Notes: a model not told the origin generated them from the letters alone. Counted from the first letter of the stretch, positions 1 through 64,000 are shown. The stretch is 64,000 nt of DNA from Deltaproteobacteria bacterium (GCA_024279915.1 JAJRRB010000039.1:652-64651); one strand, 5' to 3'. Made by a program: numbers and translations.

Positions 1-1950
1 ATGAACAGAGAGTTTTCCAAGGGGCGCTTTATGCTCAAGGCCATATCAGCGTTATTTGTCCATCGCAAACCAGCTGTTCTTGCGATTAAGGTGGCACTGA
101 TCTGTCTGGCCTTTCTCTGTGCTTATGCGCTGCGTTTCGATCTGACGATTCCGTCTGTTTACTGGCCGACCATTCTCAAGCTGATTATTCCCCTGTTGGT
201 GATCAAACTGCTGGTGTTTCGCTACATGGGCTTGTCGACCGGCTGGTGGCGCTATGTTTCCATCTCCGATGCGCTGATTATCTTCAAAGCCAACCTGGCC
301 GCTTCGGCTGTCTTTATTCTCTACGTTACTTTTGTCCATCGGCTCGACAATGTGCCACGTTCGATCTTGCTCCTCGACGGCATCCTCTGTTTCCTCTTTG
401 CCTGTGGTATCCGCTTGCTGACCAGGGCTTACCGGGAAGACTATCTCTTCTTCTCGCGGCGAAGTCTCAAGGGCAAGACGCGGGTGATGATAATCGGTGC
501 CGGCAGTGCCGGGCAATCGATCGTGCGGGAAATGCGGCAGAACCCGGATCTGAAAATGATGGCGGTCGGCTATCTTGATGACGACCCATCGAAGCATAAG
601 AAAAGTTTTCAGGGCGTGCCGGTTTTAGGCGGTACCGATAAATTGACGGAATTGTGCAGTGCCACCCGGACAGATGAAGTGATCATCGCCATCCCTTCGG
701 CTTCGAGCAGCGTGATGAAGGAGATCGTGGCCTTGAGCCAGGCTGCAGAGGTCAAGTTCAAAACTTTGCCGGGGGTCGGTTGTCTGATCGATGGCAAGGT
801 CTCAGTACAGCAGATCCGCGATGTTGATATGGAAGACCTGCTTGGTCGTGAGGCGGCGCGCCTCGACATGGAGCAGATTAAAGAATACCTGACCGGCAAA
901 CGGATCCTGGTCACCGGTGCCGGCGGCAGTATTGGCAGTGAGCTCTGCCGTCAGGTGGCACGTTTCAAGCCTGCCCAGCTGATTCTTTTCGAGCATGCCG
1001 AGACGCCTCTCTTTCATATCGAAAACGAGCTGCGGATTGCTTTCCCCAACCTGAGCATTAAACCGGTGATCGGCGATATTCGTGACCGCTCACGCGTCAA
1101 TAATATTTTCAACAGTTGCCAGCCGGAGGTGGTTTTCCATGCGGCCGCTTACAAGCATGTGCCGATGATGGAAGAGAACCCCTGTTCGGCGGCCAACAAT
1201 AACGTGCGCGGTACGCGCGTGGTGGCGGAAGCCGCAGATCATTATGGCACTTCACACTTCGTGATGGTGTCGACTGACAAGGCGGTGAACCCGACCAATA
1301 TCATGGGCACTTCGAAGCGGGTTGCCGAGATTTTTGTGCAGAACCTGGCCCGCCGCAGCCAGACCCACTTTGTGACGGTGCGCTTCGGCAATGTGCTCGG
1401 CAGCAACGGCAGCGTCATCCCGACCTTCCGCGAACAGATCAAGAATGGCGGTCCGGTCACGGTGACCCATCGTGACGTGACGCGTTTCTTCATGTCGATC
1501 CCCGAGGCCGCTCAACTGGTATTGCAGGCCGGCTCAATGGGGCAGGGCGGAGAGATCTTTCTGCTCGACATGGGCGACTCGGTGAAGATTGTCGAACTGG
1601 CAGAAACGATGATCCGGCTTTCCGGTTTCGAGCCTTACGAAGAGATCGATATCGAGTTTACCGGTTTGCGCCCGGGTGAGAAACTCTACGAAGAGCTGCT
1701 CCTTGAAGGTGAAGGAATCAAGCCGACCAACCATGAAATGATCCGGGTTGCTTCTTCGACTGAACGGCCCTGGGAGGAATTGCTGCAGGATCTTGATGGC
1801 CTCTATGACGCTTCGCAGAATTACCGGGTTGATGAGGTGGTTGCCTTGATGCGGAAAATGGTGCCGGAGTATCAGCCGGTGATGAAGTTGGCGGCGGCGA
1901 AGAAGAATCAAGAGCTTTCTTCTCCAGCCAGAGAATCTAAATCTTATTAA
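1..1950 (+). CDS. CapD/PglF/WbpM-family membrane-anchored NDP-sugar 4,6-dehydratase/epimerase (polysaccharide biosynthesis protein)
   Basis: 649-aa ORF. Hydrophobic N-terminal helices are followed by two Rossmann glycine motifs (IIGAGSAG; VTGAGGSIGSEL), plus AAYKHVP and FGNVLGSNGSV motifs typical of this family. The ORF begins at base 1, so the 5' end may lie outside the window. Confidence 0.85.
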   Translation: MNREFSKGRFMLKAISALFVHRKPAVLAIKVALICLAFLCAYALRFDLTIPSVYWPTILKLIIPLLVIKLLVFRYMGLSTGWWRYVSISDALIIFKANLAASAVFILYVTFVHRLDNVPRSILLLDGILCFLFACGIRLLTRAYREDYLFFSRRSLKGKTRVMIIGAGSAGQSIVREMRQNPDLKMMAVGYLDDDPSKHKKSFQGVPVLGGTDKLTELCSATRTDEVIIAIPSASSSVMKEIVALSQAAEVKFKTLPGVGCLIDGKVSVQQIRDVDMEDLLGREAARLDMEQIKEYLTGKRILVTGAGGSIGSELCRQVARFKPAQLILFEHAETPLFHIENELRIAFPNLSIKPVIGDIRDRSRVNNIFNSCQPEVVFHAAAYKHVPMMEENPCSAANNNVRGTRVVAEAADHYGTSHFVMVSTDKAVNPTNIMGTSKRVAEIFVQNLARRSQTHFVTVRFGNVLGSNGSVIPTFREQIKNGGPVTVTHRDVTRFFMSIPEAAQLVLQAGSMGQGGEIFLLDMGDSVKIVELAETMIRLSGFEPYEEIDIEFTGLRPGEKLYEELLLEGEGIKPTNHEMIRVASSTERPWEELLQDLDGLYDASQNYRVDEVVALMRKMVPEYQPVMKLAAAKKNQELSSPARESKSY

Positions 1951-1966
1951 AGCGAAGCTTATATTC

Positions 1967-2093
1967 GCCGCGGATAAGGTCTGATAACATCTGATAAATC
2001 TTAAGACAAAACGCATAAGCTATTGAGTTTTAAGACTTTAACCTTAAGACCTGGCCTTTGACCTATCAGACTTGATCAGATCTTATCGGCGGC
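1967..2093. repeat. 127-nt intergenic element bounded by ~19-nt imperfect inverted termini (GCCGCGGATAAGGTCTGAT ... ATCAGATCTTATCGGCGGC); MITE/REP-like
   Basis: The termini are reverse complements with 2 mismatches. The interior carries three TTAAGAC units and CTGATAA units. Related termini (TTATCNGCGGC / GCCGCAGATAA) recur at 9333-9426 and 10363-10436. Confidence 0.6.
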
Positions 2094-2172
2094 TAAATGA
2101 ATTTTCAGGGCGAAGGGCTGCTTTGGAGGTTAATGGTTTTTGTTTCGCGCAGTCATTTAAGGCCCAGTTTTA

Positions 2173-2201
2173 TTGACTTCTAACTTGAATTGGTCTCTAA
2201 T
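2173..2201 (+). promoter_or_regulatory. Candidate sigma70 promoter upstream of the Ala-rich gene
   Basis: TTGACT (2173-2178), a 17-nt spacer, then TCTAAT (2196-2201). This would give a ~220-nt leader. Pattern match only. Confidence 0.25.
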
Positions 2202-2427
2202 CGCATGTTAATTACTTATATCAGGACTTTCTTGCCGCAAGGCTTGTTTGCTTTTGTTATTGCTAGTTACCGAGGGGGGGCTTCTCGAACCAAAAGATCC
2301 CCCATAAAGAGATACTGACTACACGATTTACATTTAGGGATTAAAGCACCCTGCGTAAGGGCTTGAAGTATATTCACACATTGAATTTAAACGGGATTTA
2401 TAATTTTTTCAAAGGAAGGGAATTGCC

Positions 2428-4641
2428 ATGAAACTGCAAAAGATTCTGGCTGTACTGATGATTTTCTCTCTGTCGCTTGGTTCGCTTGGAACCTTCGCGC
2501 CATCGGTGTCGGCCGCTGATGATCTGACGCCTGAACAGAACCTCACGCAATTGAAAGCTGCGGCCGATGCTGCGAAAGCCGCAAAGTTGGCGGCTCTCTC
2601 TGCGGCACAAGAAGCTGCCAGGATTAAAGCTATTGCTGAAGCTGCTCTCGTAACTCAGCAAGCTGTTCAAGTTGCCGCAGAAGCAGCCGCGCAAGTTGCC
2701 GCTGATGCTGCGCAAGCCGCTGCAGACAAGATTGCCCTGGCAACTACGGATGAAGCAAAGGTTGCAGCCATGAAAGAGGCCTTGAACGCGGAGTCGGCTG
2801 CCAAGGATGCCGCCGTTGAGGTTGCCCAGGCAAACCTGGCTGTCGAGTTGGCCAGCACCTCTGTTGCCGAGGCGACTGTTTCAGTTGTTGCGGCACAAAC
2901 CGAAGTCATGAAAGCCACCACGGTTGAAGCCACGGCGACGGCCAAGGAGACCGCAGCGGTTGCTGTGATCACTTCGAGCACCGCTGCAGGTGATGCCGCT
3001 GCTGCCAAGGCTGCTGCAGATGCGGCCGCTGCCGTCAAGGCTGAGGAAATCGCCAAGCTGGCCGCGATCGAAGCGGCCACAATTGCTGCCGATCTTGCCG
3101 TTGCTGAGAAACTCGCTGAGGCGACCCGGCTGGCTGAGATTGCCGCCGCCGCCGAAGCAACGGAAGCCGAAAAAGCTGCCGCTGATAAAGCCCTTGCCGA
3201 GCAATTTGTTGCTGAAGCTGTCGCTGCCAAAGCTGCTGCGGATGAAGCTGCGGCTGCCAAGGCGATAGAAGTGGCAACCATTGCCGCTGCTCAGGCCGCC
3301 GCCGATCAGGCCGCCGCCGCTCAGGCTGCTGCTGAGGCTGAAGTTGCTGCCCAGGCTGCTGCTCAGGCTGCTGCTGACCGGGAAATTGCCCAGATCGCCG
3401 CTGCGGAAATCGCTGCCGCCGAACAGGCCGCAGCTCAAGTTCGTGCCGAAGCTGCTGCCGCCCAGGCCGCTGCTGCTACTCTGGCTGCTGCCCAGGCCCA
3501 GGCCCAGGCCCAGGCCCAGGCTGCCGCCGCTGAGGCTGCCGCGCAAGCTGCTGCGCAAGCTGCCGCCGATGTAACCGCTGCTGAGTTAGCCACCGCCACT
3601 CAGGCTGCTGCTGAGAGGGCTGCAGCCGAAGCTGCTGTCGCCCAGGCCGCGGCCGTTGCCCAGGTCGTTGCTGATGCCGCCGCCGCCCAGGCCGCCGCTG
3701 ATGCCCAGGCCGCCGCTGATGCCGCTGCTGCTCAGGTCGCCGCTGATGCCGCTGCCGCTCAGGTTGCTGCTGAAGCTGCTGCCATCGCTGAAGCCGCCGC
3801 CGCCCAGGCTGCTGCTGCTGCCCTGGCTGCCGAGCAGGCTGCTGCTGCCGAAGCGGCCGCTGCCAAGGCTGTTCTGGTTGCTGAACTGGCTGCGGCCCAA
3901 GCCGCCGCCGCCGAAGCCGCTGCCGCTGCCGATGCTGCTGCTGCCGCTGCTGCTGCCGAGCAGAGTGCCGCTGAGATTGCCGCCGCCGCTGAAGCTGCTG
4001 CTGCTGCTGAAGCTGCTGCACAGCTTGTCGCTGCTGAAGCTGAAGCTCAGGCCGTTGCTGATGCTGCTGCCGCTCAAGCCCTTGCTGATGCCACTGCTTT
4101 AGCCGCTGCCGAACAGGCTGCTGCCGAAGCTGCCGCTGCCCAGGCCGCTGCCGATGCAGCTGCTGCTGAACTGGCTGCTGCCGAAGCTGCTGCTGCCGAG
4201 CAGGCTGCTGCCGATGCTGCTGCTGCCGAGCTGGCTGCGGCTGAAGCTGCTGCTGCTGCCGCTGCTGCCGAGTTGGCTGCTGCTGAAGCCGCTGCTGCCG
4301 CGATGGCTGCTTCCGAACTGGCTGCTGCCGAGCAGGCTGCTGCTGATGCTGCTGCTGCCGAGCTGGCTGCCGCTGAAGCCGCTGCTGCCGAGCTGGCTGC
4401 TGCTGAAACTGCTGCTGCCGAGTTGGCTGCTGCCGAAGCCGCTGCCGCCCAGGCTGAAGCCGACGCTGCTGCCCTGGTTGCTGCCGAAGCCGCTGCTGCC
4501 GAAGCTGATGCTGCTGCCGTGGCTGCTGCTGAAGCCGCTGCTGCTCAGGCTGCTGCAGATGCCGCCGCTGCCGCTGCTGCTCAGGCTGCTGCCGAAGCCG
4601 CTGCTGCTGAAGATGACGATCCCGCCAGCCCCAGCTCATAA
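2428..4641 (+). CDS. Secreted, extremely alanine-rich acidic low-complexity protein (737 aa), function unknown
   Basis: RBS GGAAGGGA lies upstream of the ATG. The signal peptide is MKLQKILAVLMIFSLSLGSLGTFAPSVSA/AD. The remainder is almost only A, E, Q, D, V, L (K and T only in the first third), with pentad-like units [E/D/Q]-x-A-A-A and 10/20-aa repeats (AAELAAAEAAAAEQAAADAA). It ends EDDDPASPSS and is followed by a 9-bp hairpin. All other frames are open only because of the GCN repetition. Confidence 0.8.
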   Translation: MKLQKILAVLMIFSLSLGSLGTFAPSVSAADDLTPEQNLTQLKAAADAAKAAKLAALSAAQEAARIKAIAEAALVTQQAVQVAAEAAAQVAADAAQAAADKIALATTDEAKVAAMKEALNAESAAKDAAVEVAQANLAVELASTSVAEATVSVVAAQTEVMKATTVEATATAKETAAVAVITSSTAAGDAAAAKAAADAAAAVKAEEIAKLAAIEAATIAADLAVAEKLAEATRLAEIAAAAEATEAEKAAADKALAEQFVAEAVAAKAAADEAAAAKAIEVATIAAAQAAADQAAAAQAAAEAEVAAQAAAQAAADREIAQIAAAEIAAAEQAAAQVRAEAAAAQAAAATLAAAQAQAQAQAQAAAAEAAAQAAAQAAADVTAAELATATQAAAERAAAEAAVAQAAAVAQVVADAAAAQAAADAQAAADAAAAQVAADAAAAQVAAEAAAIAEAAAAQAAAAALAAEQAAAAEAAAAKAVLVAELAAAQAAAAEAAAAADAAAAAAAAEQSAAEIAAAAEAAAAAEAAAQLVAAEAEAQAVADAAAAQALADATALAAAEQAAAEAAAAQAAADAAAAELAAAEAAAAEQAAADAAAAELAAAEAAAAAAAAELAAAEAAAAAMAASELAAAEQAAADAAAAELAAAEAAAAELAAAETAAAELAAAEAAAAQAEADAAALVAAEAAAAEADAAAVAAAEAAAAQAAADAAAAAAAQAAAEAAAAEDDDPASPSS
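3490..3519 (+). repeat. Perfect hexanucleotide microsatellite (GCCCAG)x5 inside the Ala-rich CDS, encoding (AQ)5
   Basis: Direct reading of gcccag repeated five times; the repeat is in-frame. Confidence 0.9.
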
Positions 4642-4667
4642 TTACAGGAAGATTGATATGCGTCTCT

Positions 4668-4693
4668 GTGCCGCGTGTTTCTCAACGCGGCAC
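4668..4693 (+). terminator. Stem-loop after the Ala-rich gene (GTGCCGCGT-8 nt-ACGCGGCAC); possible partial terminator or mRNA stabiliser
   Basis: Perfect 9-bp GC-rich stem 27 nt after the stop codon. There is no clear U-tract, so intrinsic termination is uncertain. Confidence 0.4.
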
Positions 4694-4739
4694 AGTTATG
4701 ATTTGACCTTTTGTTATTTCTCTATAAGGAGGTTTTAAG

Positions 4740-6011
4740 ATGTTTGTACTGACGAGAAGTCTGGCCCTTGCCAGCATTGTCCTTTTCTTTGCTGTTTCTC
4801 TCTGCAGCGCAGCTGATGAATCCGGTCAGCTGTTCGGTTTCGGTCAGGGGTATTTTCACCCCTCAGTGAAGGTCGCAACGGAATACAGTGATAACTACAA
4901 GGCTGTTGCCAGAGGCGAGCAGAGTAACTGGACAACCACGGTCAGCCCGGGGTTCTGGGTTTCTTTGCCTGCGTCTCACAAGAAGGCCTTCAAGATCGAG
5001 TCTTCCAACTCTGCACCGGGCGGCTATGGCATCTCGCGTTTTCGTGACCCGGAGGATAAAGGCTTCTATAGTTCGCTGATGTACAATGCCGATATTGTGC
5101 GTGGCCACGAACACACAGATGATGACCTGACCAAGCACCGTGGCCAGGGCATGCTGCAGTATGCTTTTGCCAGAGGCCTGGCTCTTGAGGTCTCTGACGT
5201 CTACATCAAGAGTGCTGATGAGAACGCTGATACTGTTGGTGTTGATCTGGAAAAGTACAACTCGAACCTAGCCACCCTGATCGCTTTTTACGATGTGAGC
5301 CCCAAGCTCAAGCTGCGGGTTGGCTATGCCAATTTCAACCTCGACTACACCTCGGGCACCGACGTTGATTACAAAGAGCGCGTTGATAATCGGGTCTCTG
5401 CTTATGTGCTCTACCGGGTTCTGCCGAAAACCGAACTGTTTGTTCAGTACGATTATATCGATATCGATTACGATCAGGATATTCTGGCCGATGGTGAGGA
5501 CCAGCATTATTTTGTGGGTGTCAAGTTCGATACCACTGCACGGATCAGCGGCCATGCGAAAATCGGTTACGGTGAATATGTTGCCGATATTAACAACAAT
5601 GATACTTTTGAAGACTTCATCGGCGACGCCTCTTTGAAGTATGCTTTCTGGGGAAATTCGAGCCTGACCCTCACGGCCCAGCAGATTGTTAACGTGACGG
5701 ATGATAATGCGACTCCAAGAAGTTACCAGAACATCCTCCACAGCGAGGTTGGTCTGGCGCTGTCGCATAAGTTTACGAAAAAAATTGGTGCTAAAGTCGG
5801 TGTCGCCTATAAAGAGGACGAGTATCGTTTTGACAGCAGTGACTCAGGTCGTGAAGATGAGGACTGGGTGACTAGGTTCAATCTCGATTACACCATGAAT
5901 AACTGGCTCAAACTGGGTACCAGTTACAGCTATACGGACCGGGATTCCAATGAAAATAATAATGATTATAAGGAAAACCAGCTGACGTTTACTGCTTCGG
6001 CATCGTTTTAA
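4740..6011 (+). CDS. Outer-membrane beta-barrel protein of EPS loci (signal peptide, alternating beta-strand pattern, C-terminal Phe)
   Basis: RBS AGGAGG. Signal peptide MFVLTRSLALASIVLFFAVSLCSA/AD. Many amphipathic Y/F/D-rich strand motifs, and a terminal ...LTFTASASF typical of BAM substrates. Its position directly upstream of the Wza-like gene fits an EPS-locus role. Confidence 0.7.
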   Translation: MFVLTRSLALASIVLFFAVSLCSAADESGQLFGFGQGYFHPSVKVATEYSDNYKAVARGEQSNWTTTVSPGFWVSLPASHKKAFKIESSNSAPGGYGISRFRDPEDKGFYSSLMYNADIVRGHEHTDDDLTKHRGQGMLQYAFARGLALEVSDVYIKSADENADTVGVDLEKYNSNLATLIAFYDVSPKLKLRVGYANFNLDYTSGTDVDYKERVDNRVSAYVLYRVLPKTELFVQYDYIDIDYDQDILADGEDQHYFVGVKFDTTARISGHAKIGYGEYVADINNNDTFEDFIGDASLKYAFWGNSSLTLTAQQIVNVTDDNATPRSYQNILHSEVGLALSHKFTKKIGAKVGVAYKEDEYRFDSSDSGREDEDWVTRFNLDYTMNNWLKLGTSYSYTDRDSNENNNDYKENQLTFTASASF

Positions 6012-6020
6012 AGTAACCAC

Positions 6021-6101
6021 AGGGACTGTCCCCGGGGTTAAGGGGGCTGTCCCATACCTGTAAATGAAAATCTGGGACAGGCACCTTCGGAGCCAGTCCC
6101 T
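6021..6101. repeat. Nested GGGAC-type dyads between the OMP and Wza genes
   Basis: AGGGACTG (6021-28) pairs with CAGTCCCT (6094-6101). CTGTCCCA (6047-54) pairs with TGGGACAG (6073-80). GGGACTGTCCC (6022-32) is itself a dyad. Confidence 0.6.
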
Positions 6102-6120
6102 AATGAGAGTTGTAAGTAAT

Positions 6121-6921
6121 ATGAAAACCGTTGTTCTGATGCTGCTCTGCTGTCTTTCTGTTGTTCTCCCATCCTGGGCCGATACCGCCCAGGATGATTA
6201 TTTGATCGGTGCGGATGCCGTTCTGAAAATTACAGTTTACGATCATACGGATCTGGATGTTGTCTCCCGCGTCAGCGGTGACGGGAGCGTCCAGTTTCCG
6301 CTTCTGGGCTCTGTAAACCTTGGTGGCTTAACCCTTAAAGAGGCGATCGAGGAGATCCAGAAGCAGCTGATGGATGGCTACCTGGTGAATCCGCAGGTGT
6401 CGATCTTTGTCGAAGAGTATCGCAGCAAGAAGGTGATGGTGATCGGTCATGTCGCTGAGCCCGGTGTTCTGGAGTTGAGCGGACCGACCCATCTTCTCGA
6501 AGTGCTGACCATGGTCGGTGGCTTACGTGAAAATGCCGGAGATGTGGCGACGATTAAACGAACCTTGTCCGGCGCTAAACAAGGCCAGAAGATTTTAAGG
6601 ATTGACCTTAAGCGTTTGCTGGAGACCGGTGATGAAAAACTGAATATCCAGATCATGGATAAAGACAGCGTGTTTATCGCCAAGGCCGGCATGGTTTACG
6701 TGACCGGCGAAGTCGGCAAACCGGATGCCTACAAGTACGAAGAAGGCACCACGGTCCTCAAGGCCATCAGCATGGCGGGCGGCTTCACCCAGATCGCCGC
6801 AAAAAACAAGATCCGTATTGTCCGCATCGTCGATGGCAAGGAACAGATCATGGAGAAGGTGTCTCTGCAGGAAGAGGTGAAATCGGGCGATGTGGTTGTT
6901 GTGCCGGAGAGTTATTTTTAA
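6121..6921 (+). CDS. Periplasmic polysaccharide export protein (Wza/ExoF/EpsA-like, Poly_export + SLBB domains)
   Basis: Signal peptide MKTVVLMLLCCLSVVLPSWA. The motifs YLIGADAVLKITVY...GDGSVQFPLLGSVNLGGLTLKEA and the C-terminal ...SGDVVVVPESYF are typical of this family. The ORF is open from 6064, but that extension lies in the repeat region. Confidence 0.85.
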   Translation: MKTVVLMLLCCLSVVLPSWADTAQDDYLIGADAVLKITVYDHTDLDVVSRVSGDGSVQFPLLGSVNLGGLTLKEAIEEIQKQLMDGYLVNPQVSIFVEEYRSKKVMVIGHVAEPGVLELSGPTHLLEVLTMVGGLRENAGDVATIKRTLSGAKQGQKILRIDLKRLLETGDEKLNIQIMDKDSVFIAKAGMVYVTGEVGKPDAYKYEEGTTVLKAISMAGGFTQIAAKNKIRIVRIVDGKEQIMEKVSLQEEVKSGDVVVVPESYF

Positions 6922-7024
6922 GCGACGAAACGGTCGCCATCTCAGCCATGATCGGTGGGCTGATAAAATCGAAAAAGAACTACATAAATAACAGTAGTAA
7001 GAAATAAGATCATGCTTTTCGCGC

Positions 7025-7048
7025 CCCTCGTCCCGCGTCCCGCGTTCC
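7025..7048. repeat. Heptamer array (CCCCTCG TCCCGCG TCCCGCG TTCCGTT), GGGACGY family in reverse orientation
   Basis: Direct reading; two perfect adjacent TCCCGCG units. Confidence 0.7.
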
Positions 7049-7103
7049 GTTGCATTTAAATATTTCCTCCTTTGCAACTAAACTGAAAACTGGATTGAAA
7101 CAT

Positions 7104-9200
7104 ATGAATCAAGAAGAATCCCAGCTACGAACCGAAGAAGTCCATTTACGCGATTACCTGCACGTGATCAACAAGCGTCGCAGTCTGGTGCTGGCTGTCT
7201 TTGCGGTAATCTTCGTGATGGTGGCTCTCTATACCTTTGCCAGTGTGCCGCTCTATCGTGGTACGACCAAGGTTTTGATTGAGAAGGCGTCTTCTTCGGC
7301 GCTGACAGGGAATTCGCCTTCGCGGATTTATGATCCGGAATTTTATGAGACCCAGTTCCAGTTGATCAAAAGCCGCGCGGTGGCCAAACGGGTGGTGGCA
7401 AGCCACGACCTGGTCGACAATTTCGCCAGTTATCGCGGCGGCAATGACGATGAGGGGCTGTTGTCGAATGTGGCCGGCTGGTTTTCGGCTGCGAAAGAGC
7501 TGATCAAAGGCCTGCTTGGCACGACACAACCGGTGGGTGAAGAGCTGGCGTCGGATCAACTGACAAAGACCGCGGACCTTCTCAACGCGGATATCGAGGT
7601 CAAACCGTTCAAGAACAGCCGCATCGTTACGATCAGCTACCTGGCGCCCACCCCCGAGTTCTCCGCCATGATCGCCAATGCCACCGCCAAGGCGTATATC
7701 CAGGAAACGATGGAGATGAAGCTCGACTCCACCCGGACCACCCTGGAGTGGATGACCAGAAAGGCAACCGAAGAGGGTGTGAAACTGCAAGCGACTGAAC
7801 AGGCGCTGCAGAACTACATGGTGGCCAACGACATCATCACCCTGCAAAACCGCATGTCGGTGACCCCGGAACAGCTTTCCCAGATCAGCACGCAGCTGGT
7901 GATCGCCGAGTCGAAGCGCAAACAGCTTGAGTCTCTCTACACCAAAGTGCGCAGCGTGGCGAATGACCACAAGAAGGCGGAGACGATCCCGGCGATTGTC
8001 GCCGATCCGGCGCTGCAAATGATCCGTGGCCAGATTCTTCAGGCGGAACAGGATCTGCGCGAGCTGTCCAGTACCTACCTGTCCAAACACCCGGGGATGA
8101 AGAAGGCCAAGGCCGATCTCGAAATCCTCTCTGAAAAACGCAATCAGGAGATCACGAGGATTATCGAATCGATTCACAATGAATACGAGTTTGCCATATC
8201 GGATGAAGAGAATCTGCATGCGCAGATGGAACGGACCAAGGCCCAGGCCCAGGGTTTGAGCGAACGTTTCATTCAGTATGGTGCCTTAAAGCGCGAGGTT
8301 GATACCAACCGCACCATGTATGACGCGCTGCTGATGAAGATCAAGGAGCAGAGCATTACCGAGGAGACGCACCCGGTTTCGCTGTGGATCGTCGAAGAAG
8401 CTATTGTTCCTGAAGCCCCGGTCAAGCCGAACAAGAAGAAGAACCTGCTGCTCGGACTGATTGTCGGTTTGATGGCGGGGATCGGCATGGCCTTTTTCGT
8501 CGAATACCTCGACAACACGATCAAGTACCCGGAAGAGACGGAGAAAGCTCTCGGCCTGCCAGTGTTAGGTCTGGTTTCGCTGTGGAAGGAAAAAGATACG
8601 TCGATTGAGCAGGCGGTTGAGAAGTCGCCGCGCAGTGCCGTTGCGGAAAGCTACAAAGCTCTGCGGACCTCGCTGATGCTCGCCTCGGCAGATGGTGCTC
8701 CCGGCAGAATCCTGGTGACCAGCGCCGCGGCCGCGGCAGGTAAGACGACAACCGCCTTAAACCTTGCTTTCGCCCTGGCCCAGGCGGGCAAAAGGGTGCT
8801 TCTGATCGATGCTGATATGCGCAAGCCGCGCATCCACAAAGCCTTGAAGATGACCAACACTAACGGCTTGTCCAACTACCTCTCCGGCGGCAAAAGCAGC
8901 ATCCTGAAAAAAAGTACGCACGAGAATCTCGATGTGATCACCTCGGGGCCGATTCCGCCGAACCCTTCGGAACTGCTCTCTTCTCGCCATATGCAGCAGC
9001 TGCTCGATAGCCTCAGCGCGAACTATGACGTGATCATCTGCGATTCGCCGCCCCTGCTTTCGGTGGCTGATGCGCGGATCATCACCCGGGTTTGCGACGG
9101 CACGATTCTGGTGGTGCGCGCCAAGCAGACGACTTTCGATCTGGCCCGCAAAGCGACCCGACAGCTCACCTCGATAATGCACCGATCCTCGGGATGGTGA
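7104..9200 (+). CDS. Wzc/GumC-like polysaccharide co-polymerase fused to BY-kinase (tyrosine autokinase); reading frame breaks near 9168-9172
   Basis: ATG at 7104. An N-terminal TM segment is followed by a long coiled-coil Wzz-type periplasmic region and a second TM segment. Next come Walker A (SAAAAAGKTTTALNLA), A' (VLLIDADMRKP) and B (DVIICDSPPLL). This frame ends abnormally (..RQLTSIMHRSSGW*). Confidence 0.85.
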   Translation: MNQEESQLRTEEVHLRDYLHVINKRRSLVLAVFAVIFVMVALYTFASVPLYRGTTKVLIEKASSSALTGNSPSRIYDPEFYETQFQLIKSRAVAKRVVASHDLVDNFASYRGGNDDEGLLSNVAGWFSAAKELIKGLLGTTQPVGEELASDQLTKTADLLNADIEVKPFKNSRIVTISYLAPTPEFSAMIANATAKAYIQETMEMKLDSTRTTLEWMTRKATEEGVKLQATEQALQNYMVANDIITLQNRMSVTPEQLSQISTQLVIAESKRKQLESLYTKVRSVANDHKKAETIPAIVADPALQMIRGQILQAEQDLRELSSTYLSKHPGMKKAKADLEILSEKRNQEITRIIESIHNEYEFAISDEENLHAQMERTKAQAQGLSERFIQYGALKREVDTNRTMYDALLMKIKEQSITEETHPVSLWIVEEAIVPEAPVKPNKKKNLLLGLIVGLMAGIGMAFFVEYLDNTIKYPEETEKALGLPVLGLVSLWKEKDTSIEQAVEKSPRSAVAESYKALRTSLMLASADGAPGRILVTSAAAAAGKTTTALNLAFALAQAGKRVLLIDADMRKPRIHKALKMTNTNGLSNYLSGGKSSILKKSTHENLDVITSGPIPPNPSELLSSRHMQQLLDSLSANYDVIICDSPPLLSVADARIITRVCDGTILVVRAKQTTFDLARKATRQLTSIMHRSSGW

Positions 9201-9295
9201 TCAACGCCCTGGATATGAAGAAGAGCGATCATTACTACCAGTATTATTACGGTTCGTACGGAACTTATGGGGAACAGCCTGAAGAAGAAAGCTGA
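9170..9295 (+). other. Out-of-frame C-terminal tail of the BY-kinase (LDNAPILGMVINALDMKK...YYQYYYGSYGTYGEQPEEES), containing the Tyr cluster
   Basis: The frame displaced by one base encodes the conserved xxGxVxN strand and a 7-Tyr C-terminal cluster, the expected autophosphorylation sites. Confidence 0.75.
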
Positions 9296-9474
9296 AAACT
9301 GAAAACTGGAAAAAACCAAAGACTAATTTATCGGCCGCAGATAAAATCTGATAAATTCGGATCATTGCAAAAGCAAAGGCTTTATAGCTTGTAGACATCA
9401 GATGTTATCCGATTGCATCTGCGGCTAAAATTGTTTTTGCTGCTGCCTTTAACTTACTGCTTACAGCTGGGTTT
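9292..9474. repeat. Composite intergenic repeat: CTGAAAA x2-3 heptamers, a TTATCNGCGGC-type inverted pair, then CTTAC(A/T)G heptamers
   Basis: CTGAAAA CTGAAAA CTGGAAA at 9292-9312 (contains the stop of the kinase tail). GGCCGCAGATAAAATCTGAT at 9333-52 is opposed by ATCAGATGTTATCC..TCTGCGGCT at 9397-9426. AACTTAC TGCTTAC AGCTGGG lies just before the phosphatase ATG. Confidence 0.65.
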
Positions 9475-10173
9475 ATGATCGATCTCCACTGCCATATCCT
9501 CTGGGACATCGATGACGGACCAAGTGATTTCGACGGTTCGATGGCGATGGCGCGTCTGGCTGCTGCGGATGGAACTCGCCAGCTGGTCGCGACACCCCAT
9601 GTGCAAGACATGCTGCACTCGCCTGAACTGATCGCTGAGAAGGTTGCACGGCTCAACCAGGCGTTGCGCGATGCCGAAATCGACCTGGAGATCCTTTCTG
9701 GTGGCGACAACCTCTACAACCTGGGTGTTGAGAATCTGGCCCGCTACTCGATTAACGGCACTCGCTACGTGCTGGTGGAATTCCCCCACACCCATCTGCC
9801 GGCCCAGGCTGGCGACACTCTCTTCGCTGCCTTAAATCACGGTCTGGTGCCGATTATCACCCATCCGGAACGCAACCCCTCTATCGTACAGAACCCGAAG
9901 CTGCTCTTCGAACTGGTTGAAAATGGCGCACTGGTGCAACTGACCGCCGATAGCCTGACCGGTGGTTTCGGTCCTGCCGCCAAGGCGTGTGCGCGTTACC
10001 TGTTAAAGAAAAAGATGGTCCATTTTCTCGCCTCGGACGGCCACTCCTCCAAACACCGCCCACCGACCATGTCCGCCGGATTTAAGGCTGCGTCGAAGAT
10101 TGTTGGTAAGGATGCTGCGCGTATGCTGGTGTTTGATAATCCGGCGAAAGTCGTACAGGGGATTGAGCTGTAA
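9475..10173 (+). CDS. PHP-family protein-tyrosine phosphatase (CpsB/CapC/YwqE type)
   Basis: MIDLHCHILWDIDDGP..., ATPH, VLVEFPH, ITHPERN, ASDGHS. This is the metal-binding His/Asp pattern of CpsB-type phosphatases, and the gene is adjacent to the BY-kinase. Confidence 0.9.
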   Translation: MIDLHCHILWDIDDGPSDFDGSMAMARLAAADGTRQLVATPHVQDMLHSPELIAEKVARLNQALRDAEIDLEILSGGDNLYNLGVENLARYSINGTRYVLVEFPHTHLPAQAGDTLFAALNHGLVPIITHPERNPSIVQNPKLLFELVENGALVQLTADSLTGGFGPAAKACARYLLKKKMVHFLASDGHSSKHRPPTMSAGFKAASKIVGKDAARMLVFDNPAKVVQGIEL

Positions 10174-10440
10174 GCTATAAGCTGCAAATCAAAAGCATCC
10201 TCACGCCCGTTCGTTCACTCACTCAGAGTACGCAGAGACTGCAGAGAGGGTATAAAGCTTTATGGTTTTAACCCAAAGAATTAGGTTTTAAGATTTTGAC
10301 TTCTCTGCTGTCTCTGCGTCTCTGCGAGAGTATGCTTTTGATTTGAGTTTATCAGATGTTATCAGATTTTATCCGCGGCTAAATGATTTGTAGTTTTTGA
10401 CCTTTAATACATGAGTTTTACTGGCCGCAGATAATATTTT
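10171..10440. repeat. Composite intergenic repeat including a ~161-nt imperfect palindrome (10185-10345) and a TTATCCGCGGC/GCCGCAGATAA pair
   Basis: TAAGCTA TAAGCTG heptamers contain the stop codon. CAAATCAAAAGCAT (10185-98) is perfectly complementary to ATGCTTTTGATTTG (10332-45). The arms are built from GCAGAGA / TCTCTGC heptamers. TTATCCGCGGC is at 10367-77 and GGCCGCAGATAA at ~10422-33. Confidence 0.7.
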
Positions 10441-10507
10441 TCAGTTGTTTTTACTCCACAAACCCTGCACTATTCTCTCTGGATAACTCACGATTTCAAG
10501 CCCTTAA

Positions 10508-10542
10508 CTTACAGTCTTAAAGCTCTACAGCTTACAGCTTGA
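10508..10542. repeat. Heptamer array CTTACAG TCTTAAA GCTCTAC AGCTTAC AGCTTGA
   Basis: Direct reading. It abuts and overlaps the possible TTG start (10539) of the next ORF. Confidence 0.65.
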
Positions 10543-10547
10543 ATCCT

Positions 10548-12092
10548 ATGCCCTTTTATCTCCTAATATTTACGCTGATTTTTGCCCCACTCGCCTATGG
10601 TACCACCCGGCCGCTCGCCATGACGATCGTGCAGGCAGTGATCCTTTTCGCGTTACTGTGGGTTTGCGTCGACGCGGCCTTAAAGCGGCGCAAGTTCTAT
10701 CGTCCTCCCGGCCTCTTGCCGCTCGGCCTGCTGGGTGGCCTGATGCTGTTGCAGATGATTCCCCTGCCTGCCGGGCTGTTGCAGGTCATCTCGCCGGTGA
10801 CCTGGCAACGCTATATGGACACGGTCTGGCTGCTGCAGCCGGACCTGTGGATGCCGTTGTCGTTCACCCTGCAGCGCACCGTGACAGCTTTTTGCTATTT
10901 CTTTGTCTGTGTGGCCTTTTATATACTCGCCACCCAGTGCCTGGCCGACAGCGCGCGACTGCGCAAGAGTGTGCGGATTGTTACCGTTTTTGCCGGACTC
11001 TACGCCCTGGTCTCGATCCTCGAGGCGTTGCTGCCGAATGGTCGCATCCTCTGGCTGCTGCAACCGTGGCCTGAGTATGCTGGAGAGTCCTTTGGCAGTT
11101 ATATCAACGGCAACCACTTCGCCGGCCTGATGGGTATGCTGTTGCCGCTCGTGGTGATCCTCTTCCTGGTGGACAAACCGCTGGCGCAGTACGGCGGCTG
11201 GAAGGATCGTCTGGTTGATTTCTGCAGCGACCCGCGCCTGGGCGCACATCTGCTGACCGGCTTTGCAGCACTGCTGGTGGCGGCTTCGATCTTTTTATCG
11301 CTCTCACGTGGCGGTATTTTGAGCACCCTCGGCGCCATGCTGGTGCTCTGCCTGTTGCTGGCCTGGCGTAGGCATTACCGCCGGCAGGCCTTGATCCTGA
11401 TTGGTTTCATCGTCATCCTGTTCTTCTTTATCGGTATCTTCGGCTGGACGAATATCTTTGACGCCTTTGCCAGAATCCGTAATCTACAGGGAGATATTGC
11501 CGATGCACGCCTGGTTTTCTGGCGCGACATCCTGACGCTGGTAAAGGATTTCCCTCTTTTCGGGACAGGCTTCGGCAGTTTTGTCGATAGCTACGGTGGT
11601 TACCAGACCATTTTCATGGGTGAGCGTATAGCGGTTTTTCATGCCCATAATGATTACCTGGAGTTGGCTGCTGAGGGCGGCTTAACGGGCCTGCTGCTGG
11701 CTGTCTGGGCCGCTTGGTGCGTACTCCGGCAAAGCTGGAAGGCTTTCGGTCGCCGACGCAAGCCATTTGCTATTACGCTTTACCTCGGTTGCCTGGCCGG
11801 GATCAGCGCGTTACTGTTGCATAGCCTGACCGACTTCAATCTGCATATCGGCGCCAACGGCCTCTATTTTACTTTCCTCGTTGCTCTGCTCGTTGCTGCC
11901 GCTTCCACCAGTTCACGCAGCGGCTCGCACTCGGAGCTGCCAAAAGTATCTCGTGGTCGGGTCAGTTTGGCTTTGCCTCTGATCGTGATCGGGCTGTGCG
12001 GTTCTTTACTCTTTAATGTTGGTGGTCTCGTCGCCGAGGCCACTTTAGTCCCAGTGGTGGGGGCCAACCTTGCCCAGATAGAAAGCCCGTAG
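10548..12092 (+). CDS. O-antigen ligase/polymerase family membrane protein (Wzy_C domain)
   Basis: More than 10 predicted TM helices. The motif HAHNDYLELAAEGGLTGLLL is typical of Wzy_C/O-antigen ligase proteins. ATG at 10548 (the ORF is open from TTG 10539). It ends at TAG 12090-92, in the same frame as the following TPR ORF. Confidence 0.8.
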   Translation: MPFYLLIFTLIFAPLAYGTTRPLAMTIVQAVILFALLWVCVDAALKRRKFYRPPGLLPLGLLGGLMLLQMIPLPAGLLQVISPVTWQRYMDTVWLLQPDLWMPLSFTLQRTVTAFCYFFVCVAFYILATQCLADSARLRKSVRIVTVFAGLYALVSILEALLPNGRILWLLQPWPEYAGESFGSYINGNHFAGLMGMLLPLVVILFLVDKPLAQYGGWKDRLVDFCSDPRLGAHLLTGFAALLVAASIFLSLSRGGILSTLGAMLVLCLLLAWRRHYRRQALILIGFIVILFFFIGIFGWTNIFDAFARIRNLQGDIADARLVFWRDILTLVKDFPLFGTGFGSFVDSYGGYQTIFMGERIAVFHAHNDYLELAAEGGLTGLLLAVWAAWCVLRQSWKAFGRRRKPFAITLYLGCLAGISALLLHSLTDFNLHIGANGLYFTFLVALLVAAASTSSRSGSHSELPKVSRGRVSLALPLIVIGLCGSLLFNVGGLVAEATLVPVVGANLAQIESP

Positions 12093-12098
12093 CGGGAC

Positions 12099-12893
12099 GT
12101 GGTGCTGCAAAGCGCCCGGCAAGCAGCTGTTTGGGCGCCGCTGGATAGCTCAAATCGCTATCTCGAGGCGAAAGTTCTGCAGGCAATGGGACAGGGTGAA
12201 GAGGCCTTTCTGGTCTTTGGTCGTGTTCTGCAATTGCGGCCGATCAATGCACTCTACCTGCAGCGTGCCGCAGGAGCTGCGCAAGATTTGGATAGAAGGG
12301 CACTTGCCGGTTCATTGTTCAAGTCCGGAACTGTTCTCGATCGGGCCGATCCGCGACGGAGCAAGCCTTACGCGCGTTGGCTGATTCGTCAGCAGCAGGA
12401 GGAGCAAGCCTTTGTCGAGATCAAACGGGCCCTGGAACTGGATCCGCGCCAGACCAGAAGCTTTGTTGACCTGATGCTTCTCAACGGTGTGCCATCAATT
12501 ATGATGGCGCAGGCGCTTCCGGAGAGCGCTTATGCCTGGTTGGCTTACGCACATTACCTGGTTGAGGTGAAACGCTTTAGTGCCGCGGAACGCGCTTTTC
12601 GCAAAGCCATGCTGTTGATGCCGAAGGAGGAAAGACCCACTTATCGAGCTCATTGGGCTTATTACAAGTTCCTCGCAAAGCGTGAACGGTTTGAAGAGGC
12701 GGTTGCGGTGATCCAGAAGGGCATTGAGTTGTTTCCCGATCATGTCGGGTTGCACAGCACGGCCGGCCGACTTTATGAACGGCAGCAGATCAATTATCGT
12801 GCTATTGAAGAGTATCGTCAGGCGCTGCTGCTTAATCCGAAGTTGGAGTGGGTGAGGAAGAGGTTGGAGCGGTTGGAGGGAGGACGGTTGTAA
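12099..12893 (+). CDS. TPR-repeat protein
   Basis: 264 aa with repeated A-x3-[FY]-x2-A-[LI]-x-L-x-P patterns (e.g. EEAFLVFGRVLQLRPIN; EQAFVEIKRALELDPRQ; RAIEEYRQALLLNPKL). GTG start, in frame with the upstream ORF across a single TAG. Confidence 0.7.
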   Translation: MVLQSARQAAVWAPLDSSNRYLEAKVLQAMGQGEEAFLVFGRVLQLRPINALYLQRAAGAAQDLDRRALAGSLFKSGTVLDRADPRRSKPYARWLIRQQQEEQAFVEIKRALELDPRQTRSFVDLMLLNGVPSIMMAQALPESAYAWLAYAHYLVEVKRFSAAERAFRKAMLLMPKEERPTYRAHWAYYKFLAKRERFEEAVAVIQKGIELFPDHVGLHSTAGRLYERQQINYRAIEEYRQALLLNPKLEWVRKRLERLEGGRL

Positions 12894-12913
12894 GCTTTAA
12901 GCTGTAGGGTGAA
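12842..12913. repeat. GTTGGAG-type then TAAGCTN-type heptamer arrays spanning the 3' end and stop of the TPR gene
   Basis: GTTGGAG at 12842, 12863 and 12872, then AGCTTTA AGCTGTA GGGTGAA after the stop. The array encodes the tail ..KLEWVRKRLERLEGGRL. Confidence 0.55.
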
Positions 12914-13049
12914 AATGCCAGAAATAGAGTCAAAAACCATAAATAACCCGTGTCCAAAAGTGCGCAACATGCTATAAAAAAATTAATTATAAGGTGCTGG
13001 TTTGCTGTTTTTTCTTACAGCTTACTGTGATCTGCCAAGGAGAGATTTT

Positions 13050-14174
13050 ATGTCAAAAGTCGCATTAATTACCGGCATCACCGGTCAGGACGGCGCGTAT
13101 CTCGCCGAATTTTTGTTGCGGAAGGGTTACATTGTTCACGGCATCAAACGCCGGGCATCTCTGTTTAATACGGATCGCATTGATCACCTTTATCAGGATC
13201 CGCACATTGAGCATCGTAATTTCATTCTTCACTATGGTGATCTGACTGATGCAACTAACCTGATCAGAATTATTCAGGAAGTTCAGCCAGATGAGATCTA
13301 CAATCTGGCGGCAATGTCGCACGTGGCGGTCTCCTTCGATACGCCGGAGTACACCGCCAACACTGACGGGTTAGGCACGCTACGCATTCTTGAGGCGATT
13401 CGTATTCTCGGTCTGGAGAAGAAGACGCGTTTTTATCAGGCATCGCCCTCGGAACTTTACGGTAAGGTTCAGGAGACACCACAGACGGAAACGACGCCAT
13501 TTTACCCGCGTTCACCCTATGGCGTGGCCAAACTCTATGCTTACTGGATTGTTGTCAACTACCGGGAATCATACGGCTATTTCGCTTGTAATGGTATTCT
13601 CTTTAACCATGAGTCACCGATTCGTGGTGAAACTTTTGTCACACATAAGATTACCCGCGCTGTGGCGCGTATGGCGCTCGGATTGCAGGACTGCCTCCAT
13701 TTGGGGAACCTTGATGCTAAGCGCGACTGGGGGCATGCCAGGGATTACGTTGAAGCCCAGTGGTTGATGCTGCAGCAGGATGAGCCGGAGGATTTTGTGA
13801 TTGCCACTGGCAAGCAGTACTCGGTACGTCAGATGGTGGAAACGGCAGCGACGGAACTCGGCATCGGCCTGCGTTGGGAAGGCGAGGGTCAGGACCAAAC
13901 CGGTATAGTTGACGATTTGAGTCAATTCAAAATTGAGAATTCAAAATTGATGACTAATGACATAGTCGTTCGCATCGATCCCAGGTATTTCAGGCCTGCG
14001 GAGGTTGAAACTCTACTTGGTGACCCGACCAAGGCGAAAGAGAAACTTGGCTGGGAACCGAAGGTGACTTTTCAGGAACTGGTGGTCGAGATGGTCAGGG
14101 CTGATTTGGAGTCGGCCAGGAAAGACGAATTGATTAAGGAACATGGTTATCAGACGTTTGATTATCACGAATAA
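13050..14174 (+). CDS. gmd: GDP-mannose 4,6-dehydratase
   Basis: RBS AAGGAGAG plus ATG. Motifs: [72 protein letters not shown]. Confidence 0.95.
13926..13960 (+). repeat. Heptamer array TTCAAAA TTGAGAA TTCAAAA TTGATGA CTAATGA inside gmd
   Basis: Direct reading. This is the same unit family as the intergenic arrays at 16953-17068. It is translated as ..[14 protein letters not shown].. in the variable loop before DPRYFRP. Confidence 0.8.
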
Positions 14175-14186
14175 CCCCTGGTGCGG

Positions 14187-14302
14187 GGGACGTGGTACGA
14201 GGGACATGGAAATCAAAGGCTGATTAACAGGGATGAAGGGGATGCAGGGGATAAATCAAGGACTTTGTCCCTTAACTATCCCCTTAATCCCCTTCATCCC
14301 TG
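14187..14302. repeat. GGGACGT GGTACGA GGGACAT GGAAATC array followed by a ~75-nt near-perfect hairpin (14228-14302) built of GGGGAT units
   Basis: CAGGGATGAAGGGGAT (14228-43) is the exact complement of ATCCCCTTCATCCCTG (14287-302). The inner pair is AGGGGATA/TATCCCCT (14246-53 / 14278-85). Confidence 0.8.
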
Positions 14303-14348
14303 TGAAATAATGTTACTGTTCACTGCTGAAAGCACTAAGAGGGGAAGC

Positions 14349-15356
14349 GTGGAAAAACAGTCGAAAATATTCGTGGCCGGTTCTGATGGTCTGGTCGGAT
14401 CAGCGATTGTCCGACGTTTGCAGGCTGGTGGTTATACGAACCTGTTAACCCCGGAGATCGATGAGCTGGATTTGGCTGATCCGCAGACCGTTGCCGTGTT
14501 TTTTGCGGCTGAACAGCCGGAATACGTGATTCTGGCGGCTGCCAAGGTGGGTGGCATTCATGCCAACAATACTTACCCGGCTGACTTCATTTACCTCAAT
14601 CTGTCGATCCAGAATACGGTGATTCACCAGGCTTATCTGCACGGTGTTAAGCGCCTGCTCTTCCTCGGTGCTTCGTGCATCTACCCGAAGTGCGCATCGC
14701 AGCCGATGAATGAGGACCACCTGTTGACTGGTCTGCTCGAACCGACCAACGAGCCTTACTCTCTGGCCAAGATTGCCGGTCTGAAGATGTGTGAATCATA
14801 CAATCGTCAATACGGTACGCAGTTCGTAGCGGTGATGCCGACCAATCTTTATGGTCCAGGCGATAACTTCCACCCTGAGAACTCGCACGTTCTTCCCGCA
14901 CTCATCCGCCGCTTTCACGAAGCGAAATTAAGCTCAATTCAAAATTCAAAATTAAGAATTCAAAATTCCCCAGACGAAGTCGTGGTCTGGGGCACCGGGA
15001 CGCCGATGCGTGAGTTCCTTTATGTCGACGATATGGCGGATGGATGCGTGTTTGTGATGGAGCTGGATGATGCCATTTTTGCAAGGGAACTGCTGAACTA
15101 TCCCGAACCATGTTTTGTGAACCTCGGAACCGGCGTTGATGTGACGATCAGGGCGTTGGCGGAAACAATTAAAGAGGTTGTTGGTTACGAAGGTAAACTG
15201 ATTTTTGATGCCACGAAACCGGATGGCACCATGCGTAAACTACTTGATGTCTCGCGGGCGAAAGGTTTGGGCTGGGAGGCGAGGGGTTCGCTTAGGGATG
15301 GGATTGAAAAGACTTATCAGTGGTTTTTGGAGAATCAGGAGTCTTTTAGAAAATAA
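14349..15356 (+). CDS. fcl: GDP-L-fucose synthase (GDP-4-keto-6-deoxy-D-mannose 3,5-epimerase/4-reductase)
   Basis: GTG at 14349 after RBS AAGAGGGGA. Motifs: [76 protein letters not shown]. The ORF is open from 14181, but that part is just translated repeat DNA. Confidence 0.9.
14926..14967 (+). repeat. TTCAAAA-family heptamer array inside fcl (TTCAAAA TTCAAAA TTAAGAA TTCAAAA at 14938-14965, with degenerate flanks)
   Basis: Direct reading. It is translated as ..[15 protein letters not shown].. between the conserved HEA and PDEVVVWG blocks. Confidence 0.8.
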
Positions 15357-15357
15357 T

Positions 15358-15449
15358 GGGACGAGGAACGCGGTACGCGGTACGAGGAAGTCAAGATCGG
15401 TTTTGACTGGTTTCGCGTCCCTCGTCCCGCATCCCTCGTCCCGTTTTTT
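15358..15449 (+). terminator. Long hairpin from two inverted GGGACGA-family heptamer arrays followed by T6; probable terminator/attenuator after fcl
   Basis: GGGACGA GGAACGC GGTACGC GGTACGA (15358-85) opposes GCGTCCC TCGTCCC GCATCCC TCGTCCC (15415-42), followed by GTTTTTT. The outer 9 bp are perfect (GGGACGAGG/CCTCGTCCC). Confidence 0.55.
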
Positions 15450-15454
15450 AAGGA

Positions 15455-16942
15455 ATGAACATGACGAATAAAAACAAGATCGTACCAGTAATTCTAAGCG
15501 GTGGCGCAGGCACACGCCTCTGGCCGTTATCACGCGAACTATATCCAAAACAACTTTTACCGCTGGTCGGGGAACAGACCATGCTGCAGGAGACCGTGCT
15601 GCGCTTGGAAGGGCTCGCTGACCTTGGTGCGCCGGTTGTGGTTTGTAACGACGCCCATCGTTTTATGGTGGCCGAGCAGCTGCGCCAGGTGAAGCAGGCG
15701 GCAGAGACCGTGATCCTTGAGCCGGTCGGTAGAAACACGGCTCCGGCTGTGGCTGTGGCGGCTCTACAGGCCATGGACGATGGTGAAGATCCGCTGCTGC
15801 TGGTGTTGGCTGCCGATCATGTGATCCGCGATGCGGCCGCACTCTGCACCGCAGTGACCAATGGTGTTGATGTGGTGCAGGATGGTGCGCTGCTGACTTT
15901 TGGGATTGTGCCGACAGCACCTGAGACGGGGTACGCTTACATCCGGTCGGGGGAGAGGCTTCGGGACGCGGGACGTGGGACGCGGGACGTGGAAAACCCA
16001 GCCTCCAGCCTCCAGTTACCAGCCCCAGAACTATATGATGTCCAGGAGTTTGTTGAGAAACCGGATCTGGATACGGCTGAAAAGTACCTTGCTAGCGGCG
16101 ACTACTACTGGAACAGCGGCATGTTTTTCTTTAAGGCCTCGGTCTTTCTGTCAGAATTGGAGAAATCTGCGCCGAAGATGTTGGCGGCCTGCCGCAAAGC
16201 CTGGCAGGGACGGTCATCTGACCTTGATTTTACCCGCCTAGATGCGGAGGCTTTTGCTGCCTGCCCCTCTGATTCTATCGATTATGCGGTGATGGAGAAG
16301 ACTGAGCGAGCTGTGGTGATTCCCCTCGATGCTGGTTGGAGCGATGTCGGCTCCTGGGCGGCGCTCTGGGAGGTTGGTGATGCTGATGACCATGGTAATG
16401 TCACCAGCGGTGATGTGAGCGAAGTTGCCTGCAAAGATAGTTATTTCTACGCCGGTTCGCGACTGGTCGCCGGGATCGGTCTGGAAGATACGATCGTGGT
16501 TGAGACGGCCGACGCCGTGCTGGTTGCCGCCAAGGATCGTGTCCAGGAGGTCAAAGAGATTGTCGCACGACTCAAAAAGCAGAATCGTGAAGAGTATCTG
16601 CTGCACAAACGCGTCAATCGACCCTGGGGCGCCTACGAGGGGCTCGATGCCGGTGACGGGTTTCTTGTCAAACGGATCATGGTGACACCCGGGGCCAGCC
16701 TTTCCCTGCAGAGCCATCAGCATCGCGCCGAGCACTGGGTGGTTGTGCGTGGGGTTGCAGAAGTGACTCTGGAGAATGTTGTGCAGACTGTTGAAGCCAA
16801 CCAGTCGATCTATATCCCGATTGGCCATAAGCACCGTTTCGCCAACCCCGGTGAGCAGGTTCTTGAGATCATTGAGGTGCAGACGGGCGACCATCTCTCT
16901 GAGGATGATATTGAGCGGTTTGATGATGAGTATGGACGTTAA
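15455..16942 (+). CDS. manC: Bifunctional mannose-1-phosphate guanylyltransferase / mannose-6-phosphate isomerase (type II PMI-GMP)
   Basis: Motifs: VILSGGAGTRLWPLSR..PKQ, GYAYI, FVEKPDLDTAEKYLASGDYYWNSGMFFF, and a C-terminal cupin (RPWG.Y, HRAEHWVVV.G). The start may be the second ATG at 15461 (better RBS spacing). Confidence 0.93.
   Translation: MNMTNKNKIVPVILSGGAGTRLWPLSRELYPKQLLPLVGEQTMLQETVLRLEGLADLGAPVVVCNDAHRFMVAEQLRQVKQAAETVILEPVGRNTAPAVAVAALQAMDDGEDPLLLVLAADHVIRDAAALCTAVTNGVDVVQDGALLTFGIVPTAPETGYAYIRSGERLRDAGRGTRDVENPASSLQLPAPELYDVQEFVEKPDLDTAEKYLASGDYYWNSGMFFFKASVFLSELEKSAPKMLAACRKAWQGRSSDLDFTRLDAEAFAACPSDSIDYAVMEKTERAVVIPLDAGWSDVGSWAALWEVGDADDHGNVTSGDVSEVACKDSYFYAGSRLVAGIGLEDTIVVETADAVLVAAKDRVQEVKEIVARLKKQNREEYLLHKRVNRPWGAYEGLDAGDGFLVKRIMVTPGASLSLQSHQHRAEHWVVVRGVAEVTLENVVQTVEANQSIYIPIGHKHRFANPGEQVLEIIEVQTGDHLSEDDIERFDDEYGR
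15963..16025 (+). repeat. 63-nt block of nine heptamers inside manC (GGGACGC GGGACGT GGGACGC GGGACGT GGAAAAC CCAGCCT CCAGCCT CCAGTTA CCAGCCC)
   Basis: Direct reading. 9 x 7 = 63 nt, the length of 21 codons; it spans 22 codons (offset by one base from the codon frame), read as RDAGRGTRDVENPASSLQLPAP between GERL and ELYDVQEFVEKP. Confidence 0.85.
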
Positions 16943-16952
16943 ATCACTCAAA

Positions 16953-17068
16953 TTTTGAATTTTGAATTCTTAATTTTTAATTGTAAGGTCAACAGTTAGA
17001 CAAAAGACGAAAGGGTTACGTGAAATGGTTCAGATTTTAATTCAAAATTCAAAATTCAAAATTGAGAA
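16953..17068. repeat. Inverted heptamer arrays (TTTTGAA x2, TTCTTAA, TTTTTAA ... TTCAAAA x3, TTGAGAA) flanking ~60 nt between manC and the phosphomannomutase gene
   Basis: The left array (16953-80) is the reverse complement of the right array's unit family (17041-68). Confidence 0.8.
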
Positions 17069-17074
17069 TTCGAT

Positions 17075-18427
17075 ATGAACATATCGTGTTTCAAAGCTTA
17101 CGATATCCGCGGTCGCATCCCCGACCAGCTCAATGAAGATGTCGCCTACCGCATCGGGCGCGCGTTTGCGCAATATCTGCACCCAAAAAGTGTCGTGGTC
17201 GGTCAGGATGTACGGCCAACCAGCCCAGCCTTGACGGCTGCTCTGATTAAGGGTTTGACCGAGGGTGGTGCCGATGTGCTTGATATTGGCCTGTGTGGTA
17301 CTGAGGAAGTCTATTTTGCCACATCGTATGCCAAGGCTGATGGTGGCATCATGGTAACGGCGAGTCATAACCCGGCTGATTACAACGGTATGAAGTTGGT
17401 GCGTGAGGAGAGCAAGCCGATCAGTGGTGATAGTGGTCTTGATCAGATCCGTCTGCTTGCAGAGCAGGGTGATTTCACTGTGCACGATCAAGTCGGCCAG
17501 GTGTCGCCTTATGAACACCGGGTTGCTTATATTCGTCATTTACTCAGCTATATCGATGCTTCTGCATTACGTCCACTGAAGGTGGTGGTGAATGCCGGTA
17601 ACGGTTGTGCCGGGCCCTTGCTCGATCTGCTGGAGAAGCAGCTACCGCTGGAGATCATCAAGATTTGCCACGAACCAGATGGCTCTTTTCCCAATGGCAT
17701 CCCTAATCCACTGCTGCCGGAAAACCGCGGCATCACGCGTGATGCTGTTCTGGAACATGGTGCCGGACTCGGGATAGCGTGGGACGGTGACTTTGACCGT
17801 TGTTTTTTCTTCAACGAGCATGGTGAGTTTATCGAAGGTTACTACATTGTTGGCCTGCTCGCGGAGGCGTTTCTGGCCAATCAGCCGGATGCTAAAATCA
17901 TCCATGACCCGCGTTTGACCTGGAATACCATCGATATCGTAGAACAGGCGGGTGGTCAGACTGTAATGAGCAAAACCGGCCATGCGTTTATCAAGGAGCG
18001 TATGCGCGCCGAGGATGCCATTTATGGCGGCGAGATGAGCGCTCATCACTATTTTCGCGACTTTGCTTACTGTGATAGTGGTATGATCCCATGGCTGCTG
18101 GTGGTTGAGTTGATGTGCCGTCAGCGCAAGCTGCTTTCCGAACTGGTTGGTGAGCGGATGCTCAAATTCCCTGCCAGTGGTGAAATCAACCTGACTCTCA
18201 AAAATCCGACGGCTGCAATCGCTGCGGTTGAGGAGAAATATGCGGCTGGTGCCATCGCAGTTGATCATACTGACGGGCTTTCGGTAGAGTATGAGAATTG
18301 GCGCTTTAATCTGCGGATGTCTAATACTGAGCCGGTGGTTCGGTTGAACGTGGAGTCACGCGGGGATCAAACACTTATGCAGGAAAGAACAGAGGAAATC
18401 CTGAGTTTTCTTGAGAAAGTTAACTGA
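17075..18427 (+). CDS. Phosphomannomutase/phosphoglucomutase (alpha-D-phosphohexomutase)
   Basis: The active-site loop [13 protein letters not shown], the metal loop WDGDFDRC, and [10 protein letters not shown] all match the ManB/AlgC family. Confidence 0.92.
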
Positions 18428-18518
18428 ACGATTGATGAACTCGTAAAGTCAAAAGCGTGTAAATTAATGTTTTTATGATTATAGTCTTAACTATTACGAA
18501 CAGCACCCAAGGTAAATC

Positions 18519-19589
18519 ATGAATCAAAGTGTTGAGATAAAATCAGATTCCCACGTCCCACGTCCCGCGTCCCGCGTCCCAGGTTTTAAGGTTCTGGTAA
18601 CCGGTGCCGCAGGCTTCATAGGTTCCCACCTCAGCCACCGTTTATTGGCCAGGGGTGATACGGTCATCGGTCTGGATAATCTGAACGATTACTATGAAGT
18701 ATCACTTAAGGAAAATCGTCTTAAGCGGTTAACTGGTAAAGAAAACTTTACCTTTGTAAAGTGTTCACTTGAAGATCGTGACGGCATAGATAAACTTTTT
18801 TCTGAGCATAACTTCGATGCGGTGGTTAACCTCGCAGCTCAGGCTGGGGTGCGTTATTCGTTGACCAATCCCCGTGCTTATGTCGATGCCAACCTGGTTG
18901 GTTTCATGAATATCCTTGAGGGGTGTCGACATCATCAGGTCGGTCATCTGGTTTATGCATCGTCCTCGTCAGTCTATGGCGCCAATACCAGCATGCCATT
19001 CTCGGTGCACGATAATATCGATCATCCACTGTCGCTTTACGCTGCGAGCAAGAAGGCCAATGAGTTGATGGCGCACACCTATGCGCATCTTTATAATTTG
19101 CCCTGTACCGGTTTGCGTTTCTTTACCGTTTACGGCCCTTGGGGACGTCCGGATATGGCTCTCTTTCTTTTTACTAAAGCGATTCTCGCTGGTGAGCCGA
19201 TCGATGTTTTCAATCATGGCCGTATGCGACGGGATTTTACCTATATTGACGATATTGTCGAGGGCGTTGTACGGGTAACTGATCAACCAGCACAGCCGAA
19301 CGCCGAATGGTCTGGCGATAACCCCGATCCGGGGACCAGTATGGCCCCTTATCGGGTCTACAATATTGGTAATAACAATCCGGTTGAGTTGATGCACATG
19401 ATCGAGACGTTAGAAAAAGCTCTGGGTAAGGTTGCGGTGAAAAATTTCCTTCCTATCCAGCCGGGTGATGTGCCTGCCACCTGGGCTAATGTCGATGCAT
19501 TGAGCGATGATGTCGGATTTCGACCGGCGACCTCGATTGAAGAGGGTGTTGGTCGGTTTGTTGAGTGGTATACGGGGTATTATTCATGA
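18519..19589 (+). CDS. NAD-dependent nucleotide-sugar epimerase, UDP-glucuronate 4-epimerase-like
   Basis: Motifs: [58 protein letters not shown]. It carries an unusual ~22-aa N-terminal extension that includes a translated heptamer array. Confidence 0.85.
18550..18584 (+). repeat. Heptamer array CCCACGT CCCACGT CCCGCGT CCCGCGT CCCAGGT within the 5' end of the epimerase CDS
   Basis: Direct reading. It is the reverse-complement family of GGGACGY and is translated as ..[12 protein letters not shown].. Confidence 0.8.
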
Positions 19590-20899
19590 GTTCAATTGTC
19601 GCTATAGTCGGTCGTCCCAATGTTGGCAAATCGACGCTTTTTAACCGCATCATAGGCAGACGTGTGGCCAGTGTTGAGGATGTGCCGGGTGTGACGCGTG
19701 ATCGTAATTATGCGGAGGTGACTCGCTACGAGAAGCGCTTCACTCTGATCGATACCGGTGGTTTTGAACCGGTCAGTAATGAACGCCTGCTCGCCCAGAT
19801 GCGTGAACAGTCACAGCTTGCGATGGAAGAGGCTGACATCATCCTTTTTCTGATGGATGGCCGCGAGGGTTTGAATCCTGCTGATGAAGAGGTCGCACAC
19901 ATGCTGCGCCAGGTCGATAAACCGGTGCTGTTTGTGGTCAACCAGGTCGATGGCCCAACCCAGGAAGCGAACCTTGGAGAGTTTTATGCCCTCGGTGTCG
20001 GTGAAATCCACTCCATTGCAGCTGAGCATCGTCTCGGTACGCGTGACCTGGTCGATGAAATCCAGGCTTTGCTGCCTGAGCAGGTCGATGATGATGAAGA
20101 CGTTACCGAAACTCGTCTGGCAATTATCGGTCGGCCCAATGTCGGCAAATCGTCGTTGGTCAATCGCATGCTCGGTTTTGAGCGGGTGGTCGCCAACCCG
20201 ACTGCCGGTACGACTCGTGACAGTGTTGATACGCCTTTTAACTACAATCAACGTCGTTATGTACTGATAGATACCGCCGGAATCCGCCGCAAGGGCAGGG
20301 TGTCACAGAAACTGGAAAAATATTCAGTCATTCTTGCGGTAAAAGCGATGGATCGAGCACATATTACCTTGGTGGTCATCGATGCTGAAGAGGGCATGAC
20401 CGATCAGGACCTGACGATTGCTGGTTATGCTCACGAACGCGGACGGGCCGTCATCCTGGTGGTGAATAAGTGGGATCTGGTCAAGAAGAATAATGCCACC
20501 ATGGGTGACTATATCAAGGAGGTGCGTGGGGCCTTCCGCTTTCTTCCTGACAGCCCTATTCATTTTGTTTCTGCTCTCAGTGGCCAGCGCATCAGCAAAA
20601 TCATGGCGGATGTGGAGATGGTCAACGATGAGTTTAACCGTAAGGTACCGACGTCTCAACTCAATAAACTACTGAAAGATGCGGAATATAACCATCAGCC
20701 GCCTATGTATCGCGGTAAACGCGTCAAGTTTTTCTACATTACCCAGACCGCTGTCCGCCCACCAACCTTTGTCGTTTTTGTCAACAAGGCCGATGGAGTT
20801 CATTTCTCCTATGAGCGCTATCTTATGAACTGCCTGCGTCAGGCCTTTGGCTTTACCGCATGCCCGATTCGCTTGAAATTTTCTGATCGTGAACATTAG
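19586..20899 (+). CDS. der: Ribosome-associated GTPase Der (EngA), double G-domain
   Basis: Two P-loops (GRPNVGKST / GRPNVGKSS), two DTGG/DTAG motifs and NQVD/NKWD motifs, plus a KH-like C-terminus. The ATG overlaps the upstream stop (ATGA). Confidence 0.95.
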
Positions 20900-20900
20900 C

Positions 20901-21012
20901 GCTGGAGGCTGGGGGTTGGAGATTAGGGGTTAACCCCAAGGGCCAAGGCTCTAAGATCCAGCCGCCTTACATCTTTACCGCCCTAAAACTTACAGCTTTA
21001 TAGCCTTTACTT
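20901..21012. repeat. ~110-nt intergenic tract made of concatenated short heptamer arrays (GCTGGAG GCTGGGG GTTGGAG ATTAGGG GTTAACC CCAAGGG CCAAGGC ... ACAGCTT TATAGCC)
   Basis: Direct reading in a 7-nt register from the der stop codon onward. Confidence 0.65.
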
Positions 21013-21108
21013 GACAGCCCTCATTGAAGTATATTGTTTGCTGTTTAATTTCCGATTGTTACGTCGTATTTGTGTCCCCTTTAGTGTTGATGTTTTTACG
21101 AAGAGCTT

Positions 21109-22790
21109 ATGAGTCTCGTTGGTAACCTTGAAGATCTCGGCCTGGGGGAAATCCTCCAGATTGTCAGCCTAAGCCGTAAGTCCGGCGTTTTGCAGTTGAC
21201 CAGCCGTGAACGGGAAGGGCGTGTCATTTTTTTGACGGCCAGGTCATTCGTGCGTCTGCTTCCACCCATCCAGAAAACCTGGGCGATCTGGTTCTGCGTG
21301 AGGGTATGGCTGACATGGAGACGCTTAAAAAGGCTCTGGTCATCCAGCAGAAAAGCGATGATGAGCGTCGCATCGGCGACATCCTGGTCAGTGATTTTGG
21401 GGTTGATCGCGAGGACATTGAGAAGGCTGTTCGTGAGCAGGTTGAAAAGGTTGTCTATAGTTTTTTCAGCTGGGATGAAGGGTCATTTTCTTTTGAGCTT
21501 GGTGACCCTGGAGAATTGGCGGCCACCAATCTGAACCCTCTGCAATTCATGCTCGACAGTGGCCTCAACCCGCAATGGCTGGCGATGGAAGGCAGCCGTC
21601 TTCTTGATGAAAGGCGCCATCGTGGTGAAACTGACGATGAACAGGGTGAATCTCTGGTCGATATTGATCAGCTGTTGGCTGAAGTCAAGGGTGAGGCCGT
21701 CACTGGCAAATCTGTGGCCTCAGAGGCTGAGAGTCAGTTGCTGGCTCACCGGTTTATCGTCGTTGACGACGATCCAGACACTGCCGAACAAAGCGCTACC
21801 CTGCTACAGGAGCGCAAGGCTCAGGTTCATGTTTTCACCAATTATCTCTCCTTTTTAGGAGCGGTGGAGGGTGCCGATCCGCAATCGACAACTCTTGTTA
21901 TCGATCTTATTATGCCTCGCCGTGATGGCAGTGGCGTTCTCGGTGGTCTTGGACTACTTGAGGAAGTTCGTCAGAAGTACCCTGATTTCCAAGTTCTCGT
22001 CATGTCGGATCATCCGAATCAGGAGGCGGAGCAGAGCGTACGCAACTTTGGTGTGCCGACTCTTTTCCCCAAACCGAAAAAAACTGATGTTCTAGACGAT
22101 CGTGGTCGTGATGGCTTGATTGCTCTGGTTGATGCAATTATCGCCCTCAGTGAAAAGCCCACTGACGATGAGCATGCAGCAGAAGGCATGTACAATATCG
22201 GCGCGGAACTGCTCAAGGAAATGGGTGAGGTGGCAACCGAAGTTTCGCCGCAAGCCTCCCTTCAGTCTCCTGGATTGCATCTGTTACGTGGCATGCTGCA
22301 AGAGCTGAGCAACCCTTCTCTCGGCGGTGGTATTATCTTGCTGATTCTGCGTTTTGCCAGCGAGTTGATGAATCGAGCTGTGATTCTTCTGGTTAAGGAA
22401 GAAGAGATCGTTGGTCTGGGACAGTTTGGGATTGAACTGGAAGGTGAGTCTGCAGATGTTCGGGTACGAAATATCAAGCTACCAAAAGCAGAAAAGCATG
22501 TCTTTACAGAAGCTTTGCAATCTTTTGCTCCCTACCGTAGGGAACCGAGAGAAACGGAGCTGAACAATTACTTCTTCGATCAACTGGGTGGGGAACGCCC
22601 TGGTGAGGTTTTTGTCGGTCCGTTGATTAGTGAAGGCAGAGTGGTCGCCGTTCTTTATGGTGATAACCTTCCTGACGAGAAGCCGGTTGGTGATACCGAA
22701 TCGCTGGAAATATTCCTTTCCCAGGCAGGCCTGGCGATGGAAAAAGCTCTACTTGAGCGCCGCATGATGAGTAAGCCTGCTAACGGTTAG
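21109..22790 (+). pseudogene. DUF4388 (PatA-N-like) + receiver-like + C-terminal GAF-like domain protein, split by a 1-nt frameshift at a T7 run (21227-21233)
   Basis: Frame 1 reads MSLVGNLEDLGLGEILQIVSLSRKSGVLQLTSREREGRVIF. The next frame continues with DGQVIRASASTHPENLGDLVLREGMADMETLKKAL.., which is contiguous DUF4388 consensus. Downstream are FIVVDDDPD...VIDLIMPRRDG (REC-like) and a GAF-like tail. T8 instead of T7 would restore a single ORF. Confidence 0.75.
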
Positions 22791-22792
22791 TT

Positions 22793-22836
22793 GGGAGCAG
22801 GGAGCTGGGAGCTAATCAGCTAATCAGCTAGAAACT
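22793..22836. repeat. Array GGGAGCA GGGAGCT GGGAGCT AATCAGCT AATCAGCT AGAAACT upstream of cheY
   Basis: Direct reading of 7- and 8-nt units; it runs into the RBS AAGGAG. Confidence 0.7.
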
Positions 22837-22851
22837 AAGGAGTCTGCTGTA

Positions 22852-23223
22852 GTGAATAAGAAAATTCTGATAGCTGAAGACTCGCTGACTATGCGCTCGC
22901 TCATTGTTTCGACAATCGTGGCGATGGGTGACTATGAAACTGTTGAGGCGGCTAATGGTTTTGAGGCCTTGCGGATTCTGCCGCGTGAAAAGGTAGACCT
23001 GATTATTACTGACATTAATATGCCGGATATTAACGGCCTGGAATTAGTCAGCTTCATCCGTAATAACGAAAACTATCGGGAAACCCCGCTCTTCATTATC
23101 AGTACTGAAGGAAGTGAGCGTGACAGGGAGAAGGGGATGGCTCTTGGTGCCAACGCCTATCTTGTCAAACCTTTTGCTCCGCATCAGTTGCAACAACTGA
23201 TACGCGAATACCTGGAGGGGTGA
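22852..23223 (+). CDS. cheY: CheY-like single-domain response regulator
   Basis: The motifs ILIAEDS, DLIITDINMPDINGLEL, and T...KAL/GANAYLVKPF give the D-D-T-K receiver signature. GTG start. Confidence 0.9.
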   Translation: MNKKILIAEDSLTMRSLIVSTIVAMGDYETVEAANGFEALRILPREKVDLIITDINMPDINGLELVSFIRNNENYRETPLFIISTEGSERDREKGMALGANAYLVKPFAPHQLQQLIREYLEG

Positions 23224-23224
23224 C

Positions 23225-25294
23225 TTGTCTGATAAGAACTCTTCACAAGCCCTCAAGGATTTCATCAGTGAAACCGAGGAAATTATCGGGTCACTTAATC
23301 TTGACCTGGTCAATCTAGCAGATTCTGTCGATTCAGGTGATTGTGACCCCGATGTGCTCAACGGTATCTTTCGGGGTGCTCATTCAATTAAGGGCCTGGC
23401 CGGTATGTTTGGCTTTGATGACCTTTCTGAGCTCTCCCACTCCATGGAAAATCTGCTGGATGGTTTGCGCCTTGGCAAAGTTCCTTTCAACCAATTTCTG
23501 GTCGACACCCTCTTCAGCTCTCTCGATGTTCTAATCAATCTGATTGATGGTAAAAGCAACGATGAGAACTTCACCCTCGATCTGAGTCCCATCCTGGCAC
23601 AGATGAGTCAGGCTGCTGTGGGTGATGTGCAGGCTGAAGAGGACCCCTTGGCCATCCTGAATATTGATTCGTCGATACTAAACGTTCTTACCGAGTACGA
23701 AGAGCACCGGCTACTCGAAAATATCCGTAAGGGCCGTCATATTCACATGCTGCGCATGGATTTCGACCTGGCCAGCTTTGATCAGGAACTCGCCGAAATT
23801 ACTCAGCAACTCAAGCAACAGGGTGAGGTTGTCAGTACGTTACCGTCGGTCGGTGATATCAGCGAACGGATTGCGTTTCAGATCCTATACGGCAGTGACT
23901 TGAATCCGGCCGATATCGAATTGCTGCTGAGTCGTGAAAATATTGATATTCACACTTACGGTGATGTGGTTGCTGAGCCCGAACCGGAAGGCTTTGTACT
24001 GGAGGAACCCTCAGCCGTTGCAACGGTTGCAGCTGAGTCACAGTTGCCTGCAGTGGTTGCAGATGTTGATGGTGGTAGCAGCTCATTACGGTCGATCAGC
24101 CGCACGGTCAGAGTTGATATCGACAAGCTTGACCTGCTGATGAATATCGTTGGCGAACTGGTTCTCTCAAAGAGTGCTATTGTCAATATTGGTGACCGTC
24201 TCAAGAAAACTGATGAAAAGGAGCTGGCCACAGATCTTGGTAAGACCACACGTATTCTTGAACGCCGTTTGCACGAGCTGCAAAAAGGCGTTATGGATGT
24301 GCGTATGGTTCCAGTGGGTCAACTCTTTGACAAGATGACTAGAATTGTGCGGCGGGTGTCCAATGAACAAGGTAAGAAAGTTGACCTTGATATCAAGGGT
24401 GCGGACACCGAACTTGATAAGCTGATCATTGAGGACGTCTCTGATCCACTCATGCATATCATCCGTAATGCGATCGATCACGGCCTGGAGACTCCCCAGG
24501 AACGCCGTGCCGCAGGTAAGCCTGAGAAAGGACTGGTGGAACTCTGGGCTTCTCAGAAAGGTAATCACGTCGTCATCGAAGTGCATGATGATGGTCGCGG
24601 TATCGATACTGATAAGGTCTGTCGCAAGGCGATTGAAAAAGGGTTGATCTCTGCGAACCAGACGCTGACCGAAGAGGAGATTTTTGAGCTGCTCTTTATG
24701 CCCGGTTTCTCAACTCGTGACGAGGTGAGTGATCTCTCTGGGCGCGGGGTCGGTATGGATGTTGTCAAGAATAATATAACGGCACTTTCCGGCATGATCG
24801 AGGTGAAAAGCCTGCCTGGACAGGGCTCCAGCATGATCATTACCTTGCCGATCACCCTGGCAATCATCAAGGCGCTGATTGTGCGTGTTGGTGACAAAAC
24901 CTATGCGATCCCCATTAACTCTGTGCTAGAGACTCTGATGATTGATGTCGATACTATTCAGACTGTTGAGCGGCGTGAAGTGATCGAGTTGAGAAAAAAC
25001 ACCGTATCGTTGCTACGTCTTGACCGGGTTTTTGATTTGCCTGCAGCGAACAATCATAATGAGCACCGTCTTTTTGTCGCAATTGTTGGCCTGGCTGAAA
25101 AGCGTATGGGTTTTGTCGTTGATGAGCTTTTGGGGCAGCAGGATGTTGTTATCAAATCTCTCGGTAAAGCGCTTGGTTTTGTCAAAGGGATTGCCGGAGC
25201 GGCGGAACTTGGCAATCAGAAAACCATTTTGGTTCTTGATGTTGCCGGGCTGATGACTGAAGCGCTGCGCGGTGAGTCTTCACTCCATTCATGA
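23225..25294 (+). CDS. cheA: Chemotaxis histidine kinase CheA
   Basis: HPt motif (FRGAHSIKGLAGMFG), dimerisation region, HATPase motifs (HIIRNAIDHGLE; HDDGRGID; GFSTRDEVSDLSGRGVGMDVV), and a C-terminal CheW-like domain. TTG start abuts the cheY stop. Confidence 0.93.
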   Translation: MSDKNSSQALKDFISETEEIIGSLNLDLVNLADSVDSGDCDPDVLNGIFRGAHSIKGLAGMFGFDDLSELSHSMENLLDGLRLGKVPFNQFLVDTLFSSLDVLINLIDGKSNDENFTLDLSPILAQMSQAAVGDVQAEEDPLAILNIDSSILNVLTEYEEHRLLENIRKGRHIHMLRMDFDLASFDQELAEITQQLKQQGEVVSTLPSVGDISERIAFQILYGSDLNPADIELLLSRENIDIHTYGDVVAEPEPEGFVLEEPSAVATVAAESQLPAVVADVDGGSSSLRSISRTVRVDIDKLDLLMNIVGELVLSKSAIVNIGDRLKKTDEKELATDLGKTTRILERRLHELQKGVMDVRMVPVGQLFDKMTRIVRRVSNEQGKKVDLDIKGADTELDKLIIEDVSDPLMHIIRNAIDHGLETPQERRAAGKPEKGLVELWASQKGNHVVIEVHDDGRGIDTDKVCRKAIEKGLISANQTLTEEEIFELLFMPGFSTRDEVSDLSGRGVGMDVVKNNITALSGMIEVKSLPGQGSSMIITLPITLAIIKALIVRVGDKTYAIPINSVLETLMIDVDTIQTVERREVIELRKNTVSLLRLDRVFDLPAANNHNEHRLFVAIVGLAEKRMGFVVDELLGQQDVVIKSLGKALGFVKGIAGAAELGNQKTILVLDVAGLMTEALRGESSLHS

Positions 25295-25312
25295 CTTGTT
25301 GCGAGTGTGTAA

Positions 25313-26122
25313 ATGTATGAAGCTTATTTTGGACTGCGTGAAAGGCCTTTCAGCAAAACTCCCGATCCGCGGTTTCTTTTCCTGAGCCATGGTCATCGCG
25401 AGGCCCTTGCTCGCATGCAGTATGCGGTTGAGGAGCGGGATCTGGTTCTGCTGACCGGCGAGATTGGTTGTGGCAAAACGACTCTGTCGCGTGCTCTGAT
25501 GGATACTCTTGATGACAGCTTCAAGGTCATCTGTTTGATCAACCCGCGTCTGACGCCGCTGGAGTTTTTACGCAGCCTGACGCGTCATCTCGGTGTTGAC
25601 GAGCCAGCACGCTTCAAAGTTGACCTGCTTGAACAGATAGGCAAAAAACTTTTCGAGTATTATGAGAACGGCATGACACCAGTCGTCGTTATTGACGAAG
25701 CGCAACTGGTTCCGCACAAGGAGACTTTTGACGAAATCAGGTTGTTGACCAACTTCCAGCTCGATGATCGCAACTTGATCAGTATTGTCCTTATGGGACA
25801 ACCAGAGTTAAAACGTCGGCTCAAACATCGTGCATATGAAGCATTGAGACAGCGGATCGGGATGCAATATGACTTGAAACCGCTCAACCTTGGGGAAACG
25901 GCTGAATATCTTGACTTCAGAATCATCAAGGCTGGTGGCCGAACGGGTCTGTTCAGTACGGTTGCGGTTGAGGCTATCTACGCATATTCTTCAGGAACGC
26001 CGCGCATGATTAATCATGCTGCTTCCCTGGCTCTGCTCGAATGTTTTGGCAGGGGAGAGGATCAGGTTGAAAAAGTGGTTATAGACGCAGTTATGTTGGA
26101 ACTGGAGAACTCTCTGAGTTAA
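25313..26122 (+). CDS. ExeA/GspA/MshM-like AAA ATPase
   Basis: MYEAYFGLRERPFSKTPDPRFLF.. with Walker A GEIGCGKTT and Walker B VVVIDEAQ matches the ExeA-type N-terminal ATPase architecture (269 aa, with no PG-binding extension). Confidence 0.75.
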   Translation: MYEAYFGLRERPFSKTPDPRFLFLSHGHREALARMQYAVEERDLVLLTGEIGCGKTTLSRALMDTLDDSFKVICLINPRLTPLEFLRSLTRHLGVDEPARFKVDLLEQIGKKLFEYYENGMTPVVVIDEAQLVPHKETFDEIRLLTNFQLDDRNLISIVLMGQPELKRRLKHRAYEALRQRIGMQYDLKPLNLGETAEYLDFRIIKAGGRTGLFSTVAVEAIYAYSSGTPRMINHAASLALLECFGRGEDQVEKVVIDAVMLELENSLS

Positions 26123-26126
26123 AGCT

Positions 26127-26903
26127 ATGGATATCGCAGAAATACGAAAAAAAGCAAAGGGGCAGCCCACAGTTCAGGTCAAGGCTCAGGATGAGAGTAA
26201 TGGTCTGGCAATGGCCGATAGCTTTGTTATCGAGCCAGCAGGGCCGCAGGCTTCAGAGTCAGCACAGGAACCTCTTGAAGTGCAGGACGAGGCCACAGGT
26301 GTTGCGACGTTATCAGATCCATTGGTTACCTCTGGAGAGGCTCTGGTTGCGACCCAGAAGCCTGGCGATGGGCTGGACCGACTCTTTGCTGCAACGGAAG
26401 AGTTTGTCATGGCTACGGATGAATCGTATGCGGACATTCTTGATGAGAAGGTAGATGCTCAAGCTCAAAGTAGTTGTCAGTATCTTGCTTTTCATCTTTG
26501 TGACGAGGAATATGCGCTGGACATCAGGAGAATTAGCGAGATAATCAAAGTCAGAGAATTTACTGATATTCCCAGGACTCCTGAGTTTATTCTGGGGATT
26601 ATTTCCCTACGTGGTGTTGTTGTTCCGGTTTTTGACCTGCGTTGTCGGCTTAATCTTGGTAAATCAGAGACAACATCGGCCTCTCGTATTGTTGTTTGTC
26701 AGCTTGATGACGTCACTGTCGGACTTTTGGTTGATAGTATAAATCAGGTCGTTAATCTCACTGATGCTGAAATCGAACCGCCACCGGGAGTTTTGGCTGG
26801 TGTGGACCGTGAGATGGTTTCCGGGATTGGTCGCTATCAGGGGCGCATGATTATTTTACTGAATTTGCATAGTGCATTGAACGTTGAACAGGATGAGTGT
26901 TGA
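26127..26903 (+). CDS. cheW: CheW-like coupling protein with ~110-aa acidic low-complexity N-terminal extension
   Basis: The C-terminal half (YLAFHLCDEEYALDIRRISEII...ISLRGVVVPVFDLR...VGLLVDSINQV) is a CheW domain. Confidence 0.85.
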   Translation: MDIAEIRKKAKGQPTVQVKAQDESNGLAMADSFVIEPAGPQASESAQEPLEVQDEATGVATLSDPLVTSGEALVATQKPGDGLDRLFAATEEFVMATDESYADILDEKVDAQAQSSCQYLAFHLCDEEYALDIRRISEIIKVREFTDIPRTPEFILGIISLRGVVVPVFDLRCRLNLGKSETTSASRIVVCQLDDVTVGLLVDSINQVVNLTDAEIEPPPGVLAGVDREMVSGIGRYQGRMIILLNLHSALNVEQDEC

Positions 26904-26934
26904 GTTTTATTGACGCTTTCGCAAGGAGATTGTT

Positions 26935-27303
26935 GTGATAAAGAAAAAAATTCTGATCGTTGAAGATGAAGAGAGCTTGCTCAAGTTGGAAAGTATCCTG
27001 CTGACCTCTAAAGGCTATGATGTCCATGGCGTCGGCGACGGTCAGGCCGCACTTGACGCGATTGCCAAGGTTAAGCCGGATCTGGTCCTACTTGATATCA
27101 TGCTACCGGAAATTGACGGTTTTGAAGTCTGTCGGCGTATCAAAGCGGATGATGAGACTAAGAACATCCCAGTGGTTATGCTAACGGCCAAGAAAAGTCG
27201 TGAAGACATGGCCCGTGGCGAGCAGGTCGGTGCTGACTGGTACATCACCAAGCCGTTTAAATCGGCCATGGTCATTGAAACTATCCAGAGATTTATTGAC
27301 TGA
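26935..27303 (+). CDS. Single-domain response regulator (receiver)
   Basis: The motifs ILIVEDEE, DLVLLDIMLPEIDGFEV, VVMLTAK and YITKPF mark a receiver domain. GTG start. Confidence 0.88.
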   Translation: MIKKKILIVEDEESLLKLESILLTSKGYDVHGVGDGQAALDAIAKVKPDLVLLDIMLPEIDGFEVCRRIKADDETKNIPVVMLTAKKSREDMARGEQVGADWYITKPFKSAMVIETIQRFID

Positions 27304-27305
27304 TT

Positions 27306-27818
27306 ATGTCTATGCATGCCGATGAAATATCTCTAGCTGGGGCTGATGAAAAAGTACAACGTCAAGAGATTCAGCTTGCCTGCTTTAAGGTTGGGCTGGA
27401 GTTGTATGCTCTGGATATAATGAAGATTAAGGAAATAATCCGTCCGCAAAAGTTGACGGCCATTCCCAAAGCACCATCCTTTATCGAAGGTGTCATTAAC
27501 CTGCGTGGTGCAGTGATCCCGGTTGCTGATATGCGCAAGCGCTTTGACCAGCCCATCAGTAAAGAAAATCGCAAGAATCGTATTGTGGTCTGCTCACTCG
27601 CTGGCAAGATTATCGGTTTGCTGGTCGATGAGGTGACCGAGGTGAAACGCTTCAGTCGCCAGGAAATTGCGCCAGCTCCCCAGTTTATCAAAGGTCCCAA
27701 CGCTGATTATTTCCTCGGTGTTGCTCGCCGCGATGACGATTTGATTATGCTGATTGACTTGGAAAAAGTCCTTTCAACTGACGAAAAAATCGAACTACAG
27801 AAATTGAGTCACGAATAA
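27306..27818 (+). CDS. cheW: CheW coupling protein
   Basis: LACFKVGLELYALDIMKIKEII...INLRGAVIPVADMR...IGLLVDEVTEV. Confidence 0.9.
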   Translation: MSMHADEISLAGADEKVQRQEIQLACFKVGLELYALDIMKIKEIIRPQKLTAIPKAPSFIEGVINLRGAVIPVADMRKRFDQPISKENRKNRIVVCSLAGKIIGLLVDEVTEVKRFSRQEIAPAPQFIKGPNADYFLGVARRDDDLIMLIDLEKVLSTDEKIELQKLSHE

Positions 27819-27887
27819 ATACGACAGACTCTTAGTCCAGAAGCATGTTTGTGCCGAAATTACCAGTCTCCCTGTTGAGGTTTGTTG

Positions 27888-28808
27888 ATGATTGTAAAAT
27901 GTCCTGCCTGTGCTGCCCGCTTCCGTCTGGATCGTAAAAAACTGGCCGGGAAACGGGTTACATTGCGTTGCGCTCGCTGTCGAAGCCCATTCAAAGTAGA
28001 GCTTCCGCATAGTCGCTCTGTTCAAAATGAGAAAAAAGTTAGAGTCATGATTGCCCATAGTGATCGTGAGCTATGTGGAACGATCAGAGATATTGTCGAA
28101 CATGCTGGTTATGAGGGTGTGCTTGGCCACGATGGCAGAGAAGTCCTTGCGGCGATGGACGCAGTACGTCCTCAGGTTATTGTTGTTGACGTTGCCCTAC
28201 AGGGGCTCTATGCCTTTGAAGTGGTTGATACGCTCAGGCGGCGGCCCGGGCTCGATAACGTTAAGATTATTCTTTTGCCTTCCGTTTACAACAAGGCGGC
28301 TTATAAACGCCAACCTAATTCGCTCTATGGTGCCGATGATTATATTGAAAAACACCACATCCCCGATGACTTGATTCTCAAAATAAATCGTCTTCTGGTT
28401 GGTGCTTCTGAAGCTGTTGCCCCCGCTGAGAAAGGTGAAGTGGAAGAGGCGGGCAAACAGTTGTCAGCCGCTGAAAATGTCTCTCAGTCGCTTGATTTTA
28501 TTCACTCTGTTAACAAGAAGATCCAGACGGCTGAAGATCATGAAGTCTCCGCAGACGGTGTTCCCGTGCGTGAGCGTGCTGAGCGGTTTGCCCGCATCAT
28601 TGTTGCTGATATCTCACTCTATTATCAGAACCGTATTGATGAGGGAATCCTTGAAGGCAACTGGTCGGAACTGTTGGCTACGGAAATCAAAGAGGCAAGG
28701 CGTTTGTTCAGCGAACGATTCCCCGACCCTGTCATCCAAAACAGTAAAATTCTGGAGGCTACCTTTCTTGATCTGTTGGAAAGACGGAGTCGGGAATTGG
28801 GGGTTTAG
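27888..28808 (+). CDS. MJ0042-type zinc-ribbon protein fused to a degenerate receiver-like domain and an uncharacterised C-terminal domain
   Basis: MIVKCPACAARFRLDRKKLAGKRVTLRCARCRSPF supplies CxxC...CxxC. Then VRVMIAHSD...VIVVDVALQGLYAFEVV, where the receiver fold lacks the acidic pocket and phospho-Asp context. The C-terminal ~110 aa are unassigned. Confidence 0.65.
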   Translation: MIVKCPACAARFRLDRKKLAGKRVTLRCARCRSPFKVELPHSRSVQNEKKVRVMIAHSDRELCGTIRDIVEHAGYEGVLGHDGREVLAAMDAVRPQVIVVDVALQGLYAFEVVDTLRRRPGLDNVKIILLPSVYNKAAYKRQPNSLYGADDYIEKHHIPDDLILKINRLLVGASEAVAPAEKGEVEEAGKQLSAAENVSQSLDFIHSVNKKIQTAEDHEVSADGVPVRERAERFARIIVADISLYYQNRIDEGILEGNWSELLATEIKEARRLFSERFPDPVIQNSKILEATFLDLLERRSRELGV

Positions 28809-28839
28809 GGTCGGGTGAAGCATTAGAGGAACAGGAAGA

Positions 28840-30852
28840 ATGATGGAAAAAAATGAACACATTACCAGTGCATTGAATTCCCCGGACGAAGAAATCCGCT
28901 TGCAGGGGTTGCGTGATCTGGCTGCTGGCGATCCACTTGCTGGGCTTGATTTGGTCTTTGCGGCCTTTGGTGATGTCAGTTGGCGAGTGCGCAAACAGTC
29001 GATTGACTTATTTCTGAGTATGCCTGTCAGTCGTGAGTTAGTCGGTGAAATTATTGAACTACTCCATGCCGAAGAAAATGCCGGTTTGCGTAATGCCGCA
29101 GTTGAAACCTTGACCCGTATTGGCAGGGATGCTGTGCCGATGCTCCTGAGCCAGGCCCGTTGTCCTGATCACGATGTCCGTAAATTTATGATCGATATCC
29201 TTGGCGACATTGCTGATCCTGAGGCCATTCCAATGCTGATCCGTGGTCTTGAGGATGATGACAGCAATGTGCGCGCTGCGGCAGCTGAGAACCTCGGTAA
29301 GTTGAAAACAGCAGAAGCTGTACCTGCTCTACTTAAAGCCATGCAGCATCCGGATCTTTTACTTCAATTTACTATTCTTGATGCCTTGAGCCGAATCGCT
29401 GCACCTGTCTCTCTCTCGGCACTTCTTCCCTATAAAAATGAGAAGCTACTACGCAAGGCGCTGATTGACTGCCTTGGCAAGGCAGGAGATGCCACGGCAA
29501 TCAGTGAGCTGGTTGCAGCTTTGACAGACTCCATGCGCAATGTACGTGAGGCCGCTGTCCTGGCTCTGGTAGACTCTTATGAACGTCATCCGGAGCAAGT
29601 CAAAGAGCACTTGTCCGGTTGTGAAAAAGGGCCTGCTGCTGCTGTTGTCTCCAGTTACCTTGATGATGAATTTAATGATTCGCTAAAACGGGCGTCAATC
29701 AGAATTCTTGGTTGGCTTGGCGCTGCTGATGTGGTTGAGCCCCTGTTGCGATTGCTGGAATATGAATCTCTGCAACAGGAGGCACTCGCTGCCCTTGTCG
29801 ATATCGGCTGTGCCAACTGCCAGGCGTTGATTGGGACATGGCCTGTTGTTGATGGTCCACAGCGCGCCTATCTTGCCTATGTTCTGGGTGAGTCAGGCTG
29901 TTCCGAAGGGTTGTCGCTGCTGCAACAAGGCTTGCACGATGTTGATCAGCAAATTGTTCGCATGTCTGCCTATGCTCTTGGTAAAATTGGGGCAACTCAG
30001 ATGTTGCCGGATCTGGTTGCTTGTCTGCAGAGTCATTCCAACGAAGTACAGGAAGCAGCATCGCAGGCTTTGGTTGCTTTGGGACAGAAATCCCCGGATG
30101 AAACGTTCGCTGCATTGCATCCGCTTTTGGCTCACAGTGATCCTGTGCAAAGAATGTTTGCGGTGATGGTCTTAAGAGAACTGGACAACCCTGCTGTTCT
30201 GGATGCTCTGAGTCTGGCCATCAAGGACTCTGCCGTCGAGGTTAGAAGAGCTGCAGTTAAAGTCTTTGAGCGTTATGACGTTGGTGAACATATCAGCACG
30301 CTACTTCTCTCTTTAACAGATGAGGACGCCGAGGTCCGCCGGGCGGTCGTTGAAATCCTTGGTAATTGCAATGATGAGGATGCTCTTGATGGCTTGCAAC
30401 TTGCCTTGCAGGATGAGGATGTCTGGGTTAGGTCTTCCGCTGTGCGTGGCCTGGCCCGTATCGCCGGTGAAAGTTGCATACCACTGGTGGAACAGGCTCT
30501 GACTGATCCTGTCGGGCTGGTAAGTATTGCGGCGCTCGAAACTCTGGCTGATCTTGCTGGTGCCAATGCCTGCCCGCAAATGATCGCTGCTCTGGATCAT
30601 GCAGACGAGGAGGTTGTGACAGCGGCCATGAACCTCTTGACCCATTATGGAGCAGGGAGCTGGATTAATGCTCATGGCGAGAGGTTGATTAATCACCCTT
30701 TCTGGGTGGTTCGAGCGCAGATCGCCAGGAGTGCTGTTGAAGTGCTTGGTACGAGCTCACGTGCCCTGCTGGAAGCCCGATTAGCTGTTGAAACTGAGGA
30801 AGTGGTCCGTCAGCAGTTGACAGAGCTGCTTGCCGAACTACCAGTGAACTGA
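28840..30852 (+). CDS. HEAT-repeat (PBS-lyase-like) protein, ~670 aa
   Basis: Roughly 18 tandem ~31-aa repeats of the form D..VR..A...LG.(I/L)... (e.g. DHDVRKFMIDILGDIADPEAIPML; DSNVRAAAAENLGKLKTAEAVPAL). Confidence 0.8.
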   Translation: MMEKNEHITSALNSPDEEIRLQGLRDLAAGDPLAGLDLVFAAFGDVSWRVRKQSIDLFLSMPVSRELVGEIIELLHAEENAGLRNAAVETLTRIGRDAVPMLLSQARCPDHDVRKFMIDILGDIADPEAIPMLIRGLEDDDSNVRAAAAENLGKLKTAEAVPALLKAMQHPDLLLQFTILDALSRIAAPVSLSALLPYKNEKLLRKALIDCLGKAGDATAISELVAALTDSMRNVREAAVLALVDSYERHPEQVKEHLSGCEKGPAAAVVSSYLDDEFNDSLKRASIRILGWLGAADVVEPLLRLLEYESLQQEALAALVDIGCANCQALIGTWPVVDGPQRAYLAYVLGESGCSEGLSLLQQGLHDVDQQIVRMSAYALGKIGATQMLPDLVACLQSHSNEVQEAASQALVALGQKSPDETFAALHPLLAHSDPVQRMFAVMVLRELDNPAVLDALSLAIKDSAVEVRRAAVKVFERYDVGEHISTLLLSLTDEDAEVRRAVVEILGNCNDEDALDGLQLALQDEDVWVRSSAVRGLARIAGESCIPLVEQALTDPVGLVSIAALETLADLAGANACPQMIAALDHADEEVVTAAMNLLTHYGAGSWINAHGERLINHPFWVVRAQIARSAVEVLGTSSRALLEARLAVETEEVVRQQLTELLAELPVN

Positions 30853-30860
30853 CCCAATAG

Positions 30861-31742
30861 ATGTTATTCCTGACTCCTGAAATACCGATGAGTACTGATG
30901 AATTTCGCTTGCTGCGAGATTTCGTCTACCAGCATTGCGGGTTGAACTTTACCGAAGATTCCAAATATTTGTTGGAAAGACGCTTGGGTAAGCGCCTGCA
31001 GTTACACAATCTGAAGACGTTTAAGGATTATTATTATTTTTTACGCTACAACCCGAACAAAGATCAGGAGCTCTCAGAGGTTATCGATCAGTTGACGACC
31101 AACGAGACCTACTTCTTTCGGGAAGATTTTCAACTCCGCACCTTTGTTGAAGACGTCCTGCCGGAAATTCGCAAGCGTAAAGAGCTTGAAGGTAAGAAGC
31201 CTCTGCGGATCTGGAGTGCAGGCTGTTCTTCTGGCGAAGAGCCTTATACGATTGCTATGTTGCTCCTTAACCTGCCTTGGCTGAAATCCTGGCGCATTGA
31301 AGTTATAGGTACCGACATCAGCCAACGGGTTCTGCGTATGGCCCGCGAAGGTGTCTACGGTGAGGCCTCTTTCCGCAGTACGGATGCTTTACTGAAACAG
31401 CAGTTTTTTGTCGATCATGAGGGAAAATCACGTATTAAGGATGAAGTCAGAAACCTGGTTTCTATCAGTCATCTTAACCTTTTTGATACAACACGGATTG
31501 CTCTGTTGGGCAAGATGGATGTGATCTTCTGCCGTAATGTCATTATTTACTTCGACCCGGCTGGAAAAAAGAATGTTATTGAAAACTTCTTCCAGAGGCT
31601 GGTTCCTGATGGTTTCTTATTGTTGGGTCACTCTGAGTCTTTGATTAATCTGAGCACCTCCTTTCAGTTGCGACATTTCCAGCATGATATGGTTTACCAG
31701 AAACCTCTGATGACAAATAGACTTTCCGGGGGGTTGTTATGA
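30861..31742 (+). CDS. cheR: Chemotaxis protein methyltransferase CheR
   Basis: TNETYFFRE, RIWSAGCSSGEEPYTIAM, FCRNVIIYFD. The start may be at 30888 (MSTDEF..). Confidence 0.9.
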   Translation: MLFLTPEIPMSTDEFRLLRDFVYQHCGLNFTEDSKYLLERRLGKRLQLHNLKTFKDYYYFLRYNPNKDQELSEVIDQLTTNETYFFREDFQLRTFVEDVLPEIRKRKELEGKKPLRIWSAGCSSGEEPYTIAMLLLNLPWLKSWRIEVIGTDISQRVLRMAREGVYGEASFRSTDALLKQQFFVDHEGKSRIKDEVRNLVSISHLNLFDTTRIALLGKMDVIFCRNVIIYFDPAGKKNVIENFFQRLVPDGFLLLGHSESLINLSTSFQLRHFQHDMVYQKPLMTNRLSGGLL

Positions 31743-32821
31743 ACTCATCCAAAGTCAGGGCGCTGGTTATAGACGATTCTGCTTTTAATCGTCGCACTAT
31801 TGTCAAGATGCTGGAGTCGTTGCCAAACGTTGAAGTTGTCGGCTATGCCTGTGATGGAGAGGAGGGTTTGCGCAAGGTGATTGATTTGCGCCCGGATCTG
31901 ATCACCCTCGATCTTGAAATGCCGCGCATGGATGGCTTCACTCTATTGCGCATCGTTATGCAGAAACAGCCTACGCCTATTATCGTTGTTTCTTCACGAT
32001 CCGATGATGAGGATGTTTTCAAGGCTCTTGAGCTTGGAGCTGTCGAGTTTGTGCCAAAACCGTCTTCAAAGGTTTCGCCCATCCTTATGAATATTCGTGA
32101 AGAGCTGCTGGCGAAAGTCCGGGAAGTCACATCTGCCAATCTGAAGAATGTTATGGCTCGCACCAATACGGCCAGCCAACAGCGCGATAAGGTGCCAAAA
32201 CGTTCAGCCAGGCTCAATGCCTTTACAGATGCTGTTCGTCAGGATTTTCGTATGGTTGTGATTGGTTCTTCAACTGGTGGTCCGCCAGCTTTGCAGAATA
32301 TTTTTTCTGCCATTCAGGATGAAATCCCTGTTGCCTTTGCCGTTGCTCAACATATGCCGCCAGATTTTACCCGTGCTTTTGCCGAACGACTCAACCGTTT
32401 CTCAGCCCTCAAAATACGTGAGGCAGAAAATGGGGATGTTGTCAGACCGGGCGAGGTATTGATTGCCCCCGGTGGCAAAAATCTTGAGTTCTTTCCACAA
32501 GGCTCAGATATCATTGCCAAAGTTTCTGAACCGAAAGGTCACCAGCGTTATCTGCCGTCAGTAGATACCATGTTCTCGAGCGCTGCGATGATTTTCGGCC
32601 GTCGCTTGCTTGGTGTCGTGCTGACCGGGATGGGCAATGACGGGGCTATGGGGGTGCATGCTATAAAACAGAATGGTGGTTCTGCATTCGCTGAAGCTGA
32701 AGAGAGTTGTGTGGTCTTTGGCATGCCGAAAGAAGCCATTGCGACTGGCATGGTTGATCAGGTCATTGCTTTGCCCCTGATCTGTAAGGAGATTCTGCAC
32801 TCGTGCGGATATGGCCACTGA
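31739..32821 (+). CDS. cheB: Chemotaxis response regulator protein-glutamate methylesterase CheB
   Basis: An N-terminal receiver (VIDDSAFNR...LITLDLEMPRMDG) plus an esterase domain (GSSTGGPPAL, HMPPDFT, LTGMGNDGA). ATGA overlap with cheR. Confidence 0.93.
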   Translation: MNSSKVRALVIDDSAFNRRTIVKMLESLPNVEVVGYACDGEEGLRKVIDLRPDLITLDLEMPRMDGFTLLRIVMQKQPTPIIVVSSRSDDEDVFKALELGAVEFVPKPSSKVSPILMNIREELLAKVREVTSANLKNVMARTNTASQQRDKVPKRSARLNAFTDAVRQDFRMVVIGSSTGGPPALQNIFSAIQDEIPVAFAVAQHMPPDFTRAFAERLNRFSALKIREAENGDVVRPGEVLIAPGGKNLEFFPQGSDIIAKVSEPKGHQRYLPSVDTMFSSAAMIFGRRLLGVVLTGMGNDGAMGVHAIKQNGGSAFAEAEESCVVFGMPKEAIATGMVDQVIALPLICKEILHSCGYGH

Positions 32822-33069
32822 CCATGAGGTTGCCGGGCTATGGCGTTCAGTAGCGAGTTTATCTGCTCTGTACTTGTAAGTCAGTGCATGATTATTAACT
32901 CTGGATATTTTTCAGTAGGATTGTTATTATCCACAGGTTTTAGCTAGTGACCAAACTAGGAACTTATGCTGCATCCGCCCAGCGATTCAAGATGGGGCTT
33001 AAACATAGGAACCTGACGCGTTACGCGTTGTCAGCTTCGACAGGCAGTTGAGAATAATAAACGAGGAGT

Positions 33070-33906
33070 ATGTTCATGAGTCATCATGACGAAGAAACAG
33101 ACGCAGCTAGCCGTGCAGACGAATTTCTGCAGGTTTTTAAGAAGGGAGCTGAGTTCACTCAGGATCTTCTCAAGGAAAACGAGCGGCTCAGATTTCGTGT
33201 CGTTAAGCTGGAGGAAACCCTTAAGGAAAAGGGCTATGACACTGTCGACGAATCTCCTGATGCTATTGAACTGAAGAAGAAAATCGCGGCCCTGGAGCAA
33301 GAGAAAGAAGAAATCCTGGGGCAAATAAAGGTTGTTGAAGAGGAAAACCTGAATTTTGCAAATCGGTATGTTGAGATTGAAGAAGAGAATAACATGCTCG
33401 CCAATCTCTACATTGCTTCCTACCAGTTGCACTCTACTCTTGATTTCAAAGAAGTACTGCAGATCATTCTTGAAATTGTCATCAATCTGATTGGCGCTGA
33501 AGAATTCGGCGTGCTGCTTTTGGATGAGAAAACCAACCGTCTCGAACCTGTCGCCAGTGAGGGCCTTGTGACCTCAGAATTGCCTTCTGTTGCAGTTGGC
33601 AAAGGGATTATAGGTGAGGCCGTCCATTCCGGTGAAAACTACTTTATTGATTCGATGGAAGGTTATGAACGGGATTTTGAAAAGCCGATTGTCTGCATTC
33701 CACTCAAAATTAAGGATCATGTCATCGGTGTGATTGCGATCTACAAGTTGTTTACCCAAAAAGATGAATTCACCAATGTCGATTATGAACTTTTTACCCT
33801 GTTGGCCGGCCACGCAGCTACGGCGGTTTTCTCATCGAGGATGTATTCCGACTCTGAGCGGAAACTATCGACCATTCAGGGCTTTATTGATTTGCTGACC
33901 AAATAA
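33070..33906 (+). CDS. Coiled-coil + GAF-domain protein
   Basis: The N-terminal ~110 aa are heptad-rich (LKENERLRFRVVKLEETLKEK...EEENLNFANRYVEIEEENNMLANLY). A GAF-like fold follows (VLQIILEIVINLIGAEEFGVLLLDE...CIPLKIKDHVIGVIAIY). Confidence 0.7.
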   Translation: MFMSHHDEETDAASRADEFLQVFKKGAEFTQDLLKENERLRFRVVKLEETLKEKGYDTVDESPDAIELKKKIAALEQEKEEILGQIKVVEEENLNFANRYVEIEEENNMLANLYIASYQLHSTLDFKEVLQIILEIVINLIGAEEFGVLLLDEKTNRLEPVASEGLVTSELPSVAVGKGIIGEAVHSGENYFIDSMEGYERDFEKPIVCIPLKIKDHVIGVIAIYKLFTQKDEFTNVDYELFTLLAGHAATAVFSSRMYSDSERKLSTIQGFIDLLTK

Positions 33907-33922
33907 ACTGGGGAGAATTTCC

Positions 33923-34297
33923 ATGACTGGCTATAAGGTTCTTGTTGTTGAAGATTCACCCACCATGCGACAGTTGATTGTCTTTGCGTTGAAGCGTATT
34001 CGTGGCTTCCAGATTGTTGAGGCCAACGATGGCGTGGATGGTCTGAAAAAGCTGAGCGCAGAGAAGTTTGACCTCATTCTTACCGATATCAATATGCCGA
34101 TTATGGATGGCTTGAAGTTGGTGAGTATGGTTCGCAATGATCCGAACTATAAAGAAACGCCGATCATCGTCATCACCACGGAAGGGGCGACAGAAGATCG
34201 TGAAAGAGCCTTGGCTCTGGGCGCCAATGAATATATTACCACGCCGATCCAGACGATGAAGATTCTGGAAACGGGGAAAAAACTCATGAGTGTCTGA
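33923..34297 (+). CDS. cheY: CheY-like single-domain response regulator
   Basis: VLVVEDSPTMRQL, DLILTDINMPIMDGLKL, IVITTEG, ANEYITTP. Confidence 0.88.
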   Translation: MTGYKVLVVEDSPTMRQLIVFALKRIRGFQIVEANDGVDGLKKLSAEKFDLILTDINMPIMDGLKLVSMVRNDPNYKETPIIVITTEGATEDRERALALGANEYITTPIQTMKILETGKKLMSV

Positions 34298-34331
34298 TCC
34301 TCAGTTAACGTAGCAATATCAGGAGGCTGGT

Positions 34332-34550
34332 TTGTCAAAAGAAGAAGCAATTGAAGTAGAAGGTAGTGTTATAGAGCCATTGCCAAATGCAATGTTCAAG
34401 GTTGAGCTCGATAACGGGCACGTTGTTCTGGCACATATTTCCGGGAAAATGCGTAAATATTATATCCGCATTCTACCTGGGGATCGGGTGACGGTAGAGC
34501 TTTCGCCTTATGACCTTACCCGTGGTCGCATTACCTATCGCGCCAAGTAA
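34332..34550 (+). CDS. infA: Translation initiation factor IF-1
   Basis: [72 protein letters not shown] start after AGGAGG. Confidence 0.95.
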
Positions 34551-34656
34551 TCTGGTTTTCAGGTGGTCCTGCAGATTTGTTGAACTTCTGCAGAGACCTT
34601 GCCTATGAGAATAACCGGCTTATGCCGGTTTTCATGTTTCAGGTCGCGGAGGAAGT

Positions 34657-37218
34657 ATGCTGGAACGCTACAAACCCTTGGAAATTGAGAAAAAATGGCA
34701 GGACCAGTGGCTGGAAAATCAGCCGTGGAAAGTTTCCGAGGGTGGTAATAAACCGAAATATTATCTTCTGGAGATGTTCCCGTATCCGTCTGGTCGTATT
34801 CATATGGGACACGTACGGAATTACTCAATAGGTGATGTTGTTGCTCGTTTCAAGCGTCTGCAGGGTTACAATGTCCTGCATCCGATGGGCTGGGATGCTT
34901 GTGGAATGCCAGCAGAGAATGCTGCTATCCAGCATGGAACTCACCCTGCGATATGGACGAAAGACAATATTGCTAATATGCGGACCCAACTTAAACGTAT
35001 GGGGCTTTCCTACGACTGGAGCCGGGAGTTGGCGACCTGCGAACCTGATTATTATCGCTGGGAACAACTGATCTTTCTGAAGATGTTTGAGAAAGGTCTG
35101 GCCTATAAAAAGAGTGCTGCTGTTAACTGGTGCCCACAGTGTGAGACGGTTCTGGCCAATGAACAGGTAGAGGAAGAGTGTTGCTGGCGTTGCGAGAACA
35201 AGGTTGAGCAGAAAGAGCTCGACCAGTGGTTCTTCCGAATCACCTCTTATGCAGAGGAATTGCTTGAGTGCACCGAAAAGTTACCTGGCTGGCCTGATTC
35301 CGTACTGACGATGCAGCGTAACTGGATTGGCAAGAGCACGGGTGCTGAGATCGAATTTGCTGTTGAGGGTCAAGCTGAAACCGTACGGGTTTTTACCACG
35401 CGTCCTGATACATTGTTTGGTGCCACCTTCATGAGTCTGGCCTCAGAGCATCCTCTGGTAGAGGCTCTTACGGTGCCTGATCGTAGCGAAGAAGTCGCAG
35501 AATTTATCAAAAAAGTACAGAATATCGACCAGGCCCAACGCTCAACTGATGACTATGAGAAAGAGGGTGTCTTTACCGGGTCCTACTGTATTAACCCAAT
35601 GAATGGAGCAAAAATGCCTGTGTACCTGGCTAATTTTGTCCTCATGGGCTATGGCACCGGGGCTGTCATGGCTGTACCGACACATGATCAGCGTGATTTT
35701 GAGTTTGCGCGAAAGTACGACCTGCCGATGCAAGTGGTTATTCAACCTGAAGGTGAGGCTCTCAACCCTGCGACGATGACTGAGGCCTGGGAAGGACCGG
35801 GAACGATGGTCAACTCAGGTGACTTCGATGGTCTTGCTAATAATATCGGCAAAGAGAAAATCTCAGAGGCTCTGGAAACACAGGGAGCTGGGCAGAACTC
35901 GGTCAATTACCGCATACGCGACTGGCTGGTGTCGAGGCAGCGTTATTGGGGAACGCCGATTCCAGTTATCTATTGTAACGATTGCGGAGCAGTGCCGGTT
36001 CCCGAACAAGACCTGCCGGTGAAGTTGCCGATTGATATAGAGTTTACCGGTGAGGGCGGTAGCCCCCTGGCAAAGCTTGAGTCTTTTGTGAATACTTCAT
36101 GCCCACAATGTGGACAACCGGCCAGGCGAGAGACGGATACCTTTGACACTTTTGTTGAAAGCTCCTGGTATTTTCTTCGCTATGCCAGCCCGCATTGTGA
36201 GACGTCGCCTGTCGATGCGGCTGCCGTCGATTACTGGCTGCCAGCAGATCAGTATATTGGTGGTGTAGAACATGCCGTCATGCACCTTCTTTATGCACGT
36301 TTCTGGACTAAAATCTTGCGTGATCTGGAGATGATCTCGCTTGATGAACCTTTTGAGAACCTGCTGACGCAGGGGATGGTCTGTATGGAAACCAGCTCCT
36401 GTCCGGAACATGGCTGGCTCTATCCTGAAGAGATAGAAAATGGTCGTTGTTCCCGTTGTCAGGCCGAAGTTGTTTCAGGGCGCAACGAAAAAATGAGTAA
36501 GTCCAAGAAGAACGTGATTGATCCTGATGGGCTTATCAAACGATATGGTGCTGATACTGCGCGTCTTTTTACTCTTTTTGCCGCGCCTCCGGAAAAAGAC
36601 CTCGAATGGAATGATCAAGGGGTGGAGGGGTGCTTCCGCTTTTTGAACCGGGTTTGGCGTCTGGTGTATGACAACCTTGCCACGATTGATGAGGTTGCTG
36701 GCATTGATGCCGGAAAGTTGACGCCTGCGGCGAAGGACCTGCGTCGACTGGTTCATCGCACGATTAAAAAGGTAACTGAGGATATCGACGGTAGTTTTCA
36801 CTTTAATACTGCGATAGCCGCTGTTATGGAGCTGGTTAATGGTATCTCCGTTGCTCCTGATAAAGAAGCGGCACCGGAAGTTTTGCGTGAGGCAATCGAA
36901 TCAGTTGTCCGCCTGATGGCACCATTTGTGCCTCATATTTGTGAAGAGTTGTGGCAGGAACTTGGCTATGAGGACTCTCTGGAAGAGTGTGGATGGCCGG
37001 TTTGGGATGAAGATGCGTTGCTCGCCGATACTCTTCTGATCGTTGTACAGGTCAATGGTAAAGTCCGTGGCAAAGTGACAGTACCTGCCGATGCAGGCAA
37101 GGATGCAGTAGAAGCGGCAGCTTTGGCCGACACGAATGTCATTCGTTTTATTGAGGGCAAAATAGTTCGTAAGGTGATAGTTGTCCCTGGTCGACTCGTC
37201 AACATCGTCGTAGGATAA
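34657..37218 (+). CDS. leuS: Leucine--tRNA ligase
   Basis: 853 aa with the HIGH-type motif ([12 protein letters not shown]), the KMSKS motif ([10 protein letters not shown]), and a CP1 editing region. Confidence 0.97.
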
Positions 37219-37223
37219 AGCCC

Positions 37224-37748
37224 ATGCGTATTGTTTCAATCCTCCCTGCCATTGCTATCCTCTTTATTGCTCTCATAGCAGGGTGTGGTTATCATACGCC
37301 CGATTCGTCAGATAGCTGGGTTGGTGGTGATGCACGCATTCTCTACCTGCAGCTATTTGAAAATCAGACAACAGAACCGTACCTTGAGAACTATATTACC
37401 GATGCTCTGGTTGCTGAGTTAGCCAGAACGAGACTTTTGGAGTTGACAGAGGATCCAGCCTTAGCAGAGGTTCGGTTGGTTGGAGAGGTGAAAGATTTGC
37501 GTAGCACTGCCCGTGCCTACGGTACATCTGACCAGATAACGGATTATCTGGCAACAATGACACTGTCCGTAAGGCTTCTGGATAAAGAGAGTAACGAAAT
37601 CCTCTGGCAGGGCAATTTAAAGCGTAGTGAAGATTACCTGGCCACGGTTAATAAGAACCTGCAACTTGAAGGTGAACGTCAGGCTGCACGTCAGGTTTCG
37701 AAACGACTTGCCGAAGACATCTACAGTAATCTGTTGAACAGTTTCTGA
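37224..37748 (+). CDS. lptE: LPS-assembly lipoprotein LptE-like
   Basis: The lipobox is LIAGC. The size (~174 aa) and the conserved leuS-lptE-holA gene order support the call, but the sequence itself is weakly diagnostic. Confidence 0.6.
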   Translation: MRIVSILPAIAILFIALIAGCGYHTPDSSDSWVGGDARILYLQLFENQTTEPYLENYITDALVAELARTRLLELTEDPALAEVRLVGEVKDLRSTARAYGTSDQITDYLATMTLSVRLLDKESNEILWQGNLKRSEDYLATVNKNLQLEGERQAARQVSKRLAEDIYSNLLNSF

Positions 37749-37762
37749 GGTCCTTCTCCCTA

Positions 37763-38767
37763 ATGTCTTTAAATCAATTGCGAAATATCATTCAGGCCGG
37801 ATCTCTTCCCGGCCTGATTTTGCTTTATGGGCAGGAATCCTATTTTGTTGAAGAAGGGCTTCGGGCTATCCGTGATGCTGTTGTGCTTCCGGAGAACCGG
37901 GATTTCAACCTGACTCAGTTTTATGGACGAGATTTCAAGGCCATTGATATTGTTGAACAGGCCAGAACTTTTCCGGTTTTTTCCGATCGTCGTCTGGTTA
38001 TAATCAAAAACATTGACGAGGCTTCAGCAGACCAAATGGATGGTTTACTCTCTTATGTCGAGGATCCGGTTCCGGAAACTGTGTTGTTGCTGACTGCTGA
38101 GAAGATTGACGCCCGCCGTAAGTTTTATCAAGTTCTCAAAAAGACTGGCACAGCAATCGAATTTAAGAAAATCTATGACAACCAGTTGCCATCATTTGTT
38201 CGTGATCTGGCTAAATCATTTAATGTGACTTTGACTGGTGGCGCCTTGAAACTCTTCTGCAAAAGAGTTGGCACAAATCTCGTTGAAGTTCAGGGAGAAC
38301 TGGAAAAACTGGTTGGTTATCTTGGTGAACGTGACCTCGCTGATGAGAAAGATGTTGCTGCGATTGTTTCTGATACTCGCATTGAAAGTGTGTTTGATCT
38401 AACGGATGCTTTGGGGCAAGGTGATAGTTCCACAGCTTTGCAACTGCTTGATCGTCTGCTGACAGAAGGGCAGGCTCCACTCATGGTCCTGGCTATGATG
38501 ACCCGGCATTTCAGGCAAATGTGGAAGATTCGTGAGCTGATTGCTCAGAAAGTGTCACAAAGCGAATTCCCGAAAAGGGTTGGCGTCAGTCCCTATTTTC
38601 TAAAAGGTTTGATGCAGCAGGCATGCAGGTTTGAAAATCAGCATTATCGTCAGGTGTTTAATGCCTTCCTGATAACGGATCTGGCTTTGAAGTCAAGTGG
38701 CAGTGTGCCGAGAATGTGTATGGAGACGCTGGTTCTTGAGATTGCTGATCTAGGGAAAAGTAGATAA
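37763..38767 (+). CDS. holA: DNA polymerase III delta subunit
   Basis: 334 aa, with LILLYGQESYFVEE near the N-terminus and the typical position after lptE. Confidence 0.8.
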   Translation: MSLNQLRNIIQAGSLPGLILLYGQESYFVEEGLRAIRDAVVLPENRDFNLTQFYGRDFKAIDIVEQARTFPVFSDRRLVIIKNIDEASADQMDGLLSYVEDPVPETVLLLTAEKIDARRKFYQVLKKTGTAIEFKKIYDNQLPSFVRDLAKSFNVTLTGGALKLFCKRVGTNLVEVQGELEKLVGYLGERDLADEKDVAAIVSDTRIESVFDLTDALGQGDSSTALQLLDRLLTEGQAPLMVLAMMTRHFRQMWKIRELIAQKVSQSEFPKRVGVSPYFLKGLMQQACRFENQHYRQVFNAFLITDLALKSSGSVPRMCMETLVLEIADLGKSR

Positions 38768-38797
38768 AAAGGGAGCCCCTGCTTTCAGGTGCTCCCC
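38766..38797 (-). terminator. Rho-independent terminator of rpsT (GGGAGC-loop-GCTCCC followed by T5 on the minus strand)
   Basis: The reverse complement reads GGGGAGCACCTGAAAGCAGGGGCTCCCTTTTTATC. Confidence 0.6.
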
Positions 38798-38822
38798 TTG
38801 TCACTTGTTCTTTACGATTTAT

Positions 38823-39095
38823 TTATTCAGCAGCACTAGTGCTGCTGACAAGTTTGGTCAGACGGCTGATTTTGCGGCTTGCTGTTGCTTTGTGAATGAC
38901 ACCTTTGGTGGCTGCTTTGTCGATGTAAGGGACAACTTTTTCAAGGAGAGTCTTTGCGGTCTCTACGTCACCCTCAGTACTGGCAATACGAAGCTTTTTT
39001 ACCAGGCTACGCATGGTTGATCGGATATGAGTGTTGCGAGCATTGCGGATTTTATTTTGACGATTACGTTTCTCTGCTGATTTGTGATTAGCCAC
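38823..39095 (-). CDS. rpsT: 30S ribosomal protein S20
   Basis: MANHKSAEKRNRQNKIRNARN... 90 aa, basic. Confidence 0.95.
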   Translation of the reverse strand: MANHKSAEKRNRQNKIRNARNTHIRSTMRSLVKKLRIASTEGDVETAKTLLEKVVPYIDKAATKGVIHKATASRKISRLTKLVSSTSAAE

Positions 39096-39282
39096 TTTTG
39101 TTTCCTCCGGAACTGTTTCCTGTGTGTATTATTGTTTGAGCGTCAGATTTATATCATTCGTCGAGGACCTAGTCAAGATAAAAAGATTCCAATATAGAAA
39201 AAAATATCGTTAAATATAAGTATGTTATGAATGGATTTTGGGGGATTAATGAAAAATAATACTATATCTTGGGTAAAGCAGA

Positions 39283-40875
39283 GTGTCTGTCGTTAACCAC
39301 GAAAAGAAACAGATAGCCAAAGCAGCCAGCGTGCTTACCGTAGCGACCATGATCAGTCGAGTTGCTGGGCTGGTTCGTGACATGGTTGTCGCTGCGGTTT
39401 TTGGTGCCGGTTTAGTGACGGATGCTTTCTGTGTCGCGTTTACACTTCCCAACCTGTTGCGCAGGTTCTTCGCAGAAGGGTCGCTTACCGCTGCATTTGT
39501 ACCGACATTTACCGATGTCTTGCAGCAAGAAGGAACTGATGAAGCCCGCCGGGTCGTGCGCATCTGCTGGACGCTGTTACTCCTGGTCCTTGCAGGTGTG
39601 ACTCTAATCGGTATCCTTTCCTCTCCCTGGCTGGTTAAGTTGATCGGCTATGGTTTTTCCGGTAGTGCCGGAAAATTGGCTCTGACAGATCTTCTCAACA
39701 GGTTAATGTTCCCATATATCTTCTTTGTCAGTCTGGTCGCTCTCTTCGCAGGTGTGTTGAATGTTTCAGGACATTTCCTTTTGCCTGCGCTTTCCCCGGT
39801 TATGCTGAATCTGGCCATGATCGGCTCTGCGTTGGTGCTTGCGCCAAGAATGGAACAACCGATCATCGCACTGGCCTGCGGTGTCCTGATCGGTGGAGCT
39901 GTCCAGTTTGCCATGCAAATTCCTGTACTCTATCGCTTTGGCTATGATTTACGTCTTGATTTTAATTTCCGTCATACCGCTGTCGTCAGGGTCGCTAAAC
40001 TTATGTTGCCGGGGATTTTCGGGGTCGCCATCTATCAGGTTAACGTGGTCGTTACGCGTCTGTTAGCCTCTTTCCTGCAAGAGGGAAGTGTGTCCTGGCT
40101 CTATTATGGTCAGCGGCTCTTTGAATTCCCACAAGGGGTTTTTATCGTTTCTCTGGCGCAGGCTATCCTGCCAGCCATGAGTCGTCAGGCTGCGGCTGAT
40201 GATATGGACGGTTTCCGTGAATCACTTCGCTTTGCACTAGTTCTGATCCTGTTGGTTACAATCCCTGCCACTTTGGGTTTGATCCTCTGTAACCAGGCCG
40301 TTTACAGCCTCTTCTTTATGCGTGGAAGTTTCTCTTCCTTTGATGTCTCGCAAGCGGGGCTCGCGTTAGCATGGTACGCTCCGGCACTTCTTTTCGTTGG
40401 CATCAGCCGTGTCATTGTACCATCCTTTTACGCGATGAAGGACACACGCACCCCGGTCCTGGTCTCATTCTGGACACTTTTGGTGAATGTTGTCGCCGGG
40501 CTTTTGTTAATGCAAACAATGGGACATGCAGGACTGGCTCTCGCCTTGACTATCGCTTCTGTTTTTAATGCTGTTGTCCTGACTCTGCTTCTATCGAGAC
40601 GTCTTGGCGATCTTAACTTGTCGACTATTCCACGTACTCTGGTCCGTATGGTTCCAGGGTTATGTCTCATGACTGTCGTTGTGTCGCTGCTGCTTGCCCA
40701 GGTTGACTGGTTGACTCCAGGACCTTTTGTAACGCGTTCTGCTTGGCTTGGCTCTGCGGTTTTATGTGGCTGCCTGGTTTATGTTGTCAGCCTTTGGTTG
40801 TTTGGCATCAAAGAGATAAAACAGGCCTGGGCAATGCTGGCAAAAAAACTTTCTTTACCATCTTTTGAAGGATGA
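39283..40875 (+). CDS. murJ: Lipid II flippase MurJ (MviN)
   Basis: 530 aa with ~14 TM helices. The N-terminal motif is TMISRVAGLVRDMVVAAVFGAG..TDAF.VAF.LPNLLRR.FAEG. GTG start. Confidence 0.9.
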   Translation: MSVVNHEKKQIAKAASVLTVATMISRVAGLVRDMVVAAVFGAGLVTDAFCVAFTLPNLLRRFFAEGSLTAAFVPTFTDVLQQEGTDEARRVVRICWTLLLLVLAGVTLIGILSSPWLVKLIGYGFSGSAGKLALTDLLNRLMFPYIFFVSLVALFAGVLNVSGHFLLPALSPVMLNLAMIGSALVLAPRMEQPIIALACGVLIGGAVQFAMQIPVLYRFGYDLRLDFNFRHTAVVRVAKLMLPGIFGVAIYQVNVVVTRLLASFLQEGSVSWLYYGQRLFEFPQGVFIVSLAQAILPAMSRQAAADDMDGFRESLRFALVLILLVTIPATLGLILCNQAVYSLFFMRGSFSSFDVSQAGLALAWYAPALLFVGISRVIVPSFYAMKDTRTPVLVSFWTLLVNVVAGLLLMQTMGHAGLALALTIASVFNAVVLTLLLSRRLGDLNLSTIPRTLVRMVPGLCLMTVVVSLLLAQVDWLTPGPFVTRSAWLGSAVLCGCLVYVVSLWLFGIKEIKQAWAMLAKKLSLPSFEG

Positions 40876-40878
40876 CAA

Positions 40879-41385
40879 GTGGTGAATGAACGTTGGGATA
40901 TGGTATCGTTTGAATGTGGCAGTGTTGCTGTTGTTGCGAGCGGAGAACGTTTAGTCCGTATCTGTTTTGAATGCTCCCCTGATAATGTCTATTCGTCAAT
41001 CAACTGCTTTCATCCAAAGGCAGAACAGGGTTGTCAGCCGCTGATAGATGAAGGCTTGAAGCAACTTACGGAGTATTTTCTTGGTAAACGCCGTATTTTC
41101 ACTCTGCCGTTAGATAATGGTGCACTGACCCCTTTTGCCTGCAAGGTTCAACAAGCGTTGCTCAAGGTGCCTTATGGATCGGTCATCTCCTATGGTGCCC
41201 TGGCGATTGTGGCAGGCTCTCCAAGGGCAGCCAGGGCTGTTGGTGGTGTTATGTCATCGAACCCTTTTCCGTTGGTTGTACCGTGTCATCGTGTTGTGAA
41301 TGCCGATGGCCGTATTGGTCAATATTCAGCGGCGCACGGCACCAAGACCAAAGCCTGGTTGATCGACTTTGAACGTGCCAGCTAG
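40879..41385 (+). CDS. ogt: Methylated-DNA--protein-cysteine methyltransferase
   Basis: The active site VPCHRVV is preceded by YGSVISYGALA...ARAVGGVMSSNP. The start is uncertain (GTG 40879 or ATG 40900). Confidence 0.85.
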   Translation: MVNERWDMVSFECGSVAVVASGERLVRICFECSPDNVYSSINCFHPKAEQGCQPLIDEGLKQLTEYFLGKRRIFTLPLDNGALTPFACKVQQALLKVPYGSVISYGALAIVAGSPRAARAVGGVMSSNPFPLVVPCHRVVNADGRIGQYSAAHGTKTKAWLIDFERAS

Positions 41386-41499
41386 TTTCTGGTTTCCAAA
41401 CCAGAAACGTACACTGTGCCCATACAGAGTTTCGAAATGGACACTAGAATTGTTGTTCTTACTCTGCAACACATTGACTTCAAGGTGATCATGCTTTAC

Positions 41500-42567
41500 A
41501 TGCGACGATTATACCTCTTTGCTATTATCCTTTGCCTTCTGTTCTTGAATGCCTGTAGTGAGAGTCAGTATCTCGCACAGTGTGTTGAAGGGCATTTGTC
41601 CATAATGTCGAAAGTAAAACCTATTGAAGATATTCTTGCGCAAGAAACCGAGCCACAGAACGTTCGTGACCAACTGACTAAAGTCGTCAAAATGCGAGAG
41701 TTTGCCATTCACTCACTGCATTTGCCGGATTCTGGCAGTTATAGAAAATACGCCGACCTTGGTCGACCTTACGTGGTTTGGAATCTGGTTGCTGCCCCCG
41801 AGTTCTCTCTCAAGCTTAATCAATGGTGTTTCCCTATTGCTGGTTGCGTTACCTACCGTGGCTATTTTGATGAGGCCTCAGCCGTAAAGATGGCGAAGGA
41901 TCTCTCGTCACAAGGTTACGATGTTGATGTCTACGGTGTGCAGGCCTATTCAACTCTCAATTGGTTTGATGACCCTGTTCTGAATACTTTTCTTACGGAT
42001 GACGATATCCGTTTAGCAACGCTCCTGTTTCATGAAATGTCCCACCAGGTGATCTACGTTAAGAATGACACCATTTTCAATGAATCTTTTGCCAAGACCG
42101 TAGAGATGGAAGGGTTGCGGCGTTGGTTGCAGGCATACGGTTCTCATGATTTTTGGCAACAATGCTTGCTGCGCGAAGCTCAATCTGCAAATTTTAACAA
42201 ATTCCTTGGAAAGGTTCGTGCGGAGTTACGCCAGGTCTATGCTTCTGAGCTTGATAATGACCAGAAACGTCTAGCGAAGCAGGACGTTATCATGCGTGCT
42301 TTTGATGAATACGAGCAGGTGAAGCAGAGCTGGAACGATTATGATGGCTTTGATCAGTGGATGAGTGGTGGTCTAAATAATGCTCGTTTGGCGTCCATGG
42401 CAACCTATTACGAACTGGTCCCGGCGTTTCAGATGTTGTTGCGGCAAGTTGATTCCGATCTGAATGAGTTTTATGTAAAAGTTAAAGCTCTTGGTTCTCT
42501 ACCTAAAAATGAACGTCATGCCAAGTTAGAGAAGATGTTGTCCAGCCTGTCGGATAATCAGGGCTGA
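41500..42567 (+). CDS. Predicted lipoprotein zinc aminopeptidase (DUF2265-type)
   Basis: Lipobox LFLNAC, the zinc motif LFHEMSHQV, and YRGYFD. The ORF is open from 41416. Confidence 0.65.
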   Translation: MRRLYLFAIILCLLFLNACSESQYLAQCVEGHLSIMSKVKPIEDILAQETEPQNVRDQLTKVVKMREFAIHSLHLPDSGSYRKYADLGRPYVVWNLVAAPEFSLKLNQWCFPIAGCVTYRGYFDEASAVKMAKDLSSQGYDVDVYGVQAYSTLNWFDDPVLNTFLTDDDIRLATLLFHEMSHQVIYVKNDTIFNESFAKTVEMEGLRRWLQAYGSHDFWQQCLLREAQSANFNKFLGKVRAELRQVYASELDNDQKRLAKQDVIMRAFDEYEQVKQSWNDYDGFDQWMSGGLNNARLASMATYYELVPAFQMLLRQVDSDLNEFYVKVKALGSLPKNERHAKLEKMLSSLSDNQG

Positions 42568-42871
42568 AGCGAAAATTTGAATGTTTGAGGCCAGATTTTG
42601 ACTCATTTGAGAGTAATAGCCGTAGCTATTGGTCGAAAAGGAGCTGAAATATGGACCAAATAGACGAATTTGCAGCCAGTTTATTGATTGTCCGATAGGC
42701 TGGTAGCCTCAAGGTTGCTCTTGATTCGTCTCCTCGCTAACTGATCTTCCTGGCCGACAATTTGTCTGATTAAGGCGAGAGCTTAGCTGCGGCTAATTAA
42801 CTTGAGTCTAATGCTATGGTATGTATAATGAGAATTAATACCATCCAGGGGATACCTTCCTAGGAGGATCT

Positions 42872-43630
42872 ATGCTTGGTGCCATTGCAGGAGATATCAT
42901 CGGTTCGCGGTTTGAGCACGCCAGGATCAAAAGCAAGGAATTTGAATTGTTCAATCGTCAAAGTGTTTTCACTGACGATACGGTTCTTACTATCGCTGTC
43001 GCAGACAGCCTTCTGCATAAAATCCCCTACCACAAAAAGTTCCGCGAATATTTCCATTACTACCCAGCCGCCGGTTATGGTGGCCGATTCCGGCGCTGGG
43101 CCCGATCACCTAAACCCGCCCCCTATGGCAGTTACGGAAACGGTTCTGCTATGCGTGTCAGTCCCATTGCCTGGCACTATGATTCTTTATCTGATGTCCT
43201 CAATGAAGCGCTCCATAGTGCTGAAATGACACATAATCACCCGGAGGGGATCAAGGGTGCCCAAGCGGTTGCAGCCGCAATATATCTAGCACGCAAAGGC
43301 TCCAGTAAAGATGAAATCAAGTCTTATATAGAAGAGCAGTTCAACTACGATCTCTCCTCAAACATCAATGCCATCAGAGAGAATTACGGCTTTGAAATCT
43401 CCTGCCAGAAGTCAGTGCCACAAGCTATTATTGCGTTCCTTGAGTCGATTGATTTCGAGGATGCGGTTCGTAATGCTGTTTCTCTGGGCGGGGATAGTGA
43501 TACTTTGGCCTGTATGGCCGGGGGAATTGCTGAGGCGTTTTATGGCGGTATTCCCACCGATATTGCAGAAGAGACACTTCGCAGGCTTGATGAACGCATG
43601 AATGATATCTACACGCAATTCACTCATTGA
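42872..43630 (+). CDS. ADP-ribosylglycohydrolase family protein
   Basis: MLGAIAGDIIGSRFE, TDDTVLT, HNHPEG, and GGDSDTLACMAGGIAEAFYG are the ARH/DraG-family metal-binding motifs. Confidence 0.8.
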   Translation: MLGAIAGDIIGSRFEHARIKSKEFELFNRQSVFTDDTVLTIAVADSLLHKIPYHKKFREYFHYYPAAGYGGRFRRWARSPKPAPYGSYGNGSAMRVSPIAWHYDSLSDVLNEALHSAEMTHNHPEGIKGAQAVAAAIYLARKGSSKDEIKSYIEEQFNYDLSSNINAIRENYGFEISCQKSVPQAIIAFLESIDFEDAVRNAVSLGGDSDTLACMAGGIAEAFYGGIPTDIAEETLRRLDERMNDIYTQFTH

Positions 43631-43702
43631 TGAGTTGTCGAAGCAGTTGCTTAACCGTTGGCTGAGAAGGTTTGTACGCGAAGGGTGTTTCCGCAGGATG
43701 TT

Positions 43703-43746
43703 AAAATGGGGCAGTTTACTCTGAATCAGTAAACTGCCCCGTTTTT
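43703..43746. terminator. Bidirectional rho-independent terminator (GGGGCAGTTTACT-7 nt-AGTAAACTGCCCC flanked by A4/T5)
   Basis: A perfect 13-bp stem lies between the convergent ARH and SH3b genes. Confidence 0.85.
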
Positions 43747-43758
43747 AATGGTATCAGA

Positions 43759-44208
43759 TCACTCGCCCCAAACCAGGAAGTCAACGATCCAGCCTTTTTT
43801 TAGATCGGCAGTTTGTATGAGCAGCCATTTTTCCTGTTTTTCAATGAGTTTTGCGGTCATTCCCTTTGAAAGCTGAAAGGAGACAGGATGGCTAGTGCCG
43901 GGACCCTGGCGAACATTGGCGCTGTCGCCAGTGACCACCACACCTTGTGTGTTGCTCAACAGTGAACGATGTACCCATCCGCTACGGCCGCGATAATCCT
44001 TGACCTTGTAATAGTCAGCGCCTTTCTCAACAACTGTCAACGGAGAGTAGGGGAGGAGCTTGGCAACAACCTTGGAAGCCATCGCGTTTGGTGCAGAACG
44101 CATCTCTGTGCCTGATAAGCCAACAGACATATTCTCTGCATAACTGGTTGATAGGGTTGCAAAGCATGCCAGCATGATTAAGCATGCCAAGGCAGTATAT
44201 TTTTTCAT
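43759..44208 (-). CDS. Secreted tandem bacterial SH3 (SH3b) domain protein
   Basis: A signal peptide (MKKYTALACLIMLACFATLSTSYA) is followed by two repeats of the ..R..P......V.......L.V......(W/Y)..V.....GW(V/I).. pattern. Confidence 0.7.
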   Translation of the reverse strand: MKKYTALACLIMLACFATLSTSYAENMSVGLSGTEMRSAPNAMASKVVAKLLPYSPLTVVEKGADYYKVKDYRGRSGWVHRSLLSNTQGVVVTGDSANVRQGPGTSHPVSFQLSKGMTAKLIEKQEKWLLIQTADLKKGWIVDFLVWGE

Positions 44209-44356
44209 GGGGCTCTCCTCTGATTGATTGAATATGATTTAAAAATAATCATGCTAAGATAGTCTATCTTCTGATAATTTCAATTAAAAAATCAATATGA
44301 AACGAGCCTATTGAAAATCATCCATAGATAAAGAAGAAAATCACTATGTCCAATTT

Positions 44357-44701
44357 ATGATTTTTGTTTGTTTTGGTTTTCTTCTATACGTCAAAACATT
44401 TGGCCATGCTTGGACGTTTGATGATTATTTTGTCATTTTAAACAATCTGGATATACGTTCAATTAAGGACTTTATTAATATTGAGTATCCGGGGAGACCG
44501 TTACGTGAATTGAGTGCCATGCTCGATTACAAACTGTTCGGTTTTGATCCAAAATATTAGCATATCCAGAATTGTCTCATCCATTTGATAAATGCCTGGC
44601 TGATTTACCTTCTGTTGATGAATTTATCCAGATCAAAGCTTTTGTCCTGGCTGAGTTCCTTGTTCTTTGCGAGACAGAAAAGCTTTTGCCTACCTCTATA
44701 A
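44357..44701 (+). pseudogene. Truncated remnant of a TMTC/DUF1736-like (PMT_2-type) membrane protein with an in-frame TAG at 44558
   Basis: ..FGHAWTFDDYFVILNNLDIRS...LFGFDPKY*HIQNCLIHLINAWLIYLLL.. matches the N-terminal F.YDD..I..N ... G..P.gYH..N...H..N pattern of these large TPR-containing proteins. Only ~113 codons remain before a second stop at 44699. Confidence 0.5.
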
Positions 44702-44896
44702 GTTGTACGTAGAATTTATCTTGTTGATGAACAATTTTGTGTGCAATAGATAAGCAACTATTGTTTGGACTTGCCTAGTTTGTGAACATAGTGTGTTCCC
44801 CATGCATGATTTATTCTCAGAGTTAAATTTGCTTGTCGATGAAAAAGTCTGGCAAAGTCAGTCAGTTATCTCCTTTCGTCAGTTTGCCTCACGTTT

Positions 44897-44912
44897 AGGC
44901 AAGCAATTTGCT
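44897..44912 (+). promoter_or_regulatory. Candidate sigma54 (-24/-12) promoter upstream of glnB-glnA
   Basis: AGGCAAGCAATTTGCT compared with the consensus TGGCAC-N5-TTGCW: GG and GC sit at the canonical 12-nt offset. It lies ~130 nt upstream of the glnB ATG. Confidence 0.45.
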
Positions 44913-44966
44913 ATTGATCGGGGGGTGCCGGGTCTGATAGATGCCTAGACCTAGGCTCAAAGATGA

Positions 44967-45380
<414 letters not shown>

Positions 45381-45453
45381 AGTTTAGCAGGCCATTCCAT
45401 ATAACTTAAAATCAGTAGTTAAAGACATTATTCTAAAGGAGAAAGTGAAAACG

Positions 45454-46863
45454 ATGACCCCACAAGAAGTAGTCAAGTTTGCCGAGGACAATAATTGCAA
45501 AATGGTCGATTACAAGTTTCTCGACTTCGTTGGTATATGGCAGCATTTTTCCACGCCGCTCGCGGAATTCAGTGAAGACACATTTGAAGAGGGTATCGGT
45601 TTTGATGGTTCTTCAATTCGCGGCTGGCAGCCGATTCATAACTCGGACATGCTGATCATGCCTGATCCGACTACGGCCAAGGTTGATCCTTTTGTCAAGG
45701 TCGCGACCCTCAGCCTGATCTGTAACATCATTGATCCGATCACCAAAGAAGGCTACACCCGCGACCCGCGTTTCATCGCTCAGAAAGCTGAAGCTTATCT
45801 GAAGTCAACTGGTCTTGCTGATACCGCATACTTCGGTCCCGAGCCTGAATTTTTCATCTTTGACGATGTCCGTTATGCATCAACGGCAAACGAGTCTTTC
45901 TACTCGGTTGACTCGGTTGAAGGCGTTTGGAACACTGGCCGTGAAGAATTCCCGAACCTCGGTTACAAGCCGCGTCACAAGGAAGGCTACTTCCCTTGTG
46001 CTCCGACTGATAGCATGATCGACCTGCGCAACGAAATGGTCGAAGTTCTGCAGAGTGTCGGCATGACCATCGAAGCCGTCCATCACGAAGTTGCTAGCGG
46101 TGGCCAGGCCGAAATCGACATGCGTTTCGATTCTCTGCTCAGCATGGGTGATACCCTGCAGTGGTTCAAGTACATCGTCAAGAACGTCGCCATGCGGAAC
46201 GGCAAGACCGTTACTTTCATGCCGAAGCCAATCTTCGGTGACAACGGTTCCGGTATGCACTGCCACATGTCGCTCTGGATGAAAGGCGAAAACCTCTTTG
46301 CCGGTGACGGCTACGGCGGCCTCTCCAAGATGGCCATGTACTACATTGGCGGCATCATGAAGCATGCCAAGGCTCTCTGCGCCTTCACCAACCCAAGCAC
46401 CAACTCCTACAAGCGCTTGGTGGCCGGCTACGAAGCCCCGGTCAACCTGGCCTATTCGAACCGTAACCGTTCCGCTTCTCTGCGCATCCCGGTGACCGAC
46501 AATCCGAAATCGAAGCGGGTCGAGTACCGTACGCCTGACCCGAGTTGCAACGGCTACCTGGCCTTTGCTGCGCTGATGATGGCTGGTCTCGACGGTATTG
46601 AGAACAAGATTGATCCGGGCGATCCGCTCGACAAGGATATCTACGGTCTGTCCCCTGAAGAGTTGAAAGACATTCCGAATGTCGCTGGTTCTCTCGGCGA
46701 AGCTCTGGATTGCCTGGAAGCTGATCACGACTTCCTGCTCAAGGGAGATGTCTTCACCAAAGATGTTATTGAAATGTGGGTTTCCTACAAGCGTGAAGCT
46801 GAGGTTGACGCAGTGCGTATGCGTCCATGCCCGGAAGAGTTCGCTCTTTACTTCGACTGTTAA
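45454..46863 (+). CDS. glnA: Glutamine synthetase type I
   Basis: Motifs: [65 protein letters not shown], plus an adenylylation-loop-like DKDIYGL. ATG 45454 is preferred over GTG 45445 on RBS spacing. Confidence 0.95.
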
Positions 46864-46887
46864 GAAAGAAAATGTGAAATGTGGAAC

Positions 46888-46923
46888 GAGAAAGCCCCCA
46901 GTCACCAGACTGGGGGCTTTCTC
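46888..46923. terminator. Strong bidirectional hairpin terminator (GAGAAAGCCCCCAGT-6 nt-ACTGGGGGCTTTCTC)
   Basis: A perfect 15-bp stem lies between convergent glnA and the DUF3179 gene. Confidence 0.8.
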
Positions 46924-46957
46924 TGCTTATCTCTCTAATTGCATTAAACTTTTGGAT

Positions 46958-47887
46958 TTAAGGGTCATAGATGTTTGATCCTGGATATATCCCTTTCCAG
47001 ACAAACCAGTAAAGGATCATGTGATCGATGCTGTTACCCTTCTGGTCTTTGACGGTCAGGCTGTCAGTTTTCGCTTCAAATTTCAATATTATTTCTGTGG
47101 TTCCGATAGTGTCACTGATCTGCTTTTCTGCGCGCAGCTCTTTAAGTTTGTACGCCTTGGATGTTCCACCTATCTCAATACCAACCACCAACTCCTTCTC
47201 TTCCGCACCAGGTCCTCCTTTAAGAAACCCAAACAGGCCGCTGCGGCTTTCGTAGTAGCTTTCATAAGGGTCTTTTGAATAATCACGTACATGGCCGGTT
47301 GCTGGCGTTAGAGCCTCTGTATCAGGATGCTTTTTACGCCATTTGCCCCAGGTTGTCAGCGTCGAAGGCAGACGAGTCAGCTTTGTGTTGGTCATGGGAC
47401 CAGTCACGGCGTATTGCAACACCTGTGACCAGAGAGACTCGGTTTGCTGGTCGTACATCAAAACATTGGATTTGTAGAGCAGACCGGAAACGCCGAAACG
47501 GTAGGTCTGGTTGTTTATCTTCCGGGAGTACACGGCTCCCGCAAAAGCAAGTGGTCACCAGCTGACCAGTAACGGGTCGCCACCAAAATCATCATTGACC
47601 AGTTCGTGCCAGGAGAGAATACGGGTAGGATAGGCGCGGGCGATGCCGTTATGAAACACGCCAAGGACTTGATCGTCATCGGTCAGGAAATCCACCCATT
47701 TTGCCGGTAGCGTTTTCGGTTCAAAGAGGGCTGGGATGCCGTCGCGCGGAGGTCCACCGGACTGGATCTGGTCGATGTCGATACTGTGCTTGGAGTAGTC
47801 CCAGCCGGAGAGTGCAGAGGCTGGGAAGGTCAGGGTGATGAAGGCCGAGGTAATAAAGAGAATGGCCAGTGAAAGAATGCGTGTCAT
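46958..47887 (-). CDS. DUF3179-family secreted protein with an in-frame TGA (47555-47557) at the first Cys of the family's CPLC motif; candidate selenoprotein (or a nonsense pseudogene)
   Basis: RBS GGAGGTG plus ATG 47887 gives the signal peptide MTRILSLAILFITSAFITLTFPASA. The sequence ..RAYPTRILSWHELVNDDFGGDPLLVSW[TGA]PLAFAGAVYSRKINNQTYRFGVSGLLYKSNVLMYDQQTESLWSQ.. follows. Both halves are in the same frame, and 198 codons remain open after the TGA. Confidence 0.6.
47518..47546 (-). promoter_or_regulatory. SECIS-like stem-loop 9-37 nt downstream of the in-frame UGA
   Basis: The mRNA reads UGA-CCACUUGC-UUUU-G-CGGGAG-CCGUGUA-CUCCCG-G-AAGA. This gives a 6-bp GC-rich upper stem, a 7-nt loop containing GU, and a 4-bp lower stem across a G.G mismatch. 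The apical loop starts 19 nt after the UGA. Confidence 0.4.
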
Positions 47888-48000
47888 GATCACCTCCGTA
47901 ATGGTCAATCCCATTATCTCAATCTGACCACAGGCAAGTCAAATGAGTGGAGAAGTTTTGTTCATACGCCATATCCGAATCACGATTAAACCAATTGGCG

Positions 48001-49389
48001 CTACAAAGCATTCTCCGCAAGGTACGATTTGACAGTGTCAGTCGATGCATCAATCGTCTCGCAACGGCGTTCACGCTCTTCAAGGCCTTCTAAACTGGCT
48101 GGCCGCTCTGGATCTTTACCGGTTGCCTGGTTGACGGCGTCTGGGAATTTGGCCGGATGAGCTGTTGCCAGGCAGATGACAGGATATTCCCCACCGGAGA
48201 GATCCTTGCCCGCTTTGATTCCCGTTGCTGTGTGCGGGTCCAGGACGTAACCGGTGGCCTTGTGGAAATCGCGAATGGTCGCCAGAGTTTGATCATTATT
48301 CACGGAAGTTGCCAGGAATATTTCGTTGATCTCAGCTATCTGTTCATCGGTAAATGACAGCTGTCCTGTTTCGGAAAACTGTCGCATGGCTGAGGCCAGT
48401 CGCTCTGAATTTTCATTGAAGAGATAGAAAAGATAACGCTCCAGATTGCTCGCGTTCTGGATGTCCATCGATGGCGAGAAGGTCGGGTGGACATCGCCTG
48501 TCGAGTAGTCACCATCATTAACGAAGCGCGAGAGGATGTTGTTGGCGTTGGTAGCCAGCACCAGCTTTTCGATTGGCAGCCCCATCCTTTTTGCGATGTA
48601 ACCGGCAAAAATATCTCCGAAGTTTCCGGTTGGTACCGAGAAGTAGACTTTATCCGCTCCAGTTTGCTTGCGAACCTGGCCCCAGGCGTAGAAGTAATAG
48701 ACGACCTGGGCGAGAACGCGTGCCCAGTTAATTGAATTAACGGCGCCGAGAGCATGTTGCTTCTTGAACTCCAAGTCGCCAAAGATCTCTTTGACGATTT
48801 GTTGGCCGTCGTCGAAGGTCCCTTCAATGGCAAGATTGAAAACATTTGCGTCAGTAACCGTTGTCATTTGCAATTCCTGCACTGCCGAGACTTTTTTATG
48901 CGGGTGAAGGATGAAAATTTTGATGTTTTTTTTGCCACGCACACCGTAGATGGCTGCACTGCCGGTGTCTCCGGAGGTTGCGCCGATGATGTTCATATGC
49001 TCACCAGACTCTGCGAGCAGGTACTCGAACAGGTTGCCCAGAAATTGCAGCGCAACGTCTTTGAAGGCGAGGGTGGGGCCGTGAAAGAGTTCAAGGATGT
49101 AGAGACCATCTTTGTGCACGACCGGAGTGATGTCAGGGTTCGTAAAGCTGGCGTAGGATCGATCAATCATATCTTTCAGCTTTGCGGCTGGGATATCTTC
49201 GATGAAATAACTCATGACCTGGAAGGCAAGCTCCGGGTAAGCCAGCATTGCCAGAGCGTCGAGATCGCCAGGAGTAAGTTGTGGAATCGTCTCAGGTAAC
49301 AGCAGACCGCCATCCTCTGCCAGGCCCATCATAACTGCCTGTTTAAATGGGATGTTTTTGACCTGACCACGGGTACTTTGGTATTTCAT
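48001..49389 (-). CDS. thrC: Threonine synthase
   Basis: MKYQSTRG...; the PLP-lysine context is FHGPTLAFKDVALQ; also GATSGDTGSAA. 462 aa. Confidence 0.93.
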   Translation of the reverse strand: MKYQSTRGQVKNIPFKQAVMMGLAEDGGLLLPETIPQLTPGDLDALAMLAYPELAFQVMSYFIEDIPAAKLKDMIDRSYASFTNPDITPVVHKDGLYILELFHGPTLAFKDVALQFLGNLFEYLLAESGEHMNIIGATSGDTGSAAIYGVRGKKNIKIFILHPHKKVSAVQELQMTTVTDANVFNLAIEGTFDDGQQIVKEIFGDLEFKKQHALGAVNSINWARVLAQVVYYFYAWGQVRKQTGADKVYFSVPTGNFGDIFAGYIAKRMGLPIEKLVLATNANNILSRFVNDGDYSTGDVHPTFSPSMDIQNASNLERYLFYLFNENSERLASAMRQFSETGQLSFTDEQIAEINEIFLATSVNNDQTLATIRDFHKATGYVLDPHTATGIKAGKDLSGGEYPVICLATAHPAKFPDAVNQATGKDPERPASLEGLEERERRCETIDASTDTVKSYLAENAL

Positions 49390-49566
49390 CTTGTCTCTTC
49401 CTTATGTTCGTATTGTGGACGGCATTTTAACAGGACTTTCTCCTTCAGCAAAGGGGAAACCGGGACTTGAGACGCGAAAGACAAAAGCATCATCATAACA
49501 AAAGCAAAGAGGGCAACCCATGGTGGGCTGCCCTCTAAATTTTCACGTTCTGTGTTTCTCGTACCG

Positions 49567-51834
49567 TTATTTCTTGCTTCCGGCATACTCCTGAGCATCG
49601 ACAACCGCAACCGCTGACATGTTGACAATGTCAGCAACAGCATCACCGCGCTGCAGGATATGAACAGGTTTCTTCATGCCCATGAGGATTGGTCCGATCT
49701 GCTCAGCCCCACCCAGTTTATGCAGCAGTTTGTAAGCAATATTTCCGGACTGCAGGTCGGGGAAGATGAAGACGTTGGCATCACCTTTGAGCTTGGAGAA
49801 GGGGTATTGTTGTTCGACCAGTTCCGGATCGAGGGCCACGTTGGCCTGCAATTCACCTTCAACAATCAGGTCAGGAGACTGGGCTTTAACCAGTGCAGTG
49901 GCCTTCTTGACCTTAGTTGTCAGGGGATGTGGGGCACTACCGAAGTTGGAAAATGACAGCATGGCAACTTTCGGTTCGAAATCGAACTGCGCGGCTTTCT
50001 GAGCCGTCAGGATAGCGGTCTCGGCCAACTCTTCAGCCGTTGGTTCGATGGCCACGGTGGTGTCGGCGAAGAAGGTTGCTTCTTTCTTGGTAACCATCAT
50101 GTACATACCGTGGACCTTGGAGAGGCCTTCACGCTTGCCGATGATCTCAAGGGCCGGACGGATGGTCTCAGGATAGTGATGATTAATTCCCGAGAGCAGG
50201 GAGTCTGCATCACCTTTGAGAACCATCATTGAACCAAAGTGGTTACGGCTTGTGCTGATAGTTCGTCGGGCCTCGGCCTGGGTTACACCTTTACGCTGAC
50301 GCATGACGTAGAATTCTTCGGTGTAACTTTCTATCATATCGCTTTTAACAGGATCAATAATTGTAATGCCGGTCAAATCCAGGTTAGCATTGGCAGCATT
50401 GGCCCTGATTTCAGCTTCGTCTCCAAGCAGGATCGGTTTGGCGATACCTTCGTCGACGAGGATCTGGGCTGCACGTATGATCTTCTCTTCTTCACCTTCA
50501 GGGAAGACGATCCGTTTCGGGCATGCCTTGGCCTTGTTGATCAGAGTCCGCATAATCTGCTTGGAATGACCCTGCATTGCTTCCAGACGCTCCTTGTATT
50601 CATCCATATTCTCGATAGGGCGACGGGCAACACCCGAATCCATGGCGGCCTGCGCGACAGCTGGAGCGACGTGCAACAGAACACGTGGATCGAAAGGCTT
50701 GGGGATGATGTACTCGCGACCGAATTTGATCTCTTCCCCGGCGTAAGCTTTACGCACTGAATCGGGAACGTCCTCTTTGGCCAATTCGGCCAGAGCCTTA
50801 ACACAAGCCAACTTCATCTCGTCGTTGATGGCGCTGGCATGGGTATCGAGTGCGCCTCGGAAGAGGAAGGGGAAGCAGAGCACGTTGTTGACCTGGTTGT
50901 TGTAATCAGAGCGACCAGTGCCAATGATGACGTCACCTCTAACGGCTTTGGCTTCTGGTGGGGTAATCTCGGGGTCGGGATTGGCCATGGCAAAGACGAT
51001 CGGGTCTTTAGCCATTGATTTCAACATGTCGGTCGTGAGAGCACCTTTGGCCGATACGCCGAAGAAGATGTCCGCGTCAACCATAGCATCTGCAAGAGTC
51101 CTGGCCTCAGTTTCGGCTGCCAGGCGCTCTTTGTATTCGTTCATCCCTGCGGTGCGTCCTTTGTAGATAACGCCTTTGGTGTCGCAGAGGATGACGTTGT
51201 TCTTGTCGATGCCCATGGTGATCGCGAGGTTGGCGCAGGCGATGCCAGCCGCACCGGCACCATTGACTACGATTTTGGATTTAGTGATGTCTTTACCGAC
51301 GATCTCAAGCGCATTCACCATGCCAGCCGCAGAAATGATTGCGGTACCGTGTTGATCGTCATGAAAGACCGGGATGTTCATGATCTTATTGAGCTCTTCT
51401 TCGATATAGAAGCACTCAGGCCCTTTGATATCTTCGAGGTTGATGCCGCCAAAGGTTGGTTCAAGCAGCTTGACGGTGCGGATCAGTTCGTCGGAGTCCT
51501 TGGTGTTGAGTTCGATGTCGAACACGTCAACGTCGGCAAAACTCTTAAAGAGAACCCCTTTGCCTTCCATGACTGGTTGGCCTGCCAGGGCGCCGATATC
51601 GCCGAGGCCAAGTACTGCGGTACCATTTGATACAACCGCGACCAGATTCCCTTTTGCGGTATATTTATAGGCATCATCAGGATTCTTTTCTATTTCCAGG
51701 CAAGGCTCAGCAACCCCAGGGCTGTAAGCCAGCGAGAGATCTCTGCTTGTGGCACATGGTTTGGTGGTAATAACTTCGATTTTACCTTTGCGCCCCATTG
51801 AGTGATAATCAAGCGCTTCCTGACGTTTTGACAT
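49567..51834 (-). CDS. maeB: NADP-dependent malic enzyme (malic enzyme + phosphotransacetylase-like domain)
   Basis: 755 aa. The N-terminus reads ALDYH...GKIEV..TKP, then [25 protein letters not shown] and NGAGAAG, followed by a C-terminal PTA-like domain. Confidence 0.92.
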
Positions 51835-52303
51835 GTTTGATGCCTCCCTGGCTCGTTGCGTAAAGCCAATAATTGTTCCTGATTTTTGTTTTAGTAAAAA
51901 AATTTAGCAATAATAAAAAGTCTAGATAATGCTCATAACAACACTTTGTCAAGGAAAAACGCCTTGACCAGCAAGAGTTGCTCATTTACAGATCGGCAAG
52001 ATTATACATATCTCAGATAGCAATGCTGATGCCAATCTGTAGACTTAGGTAAAAAAATCCAAGTAACACTAAAGTTATCGCTTTTATCGTGGGCGTCAAG
52101 TTGTGTCAGCGATCAAAGAGATGAGAAAAGGTGGTGCCTTTGTGGCTGAAATTGGCCGAGGAAGGCTATTATTCAGCATTTTTTGCCAGAAAGATTGACA
52201 GGTCAGTTTCCAGACTATAATTAAGAGGCGTCATTTTTTGACGTACAATAATTGAAACTCAATTATTTTTGCTATTATTCTTAAAATCAGGTTGTCTTTA
52301 AAG

Positions 52304-52816
52304 ATGAATAGTTTTTCTGATTCACCGTTAAGAATAGCAGTCCTCTCAGATACTCATCTTGCCGATTCAGTCGATGCACATGCTTTCTTGTTGAAACTGA
52401 TTGAAGATGTACTTGCTCCGGTTGATATGATTTTACATGCAGGTGACCTGGTTGCTCCTGACCTTTTGAGTGCATTTGATGGTTATCCACTCCACGCTGT
52501 CCGTGGCAATATGGACTTGGCAATATCGGGCGTGCCGACGAAAAAAATCATTAAAGTTGGCGATTATACGATAGGGATGATCCACGGCTGGGGGCCGCAC
52601 AAGGGGATAGAGGAAAGAGCTTACGCAGAGTTCTCATCGGTTTCGCTCGACTGCCTGGTCTATGGGCATAGCCACATTCCTGTATGCCATCGACGCGAGG
52701 GTGTTTTGTTCTTTAACCCTGGTAGTGCAACAGACAGGCGAAGTATGGCGTACCATAGCATCGGTCTGCTAGAGGTTGGTAACGACATTCAGGGAACGAT
52801 CATCCGGCTTGATTGA
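52304..52816 (+). CDS. YfcE/MJ0936-family metallophosphoesterase
   Basis: RIAVLSDTHL, HAGD, GNMD, and VYGHSHIP are the metallophosphoesterase motifs. The ORF is open from 52292 (TTG). Confidence 0.8.
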   Translation: MNSFSDSPLRIAVLSDTHLADSVDAHAFLLKLIEDVLAPVDMILHAGDLVAPDLLSAFDGYPLHAVRGNMDLAISGVPTKKIIKVGDYTIGMIHGWGPHKGIEERAYAEFSSVSLDCLVYGHSHIPVCHRREGVLFFNPGSATDRRSMAYHSIGLLEVGNDIQGTIIRLD

Positions 52817-52843
52817 TGGCGTCGTAAATAAGTTGGGAGGCAA

Positions 52844-53329
52844 ATGATGGATCGATTATGGGCACCCTGGCGGGTTGAATACATTCAGGGGCCGGAAGAG
52901 GATCATTGCATATTCTGTGTCGATGAAGATCCTGCCAATGATCAGGCACGCCTGATTATGGCTCGCGGCAAACATAGCTATGTCATTATGAATCGTTACC
53001 CCTACTCAAGTGGCCACCTTATGGTCGCTCCCTACCGGCATCTGGCAGATACCGCCGAACTTGAAAATCATGAGGCTCTTGAAATCCATCAGATGATGGT
53101 TCGTAGTCAAAGAGTGCTGCGTGACGTCTGTGTCGCTAAGGGCTTTAATATCGGCTGGAACATTGGCAAGGCTGCCGGAGCGGGCGTCGCGGATCATATC
53201 CACATGCATATCGTGCCTCGCTGGGCCGGTGATAGTAACTTTATGCCAATTCTTGCGGAGACCAGGGTGATTCCTGAGCATATAGAAACGACCTATTCTT
53301 TACTCACCAAGGCTTGTGTCGAAATATAG
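52844..53329 (+). CDS. HIT-family nucleotide hydrolase/transferase
   Basis: The CIFC zinc-type motif, NRYPYSSGHLMV, and the histidine triad HIHMHIVPRW. Confidence 0.85.
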   Translation: MMDRLWAPWRVEYIQGPEEDHCIFCVDEDPANDQARLIMARGKHSYVIMNRYPYSSGHLMVAPYRHLADTAELENHEALEIHQMMVRSQRVLRDVCVAKGFNIGWNIGKAAGAGVADHIHMHIVPRWAGDSNFMPILAETRVIPEHIETTYSLLTKACVEI

Positions 53330-53464
53330 TCAATGAGTCGTGGTTTTCATTGTATTCCTGTATAAAAACTAATAAAATCAGTTGGATGACATCGTGTTGT
53401 TACTCGTCTTGCGCTGATGGCATCCTCGCCTATGACCTTAATCTTCTAAGGAGTTCTGATCAAT

Positions 53465-54064
53465 ATGTGGCTCGTTATCCAAAAAGGCGGATACTTGATG
53501 TATCCGATTGCTCTCTGTTCCATCATCGCTCTCGGGATTTTTCTGGAACGTCTCTGGACCTATATCAAGGTACGGCAGCAGTTTAGAGAGCTTGCTCATC
53601 AGGTTGAGCCATTAGTCGCCAAAGAACACCATGATGAAGCTGTTGCCATTTGTCATAAGTCTGACTCTCCCTTAGCCCAGGTTTTCCTTGCCGCACTGCG
53701 CGCCGTTGGTCGCAACCGCGAGCAGATCAAGGTGGTTGTCGAGGAAACCGGTCGTCGTGAAGCGGCACCTTTGCAGCGTTTTCTGGGTCTACTGGGAACC
53801 ATCGCGACGATTTCTCCGCTATTGGGATTGCTCGGTACCGTGTTAGGCATGATCCGGGCTTTTAACGTGATCGCAACCCAGGGTATGGGTACGCCAGCCA
53901 CTCTGGGTGGTGGTATCTCGGAAGCTCTGGTGACCACCGCTGCTGGTATGACCGTTGCTATACCAGTTATCCTTGCGCACCGCTATTTAACCGGCCGTCT
54001 CGACCAGTTAATTATTGAAATGGAGGAATATTCTCTTCGTCTGGTGGATCTGTTGGGGGAATAA
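53465..54064 (+). CDS. exbB: MotA/TolQ/ExbB-family proton channel
   Basis: Three TM helices. LGLLGTVLGMIRAF...GISEALVTTAAGMTVAIP is the family signature. Confidence 0.85.
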   Translation: MWLVIQKGGYLMYPIALCSIIALGIFLERLWTYIKVRQQFRELAHQVEPLVAKEHHDEAVAICHKSDSPLAQVFLAALRAVGRNREQIKVVVEETGRREAAPLQRFLGLLGTIATISPLLGLLGTVLGMIRAFNVIATQGMGTPATLGGGISEALVTTAAGMTVAIPVILAHRYLTGRLDQLIIEMEEYSLRLVDLLGE

Positions 54065-54475
54065 ATGAGTTTTCAGCGCAAACAAAGTGATGATGAGCCG
54101 AGAATCGACATGACGCCAATGGTCGATGTGGTTTTCCTGTTGTTGATTTTCTTTATGATCTCTACGACTTTTGTCGAAAGCCCTGGTATCTCTATCAAAC
54201 TTCCCGAAGCATCATCACAGACGGTTGATCGCGAACCGAAAGAAATCAAAATCTATCTTTCCAGTGCAGGTGATATCTTTTACCATGACAAGAAAATCTC
54301 CATTGATGGGTTCAGAGAATTGCTTTTCGAACATCAGTCTGCCGCTGACAAAACGACGATCCTGCTGTTAGCAGATCAGGAGTCACGACACGGTAAGGTT
54401 GTGACTTTGATGGATCTTGCTCGCGACGCAGGTTTTGTCAAACTGGCCATTGCGACAGAACAGCGCAAAAAATGA
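54065..54475 (+). CDS. exbD: ExbD/TolR-family biopolymer transport protein
   Basis: The N-terminal IDMTPMVDVVFLLLIFFM is followed by a periplasmic domain. The stop/start is adjacent to exbB. Confidence 0.85.
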   Translation: MSFQRKQSDDEPRIDMTPMVDVVFLLLIFFMISTTFVESPGISIKLPEASSQTVDREPKEIKIYLSSAGDIFYHDKKISIDGFRELLFEHQSAADKTTILLLADQESRHGKVVTLMDLARDAGFVKLAIATEQRKK

Positions 54476-54507
54476 AAAGTAAAAAGTTAAAGGTGAAAGG
54501 TTAATGA
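54473..54507. repeat. Heptamer array TGAAAAG TAAAAAG TTAAAGG TGAAAGG TTAATGA bridging the exbD stop and the pfkA start
   Basis: Direct reading. The first unit contains the TGA stop and the last contains the ATG. Confidence 0.7.
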
Positions 54508-55604
54508 GTCGTACTATAGCAATATTGACCGGCGGTGGAGATTGCCCTGGCTTGAATGCCGTCATTCGTGGTGTTGTCCGCAGTGCCATTTTAGAGCGTA
54601 ACTGGCGGGTGATCGGTATTGAGGATGGTTTTGATGGCTTGGTCGGGGAGCCTCGCTGGCGTGAACTGACTCTTGACTCTGTGCGCGGTATTTTACCTCG
54701 CGGCGGGACGATTCTGGGGACCAGCAACCGCGGTAATCCGCTTGCTTATCCTGTTGAAGAGAATGGCAAGACGCGTTTGGTTGATCTTTCTTCCGAAGTG
54801 GTCGAGAACTTTAAGCGACTCGGTGCGTCTGCTCTGATTGCTGTCGGTGGTGACGGTACTCTTAAAATTGCCCGCACCTTACAGGAGAAGGGTATGCCGA
54901 TGGTGGGCATACCAAAAACAATCGATAATGACTTACGCGGCACGGATGTGACTTTTGGTTACAACACTGCTGTGGGCATTGTTACGGAGGCGCTGGACAG
55001 GCTGCACAGCACGGCAGAGAGCCATCATCGAATCATGGTTGTAGAAGTCATGGGGCGGGATGCTGGTTGGATTGCTCTCGAATCAGGTCTTGCCGGATCT
55101 GCTGATGTTATCCTGATTCCAGAGATTCCTTTTGACCTGAATTCTGTATGCGATGCTATTCAGCTACGCAGATCGCGAGGTAGCAAATTCTCAATTGTTG
55201 TTGCTGCGGAGGGTGCTTTCCCCGCAGAAGGTCAGAAAGTTGTTCAGTGTACAGGCGCCGAAAATAGTGGCGTTGAACGGCTGGGTGGCATTGGGGCCTT
55301 TGTTGCAGATGAGATTGCCAGACGGATTCAGATTGAAACCAGGGTTGTCGTGCTCGGTCACGTGCAGCGTGGTGGTACGCCTTCACCCTTTGACAGGATC
55401 CTTGGCTCACGTTTTGGTGTCAAGGCAGTCGAATTGATAGAAAAGGGCCAATATGGGCGTATGGTTTCACTACAGGGACGGCTGATTTGTGACGTTGATA
55501 TTGATGATGCCGTTGATTCGCTAAATCGCGTTGAGCCGGATGGTGGCCTGGTCAGGTCTGCCGAGGCTTTGGGGATCACGCTCGGGCGACCGATGCTTCG
55601 ATAA
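54504..55604 (+). CDS. pfkA: ATP-dependent 6-phosphofructokinase
   Basis: Motifs: ILTGGGDCPGLNAVIRG, VGGDGTL (Gly at the ATP/PPi discriminator position), PKTIDNDL, MGRDAGW. Confidence 0.9.
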   Translation: MSRTIAILTGGGDCPGLNAVIRGVVRSAILERNWRVIGIEDGFDGLVGEPRWRELTLDSVRGILPRGGTILGTSNRGNPLAYPVEENGKTRLVDLSSEVVENFKRLGASALIAVGGDGTLKIARTLQEKGMPMVGIPKTIDNDLRGTDVTFGYNTAVGIVTEALDRLHSTAESHHRIMVVEVMGRDAGWIALESGLAGSADVILIPEIPFDLNSVCDAIQLRRSRGSKFSIVVAAEGAFPAEGQKVVQCTGAENSGVERLGGIGAFVADEIARRIQIETRVVVLGHVQRGGTPSPFDRILGSRFGVKAVELIEKGQYGRMVSLQGRLICDVDIDDAVDSLNRVEPDGGLVRSAEALGITLGRPMLR

Positions 55605-55623
55605 GATATTCAGGAGAAATGCA

Positions 55624-57636
55624 GTGTCAATAACCGAAATATTTAAAGGCAGTAGTGATAAACGTGAGATTGCCTATGCCGCTGGTGGTATGTTGCTAGG
55701 TGTGATGGCTCCGGTTGGCTGGATTATTTTACGTCTGATGTTGTTCTGGGACGATAGCAGCTCACTGCCTGATCAGGTCCTTCAAGACATCATGGGGACG
55801 GAACAGAGCCGATACATGTACAGCTACATGTGTGGTGGCACGATGATGGTTCTTGGCTCCTTTGGCTACTTTATCGGCCGGGCGTCTCAGCAGATTCATG
55901 ATCGTGCTATGAAACTGGATATCCTCAATAAGGAAGTTGATGAGCAGAAAAGATCTTTCGAGCGTCGGTTTACCGACCTTGATCGTAGTATCAAGAATTT
56001 TCACATCATCAATACCGATCTCCAGAAAAGTACCAATCGTCAGGAGATCCTACGGCTTACTGCCGATGGTCTGCACGAAGTAATCGGTTTTGATCGCGTC
56101 AATATTCTGATGGTAGACGAGGCAGAACAACAACTTTATTTCGCCGTCTGTCGAGGTGCCAATCTCGATGGAACTGAATCTCAGGCCAAGGGTAAGCTGC
56201 CTCTCGACGAGCGGGCTGGCTGTCTCTATAAGTCAATTACTGACCGTCAGGTCATGTTGATAGATGACATTACCAAAATGCCGGAAGAGTATCATCTGCA
56301 GCCACCCTGCGATGCCGTGCCGCAACTGCGTTCTCGCAATTTTATTCTCTGTCCGATTATTGTACGTAATCAGGCCATTGGCTTACTGGCTGTCGATAAC
56401 AAATACAAACGTCAAAAGCTCTCCGATACCGATGTCGACACGGTCAAACTCTTTGCTGATCAGATCTCTTCTTCGATGATGCGCATCAATCTGCTTGATG
56501 CTGTTGAGTCTCTGACTCAGCAGCTTGAGCATACCTTCAATGAGTTTCTTAAGTATCGTGATGAACATACTGAACTTATAACCTCTTTACGTTTGGCTAT
56601 ATCCTCAACGACAAGTGCTACATCTGATATCTCAGGCGGAGCAGGGGTCATTCTGGAATCAGTCAATTCAACGCGTTCGGCAGTTGGGCAAATCTCTGTA
56701 TCTATCGATCAGGTGTCCAATAACCTCAAGTCTCTCAACGAGTTCATGGAGAGCTCGATTGCTTCGATGACTGAGATTCAATACACGGTCAGTGCCGTGG
56801 AGGAGAGGAGTGTTCGTTCCCAGACAATGTCGGAGACAGTCACGGAGCGTGCAGAGCATGGAGTCGAGACTGTCACACAGGTTCTCGACGGTATGCGTGA
56901 CATTGTGACTGCTGTTGAGCAGGCAGAAGGAGTCATCGTGAATCTTTCTGCCAAAGGTGAAGAGGTTGGTACCATCACCTCAGTGGTGACGGAATTGACG
57001 CAGAAGACCAGTTTGTTGGCGTTGAATGCTGCAATTATAGCTTCTCAGGCTGGTGAGCATGGACGTTCCTTTGCTGTTGTTGCCGACGAAATCAGGACCC
57101 TTGCCCGGGAATCCGCAGCGTCGACCGACCAGATCAACCAGATTATTGAGGAGATCCAAAAATATACCCGGGAGACTGTTGATCATATCCACCGTACTCA
57201 TCAATTGGTTGACGAAGGTATGCAGCAGGGCGAGGAGATGTCTGAAGTTCTCTCCCAGATTCTGGGAAGCTCTCCACAGGCTATGGAAATGGCTTCTGAT
57301 ATCCGTAAATCCAATCAGGAGATTTCCCAATCAGTGATTGGGGTGAGTAACTCGATAGAAGAACTGGGCGAGATGTCGTCACAAGTTTCAAGGGCGTCCC
57401 GTGAAGAAGCCAATGGCGCCAAGAGCATTGTTGCTGCCGTCGAGGAAGTCCGGTCAATGACTGACGATATGGTCTCAGCAACCTCCCGTCAATCAGAGAA
57501 TACTCTACAGATAGAGACCTCCGTAGACCGCGTCAGTGATATGGCCCAGCGGATTTTTGATGAGATGGATGATCGTCGTAAGGGGAGCCTGCAAGTTATT
57601 GAGGATCTACGCAGGTTGAAGGAAAAGACGGGCTGA
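55624..57636 (+). CDS. Methyl-accepting chemotaxis protein with two N-terminal TM helices and a cytoplasmic GAF domain
   Basis: GTG start after CAGGAGA. GAF-like region: LRLTADGLHEVIGFDRVNILMVDE...AIGLLAVDN. MCP signalling hairpin: EEVGTITSVVTELTQKTSLLALNAAIIASQAGEHGRSFAVVADEIRTLA. The ORF extension from 55531 overlaps pfkA and is rejected. Confidence 0.85.
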   Translation: MSITEIFKGSSDKREIAYAAGGMLLGVMAPVGWIILRLMLFWDDSSSLPDQVLQDIMGTEQSRYMYSYMCGGTMMVLGSFGYFIGRASQQIHDRAMKLDILNKEVDEQKRSFERRFTDLDRSIKNFHIINTDLQKSTNRQEILRLTADGLHEVIGFDRVNILMVDEAEQQLYFAVCRGANLDGTESQAKGKLPLDERAGCLYKSITDRQVMLIDDITKMPEEYHLQPPCDAVPQLRSRNFILCPIIVRNQAIGLLAVDNKYKRQKLSDTDVDTVKLFADQISSSMMRINLLDAVESLTQQLEHTFNEFLKYRDEHTELITSLRLAISSTTSATSDISGGAGVILESVNSTRSAVGQISVSIDQVSNNLKSLNEFMESSIASMTEIQYTVSAVEERSVRSQTMSETVTERAEHGVETVTQVLDGMRDIVTAVEQAEGVIVNLSAKGEEVGTITSVVTELTQKTSLLALNAAIIASQAGEHGRSFAVVADEIRTLARESAASTDQINQIIEEIQKYTRETVDHIHRTHQLVDEGMQQGEEMSEVLSQILGSSPQAMEMASDIRKSNQEISQSVIGVSNSIEELGEMSSQVSRASREEANGAKSIVAAVEEVRSMTDDMVSATSRQSENTLQIETSVDRVSDMAQRIFDEMDDRRKGSLQVIEDLRRLKEKTG

Positions 57637-57729
57637 GGGTTGTAAAATAAGATGAACAGTTAAGGTGGATCGGTTTAACAAAATCCGTGTTCTATTACAA
57701 GTTTTCCAAAGAGCTTTAGTCTCTGCATG

Positions 57730-58704
57730 CTAATCATTCTGCATGGTTGAATCGTTCAGGCGGGTTTTCTGCTCGTCTTTTGCATGACGAATCCTCTGGG
57801 CAGGGCACATCTCACGCCCAGGGCAGTCGCGCCTTTGACATGGCTCGATGTGAATAGTGACATCCGTTCCGGTGATCTTCTCGCCGATTTTCTTCTCGAG
57901 ATAATCAGTAACGTCGTGGGCCTCTTCGACCGAAAGGTGCTTGCAGACAGTCAGGTGAAAATCAATCAATTTCTGTGACCCGGCACGACGGGTACGGAGG
58001 TTGTGAAAGTCGAACAGTTCATCTTTGTGGTCGTTGATTAACTCCTCGATTTCGTTGCGAATGGTTTCTGGAAGCTGCTCGTCCAGAATATCGCGCAAGC
58101 CTTGCCGCAACAGGCGCAACGATTCGAAAAGGATATAAATTGCAACCAGAACCGACATGACCGGGTCGAGCCAGGGCAGGTCAAAAAAGGTAATGAGGAC
58201 CAGCCCAATCAGGAGTGCCAGGTTGGTATAGACATCCATTGAAAAATGTAGAGAATCTGCTTCCAGAGCTGAAGAATCTGTTTCTTTGGCAACCCGGAGC
58301 AAATGGCGACTGATCATAAAGGACGCCACCGTACTGATGGACATAACGACTATGCCGATACCGGTCTGTTTGATCGGGCTGGGCTCGATCATACGCTGAG
58401 TCGCCTCATAGATGATCCAGACGCCGGAGGCCGCTATGACAAAAGATTGAAAGATCGTTGCCAGAGTCTCAAACTTACCGTGACCGTATGCATGACCCTC
58501 GTCAGCCGGTTGTTCCGCATGGCGAATCGCCATCAGGTTGATACCGGACATGAGAATATCGAGCAGTGAATCAATCGCTGATGTCAGAACAGCAAGGCTG
58601 CCGGTAAAGAAGCCGGTCAATAGCTTTAGAATAGCTAGAAAAAGTGCGGTGAATATGGAGAGACTGGCCGCCGCGATCTTGGGTGATTTGGTTCTCTCTG
58701 CCAT
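57730..58704 (-). CDS. Cation diffusion facilitator (CDF) family metal efflux transporter
   Basis: Six TM helices, SAIDSLLDI / HFSMDVYTN-type motifs, and a cytoplasmic C-terminal domain (..DFHNLRTRRAGS..IDFHL). The tail is Cys/His-containing. Confidence 0.85.
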   Translation of the reverse strand: MAERTKSPKIAAASLSIFTALFLAILKLLTGFFTGSLAVLTSAIDSLLDILMSGINLMAIRHAEQPADEGHAYGHGKFETLATIFQSFVIAASGVWIIYEATQRMIEPSPIKQTGIGIVVMSISTVASFMISRHLLRVAKETDSSALEADSLHFSMDVYTNLALLIGLVLITFFDLPWLDPVMSVLVAIYILFESLRLLRQGLRDILDEQLPETIRNEIEELINDHKDELFDFHNLRTRRAGSQKLIDFHLTVCKHLSVEEAHDVTDYLEKKIGEKITGTDVTIHIEPCQRRDCPGREMCPAQRIRHAKDEQKTRLNDSTMQND

Positions 58705-58706
58705 AA

Positions 58707-59231
58707 CTATTCTGCCGCGGGCTCAATAGGGCAAGCTTGCCGCCAGTCATTATAACCGTCACCTTCAATGGCCCAGAAGTCGTCAATCCTCTGTTGATAA
58801 TAGTCAAGCTCCTGGCATTGAAACGTAATCTCGTTGGCCATGGTTTCGGTAATCAGCTTTTGTCTGGCGAGGAACTGATAGAACTCATCTGTCCCGGAGA
58901 GAATGTTTTTCAACTCGGTAAGATTGGGTTCTGTCGTACGGACGATGTACCAGTGTCCGGCAAATTGACGGATATGTATAGGCGTTGCTTCAAACAGGTT
59001 GATACGACGATCAGCAACGATAAACTCGCGCAAAAAGTAGTCGGCCCCATGGCAAAACTCACCCGCCTGCTCGGGGGCTGTTTTACTTTGTTGGGTCAGC
59101 TCCTGATAAAGATGACGCAATAGGTCAAAGCAAAGCTTGTCGACACGAATTTCATCGTCAAGAGTCTCTACATTGTAATCCGTTTTGTTGAGCCCCTGCA
59201 GCAGGGGAGATAGCTTGTTCGAAGGTGTCAT
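58707..59231 (-). CDS. Hypothetical protein (174 aa), apparently co-transcribed with the CDF transporter
   Basis: The ORF ends 2 nt before the CDF start. I recognise no motif. Confidence 0.5.
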   Translation of the reverse strand: MTPSNKLSPLLQGLNKTDYNVETLDDEIRVDKLCFDLLRHLYQELTQQSKTAPEQAGEFCHGADYFLREFIVADRRINLFEATPIHIRQFAGHWYIVRTTEPNLTELKNILSGTDEFYQFLARQKLITETMANEITFQCQELDYYQQRIDDFWAIEGDGYNDWRQACPIEPAAE

Positions 59232-59456
59232 GAAAACGCAGAATCTCCTTTGTTCAGTCTGGTTCTAACCATAATGCACTTGGTGGTGTGTTGGCAACAG
59301 TCAGAATTCTCTGTTTTTTCGCTAAAATATCTACGAACCGAGTCTTTGCTGTTTACAGTCAACTTGCCGTTTTGTTAACATAATATCTTATGAAAGTGTG
59401 GAATCTAAAATAGCAAAAGCCAACCAACTGGTTGTTTTTTAGGAATAGTGCGTTTG

Positions 59457-62063
<2,607 letters not shown>

Positions 62064-62068
62064 ACTCT

Positions 62069-63823
62069 ATGAACCGTGTTGCGATTTACATATTGACTCT
62101 TGTTTGCCTGTTTTTACCGGTGACGACTTTTGCTGAGAGCGTTGAAACGGCTTACCAGAAGGCAAGAGATGCTTACTATTCGCTACAAAATTCATCACGC
62201 AAGCAAATGTATCGTGATCAGTGGCAAAGTGTTTACAAGCAATTTGAGTCAGTACACGAGCGCTTTCCAAAGACTAAGCGCGGTGCTGATGCTCTGTATA
62301 TGTGTGGCAAGACGACAGCTGGCCTCTATACCATCAGTCGCATCAAAACTGATGCACAACGTGCGGTTGAACTTTTCGAACAAATGGCTGAGAGATATCC
62401 GGACAGCTCTCTTGCTGATGACGCTCTGCTGCGGGCCGGTAAGCTTCAGGAAGAAGCGCTTGGTAATAAAACCGGTGCCTACATTATTTATCATCGCCTG
62501 GTAAAAACCTTTCCTTTCGGTGATATGACAAAAAAAGCCAAGGCTCGTTTGACGGCGCTTGCCACGTATGCACCGCCCAAAAAACCTCTGGTTAAAGTCG
62601 CTGAGAAAAGAGTTGATCAAACCTTTGTGAAGTCAGCAGTTGGTTCGGCCGCTTCGGCTGGAGGTGGCCGCCTGACCGCGGTTCGCTACTGGTCCAACCC
62701 CGGTTACACGCGGATCGTTCTGGATGTCTCCCGCGACACACAGTTTTCTACCCATTATCTTGTGCCTGACCCCAAAGAGGGTAATCATCCACGGCTCTAT
62801 GTCGATATTGAAAAGACCCGCTTATCTGATGGTTTGAAAGAGCCTACGGTTGTTGATGATGGTCTGCTACGTCAGATCCGTACCGGTTCTCCACAGGAAG
62901 ATACGGTGCGTGTTGTTCTGGACTTGGACAGCATGAGTGATTACAAGGTCTTCCCGTTAAGCGATCCGTGGCGCATTGTGATTGATGTCGCAGGAGATAA
63001 GGCTCCCGAACTGAAACGTCGAGAGACAGAAATCAGTGCATTGCCTGATTCGGCGAACGATGCCATCGCCAAGGTCCTTAAAGAAGCGCCGAAAGATCAA
63101 CAACCTTTGCATATTCCCAATATGCCTGCGGCAAACACCCTGCGTCGAATCGTCGTCGATGCTGGACATGGCGGCAAAGACCCCGGTGCGGTCGGGCCGA
63201 GCGGTGTCTACGAGAAAACTGTCACACTCAAGATGGCCAAAGCGCTCGCAAAGGAGTTGAGGCGACAGATCGGCTGCGAGGTTATTCTGACCCGTAGTGG
63301 TGACGTTTATCTCCCCCTCGAAGAGCGTACAGCTATTGCCAACAAAGTGGGTGCCGACCTGTTTATCTCACTGCATGCTAATGCCAATAAGAGTCGCAAG
63401 CCATACGGCATAGAGACGTACTATCTCAACTTCTCAAAAAATGATAAGGCTGCTGCTGTTGCTGCGCGTGAGAACGGCACGTCACTCAAGCAAGTGTCAG
63501 ACCTTGAGCTAATTCTGTTTGATCTGATGGCAAATGCCAAGATCAATGAATCAAGCCGTTTGGCGACAGAAATTCAGGAGAGCCTGGTGAAACGAGTCAG
63601 TAAGAAATATAGCAAGGTACGGGATCTTGGTGTCCGTCAGGGTCCGTTCTATGTCCTGCTTGGCGCCACAATGCCCTCTGTTCTGGTGGAAACGGCTTTT
63701 CTCAGTAATCCCCGTGAAGAAAAGCGACTGAACAGCAGCGCCTACCAGAAAACTGCTGCTGAAGCGATTGCCCATGCAGTCAAAAATTATGCAGTCAACA
63801 ACAAGCTGATAGCGGTCCGTTAA
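62069..63823 (+). CDS. N-acetylmuramoyl-L-alanine amidase (Amidase_3) with N-terminal TPR/YbgF-like and AMIN domains
   Basis: A signal peptide, then an AMIN-like region (LTAVRYWSNPGYTRIVLDV...RVVLDL), then the catalytic domain (IVVDAGHGGKDPGA...FISLHANA...VLVETAFLSNP). Confidence 0.88.
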   Translation: MNRVAIYILTLVCLFLPVTTFAESVETAYQKARDAYYSLQNSSRKQMYRDQWQSVYKQFESVHERFPKTKRGADALYMCGKTTAGLYTISRIKTDAQRAVELFEQMAERYPDSSLADDALLRAGKLQEEALGNKTGAYIIYHRLVKTFPFGDMTKKAKARLTALATYAPPKKPLVKVAEKRVDQTFVKSAVGSAASAGGGRLTAVRYWSNPGYTRIVLDVSRDTQFSTHYLVPDPKEGNHPRLYVDIEKTRLSDGLKEPTVVDDGLLRQIRTGSPQEDTVRVVLDLDSMSDYKVFPLSDPWRIVIDVAGDKAPELKRRETEISALPDSANDAIAKVLKEAPKDQQPLHIPNMPAANTLRRIVVDAGHGGKDPGAVGPSGVYEKTVTLKMAKALAKELRRQIGCEVILTRSGDVYLPLEERTAIANKVGADLFISLHANANKSRKPYGIETYYLNFSKNDKAAAVAARENGTSLKQVSDLELILFDLMANAKINESSRLATEIQESLVKRVSKKYSKVRDLGVRQGPFYVLLGATMPSVLVETAFLSNPREEKRLNSSAYQKTAAEAIAHAVKNYAVNNKLIAVR

Positions 63824-63824
63824 T

Positions 63825-64000
63825 ATGTCAAACCAATCAACCCATCCCGATTTTTTTGCGACAGAACTGATGATGGCCGGGGATGTCTCTTTTGAAGAGA
63901 GACGTTCCTTTATCCTTGAAGCGGCACGCGGTTATCTGGAGTTTTATCGCAACCTCTGTCACGAAATGCACGATGCCGGCGGCAGCGGTCGTGAGGTCGT
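63825..64000 (+). CDS. glnD: 5' end of a probable [protein-PII] uridylyltransferase (GlnD); truncated by the window edge
   Basis: MSNQSTHPDFFATELMMAGDVSFEERRSFILEAARGYLEFYRNLCHEMHDAGGSGREVV resembles GlnD N-termini (..h..G.SG.EV..). Only 58 codons are visible. Confidence 0.35.
   Translation, partial: MSNQSTHPDFFATELMMAGDVSFEERRSFILEAARGYLEFYRNLCHEMHDAGGSGREV

Follow-up and report, generated by a model that had tools for sequence, protein, structure and literature searches.

A predicted exported DUF3179 selenoprotein with a U-P-L-A motif and a conserved SECIS-like hairpin following its in-frame TGA

In this study, a stretch of 64,000 nucleotides from a Deltaproteobacteria bacterium (GCA_024279915.1 JAJRRB010000039.1:652-64651, hereafter the window) was analysed. 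The minus-strand interval 46958-47887 is best explained as one gene encoding a predicted exported selenoprotein of the DUF3179 family, a reading to which we assign a probability of about 0.9. The gene contains an in-frame TGA (47555-47557, minus strand) that, judging from its relatives, is very probably a genuine selenocysteine (Sec) codon served by a conserved recoding hairpin. A first-pass annotation had proposed a Sec-encoding UGA in place of the first Cys of the family motif, followed by a SECIS-like hairpin, and this proposal has gained strong comparative backing from the conservation of the TGA and the covariation of the hairpin.

The two minus-strand open reading frames 47555-47914 and 46958-47533 lie in one frame, and the TGA is the sole interruption between them. 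It is embedded in the peptide DPLLVSW-TGA-PLAFAGAVYSRK, or, in a longer excerpt of the translation, GGDPLLVSW*PLAFAGAVYSRKINNQ. As had been noticed at the outset, the two frames together make up a full-length DUF3179 protein. With the TGA read as Cys, the product matches PF11376 over both parts (263.9 bits, E=2.6e-78) from residue 57 to residue 293, covering positions 1-238 of the 292 in the model, and the match is unbroken across the TGA. For family membership, most of the model has to be matched with a score above the PF11376 gathering cut-off of 27 bits, as is the case here. No NCBIfam model matches the window DUF3179 protein or four of its homologues. The frame check also agrees with the earlier statement that the 198 codons downstream of the TGA are open. 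The complete recoded gene thereby comprises 309 codons, with Sec as codon 111 and a TAA stop at 46958-46960.

The real start of the gene is probably ATG 47887 and not ATG 47914, because a Shine-Dalgarno sequence GGAGG is located upstream of the former at 47897-47893 and because of the starts of homologues, e.g. that at locus L001. ATG 47914 would lengthen the protein by 9 codons and falls in a promoter-like -10 box. This box belongs to a sigma-70-like match on the minus strand at 47913-47942 (TTGACT, an 18-nt spacer and (TG)GATAAT), which agrees with the consensus in 10/12 positions and is a consensus match only.

A changed genetic code in which TGA would be read as sense is rejected, because TGA is an ordinary stop in 16 of the 44 long open reading frames of the window. 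The recoding is therefore site-specific and the code is the standard one. A script scan of the 64-kb window for other genes with an in-frame TGA did not reveal a second credible one. The pair MurJ/Ogt, which came up as a read-through candidate, was discarded as merely two neighbouring genes sharing a frame by chance. The gene for the Ogt-type methyltransferase (PF01035, 40879-41385, plus strand) follows murJ in the same frame past the murJ TGA stop and so mimics a read-through candidate in automated scans; it encodes an ordinary Cys active site, PCHRV. The Ogt-type methyltransferase family is listed as a selenoprotein family in some bacteria (PMC13188914).

Across the 62 full-length family members that were aligned, the TGA falls in a column of invariant Cys, and an invariant Pro-Leu comes next (C120, P121 and L122). 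The claim that the TGA replaces the first Cys of C-P-L-C, with the second Cys exchanged for Ala, is thus supported by the alignment, in which the second Cys is at least 90% conserved. An alignment of homologues in search of further TGA-containing members had been suggested earlier, and it was productive. Among 82 related loci, the motif column holds TGA in 47 and TGC or TGT in 35, bearing out the proposed Sec/Cys pair, and TAA or TAG in none. The 47 TGA loci, which also carry the hairpin, span 41-90% identity to the window protein; one of them, with 77% identity, stems from an uncultured Geobacteraceae MAG. The tblastn matches in relatives cover residues 1-316 and run through the TGA, which indicates that both halves of the protein are under protein-level constraint.

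The same codon has left its mark on public gene calls. Of the best 120 protein matches, 40 are C-terminal fragments of ~190 aa with 65-82% identity that start just past the TGA, at the GTG or ATG of "(M/V)YSRK". In the clade with the motif UPL[A/S], the gene is called as two DUF3179 pieces of ~105 aa and ~192 aa, both matching PF11376, as in locus L083 (1061-1378 and 1400-1978). Judging from these calls, gene callers truncate the whole clade at the TGA. At locus L002 (3001-3327, from an uncultured Nitrospiraceae MAG), a TGA-bearing DUF3179 homologue is apparently frameshifted or degraded past the motif and may be a selenoprotein gene in decay or a product of misassembly.

The conserved SECIS-like upper stem-loop occupies positions 47523-47541 on the minus strand, corresponding to alignment columns 17-35 counted from the U of UGA. 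It consists of the 5' arm CGGGAG (47541-47536), the loop CCGUGUA (47535-47529) and the 3' arm CUCCCG (47528-47523). In the minimum-free-energy structure, the hairpin is extended by a 4-bp lower stem, UUUU/AAGA, below a G.G mismatch (47518-47546 in total, minus strand). Columns 17-35 fold on their own at -8.6 kcal/mol, and inclusion of the lower stem brings the energy to -13.1 kcal/mol. In comparison with shuffled sequence, the hairpin shows no excess stability (z=-0.34), and the fold by itself proves nothing.

The element was instead assessed in a gap-free alignment of 63 nt from the UGA onward, comprising 42 distinct TGA loci. A hairpin at +17 to +35 is common to all 47 TGA loci. In the 42 distinct sequences, 94.2% of the cells are paired in the upper helix (columns 17-23/29-35), compared to 52.4% in the lower helix (columns 12-15/37-40). 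All parts of the hairpin outlined in the first-pass annotation thus exist in the window as described, but the 4-bp lower stem is not conserved and was dropped from the conserved element. RNAalifold independently finds the core pairs 19-22/30-33.

Two pairs of the upper helix covary. At pair 22-30, 38 sequences have G-C, one has G-U and three (L008, L026 and L027) have A-U, formed by an Ile AUC codon together with a Tyr UAU codon. For pair 21-31, A-U or G-U is seen in 37 sequences, and C-G in L012, L035 and L014. In L012 and L035, a Gly GGC codon is paired with a Ser-to-Ala GCC codon, and in L014 GGC is paired with GUC. The compensatory variants at 21-31 and 22-30 are found in different subclades of a neighbour-joining tree; Fisher tests of the covariation gave p=3e-4 and 8e-5, values that ignore phylogeny. 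Locus L036, with the motif U-P-V-A, has a wholly different 6-bp stem, CCGGUC/GACCGG, in the same location. Both L036 (796-858, UPVA..VFDR) and L014 (2753-2815, UPLA..VFVR; stem CGGGCG/CGUCCG) are divergent homologues in which a position-matched hairpin is formed from other nucleotides.

The third-codon positions 18, 30 and 33 within the stem have an entropy of 0.45-0.48 bits, compared to 1.5-1.9 bits at flanking third positions. Such near-frozen synonymous sites indicate that the RNA itself is constrained, beyond any constraint on the peptide. The Gly wobble column 21, also in the stem, has 1.42 bits and is the covarying partner in pair 21-31. In the same columns, Cys-type loci form 2.8-3.05 of 7 pairs versus 6.6 in TGA loci. 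Taken at the level of sequence comparison, the hairpin is maintained by selection on the RNA and is specific to the TGA forms. The peptide G-(A/V)-V-Y-S-R behind the active site, where Cys forms have G-T-G-M-A-F-D, may be held in part by the SECIS RNA stem and not by protein function.

Published constraints for bacterial SECIS (bSECIS) elements (PMC13188914, section 5) are (i) an apical loop of 3-9 nt on an upper stem of 4-16 bp, (ii) a G among the first two loop positions, (iii) an apical loop lying 16-37 nt past the UGA and (iv) a minimum free energy of at most -7.5 kcal/mol. The window element, with a stem of 6 bp and a loop of 7 nt, lies within rule (i), and most relatives have 7-8 bp and 3-5 nt. 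The distance from UGA to loop is 19 nt in the window, so the spacing of ~19 nt noted earlier does fall into the range used for predicting bacterial elements. The upper hairpin alone, with -8.6 kcal/mol, conforms to rule (iv). The element differs from the bSECIS model in rule (ii) taken literally, as the first G of the window loop CCGUGUA is at position 3 and not at 1-2. The rule is satisfied in 33 of 42 relatives, whose loop is either GUN or CGUGU, the latter shortened by a closing U-A pair; all 42 loops contain GU or GG.

A second difference is the lack of an Rfam match. The covariance-model scan proposed with the first-pass annotation did not deliver a SECIS family: no Rfam model matched the window at the gathering threshold, and at E up to 10 only chance snoRNA hits were obtained near the site. 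Bacterial SECIS elements are heterogeneous, so a missing match comes as no surprise. The likeness to the prototype of these elements, that of E. coli fdhF, lies in a coding-region stem-loop just 3' of the UGA with a small, GU-containing apical loop. In E. coli fdhF, the minimal helix begins 11 nt past the UGA and the loop GU is at +23/+24, whereas in the window the helix begins 13 nt past the UGA and the loop GU is at +25/+26. The bulged U of fdhF is not present in the window element.

The conservation of the codon and the hairpin bears on whether the TGA arose by nonsense mutation or through a sequencing or assembly error, in which case the gene would be a pseudogene or the codon would really be TGC or TGT. 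The contig does have lesions or errors, as the adjacent glnB carries a 1-nt deletion and an in-frame TAA, and the stability of the hairpin alone is insignificant. Yet the identical TGA recurs in independently assembled loci down to 41% identity and is never replaced by TAA or TAG, the protein is conserved on both sides of it, and the covarying hairpin occurs only alongside TGA forms. A mutation or an error is extremely improbable, and on the comparative evidence conservation has effectively refuted it. A real stop at the TGA would yield two polypeptides, one of 110 aa from the N-terminal part and one of 191 aa restarting at GTG 47533, much like the separate ~105 aa and ~192 aa products in public gene calls. 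Such a split is highly improbable, since the seven codons between TGA and GTG (PLAFAGA) show in-frame conservation and line up with the core motif of the family, and since GTG 47533 is located inside the conserved hairpin loop with no Shine-Dalgarno sequence before it. In addition, an AlphaFold2 model of a Cys homologue predicts a single compact domain with beta-strands through the junction at pLDDT >90.

The UGA could also be recoded by SelB and the hairpin with insertion of another amino acid, e.g. Cys by a tRNA with a UCA anticodon. UCA-anticodon tRNA variants that deliver Cys exist in nature. The window itself offers no components of the Sec pathway: no tRNA gene was found in the 64 kb, including tRNA(Sec), which counts against the Sec reading, and no selA, selB or selD domains were detected when 30 long window ORFs were searched against Pfam, a scan that left several ORFs of 250-334 aa outside. 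The Pfam matches in these 30 ORFs were to exopolysaccharide and chemotaxis proteins, LeuRS, MurJ, Ogt, ThrC, malic enzyme, PFK and MutS. The closest named relatives of the window are Desulfuromonadales, with a near-identical PFK, and Geobacteraceae, with the closest genome locus. Genomes of Geobacter and Desulfuromonas are reported to encode 6-8 selenoproteins, SelD among them (PMC1794560), and by analogy the lineage is Sec-competent. The Sec-type forms, moreover, have lost the second Cys and essentially all others, which fits a residue unlike Cys and not a cryptic Cys. Insertion of some other amino acid is for these reasons very unlikely, and the same holds for the UCA-tRNA example, which presumes a genome without selenophosphate-dependent Sec synthesis. 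By analogy with the named genomes, non-Sec insertion is an unlikely event in a lineage of the Geobacter/Desulfuromonas type.

The preferred reading is hence Sec insertion, for which we infer the following course. A ribosome would reach the UGA at 47555-47557, and the mRNA stem-loop 13 nt further on would be bound by SelB together with GTP and Sec-tRNA(Sec). The bound element would be the 6-7 bp G+C-rich stem with its GU-containing apical loop starting 19 nt past the UGA. SelB would then deliver Sec, termination would be averted and 198 further codons would be translated. The predicted precursor has 309 residues and carries Sec where the family has its invariant first Cys, giving U-P-L-A in place of the C-P-L-C of Cys forms.

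The gene had been put forward as a candidate new selenoprotein, and this has to be withdrawn, as DUF3179/PF11376 is already catalogued. The DUF3179 domain-containing protein (pfam11376) is a listed selenoprotein family with the motif UxxC/T (PMC9312934, 2022). It also appears with one Sec under "Predicted with high confidence" (PMC13188914, 2026, Table 1), that is, as a prediction only. Both sources credit Zhang & Gladyshev 2007, a study of Olavius symbionts (PMC1976440). The window gene is an unannotated, mis-annotated member and a motif variant of this catalogued predicted family. It shares with the family the PF11376 domain, one Sec that opens a CxxC-type motif, the former deltaproteobacterial lineage and the grounds of the prediction, namely a Sec/Cys pair and a downstream stem-loop. 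It is set apart by the listed motif: the window protein has U-P-L-A and its clade UPLA, UPLS or UPVA, and neither UxxC nor UxxT is found in the window protein. According to a rule in PMC13188914, forms with differing Sec-related motifs are distinct subfamilies.

These results widen the Sec motif of the family from UxxC/T to UxxA/S. Through sequence comparison, covariation included, they strengthen the case for a SECIS element in a family hitherto listed only as predicted. They are also of value for annotation, since the gene and dozens of public relatives are called as products of ~105 and ~190 aa that should be merged into one selenoprotein. The current understanding of Sec decoding is unchanged.

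Two clades of TGA forms emerge from a rough neighbour-joining tree, one of UPLT forms and a larger one of UPL[A/S] forms that includes the window protein. The UPLT clade (L038-L046, L058, L070 and L079) agrees with the catalogued UxxT, and UxxC forms were absent among the 47 TGA loci. The UPL[A/S] clade is sister to the UPLT forms, and the CPLC forms are separate. Three Cys forms with CPLA (P0002, P0015 and P0041) are nested in the Sec clade of this rough tree, which suggests that an exchange of Sec and Cys occurred within it. The Cys-type CPLC proteins, which make up the bulk of PF11376, are 41-54% identical to the window protein over the full length and have in common with it the invariant residues Y-P, W-H-E..N-D, GVSG, ESLWSQ and R-D-Y. 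Unlike the window gene, they have TGC or TGT at the motif, keep the second Cys and are without the hairpin.

The second Cys is retained in 33 of 33 CPLC forms. In the stretch that begins 75 residues before the Sec and ends at the C terminus, the 42 distinct Sec forms contain essentially no other Cys, with the exception of one stray Cys in one sequence, and the window protein has zero Cys. The Sec forms being without other Cys, the selenol would act alone and an intramolecular selenenylsulfide would be impossible. The lone selenol most likely serves as a nucleophile or as a metal or metalloid ligand toward a partner molecule, as far as can be judged from residue conservation. A more tentative idea, which we consider possible but somewhat doubtful, is that UPL[A/S] constitutes a distinct DUF3179 selenoprotein subfamily in which the gain of Sec was accompanied by loss of the CxxC partner and of all other Cys. 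If this is true, the exported mature protein would carry a lone selenol on a fold without a solved relative, and its chemistry would lie beyond the usual UxxC selenenylsulfide redox cycle, e.g. in periplasmic binding or transfer of metals, metalloids or chalcogens. With no partner Cys in the Sec forms, fewer kinds of chemistry come into question for this widespread exported domain of unrepresented fold.

Export is suggested by the N terminus of the precursor, which has a basic n-region, a hydrophobic core and an A-S-A motif. The predicted signal peptide MTRILSLAILFITSAFITLTFPASA (47813-47887, minus strand), read from the sequence, would be cleaved before LSGWDY, between FPASA and LSG, and the protein is thus presumably exported or periplasmic. 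The AlphaFold2 model of the Cys homologue P0002 has a pLDDT of 90.2 and a pTM of 0.86, with an N-terminal helix at residues 2-18. A Foldseek search of this model against the PDB gave nothing significant (best E=0.08), and no PDB sequence matched the DUF3179 protein.

The gene stands alone between a convergent glnA and an upstream thrC. The order thrC-DUF3179-glnA is confined to the closest relatives, and no conserved operon partner was found in the flanks of 24 loci. Between the convergent DUF3179 and glnA genes, a GC-rich inverted repeat with a perfect 13-bp match, AAAGCCCCCAGTC..GACTGGGGGCTTT, is located at 46891-46920. It is probably a shared bidirectional terminator, a putative assignment made from its sequence and location; the terminator scan omitted it because its T-run fell under the rule of the tool. 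Elsewhere in the window, a Pfam search with E up to 1e-6 gave no match for a 737-aa ORF within an exopolysaccharide cluster (2428-4641, plus strand).

Just upstream of glnA, the gene glnB for PII (45043-45381, plus strand) is apparently disrupted. One nucleotide is missing from its Phe11 codon (AAACCCTCAAGCTT, ~45073), and at 45243-45245 an in-frame TAA takes the place of the Glu found in the close relatives L034 and L006, both of which have an intact glnB. This glnB is either a pseudogene or affected by local sequence errors. At four of the 24 loci (L013, L020, L022 and L027), an ORF of ~230 aa (MDRRLWYIKN..LFSWLEEEEL..) adjoins a Sec-type DUF3179 gene, and by its sequence this recurring ORF might encode a Crp/Fnr-type regulator.
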